Positions 1 to 15,629 of a DNA stretch of 15,629 nucleotides are shown one piece after another. Both the position numbers and the translations under genes were made by a program. The stretch spans positions 1 through 15,629 of the forward strand of contig BAAFSQ010000232.1 in NCBI GenBank assembly GCA_054661495.1. Reading direction: 5' to 3'. The first letter of the stretch is position 1. The number at the start of each line of letters is the position of its first letter. The notes below the pieces were generated by a model, which searched no databases, was not told the DNA's origin, and saw only the letters and a list, made by a program, of their open reading frames with translations. This DNA comes from Zygophlyctis sp. KS116 (Eukaryota > Fungi > Chytridiomycota).

Positions 1-1287
1 GTGATCAATGCATATTGGCTGAACTTGAATCTATTGATAATGGGAAAGCGATCACTGTATCTAGTACTGAGGATGTTCCTTCTGCAATAGATTGTATACG
101 GTATTATGCTGGATGGGCGGATAAGATTCATGGAAAGGTTATCGATGTTAATTCGCGGCTTCAAACTTTTACTCGGCTAGAGCCATTTGGTGTAGTTGGG
201 CAAATTATTCCTTGGAATTATCCACTTTTGATGCTGGCATGGAAATGGGGCCCTGCTCTTGCTGCCGGCAATTGCATTGTAATGAAGACTTCTGAAAAGA
301 CTCCTCTTACTGCACTTAAAGTATGTGAATTGGTTATTGAAGCTGGATTTCCTCCAGGAGTGATCAATGTATTGTCCGGATATGGTCATACTGCTGGTAA
401 TGCAATTGCAATGCATATGGGAATTACTAAAGTAGCATTTACTGGATCTACTATGGTCGGACGAAAGATTTTGGAAGCATCTGCACGATCTAATTTGAAA
501 AAGGTTAGTTTGGAGCTTGGGGGCAAAAGTCCAAATATTATTTTTGCTGATGCAGATTTGGATGATGCTGCTAAATGGGCTAGCATGGGAATATTTGAAA
601 ATCATGGACAAGTGAGCCAAGTTTTAATTAATATTGTTAGGTCTGTTGTGCTGGCTCAAGAATCTTCGTACAAGAGGACATATTTGATGATTTCGTCCAA
701 AAGTTTAGAGAAAAAACATCAAATATAAAGATTGGCGATCCAATGTCACGAGAAACAGAATTTGGACCTCTTGTAGATAAAATTCAGTTTGATAGAGTAC
801 TTGGGTTTATTGAAGAAGGAAAAAAGGAAGGAGCAAAATGTGAACTAGGAGGTGGCCCCATAGGAACAGAAGGATATTTTGTAGCACCAACATTTTTTAC
901 CAATGTTTCAGATGATATGAAGATTGCTAAGGAGGAAATTTTTGGACCAGTTGCATGTATATTGAAATTCAAAACTGTTGATGAAGTTATTTCTCGTGCC
1001 AATGCTACAGAATTTGGATTAGCAGCAGCAGTTCATACATCCAACATAAAGCTTGCTTCAAAAGTTTCTCAAGAATTAGAGGCTGGAACTGTTTGGATAA
1101 ATTGTTACAATACATGCTACCATCAAGTTCCATTTGGAGGATACAAGGTATTTTTTGAAAAACAATTAATACTAGGCCAGTGGCATCGGAAGAGAATTAG
1201 GAGAAGCAGGACTCTATGTAAGATAAAAACTATTCTAAAAAACAGGAATATTTGCAAACGAAATCAATCGTATCCAAGCTTGACTAA
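1..1287 (+). CDS. ALDH: Aldehyde dehydrogenase, ALDH1/2-like; 5' end outside window. Exons <1-611, 641-1147, 1176-1217, 1246-1287
   Basis: Motifs [20 protein letters not shown] (catalytic Glu), EEIFGPV and PFGGYK. Removing GT-AG introns 612-640 (29 nt), 1148-1175 (28) and 1218-1245 (28) restores NHGQ|VCCAGSR (catalytic Cys) and GGYK|[14 protein letters not shown]|EYLQTKS, ending at TAA 1285-1287. Confidence 0.96.
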
Positions 1288-1291
1288 CGGC

Positions 1292-2060
1292 TTAAATCAC
1301 TTCTTCATAGTAAGTTGAGAATAACTCTTCATTTTTGATTGTCTTGTTTGAAATAATGAGAATTATTCTGGTGTATTCATCTAGGTTCCAGTCTCGAGAG
1401 TAATGCACATTTGGTATCCACTTTCTCAAATGAATTGGGAAATCATTTGGAAGATCCAATTCTTGATAATGAACTATCATAAGTACATGGCTACTTACCA
1501 TTGGCTATAATCTGTGAGTTCCCGTTATTAATGATCTGTCCGACAGCAAGTGGATTACGTTTACAATTCTTTGCAGACTTTATCCAAGATCTATCTGCAA
1601 TTATTTCATTTGAGCAAGAGCAATGAAATCGATGCATAGATTTGTAAACGGATTCCGAGAGCCCAAAATGTTTCCCGTCAACAAAGGAACCATCAAAACA
1701 TCTCAGAATGTATGAATTCCGTATAGATGAAAGAAATAACGGATCTCCTGTTTGATAAATAGTACCCGGATAAAGTGCCACAATTGATCCTTTATCAATT
1801 TCACCCCGTAAATGCACACCAAATCCTGCATCCTTAATCCCAGATCTTAATATTGATAGTTGATATGGAAGCCATTTATGGGCCATCAAAGGAAATTCTA
1901 ATGATTTTTCATGGACTGACGAAAGCAGATCTATCAGCCTATTAACCAGTTTCAAAGATTTAAGATTATTGACTGATGATCTGTAACGATCTGGAATTGG
2001 ACTAGTAGTATTTCTCTTTTTGAACTGAAACAATACAAACCGCTCAAAATATGATTTCAT
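1292..2060 (-). CDS. SETD9: SET domain-containing protein 9-like (~247 aa). Exons 2060-1499, 1473-1292
   Basis: GFGVHL..G.IVALYPGTIY, YILRCFDG..VDG, NPLAVGQIINN, then after a 25-nt intron (1474-1498, GTAAGT..TAG) ANVHYQELDLP..FP..L..WIPN...EELFSTYY. These match recalled SETD9/C5orf35 family motifs. Confidence 0.88.
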
Positions 2061-2190
2061 TGCATCTCATCATAACCCTCAAGATCTGATATGCCTCACA
2101 TCTAGTGTAGAAATCATTCTTAGACTAATCGCAATTATAGCTGATTAGATCAGTCGAACACACGCTCCTCCAACGTCATTTCTGTTTACA

Positions 2191-3000
2191 ATGGCTCAAA
2201 ATGATGAATTTACAGACACTGAAGCATTAGACTCTATTGTTTCTTTCCCAACATTATCAGCAGAAGGTGATCTTCTCCTTCAAAAAGGGTGCATCCATGA
2301 AGCCATTGAAATATATACAAAAGCATTAAGAATTCGACCGTCTGATAAACACTGTCTTGTTTCTAGATCCAGATGCTATATTCAAATAGGAAGTCCAGAA
2401 TTGGCTTTAGCTGATGCAAACGAATCAATTAAAAATGATCCTCTCTTCTTTAAAGGTATTTATCAGAAAGCATCTGCCTTGTATGCTCAAGGAGATTTTG
2501 AATCTGCACTTTTATTCTATCATCGAGGACATGCAATGAAACCTGAAATGAGTGATTTTAGAATCGGAATACAAAAATCAAGAGAAGCTATTGAGAATAC
2601 AATTGGAAATCCCAAATCTTTACATATTAAAATTCCTCAAAAACTCTACAAGTTTTTAAATCAGACATCAAACGGACATGAATCTGCATCTAAGAACAAT
2701 AAGAGATCATTATTTGGACTAGATGCAATTCGTCCATATGAATATACAGGATCATTAAAACAAAACATTCAAAACAAGTTTCTGGGAGAGTTGTATGAAG
2801 ACAAGTTATATTTGGAAGAATTATTAGCCGATAAAGATTTTAAAGATTTTCCAGATGATGAAATATCAACGGTTGTACAAGATGGACTACGATTTATCAG
2901 TACTAGAGTTGAATTTTGGCGTCAACAAAATCCATTATTTGCAAGACCCAAAGGACCAAAGATCCAACCTAGAATACACGCAAAAGAAACCATTCAATAG
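2191..3000 (+). CDS. ODAD4: TPR protein, TTC25 / outer dynein arm docking complex subunit 4 homolog (N-terminal portion only, 269 aa, intronless)
   Basis: Three TPRs with TTC25-typical segments DKHCLVSRSRC, FFKGIYQKA.ALY..GDFE.ALLFYHRG, FRIGIQKSREAI.N.IG, LGELYEDK.YLE.LL and FWRQQNP.FAR. Confidence 0.88.
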   Translation: MAQNDEFTDTEALDSIVSFPTLSAEGDLLLQKGCIHEAIEIYTKALRIRPSDKHCLVSRSRCYIQIGSPELALADANESIKNDPLFFKGIYQKASALYAQGDFESALLFYHRGHAMKPEMSDFRIGIQKSREAIENTIGNPKSLHIKIPQKLYKFLNQTSNGHESASKNNKRSLFGLDAIRPYEYTGSLKQNIQNKFLGELYEDKLYLEELLADKDFKDFPDDEISTVVQDGLRFISTRVEFWRQQNPLFARPKGPKIQPRIHAKETIQ

Positions 3001-3009
3001 TCTGATAAT

Positions 3010-3507
3010 TTATTCATTGAGTAGATTTGATACTCTTTGATTCAATTTAAAATTAACTAAATTCATGACTGATAAACCTTCAAGTTTTTGATAATCTTTA
3101 GCATTTGATTCCTCTAGCTTTTCAAAAGCTGATTGTAAATAGTATAAACAAGTTGATAGCCTATTTTTAAGTACAGATGATAGTAATGGTGCTTGATAGA
3201 TTGTTCCTTGAATAATATAATAAATTCCGGTTAATTTGACAGAATTTAAAGACTTGTTCAACTTTTTAATGACAAATAATGAAGGCGTTTCAGTATAATA
3301 CCATAATTCATAACTCGATCCCAATAATCCTTCTGCCGATACATTTAAAGTATTAAATCTTTGTTGCATTTTGACTTGTTCATTAATACAACTTGAATCA
3401 TAAAACTGAGATTTACTAAAATAATCCAAAACATTCCAAGGCGAAAGTCCAAACGATTCTAAAAAAATTGTATCTTTAAAACTCTGATCGGTGAGATTTT
3501 CTTCCAT
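3010..3507 (-). CDS. MED6: Mediator of RNA polymerase II transcription subunit 6 (165 aa)
   Basis: NVLDYFS.S.FYD.SC.NEQVKMQ, PSLFVIKK and YYIIQGTIYQAP.L.SVL.NRL. First ATG is at 3507; the track's extension to 3639 starts at a non-ATG codon. Confidence 0.93.
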   Translation of the reverse strand: MEENLTDQSFKDTIFLESFGLSPWNVLDYFSKSQFYDSSCINEQVKMQQRFNTLNVSAEGLLGSSYELWYYTETPSLFVIKKLNKSLNSVKLTGIYYIIQGTIYQAPLLSSVLKNRLSTCLYYLQSAFEKLEESNAKDYQKLEGLSVMNLVNFKLNQRVSNLLNE

Positions 3508-3626
3508 TCCAACAATACTCAAGCCTAAAACTGTTATTTTATAGTTTTCTACTGATAATAATTTTTCTGGTTTTTGGTTTGAACAAAACACGCAATTTTT
3601 AAAAGTTTTTGGTTTCTCCAAATAAA

Positions 3627-5332
3627 ATGTTTTTTGCAATTCTTGGATCTGTAAAGGGAATTCTAGAGTTTAGAGACGATGATATATTATTTGATTCTAA
3701 AATTTTAGGATCTATTTCTAATTTAAGTAAAATTGAAATTGTAGATTTGGAAATGAATTTATCTTTTGGATCATTGGTAAAGACGTTAGAGTTGGATCAA
3801 TGTAAAGATGATATTGTTGAAAAGCTCAAATCATCGTCTTTTATTTCGATTTCAAAGGGAAAGTCAATCATATTTTTACCGAGAGAAAACAAGATATTTC
3901 CGAGTGATCTTGGCGTTTCAAAAGACCCAGTGATGGATGTAGAGGAATTGGGATGGAATGTTTTGGAAAAATTCAGTCATGTAACTAGATTTGCTAAAGA
4001 TCTTATCAAAAAAGAAAAGAATGAAAATATAATTCTACAAAAAGAATATGGTTATCAAATAATATCAAGGTTCTCGATAGATTCACAAAAATTTAAACAG
4101 GATTTAAATCAATTCATTTTTTTAAACAAGTCAGATTCAAAAATATCAGAGGCAGAAATTAAATTTCTAATGGATGAAAATGGTGGTTTTAGAATTAGTG
4201 AAGGAGATTGGAAGGAAATGGTGTTTAAAAGAGGTTTAGAAGGGAATGTGCGGCCTTTAGGTTGGATGATTTTACTTAAAGTTTTTAATAAGTGGAGTGC
4301 AAGTTTGGAAGAGCGAGACTTGATTTTAGACAAGAAGAAGAAGAGTTATAGTGATTTAAAACAGCATTGGCAAGAATTACTAAATTCAGACTTGGAAAAT
4401 TTGGATTCTTTAGATTCTATAAGTGCTGCTAAAATGAATGATATGAAACACGGGATAATTAAAGATATTCTAAGAACTGATAGGGATCATGAGTTTTATC
4501 GAATGGAATCTGCAATATCTCCATCAAGTATTGTACCGGATACAAGTAGTTTTGATGAATTAAGCAGAGGATTACAATTATTATATTTTATTTTGATGAC
4601 TTACTCAATGTATAATTTGGATTTAGGTATTACTTTAAATCTAAATATAGGTTATGTTCAAGGAATGAATGATTTGTTATCTCCCATAGTTTTGACTGTA
4701 GATTCAGAAGAATTTGGCTTTTGGTGTTTTGTTGGATTTATGGATAAGATGGTATACTCTCAATTCTAAACATTAGCAGAAAAACTTTTCAAAGGATCAG
4801 TTAGGAATAAAAGAACAGCTTCATCATTTAAGTCTATTGATAAAGTTTATGGATCCACTTCTTTATAGTCATTTAGGTTGGCATTTATTCTTTAAAATGT
4901 TTAGAATTCAATGAATGCCACAATATGTTTATATGTTACCGCTGGATCTTGGTTTGCTTTAAAAGGGAATTCTGTCTGAATGATGTAATAACGCTTTGGG
5001 AGCGCATTTGGGCATCAAATATAACTCATTTTGGAATATTTGTTGCATTTGCAATGTTAAACGTAAATCGATCGGAAATACTCATGACAAACGGATTTGA
5101 TGATTTACTTAGATTTGTAAATGATAGCTCCTTAGGCTATGATGTCAATGATATTATTTGGCGATCAAAATTTATGCATGACAAATTTAAACATCTTTTA
5201 ATGCAGATTCTACCTAGTAGACTACAAATTGATGTTTCGGAAATTTACGAGGAAAATTTGGGTGCAAGCGATATAATTGAGACAGAATGCAGCGATGATG
5301 ATTTGAAAATATTAATAGAATTGTTATGTTGA
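3627..5332 (+). CDS. GYP7: TBC-domain Rab GTPase-activating protein, Gyp7/TBC1D15-like (~542 aa). Exons 3627-4626, 4651-4751, 4777-4876, 4905-5332
   Basis: Arg finger IIKDILRTDR, Gln finger LG|YVQGMNDLLSPI, FWCFVGFMDKM|QKNF..DQ.G, CYRWILVCFKREF and LWE.IW, plus the Gyp7-like W.VLEKFS.VT segment. Introns 4627-4650 (24 nt), 4752-4776 (25) and 4877-4904 (28) join the frames correctly. Confidence 0.9.
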
Positions 5333-5416
5333 TTTGTATAGGCTCATAAGGATAAAATGGATCGATCGAAAATTATTATTTTGCACAGTGCTACCAACAC
5401 ATTATCAGAACAGATC

Positions 5417-5457
5417 AAGTTCGCGACACGTTAAGTTCGCGTCATAACGCGACGCGT
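5417..5457. promoter_or_regulatory. Cluster of four CGCG motifs (MCB/SCB/E2F-like) just upstream of ATG 5478
   Basis: AAGTTCGCG twice (5417-5425, 5433-5441), CGCG at 5448-5451 and ACGCGT at 5452-5457, in an otherwise CpG-poor AT-rich background. Confidence 0.5.
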
Positions 5458-5477
5458 ATTAACATTCTTGAAAGAAA

Positions 5478-6420
5478 ATGGGGGCTCCATCTTCATCTTG
5501 TAGCTCTATCACTCCAAGTGACTGTCAATGTGATTTCGATGCAGGATCCTATACATTGACCGAGAATTACACCTATTGCCAAGATGAATTCAATCAATAC
5601 AACTGCTGTAATCAAATGGGGAATAATTATGCCGATTATAATCAAACATATAAGGCATTTAATTGTTTTACTCCCAATGCTACGATAATTGCTCAAAATT
5701 CGACTCTTTGTGATGATCCTAATTCATGGGTACAACCTCTGACCTGCCCTCCTGTGTTCGGTCTTTACAGAACATTGGGATTCTTAGAATCGGAATGGAT
5801 AGGAGATCCATTAAGCTGCTGTGGACAAAATGGCATCACGTGTGATTTTAAGAATCATGTTACTGGAATGTAAAAAGGAAATTGATTAATTGTAGTGATT
5901 GGTCTTCTAAGAACAAAGCTGGAAAACGTCTTTTAGCTGATGTTTTTGTGGAAATGAATGGATTAAAGTCATTGTATGAACAATTTATAACTCATAAACA
6001 TAGAAGTTTAAGTGGAAATATGCTGTATGGCTCTATACCTGCATCAATAACTAATTTGGTATCGTTGGAATATTTGTATGCTTTTAAGTGATTTCTAATT
6101 AAAGGAATTTGTCTCATAATGCTTTTACTGGTCCGATTGCAGAAATTCAATTTACGAAACTATCAAACATGCAAGTGCTGTAATCTAGAGTTTTTAAAGA
6201 TTTAAGTGATATTTCCTATAATAAGCTTGGAGATTCAGTTCCCAATACTTTGGCAAATTTAACCAATCTAAAAGATTTGTAAGTTAACAATCCTAATAAT
6301 CAGATCTATCGGTAACAATAGATTCTCTGGCAGTATTCCAAATAATCTTCTCTCAAGAAATGTTACTGTAAAATATACCCAGTATAACAGCTCCAAACCT
6401 ACGGAAGCTGCTATTGTTAA
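5478..6420 (+). CDS. Cys-rich N-terminus plus plant-type leucine-rich repeats. Either a stand-alone ~260-aa protein ending at 6420 or the 5' half of a longer LRR-CA fusion
   Basis: LRR cap SCC.QNGITCD...HVTGI, then repeats LSLSGNMLYGSIPASITNLVSLEY, LNLSHNAFTGPI, LDISYNKLGDSVPNTLANLTNLKD and LSIGNNRFSGSIP, after removing phase-2 introns 5870-5895, 5974-6003, 6076-6104, 6180-6206 and 6279-6303. The 3' end depends on whether 6368-6390 is spliced. Confidence 0.75.
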
Positions 6421-6448
6421 TATTCGTCGGAGAAAATTCCAGAAATTC

Positions 6449-8313
6449 ATGCTTAAATCTCGTAAGTTTAAAGATTTATTGATTATAAAGGTGATGTTTT
6501 TGACCAAGCCGCTATTGCAAGTGTAGGCGAAATTCAGTTTATGTGCCCCAAGCCATATAGTAGAGCTTTGACAAACCTATGTATGCATTTATCTTTTGAT
6601 TTTCAGATCGCTCATATTTGGAAATAAATCAGAATGCTTCATCAGCTATTGAAAACATGAATACTTTCGTAAGCTCTAAAGCAACTGCTACGCAGGGTAA
6701 TCTTTAAAGTCTAACATATAGTGAAAAAGACTTTAATTGCTGCATTCAAGGTGGGAATTTTCGCATCTAGTATTTTTTGTAAAGGTAAAAGGATTTTGGG
6801 ATATAATGGTATTGAATTATTAAATTATACCGTAGGTTTATATGGCCCGCAAAGATGGAATATCGAATACCCTTCGTGTGCATACCCGAATCAGTCTCCT
6901 GTTAACTTTGAAACTGAAGGCAGTGAGCTTTATGAAAATTTCACTAATTCTACTTTGGCTTTATATTCATCCGTAATTGCAGTAAACTCAGTTCTGGCTC
7001 ATGAAAATACATCAATTGCTACTCAAAAAAAAGTTTCAATTTATATTCAAGACCCATTAGCGAGACTCCAAATTGGAGAAAATATCTACAGTCTATTTTT
7101 GACTGAAATACATACATCTTCGGAGCATAGAATAGATGGGAAAGATTTTGTGGCAGAAGCACAATTCTATTTTAGAAAAGAATCGCCTGAAAGTATCAAA
7201 GCCAAACTTAGTAATTCACCCATCTACTACCCTGATGCTCCATATTATGGTAATCAACCCATATACTACCCTGATGCTTCATATTATGGGAACAACTCCT
7301 CATATTACGGCGACCAAGGTGCTAATTACTCTGGGAATTACTCCTCATATTACGGCGACCAAGGTGCTAATTACTCTGGGAATTACTCCTCATATTATGG
7401 CGACCAAGGTGCTAACTACTCTGGAAATTACTCCTCATATTATAGTAATTTCTCTTATACAGAAGCTAATAGCTCCTTCAGCATGCCTTTCAACTATTCT
7501 TCTTACTACAAGATGATGTTCGAATATTCTGCAGAATACGCCCAGAATATGTCTATCTCCTTGCGAGATACTGCTCAGTCCTTTTCTAATTTCACTAAAT
7601 ATGCTATGGATTCGTCTGAGTTTTATTATGCCAATTATTCTTATAATTATTATACTAATTTGGCGAATTCTTTTTCGTACACGTCTTCTTACTACCGTAA
7701 TCTATCGGGTTTAGCCCCAACTGATCTGATTCAGGCTATGTCAAACTCTTCAGGCGCAGGAATTTATTCAGTACAGGATCAAATGCAATCAGGTCCAATC
7801 TTGCCCTCTGCTCCTCCCACTCCCACAGGTGTGGATAATGGTCCTGGTAACTCGAGTCCTACTTTATACCCATCTGGCCCTGGTCAAGAATGCTTTTCTG
7901 AGTATGGAAAATATTATGACGCGTGCAAGGTTCGTTTTAATGGTGCATTTATGAAGGACACAGAGCAACCTGACGAGATTGTTGCTATCGGAGCTCTTGT
8001 TGGAATTGAGGATGAATCTTCAGATTTTATTTCTCAAGTGGCCAATGCATACTCCTCCCCATATTCTTTGTTTAAGCTAGATTATTCTTCAGTGTTTTCA
8101 AAGATTCAGAACTCAAGTAGCTTTTATTCGTACAAAGGATCTTATACCTCGCCGCCATGTTATAAAAATGTTAATTGGCTGGTTTCTACCTCAGAATTAT
8201 TGACAATCTCTGTGGAAGATTTGAAAAAAATTCAGCAAGTGCAAGGATACAACTCTCGGGAGACTCAACCATTTGGCCCTGGCCGAGAATCTGATATTTT
8301 CAATAAAAAATAG
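6449..8313 (+). CDS. Alpha-carbonic-anhydrase-like protein, probably catalytically inactive, with a large low-complexity insert. 5' end uncertain (ATG 6449 or fused to the LRR exons from 5478)
   Basis: GYNG|LYGPQRW...YPSC...QSPVNF (after removing 27-nt intron 6809-6835), HTSSEHRIDGKDFVAE, EIVAIGAL, FYSYKGSYTSPPC...V.WLV and NSRETQP. Upstream exons 6491-6580, 6607-6696 and 6722-6808 chain in phase through introns 6462-6490, 6581-6606 and 6697-6721. Confidence 0.8.
7219..7443 (+). repeat. Coding tandem repeats: 2 x 39 nt (PIYYPDA[P/S]YYGN[Q/N]) followed by ~3.3 x 45 nt (SSYYGDQGANYSGNY)
   Basis: Directly visible. 39-nt units start at 7219 and 7258; near-identical 45-nt units start at 7297, 7342, 7387 and partially 7432. 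Confidence 0.95.
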
Positions 8314-8380
8314 GAATTTGAATTTAATTCGTTGAGGAATATCAATTTGTAGCCTTCCAATTTTTAAACTTAAAATCTTT

Positions 8381-9486
8381 TTAACGCAATGTTTGTTTTG
8401 CTCTTTGTCTGACTTGCTGCGAATATTGTTGCATCCGATTCATTTTATCGTGCTTAACATCAGATTTATTAAAAATACCTTTGTTTTCCATTCATCTGAC
8501 TCGGTATGTCCCAACCCAGAAGGCAATTTCATATTCTCATCCCTATTCTTTTGCCTTTTCCAGTCTTCAAGATCATATGTTTCATAGTCTAATGCAGCTA
8601 GACTTCCTTTACTGTTTTTCATATACCGCTGACGAGTAGTAAGAGACAACTTCTTTTCAATAGGCGTACATCTTCCACTCTGAGCACTACTGGAAACACC
8701 CGTTTTAAAACTATTAGGATGATTAGGATTCACCGACAATTGAGATCCTGCTGATGATGGTCGAGATTGAATATGACTTGATTGGGGTCGATCAATGGTA
8801 CTGGACTGCCCAAAAGCTCCATAGGAATTAGCTGCCATTTGTGGATTATTCATCATTGGTAGATTATTTAGTGCTTGATGCGGATTTATCATTGTATGAT
8901 TATGTAGGGGTTGATGGTTCATCATCTGAGGATAGGATAACATGGGTAGATTTGGAATTGTACTGGGGGCGTTATTGATTTTTTGGGGCCTGGCGCTTTG
9001 AGATCCCATATTATATCCAACTGGAATCGGCGGATATGCCATATTCCCATTAATTTGCTGCTGAGGAAAGTTTGTCATTTGTGGCAGCTGAATTCGTGAT
9101 TTAATGATGGTAGGTGGGCGCATATCATAACCACTCATTTGAGGTTGGTTGATTATAAATTGAGGATTTACTTGCGCCTGCTGTGGATACCACTGCTGCT
9201 GAGGTAGATTCTGTCTTTCAGGAATTGATGTCCGAGATTTCGACATTGCAAAATTCTTCAATGGAGCATTCATAGGAGAATATATCGGCTGACCTTGATA
9301 AGGTGAGGGCATCATCATTTGCTGAGTCGGCTGGACATTATTCATTGGAATGACCATTTGCGATTGATAAGGGTACTGTGAAGGATGCTGCTGCATTTGC
9401 ATTTCCATTGGGATCATATTCGGCATTGGCTGTCTTCCATTTTGGTCAATCAAAGAATAAGATTGTGAAGGATACCGCCTATTCAT
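8381..9486 (-). CDS. Gln/Met/Pro/Asn-rich low-complexity protein with JHY-like (ciliary) C-terminal motif (~359 aa). Exons 9486-8479, 8452-8381
   Basis: Long biased ORF from MNRRYPSQ. A 26-nt intron (8453-8478) gives YETYDLEDWK....MKLPSGLG...DEWKTK|HDKMNRMQQYSQQVRQ, resembling the recalled JHY motif (KLGGLGPD...KEYAKQV). The gene itself is well supported; the family call is moderate. Confidence 0.62.
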
Positions 9487-9504
9487 ACTCAAATTCAGTT
9501 CTAA

Positions 9505-9560
9505 ATAAACAAGCAATCTTTGTTTATGTAAACAAAGACTTGTAACAAAGCGCGTAAACA
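9505..9560. promoter_or_regulatory. Cluster of four forkhead-type RTAAACA sites, including a palindromic pair
   Basis: ATAAACA 9505-9511, TGTTTAT 9521-9527, GTAAACA 9528-9534 and GTAAACA 9554-9560. Inverted repeat CTTTGTTTA-tg-TAAACAAAG at 9518-9537. All lie 19-74 bp upstream of ATG 9486. Confidence 0.45.
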
Positions 9561-9745
9561 TCCAGTGTCCTTCGATTAAAAGATAAAATACAATAAACTC
9601 TTTCATTTCAATGGCAGCTTTTAATTTACTTTGCATTACCAACAAAAATTGAATTTCCATTGAAACAAATATATTTCATAAAACATGTTCAAACTATCAC
9701 GGTATCTCGATCGTTTATGCAATATTCAATGGATACCTTGTCGAC

Positions 9746-12700
9746 TTAGATTGACGTAAGAAGCTTCGCCCCAGGATCAACAATTTCAGCAGCTTTTTTC
9801 TTCTTCTTTTTCTTCTTTTTATTTCCAGGAAATACATCTCCGTTTATGACTTTTCCTAGTTTGATAGTTTTCCACTCTACTAATTCATCATCATGTAGGG
9901 TGGAATTCTGACTTGAATTCAAAGAATTGAAGTTTGTTTCATTAGCGCATTCTGTCATGTAGTCATCCTTACTATATAATTCAGGTATGTGAACTGACTT
10001 AATCTCTAAATTATAATTTGACAGCTGCTGATTCTTTTTAGAAAAATTGTCACTATATCCAGGAGGAAAATGGGATTTTATAACCGAAAAATTTGGGATA
10101 ACTGCTGGTAAATCATCCTCCTGGTCATTCTTTTGCTTCTTGGCAACATCAGCAGTATGATCATTCAAGATTTTTTCAATTTCAAAATGAGCAGCTTCAA
10201 CAGATTTCATGGATTTCCCGCAAATAATAGCAACATTAGAGGCAGTTTTAAAATCATTATATACTTCAATCCACGCAGAAGATGCTGACCGGATTCTTTT
10301 CAAGGTTTCACCGCCTTTACCGATTATGTGAGGTATAACTTCTACCGGCAGATTTACATGCAAGAGAAACGAATGATCCTCCTAAAAATTTAAGTACCAA
10401 AATTACTAATTCTTTCAACTTCGAACTATAAAATAGTTTCAGCGCAGATGCTTTCCGAGCAGTACTTCGCAAGACCAAAATTCCAGATTTTAAGCTGCTA
10501 AGATCTGATTCAAGTTCTGCATTAAATTCTTTTTTCAATTTTGACATTAAATTTCTAATGAAATAAGATTCAGAAGAATTTTCCTGAAAGTCTTTGTTCA
10601 GTATAATTGGAGGTACTTCCATGGAATTCGAGACGTCCATTTCCTCCTTTACAGTTAGCATGAATTTTTTACCATTAAATAAGCATGAAGGTTTTCTGAA
10701 TCCGATTTAGTCTCACCCACTACACGTAAGATCACTGAGTCAGAAAGCTCTTTTTCTACAAAAATACAAGCAGATAATTTACGAGTAATTCCAATGAGTC
10801 TTTCTCCATTTTTTATACAAATCCGGCTGAAATCGTTTAAATTTAAAGTTACAAAAATATCCGATCCACCTGCTGCAAAAAGGGATGAGATACATAAACG
10901 TTTCTTTCCTGAATATAAAAATGTACTCAATGAATCATCAATTTTCGCTTTAACAGAGTTAATGGCGTCTTTATGACATCTGACATAAACGATGTCAGAT
11001 GGGATTGTTGAAAATTCTTTGGGAATTTCAATCAATACTTTTCCAAAATCTTTCAGAGCATCAACTATTTGACGAATGTTTTGTCCTTTGAGCCCAATTA
11101 ACGGCCGGTGCAAGTAATGAGGAATACGTAATTCTGTAGATATATGGTTAAGCTATCATTATATTATAGAAACTAACCATTTCATCAACCCTTTCCAATA
11201 TAAGAGACTTTACAATATCACATTTGCATTTTTCCCCTTCTAAAACGACACTGGTAATTTCTTCCATTTCATCGATGCTCAGACGCACAGAATGAATGTC
11301 TTTGAGTTTTTTCCAGTTAAAATCATTATGGTTAAGTATGAGTCCCGAGGACATTTTAGGAATTTTGAACTTTAACTGATAAGAATTTTTAATCTGTAAC
11401 CGTTAAGAACTATTCTTACCTCCTTGCCTGCTATTTCCAGTAACTCCGTTTTGATTGAATTGACATTGTCCTCAAATCCTTTTAAAATTAGGAGCCCGAG
11501 ATGTTTGATATCTAAACTATCGACGAATTTTTCGTCGTCACGATCCACTTTAGAAAAAGTGATTTGTACATTATATTTTTCAGCTATTTTTTTTATATTT
11601 CGACCTTGCTTCCCAATCAGCCTACCAAGAACTCTATCACAATGATTCAAATCCAAATCAACCGACTCTGGAACCAATTCCGGATCGAAAAGTGAAAATT
11701 GACAAGTCACAGTATTGCAGATATTGTGGATTTTAGAATTGATAATATCAGCAGCCAAGGGCACTATCAACTTTGGCCCAAAAATCAGAAGTTCATTTGA
11801 CTCCCAAACAAATCGCATATGAAAACCTCGATGGGAATAAATACTATATAAGTCCTTTTCAACAGCAGCTTTAAGTTGTGCCATTTCAGGTATTTTCTGT
11901 CGAATTTCACGAAGTACACCCGAATAAGTAGCTAGATTCAATATACCCATAGATCCATCAAAATCAGGAAATACAGCTTTCATTAAATCTAATTCAACTG
12001 ATATTTTTTGAGAAAACCCGGTTAGGCTCTCGATCTTTTTCCACTGATCAACCAATCCATTAATTTTTTCGCAAACTTGATTGACTCCATTCATTTCACC
12101 ACGAACAATTATCATATTGTTGTCTGATAAATTGTCATGAATTTTAGAAGAGCCAAAAATTATCTTGACAGTATTTTCCGATGGGCCGAGTATTTCCTTC
12201 ATCATAGAGCCACCTGAACCAATCAATCTACCGTGAAAGTGGGCATCAATTGTAAGGTGCTGCGTACAACTGTTTGCTGATGCTGTTGCATCCTCTGTGA
12301 TTAGCTTAGTGATTAAAGAAATCACTTTCTCCGCTTCCTTGTTAGATTCTTCATATTCCAGCTGGGTTAGGAACGGGATTCTAGAGATAATGATTCCAAC
12401 TTCGTTTGATTTATCGCTATTCATTGATGTAAAAACATCCAACAGTCGATCATCAACTTTAGGAAGATTTTTTAATTTAGTTATATTTTGTCCGCGTTTG
12501 CCAATTATATAAGAATGTAATGCGTTAGGAATTGTTACCATTTGAGGGTAGAGCGATTTTGCATGCGAGCAAATAAGTGTCTTCACTGCAGCAATACCAA
12601 CATCAAACTCTTTCCTTGTTTGCCCTTGAATTTCTAGAACAGTTGGACTATTCGGATGACGATAAATATTTATAGCATGTTGCGTTTGAATTTCCTTGAT

Positions 12701-13856
12701 TGTAGATAACTCTCGACTAAAAAGGAAGCGAAAATATAACAAAATCTGAGAATCAGAAAGAGGCATTATATCTTTACAGTCCAGCGTACCAATAAGGACC
12801 GAATTAGCTTTTTCCAAGACAGCCTGTAAAGCCGTACTTAGCATATGCTCCGGCCCTTTAATAGTAATAGTTTCAGAAGTTTCAGAAGAATTTGGAATTA
12901 AAACTAAACATCCAGTTTTTTCCAAGATTTCCTGTTTACCACTACCCTTTTTTCCAAAAATAAATCTATGTTGTGCTTTCTTCAAGGGAACCGCAATGGT
13001 ACCAATATTATGTGACTTGACATTATATATAAATGAAAATTTACCATATCCTTTACAATTCCCTTTAATTTCTCTATTGCGCCAAAAACATTCTCCATTT
13101 CCCCGATAATTACAATTTCTTCATTTACAACCTTTTCGCTTTGATCATACAGGGGAGGAACGTGTAATTTCACATTATACTCCTTCTCCAATTCTGGAAT
13201 TTTGGGACCTATAAAATGATGGAGAAATTTATCAACACTTGTTTTCCCTCTATAATTTGAAGTCTGTTTTTTAACTATTTCCATGATTTCATTTTGTGCT
13301 ATTGCCACTCCTTGATCATCACCCGTAATATCAACCTGAACTTCTGTTGCATCATTTTGATCATTTTTTTGAATCGCAATCTTTGTCATTGAATGCTCAA
13401 TAATCTTTTTTAACATTGAGCCTCCTTTACCAATCACAAATGCCTTTGCAGCATTAGGGATTTTAAAAGTAACAGTTTTCTTGAGACTTAGATATAAAAA
13501 ACTTACAGGAACTGTTAACAGAGAAAGTAATTCTCTTTTAGATTCCAAGACATTGTTGGCAGACCCATGAATAATAAGAGTAACCATTCCCGTTCTCTTA
13601 TTTGATGATAATTCCACAGAAACCTTTCTTCTAGTCATTAAGGATTTGCATATGTCAGAAATAGAAGGCCCAAGTGTTTTTTTCAACTTTTGTAAGTTCA
13701 ATAAATTACCAGATTTTCCTTTGGAATATCTAACCGCTCAAATGAATTTTCAGCTGCTAATTCAAGGCCTGGCATACGACTCTTTTTCCATACAGGTGTA
13801 GTCTGTACAGAATTACTGCATAAGCTAGGGAATAGCTCTGAGGACTTGAAATCCAT
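9746..13856 (-). CDS. SCP160: Vigilin/Scp160-like multi-KH RNA-binding protein (~1309 aa). Exons 13856-13710, 13686-13507, 13479-13045, 13015-11420, 11393-11178, 11152-10673, 10646-10407, 10381-9746
   Basis: N-terminal ELFPSL motif and repeated KH GxxG motifs (FVIGKGG, HRFIFGKKG, HSYIIGKRG, HGRLIGSGG, RLIGKQG, HRPLIGLKG, HIIGKGG). Seven GT-AG introns of 23, 27, 29, 26, 25, 26 and 25 nt join six track ORFs plus an extra first exon into one frame. Confidence 0.88.
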
Positions 13857-13985
13857 TTATTAGCCGATACGCGTGAAGTCCGATTCGTAACCAGCCATTT
13901 GATCTTTCATATTACAACTTCAAATAATCTCAGAGTCAGGACATGATGATCTACAAACTTTGTAAATGAAACTGCATTTATTTAC

Positions 13986-15218
13986 TTAAAAAAGCAAGAG
14001 AGCAATAAGTTCAACAAAGCCTAAAGAAGATAGAGTATTTGCTGCAGAATTAACGGCATCATCACTTGACGTTGGAGGGGGAGGATTTAGAGTTCCAGTT
14101 GCGTCGACTGGGAAGTATTCAGTTACAGTCGTAGAATGGGGCGCAAGAGAAGTCTCATCAGCAGTAGTTTCAACAGAAGTCTCATCAGCAGTAGTTTCAA
14201 CAGAAGTGACAACAGCAGTAGTTTCAACAGAAGTCTCATCAGCAGTAGTTTCAACAGAAGTGACAACAGTGCTCTCTGCAATCGTTTGAGTGGCTGTAGG
14301 ATCTTCGCAGACTCCTGCTACACATTCAAGTCCATATCCGCAATTTTTAAGAATTCCATGAATATTTCCACATGATTTGCGAACACCTACGACGTCTAGG
14401 AGCGGTGGAGGTGGAGTTGCAGCATCCACCTTTTTACACAGTCCCGGAAGATCGCTGGCTGCAGCGGATGCAACACAGCGAAGTCCATTTTCACATCTAG
14501 GGGCAGTAGCCAAAAGGCCACCACACTCTTTTCCTTCTCCTACATATCTGAGACAAACTCCTGGAATATCAGGAGTAGCTGGATCATTTGAACATTTAAG
14601 TCCAGTTTCACAGACAGTTGGGAAGTTCATGGTAACATCGATCTTACCACCGCAAGTCTCTCCTTCTTTCACAGTCTTTGGGACGGTTTCTTTGCAAATT
14701 CTTGTCCCATCCGTAGCAGCTTCATTTTTACCGCAGGTGAATCCGCTTTCACAGAGAATAGTATACCCATTGCAGGCTTGATCTTTTGCAACATTCTTGA
14801 GCTTTTCACAAATTCCTTCAGAAGACTTTGATCCATCTTTAGCGCACAAGAGTTGGCTATCGCATTCAACTCCTCGAGATATATCGCATTTTTCTCCTTC
14901 TTTTGCGGCTGTTGGTTTTTTACAAACTGATACAGCATCTGGAGCGGATCCAATCTTGGTACAGAGAAGTGGTTCTTGGCATTCTGTAGAATATATGCTA
15001 TTGCACTTTTCTCCTTCTTTCAAACTGTTTGGCTTTGTACAATAATGTGGGGCATCTGGAAGAATTCCATTAATGGAACACAAAAGTCCGTCCTCACATA
15101 GAATAGATAATGCATAATTGCACTCTAATCCCACGCCTACAGTCTTTATGGCTGGTGCATTTTGAGATCTTGCTTTTTGAATGAGAGAGATCAGAAGTAA
15201 GCTGAGTGTCAGTTTCAT
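13986..15218 (-). CDS. Secreted, probably GPI-anchored surface protein with seven 4-Cys modules and a Ser/Thr-rich stalk (410 aa, intronless)
   Basis: Signal-peptide-like MKLTLSLLLISLIQKARS. Seven modules of the form GE.C-x(6-13)-C..GL.C-x(4-12)-C. Thr-rich repeats, then NSAA followed by a hydrophobic C-terminus LGFVELIALLLF. Confidence 0.88.
   Translation of the reverse strand: MKLTLSLLLISLIQKARSQNAPAIKTVGVGLECNYALSILCEDGLLCSINGILPDAPHYCTKPNSLKEGEKCNSIYSTECQEPLLCTKIGSAPDAVSVCKKPTAAKEGEKCDISRGVECDSQLLCAKDGSKSSEGICEKLKNVAKDQACNGYTILCESGFTCGKNEAATDGTRICKETVPKTVKEGETCGGKIDVTMNFPTVCETGLKCSNDPATPDIPGVCLRYVGEGKECGGLLATAPRCENGLRCVASAAASDLPGLCKKVDAATPPPPLLDVVGVRKSCGNIHGILKNCGYGLECVAGVCEDPTATQTIAESTVVTSVETTADETSVETTAVVTSVETTADETSVETTADETSLAPHSTTVTEYFPVDATGTLNPPPPTSSDDAVNSAANTLSSLGFVELIALLLF
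14148..14269 (-). repeat. Coding 27-nt tandem repeat (TSVETTADE / TSVETTAVV), ~4.5 copies
   Basis: + strand units AGAAGT(CTCAT/GACAA)CAGCAGTAGTTTCAAC at 14148, 14175, 14202, 14229 and partially 14256; pattern A-A-B-A-B. Confidence 0.95.
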
Positions 15219-15258
15219 AATTTTTTTTAGAAATCTGGATGCGGCATTTGCGCTAAAT

Positions 15259-15305
15259 CTATTATTGGAATTCTATAATTGGAATTCTATTATTGGAATT
15301 CTATT
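15259..15305. repeat. Non-coding 14-nt tandem repeat CTAT(T/A)ATTGGAATT x ~3.3
   Basis: Units at 15259, 15273, 15287 and partially 15301, 41-87 bp upstream of the ATG at 15218. Confidence 0.9.
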
Positions 15306-15387
15306 TTTAGACCCATAATCTAATTTTAGATTAGATCGTGCATTAGAAAATATTTATTTATACATATTAAAGCTCTCATTTTAAGCA

Positions 15388-15629
15388 TTACAAAATAATA
15401 ATCAAAATGTTTTTAAAAAATAGATAATCATCATAAATAACTATGGATAACTTGATTTCGTAACGCCTTTTACTTCGCCTTTGGTACTTTGGTTCTAATG
15501 TTTTTACATATGACTCTAATAAATCAATAGAATTATTTCCAAATTCAACTAGCGTTTCTTCAACGATTTCTCCTTTTTTCAAAATACCATGCATATCTGT
15601 ATAGTATACCACTAGCGCAGTTAAAACAG
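15388..15629 (-). CDS. Possible 3' end of an unidentified gene entering from the right edge
   Basis: The frame is open from the window edge (VLTALVVYYTDMHGILKKGEIVEETLVEFG...). No recognisable motif. A possible ~29-nt intron (GTAAAA...CAAAG) would end it earlier as ..LLESYAK*. Confidence 0.35.
   Translation of the reverse strand, partial: VLTALVVYYTDMHGILKKGEIVEETLVEFGNNSIDLLESYVKTLEPKYQRRSKRRYEIKLSIVIYDDYLFFKNILIIIL

Follow-up and report, generated by a model that had tools for sequence, protein, structure and literature searches.

A predicted chytrid gene joining plant-type leucine-rich repeats to a carbonic anhydrase-like domain with a degenerate zinc site

Introduction

Most known examples of dead carbonic anhydrases (CAs) that act as binding modules come from animals. 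In the vertebrate receptor tyrosine phosphatases PTPRG and PTPRZ, the CA-like domain is one part of a larger multi-module protein, as in the product described here, and the domain of PTPRZ binds a protein partner (PDB 3s97, 'PTPRZ CNTN1 complex'). CARP VIII, X and XI and dioscorin likewise have alpha-CA folds with lost zinc ligands, again as in the present case. A CA domain combined with a low-complexity, Asn-rich repeat domain is found in nacrein/N66 of pearl oysters; nacrein has been reported to be a carbonic anhydrase and its Gly-Xaa-Asn repeat to interact with crystal faces (PMC3439604). On the side of the leucine-rich repeats (LRRs), the ectodomains of plant LRR-RLKs and RLPs, PGIP and the LRR-extensins have the same 24-residue LxxLxLxxNxLxGxIP repeat as the protein presented below, and a Cys-bearing N-terminal cap comparable to its putative one. 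Fungi have been reported to be largely devoid of classical extracellular LRR receptors, of which rare cases exist in chytrids (PMC2939053). New architectures in the large LRR family of the present chytrid would therefore help to understand the possible recognition of hosts or surfaces by zoosporic fungi.

The gene analysed here lies in a stretch of 15,629 nucleotides from the chytrid Zygophlyctis sp. KS116, which is referred to as the window. A preliminary description, made from the letters of this DNA, had proposed that LRRs and an inactive CA domain are fused in one extracellular protein.

Results

Gene model and conservation in relatives

Between positions 5478 and 8313 of the forward strand, ten exons with nine introns between them give a single stop-free frame of 2592 nt (Table 1). 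The predicted product comprises 863 amino acids and the frame ends with the stop codon TAG at 8311-8313. Coordinates and phases all agree with the ten-exon open reading frame of this length given in the preliminary description. Each of the nine introns is 25-30 nt long, has GTA at its 5′ end and AG at its 3′ end, and has a GC content of 17-28%. An independent case of the same intron class was found in C19, where a 25-nt GTAAT..ATAG gap is located exactly between positions 180 and 181 of the HSP90 profile. At the junctions 1/2 to 5/6, splicing recreates an Ile or Leu codon (I, L, L, L and L, in this order) at consensus position 1 of the repeat that follows. The linker exons 7, 8 and 9 have one open frame apiece with matching phases, as had been stated for the exons at 6491-6580 and 6607-6696. 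In dinucleotide-preserving shuffles of positions 6462-6835, a stop-free GTA..AG path in phase arose in only 3 of 2000 cases, so that the continuity of the linker greatly exceeds what chance would give. Removal of intron 9, the segment most diverged from the related contig L009 (18.5%), yields GYN-G-LYGPQRW, which matches the uninterrupted EYNGLYGPERW of a CA paralog (C82).

Table 1. Features of the gene and its upstream region (positions in the window)
Feature	Position	Strand	Basis or remark
CGCG / ACGCGT box cluster, candidate promoter module	5422..5459	+	20-55 nt upstream of start codon
First part of exon 1: MG..C N-terminus with the start codon, lineage-specific Cys-rich module	5478..5750	+	common to C96 paralog
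End of exon 1: putative LRR N-terminal cap with SCC..GITCD..V	5751..5869	+	motif in C80 LRR gene too
Exons 2-6, five plant-type LRRs	5896-5973, 6004-6075, 6105-6179, 6207-6278, 6304-6373	+	per-exon translations
Linker: exon 6 tail (RRRK), exon 7 (6491-6580), exon 8 (6607-6696), introns 6 and 7	6374..6696	+	single open frames
Intron 8	6697..6721	+	25/27/26 nt in window/L009/L010; flanking exons keep length and phase
Exon 9: hydrophobic stretch KKTLIAAFKVGIFASSIFC, KGKR, first CA residues ILGYN	6722..6808	+	hydropathy, paralogy
Intron 9	6809..6835	+	27 nt, without in-frame stop
Exon 10, N-half of alpha-CA-like domain, degenerate zinc site	6836..7211	+	ligand columns, PDB matches
Tyr/Ser/Asn/Gly-rich insert inside CA fold	7212..7862	+	length varies among relatives
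Exon 10, C-half of CA-like domain and TAG stop	7863..8313	+	PF00194 profile positions 121-230

For a full-length comparison, two related metagenome contigs (L009 and L010) were used. Because these only full-length relatives are 94-97% identical to the window, the substitution counts are small. The three sequences agree in all 18 splice sites, in the phasing of the exons and in the stop codon, and the exon indels among them are multiples of three. Synteny in related genomes had been suggested as a check of the gene model, and the preserved splice sites and phases speak in its favour. Compared to L009, the pN/pS ratio was 0.22 for the LRR exons and 0.27 for exons 7-9 (Fisher p = 0.005, synonymous versus non-synonymous changes); compared to L010, the linker gave a ratio of 0.82, which is based on 8 changes. 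The overall ratio was 0.47, that of the CA part 0.59 and that of exon 1 about 0.6. Judged by these substitution patterns, the linker is under purifying selection in its predicted frame. A more distant syntenic orthologue (L031, approximately 53% protein identity) has an open C-half, its sequence being cut 119 nt upstream of this half, i.e. before the N-half. Scans of JGI metagenome contigs revealed no more distant full-length orthologues. A word search for relatives yielded only the proteins P0001 and P0002 and was swamped by low-complexity candidates, while a search with P0002 at a threshold of 1e-10, which was too strict, returned only P0002 itself.

The loss of zinc ligands described below, the variable length of the insert and the pN/pS ratios of 0.6 for exon 1 and the CA part might be taken as signs of a decaying or non-functional gene. 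This is highly improbable, as the 2592-nt frame, its 18 splice sites and the stop codon persist in three diverged copies, as the ratios over the whole gene and over the LRR exons are low, and as the C-half has remained open and syntenic even in L031.

RNA spanning the linker had been named as a further check of the gene model. Among the contigs of four lake metatranscriptomes, none spanned a junction; six short contigs lay entirely inside exon 1 or exon 10, and these may stem from DNA carry-over in the RNA libraries. Thus, we infer splicing and a single transcript from the DNA. Four of the nine CGCG words of the window are concentrated in the candidate promoter module, and none occurs between 6300 and 6840. 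The cluster is kept in L009, and a CGCG/ACGCGAC module of similar kind also precedes the C96 paralog introduced below and a CA gene of C82.

N-terminal module and leucine-rich repeats

The Cys-rich first part of the protein matched no Pfam family. A search of exon 1 against PDB sequences gave nothing meaningful, and an AF2 model of the Cys-rich exon 1 calculated from four sequences reached a pLDDT of 31.5 and was unusable. A paralog of 436 amino acids (C96) is Cys-rich too and also begins with MGAP (BLASTP E 7e-12, 33% identity). M1, G2 and C8 are invariant in the three orthologues and in this paralog, and a Ser is present at position 6. The MG..C start with Ser6 presumably fits the N-myristoylation motif MGxxxS/T. 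There is no hydrophobic stretch at the N-terminus, in agreement with the earlier remark that a signal peptide is lacking there. An additional signal-peptide exon further upstream was considered and rejected, the 145-nt gap to the RabGAP gene having one short, non-hydrophobic open reading frame whose ATG is absent in L009. The predicted product contains 31 NxS/T sequons. The extracellular location that had been suggested for the whole protein is not supported, as an N-terminal signal peptide is missing. By its Cys-rich module and putative plant-type LRR cap, the N-terminal half nevertheless looks extracellular, and no simple topology fits.

For the cap, no Pfam match was obtained in exon 1, and PF08263 has no match anywhere in the genome. 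The motif SCC..G[IV]TCD is common to a signal-peptide-bearing LRR gene of C80 (E 0.018, a short match), and an Atlas feature search with the cap returned LRRNT_2 clusters at 0.80-0.82, which is a lead only. The repeats that follow are approximately 24 residues long, with one repeat per exon and phase-2 introns between them. Read directly, four are regular and one is irregular with respect to the LxxLxLxxNxLxGxIP form. Pfam LRR_1 matches were weak when the exons were searched singly (E about 0.1). With a single LRR exon as query, plant LRR ectodomains were matched with whole-sequence E values down to 1e-22, and 59 of the 60 PDB matches listed for one LRR exon were plant extracellular LRR proteins. 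Exon 3 alone (23 amino acids) matched the ectodomains of ERL1, FLS2, GSO1, PEPR1 and PGIP in PDB, whilst the best match of exon 6 was LRR-extensin 2. The assignment to the plant type is thus borne out by the form of the repeats and by these ectodomain matches. No kinase or further Pfam family was detected in any exon. At least 140 similar one-LRR exons exist elsewhere in the chytrid's own genome and, by this resemblance, the LRR part belongs to a large gene family with one repeat per exon.

Carbonic anhydrase-like domain

Exon 10 matched PF00194 with 86.2 bits (cut-off 27, E 3.5e-24) in two stretches flanking the insert. An AF2 model of a natural insert-free variant (P0002:29-304) had a pLDDT of 78.8 and a pTM of 0.81, and a Foldseek search with this model against PDB gave alpha-CAs (E about 1e-15, probability 1.00, TM up to 0.80). 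Profile, model and structure search consequently all argue for the alpha-CA fold that had been proposed. L010/P0002 lacks the insert; the window has it, and in L009/P0001 it is longer and duplicated internally. L031 also carries the end of a Tyr/Gly-rich stretch just before its C-half.

The CA-like domains of PTPRZ and PTPRG were the best PDB sequence matches of the N-half, and dioscorin was among the PDB matches as well. In the alignment columns, two of the three zinc ligands are lost (H94 to E, H119 to Q), while H96 is kept. The printed PDB alignments revealed that PTPRG reads E-H-Q like the window and PTPRZ T-H-Q, with the middle zinc histidine alone kept. The analogy to these two receptors, drawn in the preliminary description, gains from both the best matches and the identical triplet of PTPRG. 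His64 is replaced by T, and both V121 and L198 of the hydrophobic CO2 pocket by Y. Kept, on the other hand, are Cys23, Cys203, E106, E117, H107, T199 and the Gln-Ser-Pro motif, and the C-half has GSYTSPPC. The Cys23-Cys203 pair is present in 110 of 113 relatives, and the CA half of the window has a second conserved Cys pair. The zinc site reads H-H-H in 73 of 114 aligned CA domains, including three paralogous domains of C82. Roughly one in three of the closest CA relatives has x-H-Q as well, so that the pattern may mark a subfamily rather than simple decay. Dinoflagellate sequences were also among the CA matches. Together with the tiny introns, they had pointed to a ciliate or another alveolate as the source, but the HSP90 result led to the rejection of this idea in favour of a fungal, chytrid-like origin.

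It is conceivable that the domain has retained enzymatic activity, or that it senses CO2/bicarbonate, by means of the altered metal site of Glu, His and Gln. The residues kept around the site (E106, E117, T199, H107 and the Gln-Ser-Pro motif), the frequency of x-H-Q in the nearest relatives and the presence of engineered CAII zinc-site variants, which still bind metal, among the PDB matches are consistent with such a function. However, two of the three ligands are gone, the proton-shuttle His is a Thr, Tyr residues occupy positions 121 and 198, and E-H-Q and T-H-Q are the very patterns of the PTPRG and PTPRZ domains, the latter of which was crystallised with a protein, CNTN1 (3s97). A metal-dependent activity is therefore distinctly unlikely, and we infer that the CA domain is non-catalytic. 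In the phylogeny, it groups with the genome's own CA domains of C82 (support 0.85). Due to this grouping, its likeness to PTPRG and PTPRZ would be convergent.

The preliminary description had called the combination of LRRs with a CA fold unfamiliar. An exhaustive representative search produced 1513 CA relatives, and the best 150 of these were checked for LRRs. None was detected by regular expression. The best 150 had 30 non-CA segments with at least 120 amino acids; 20 of these were scanned with Pfam, which gave no LRR either, but PAN domains in three. Metagenome proteins are called without splicing, which could hide fusions of this kind. A literature search for LRR + CA-like fusions brought up nothing relevant. 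According to these sequence comparisons, the pairing occurs in no relative found among the best 150 of 1513, in keeping with the initial impression.

Linker and hydrophobic segment

Neither exon 7 nor exon 8 has a counterpart elsewhere in the genome. The basic patch RRRK, the mildly hydrophobic stretch, KGKR and the many sequons are all present as initially described. The RR pair of the patch is kept in L009, where it reads RRKK. KGKR corresponds to RGER in L009, and the Kex2-type cleavage suggested at this unconserved site is consequently doubtful. Apart from the RR pair that follows the LRRs, no dibasic site ahead of the CA part is conserved. The stretch KKTLIAAFKVGIFASSIFC is the only hydrophobic segment of the product (Kyte-Doolittle 1.96 over 15 and 1.42 over 19 amino acids). 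At the same place, approximately 17 amino acids ahead of GPARW, the paralogous CA gene of C82 has a classical signal peptide. In L010, the acceptor before the hydrophobic stretch ends in G.

Given the signal-peptide-like character of exon 9 and its position, the locus might encode two products, the CA-like part arising, exclusively or additionally, from a transcript that starts inside the gene, and the LRR part being a separate protein. Translation would start at the Met of exon 8 (MNTFVSS...) and exon 9 would act as a cleavable signal peptide, resulting in a secreted pseudo-CA. Exons 7 and 8 carry Met codons in frame that are conserved in all three relatives, so that the CA part could indeed be made alone with a working signal peptide; the absence of RNA contigs across the junctions and of an export signal in the N-terminal half would fit as well. 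By contrast, no stop interrupts the spliced LRR frame ahead of intron 8, so that a gene for the LRRs alone could terminate only if an intron were retained. The linker, whose open phase exceeds chance, is under apparent purifying selection in this frame, the CGCG-box cluster of the gene exists only upstream of exon 1 with no such module ahead of the CA part, and both the window and L009 have GTG instead of ATG as the codon that directly precedes the hydrophobic stretch. Taken together, two separate products are rather unlikely.

The invariant M1, G2 and nearby Cys, shared by the three orthologues and the 33%-identical paralog, the Ser6 and the missing N-terminal signal peptide would also suit a protein that stays as a whole on the cytosolic side of a membrane, attached through a myristoylated and palmitoylated N-terminus, and serves there as an intracellular scaffold. 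Against this stand the widely shared Cys23-Cys203 pair and the second conserved Cys pair of the CA half, and also the LRR class and cap motif, which are those of signal-peptide-bearing genes in the same genome. Moreover, an internal hydrophobic segment of the strength seen in exon 9 would normally be engaged by the export machinery. An entirely cytosolic protein is thus unlikely.

Discussion

The gene is best understood as one spliced fusion gene, and its product of 863 amino acids most likely functions in binding or adhesion without being catalytic; we assign this reading a probability of roughly 60%. The upstream part of the fusion would consist of the Cys-rich module and a five-repeat member of the chytrid's plant-type LRR family, while the downstream part would be a duplicated copy of a secreted alpha-CA of the same lineage. 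The former signal peptide of this copy may persist as the internal hydrophobic segment of exon 9. Its zinc site would have decayed to E-H-Q, and its fold would have gained the variable Tyr/Ser/Asn-rich loop. Both the LRRs and the dead CA domain might then serve as binding surfaces. As to topology, we prefer an arrangement in which the exon 9 segment takes the CA half, with its disulfides and many sequons, through the membrane, whereas the signal-less and possibly acylated N-terminal half would stay behind.

A bolder version of the fusion reading is that the fungus has independently rebuilt a dead-CA ectodomain of the PTPRG type, with the buried signal exporting the CA half and the acylated Cys-rich/LRR half remaining cytosolic. 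This scenario is tentative and, on the whole, improbable. If it were true, the product would be a two-faced membrane protein that couples binding on the outside to a scaffold on the inside and, provided that signal peptidase cuts, one gene would give rise to two proteins on opposite sides of the membrane. Apart from this scenario, E-H-Q in a chytrid, derived from its own active enzymes, would be a clear example of an enzyme fold that has been reused convergently. A fusion can strand a signal peptide in the middle of a protein, which turns the topology into a testable question. Chytrids are major parasites of lake phytoplankton, and for this reason a surface binder would be of ecological interest. 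Should the scenario hold and this chytrid be, as is perhaps the case, parasitic on algae, the outside half could bind components of the host surface.

The comparison with known systems illustrates what is shared and what is not. The one-repeat LRR family of the chytrid has the same repeat type, the same phase-2 one-repeat exons and the same cap motif as the window gene. However, its C80 member begins with a classical signal peptide, which the window gene lacks, and what further sets the window gene apart from this family are the pseudo-CA as its downstream domain, the unique linker exons and the unconserved KGKR. Unlike the LRR proteins of plants, the window protein is fungal, has five repeats only and possesses no kinase, signal peptide or clear membrane span. 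The CARPs are single-domain proteins without LRRs, an internal repeat insert or a fused upstream module, and dioscorin and other acatalytic CA-like proteins are also single-domain, devoid of LRRs, insert and upstream fusion. In the original description of nacrein, the repeat is said to interrupt the CA domain, as does the insert of the window. Unlike nacrein, however, the window protein has a repeat rich in Tyr, Ser, Asn and Gly, a degenerate zinc site and attached LRRs. PTPRG and PTPRZ, finally, carry fibronectin and phosphatase modules as partners of the CA-like domain instead of LRRs, and neither module has a Pfam match in the window gene. They also differ from the product of the window in that they come from animals, begin with a normal signal peptide and have a single, clear transmembrane segment.

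Gene structure and relatives

The window gene is best read as one fused gene, to which we assign a probability of about 0.8. As the preliminary description had proposed, its ten exons join in phase into a 2592-nt stop-free frame that encodes 863 aa and closes with a TAG terminator. The nine introns measure 25-30 nt, start with GTA, end with AG and have a GC content of 17-28%. This tiny-intron class was independently confirmed in the same genome, where a 25-nt GTAAT..ATAG gap on contig C19 falls precisely between positions 180 and 181 of the HSP90 profile. Searches were made with single exons as queries. Splicing across the exon junctions 1/2 through 5/6, all in phase 2, recreates a codon for Ile or Leu in consensus position 1 of the following repeat, so that exons 2 to 6 each encode about one LRR. 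For the linker, the earlier claim of single open frames and matching phases for exons 7 and 8 holds, and exon 9 likewise has a single open frame. A stop-free in-phase path occurred in only three of 2000 dinucleotide-preserving shuffles, counting any path across GTA..AG introns 23-32 nt long which reached exon 10 in its phase. Removal of intron 9 restores GYN-G-LYGPQRW, matching the unbroken EYNGLYGPERW of a paralogous carbonic anhydrase (CA) on contig C82, and thus the CA domain itself spans the exon 9/10 junction.

Two proteins from ENA freshwater metagenomes were retrieved by word search. The contigs that encode them, L009 and L010, match the window at 94-97% identity and have neighbouring genes in common with it. 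In both, all donor and acceptor dinucleotides are intact, the start and stop codons are conserved, and no exon changes its length modulo 3; indels in exons are multiples of three, while intron 8 measures 25 nt in the window, 27 nt in L009 and 26 nt in L010. Compared with L009, the LRR exons have a pN/pS of 0.22 and linker exons 7-9 one of 0.27 (9 synonymous and 9 non-synonymous changes; Fisher p = 0.005); the values for the CA part and exon 1 are 0.59 and 0.61. The L010 substitution counts are too small for such a reading. A more distant, syntenic relative (L031), whose contig ends before the N-half of the CA, was compared over the C-half (53% identical) and the downstream gene (57%). L010 looks permuted at its start when compared with the window, lacks the 651-nt insert and carries ACCCATCT at both deletion edges. 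Given the permutation, the missing insert could be an assembly artefact; the alternative is a tandem or rearranged locus in which the in-frame deletion is real.

Coordinates of features in the window and on related contigs
Feature	Location	Remark
CGCG / ACGCGT box cluster	window 5422-5459	20-55 nt ahead of the gene's ATG
Linker	window 6462-6835 (region shuffled)	
Insert, Tyr/Ser/Asn/Gly-rich	window 7212-7862	missing in L010, present in window, partly duplicated in L009
TAG terminator	window 8311-8313	
KH-domain open frames	window 9746-13701 (-)	
Permuted part of L010	L010 1-2615	window 8402-8674, then 5446-7211, then 7863-8456
CGCG module ahead of C96 Cys-rich paralog	L020 4340-4380	CGCGACACGTTA in common
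C96 Cys-rich paralog	L020 4394-5704	
CGCG module ahead of a C82 CA gene	L021 about 2525-2580 (-)	TTACGTCA, GATCC, then ACGCGT
C82 CA cluster (L019, L021)	C82:4896-12425 (-)	
One-LRR-exon gene (L032)	C80:22600-23780 (-)	
SSU rRNA model match	C172:19633-20504	model positions 623-1823 in ~870 nt

One gene or two

The hydrophobic stretch of exon 9 scores 1.96 over 15 residues and only 1.42 over 19, and is thus closer to a signal-peptide core than to a membrane span. It stops 13 residues ahead of the GPQRW motif, and a canonical CA gene on C82 has a classical signal peptide at its start, in the equivalent relative position. In our reading, exon 9 would derive from the signal peptide that the CA gene once had, which the fusion made internal. 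In the window and in L009, the codon preceding the stretch reads GTG rather than ATG. A cleavage at KGKR had been considered; since L009 reads RGER, a conserved dibasic site is unlikely.

It is possible that the locus gives two products, the CA part being translated from an extra internal start at the conserved Met of exon 8, in which case the former signal peptide would function. RNA does not settle the matter: in four lake metatranscriptomes, one short contig (from a relative) lies on exon 1 and five, up to 100% identical, lie on exon 10. As none of these short contigs crosses an intron and DNA carry-over is possible, splicing and a single transcript are only inferred. What speaks for one gene is that the spliced LRR frame is free of stops up to intron 8, that the linker is open in phase beyond chance and constrained in that frame, that introns 6-9 all resemble real introns of the assembly, and that no CGCG-box module lies ahead of the CA part.

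The N-terminal half

The LRRs had been described as plant-type, and with a single 23-aa LRR exon as query 59 of the 60 PDB matches listed are indeed plant LRR proteins (receptor kinases, receptor-like proteins, PGIP, LRR-extensin). At least 140 further one-LRR exons of the same type are spread over many contigs of the assembly. A complete family member on contig C80 has a classical signal peptide at its start and shares the SCC..GVTCD cap motif with the window gene; the LRR part of the window therefore stems from a secreted family, and its export signal would have been lost, or never been present. The C80 gene, with one LRR per exon, combines its signal peptide and Cys cap with no fewer than eight near-identical repeats (LSGSIPxxIGNLxNLQxL) and illustrates the uniformity of exons in this family. 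Exons 7 and 8 of the window gene, like the tail of its exon 6, have no second copy in the genome; the basic patch is preserved as RRRK or RRKK.

As remarked before, the gene product has no N-terminal signal peptide, and no upstream exon could provide one. The first ~90 residues form a Cys-rich module that matched no Pfam family and is common to a Cys-rich paralog on contig C96, likewise beginning MGAP (E 7e-12). That paralog has 436 aa, no Pfam family, no signal peptide, and repeated units ending in C.T.YC-type motifs. Three orthologues and the C96 paralog all have Met1, Gly2 and a Cys near position 8, and position 6 is Ser. We take the MG start with Ser 6 to fit the N-myristoylation rule and the Cys near 8 to be a candidate neighbouring palmitoylation site. 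The window gene and the C96 paralog alike have a similar CGCG-box module 20-55 nt ahead of the ATG, an argument for this ATG as the true start of the window gene. A related module precedes a CA gene on C82, and the three genes may be co-regulated.

The CA domain

The proposed pseudo-CA fold is supported by a PF00194 match of 86 bits and by an AF2 model of the natural insert-free variant (pLDDT 78.8, pTM 0.81), with which Foldseek found alpha-CAs at E about 1e-15, the CA-like domain of PTPRZ included. In an alignment of 114 CA domains, the zinc-ligand columns read E at H94, a retained H96 and Q at H119; the proton-shuttle His is replaced by T, and V121 and L198 by Y, while Cys23, Cys203, E106, E117 and T199 are kept. 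All three C82 paralog domains read H-H-H. In a quick tree the window domain groups with them (support 0.85), and it is therefore a home-grown duplicate. The C82 cluster of canonical alpha-CA domains comprises a 714-aa open frame with three tandem CA domains, and its first gene has a classical signal peptide. The x-H-Q pattern also occurs in about a third of the nearest CA relatives. Variants in the alignment are QHQ, SHQ, EHQ, RHQ and DHQ, many within tandem multi-CA proteins; dead or altered domains seem to be frequent in arrays of this kind.

The organism

The contig belongs to a 12.7-Mb assembly of 1175 contigs. Its HSP90 is 82-85% identical to the best named matches, which are Chytridiomycota (Spizellomyces, Blyttiomyces, Rhizophlyctis, Dinochytrium and others), and 88-99% identical to unnamed metagenome proteins. 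A KH-domain protein in the window resembles fungal clusters, and among PDB sequences the CA domain is best matched by the Aspergillus oryzae alpha-CA. A ciliate origin, suspected from the intron size, was dropped on the HSP90 result. The vigilin-like KH-domain frames in the window, interrupted by short gaps, are probably one multi-KH gene with tiny introns. The sole eukaryotic SSU rRNA model match, on contig C172 in two pieces, is probably organellar; a nuclear 18S was not found in the assembly.

Novelty and possible function

An exhaustive search with the insert-free CA domain gave 1513 relatives, among which only P0001 and P0002, encoded by L009 and L010, are orthologues, P0013 being a fragment of a more distant one. 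The next-best relatives are multi-CA proteins with ~30% identity, some of them from dinoflagellates; the nearest have 1000-3000 aa (Togula and Polarella among the dinoflagellates). The preliminary description knew of no LRR + CA combination. Among the best 150 of the 1513 relatives, LRRs were found neither by regex nor by Pfam in 20 scanned non-CA segments (of 30 with >=120 aa), three of which contain PAN domains; metagenome proteins called without splicing would conceal such fusions. In fungi, classical LRR receptors are reported to be largely absent, with rare cases in chytrids (PMC2939053). On both grounds, plant-type LRRs joined to a pseudo-CA appear to be a new combination as far as these 150 relatives go. 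Every single ingredient is already known, as is the use of a dead CA as binding module.

The CA half is probably carried across the membrane, because it retains the secreted alpha-CAs' disulfide pair together with another conserved pair of Cys, contains 22 of the 31 sequons and lies behind an internal signal-like segment. The N-terminal half may lie in the cytosol and be acylated, or it may be exported along an unseen route. Changes at two zinc ligands, at the proton shuttle and at two residues of the pocket make it most likely that the CA half is not an enzyme but, by analogy, a binding surface as in PTPRG and PTPRZ. The CO2 sensing suggested earlier finds no support in these results. The likeness to these receptors, suggested earlier, is borne out by the CA N-half, whose top PDB sequence matches are their CA-like domains. 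In the printed sequences PTPRZ reads T-H-Q, whereas PTPRG has the same E-H-Q as the window; for PTPRZ, PDB entry 3s97 is the complex with contactin.
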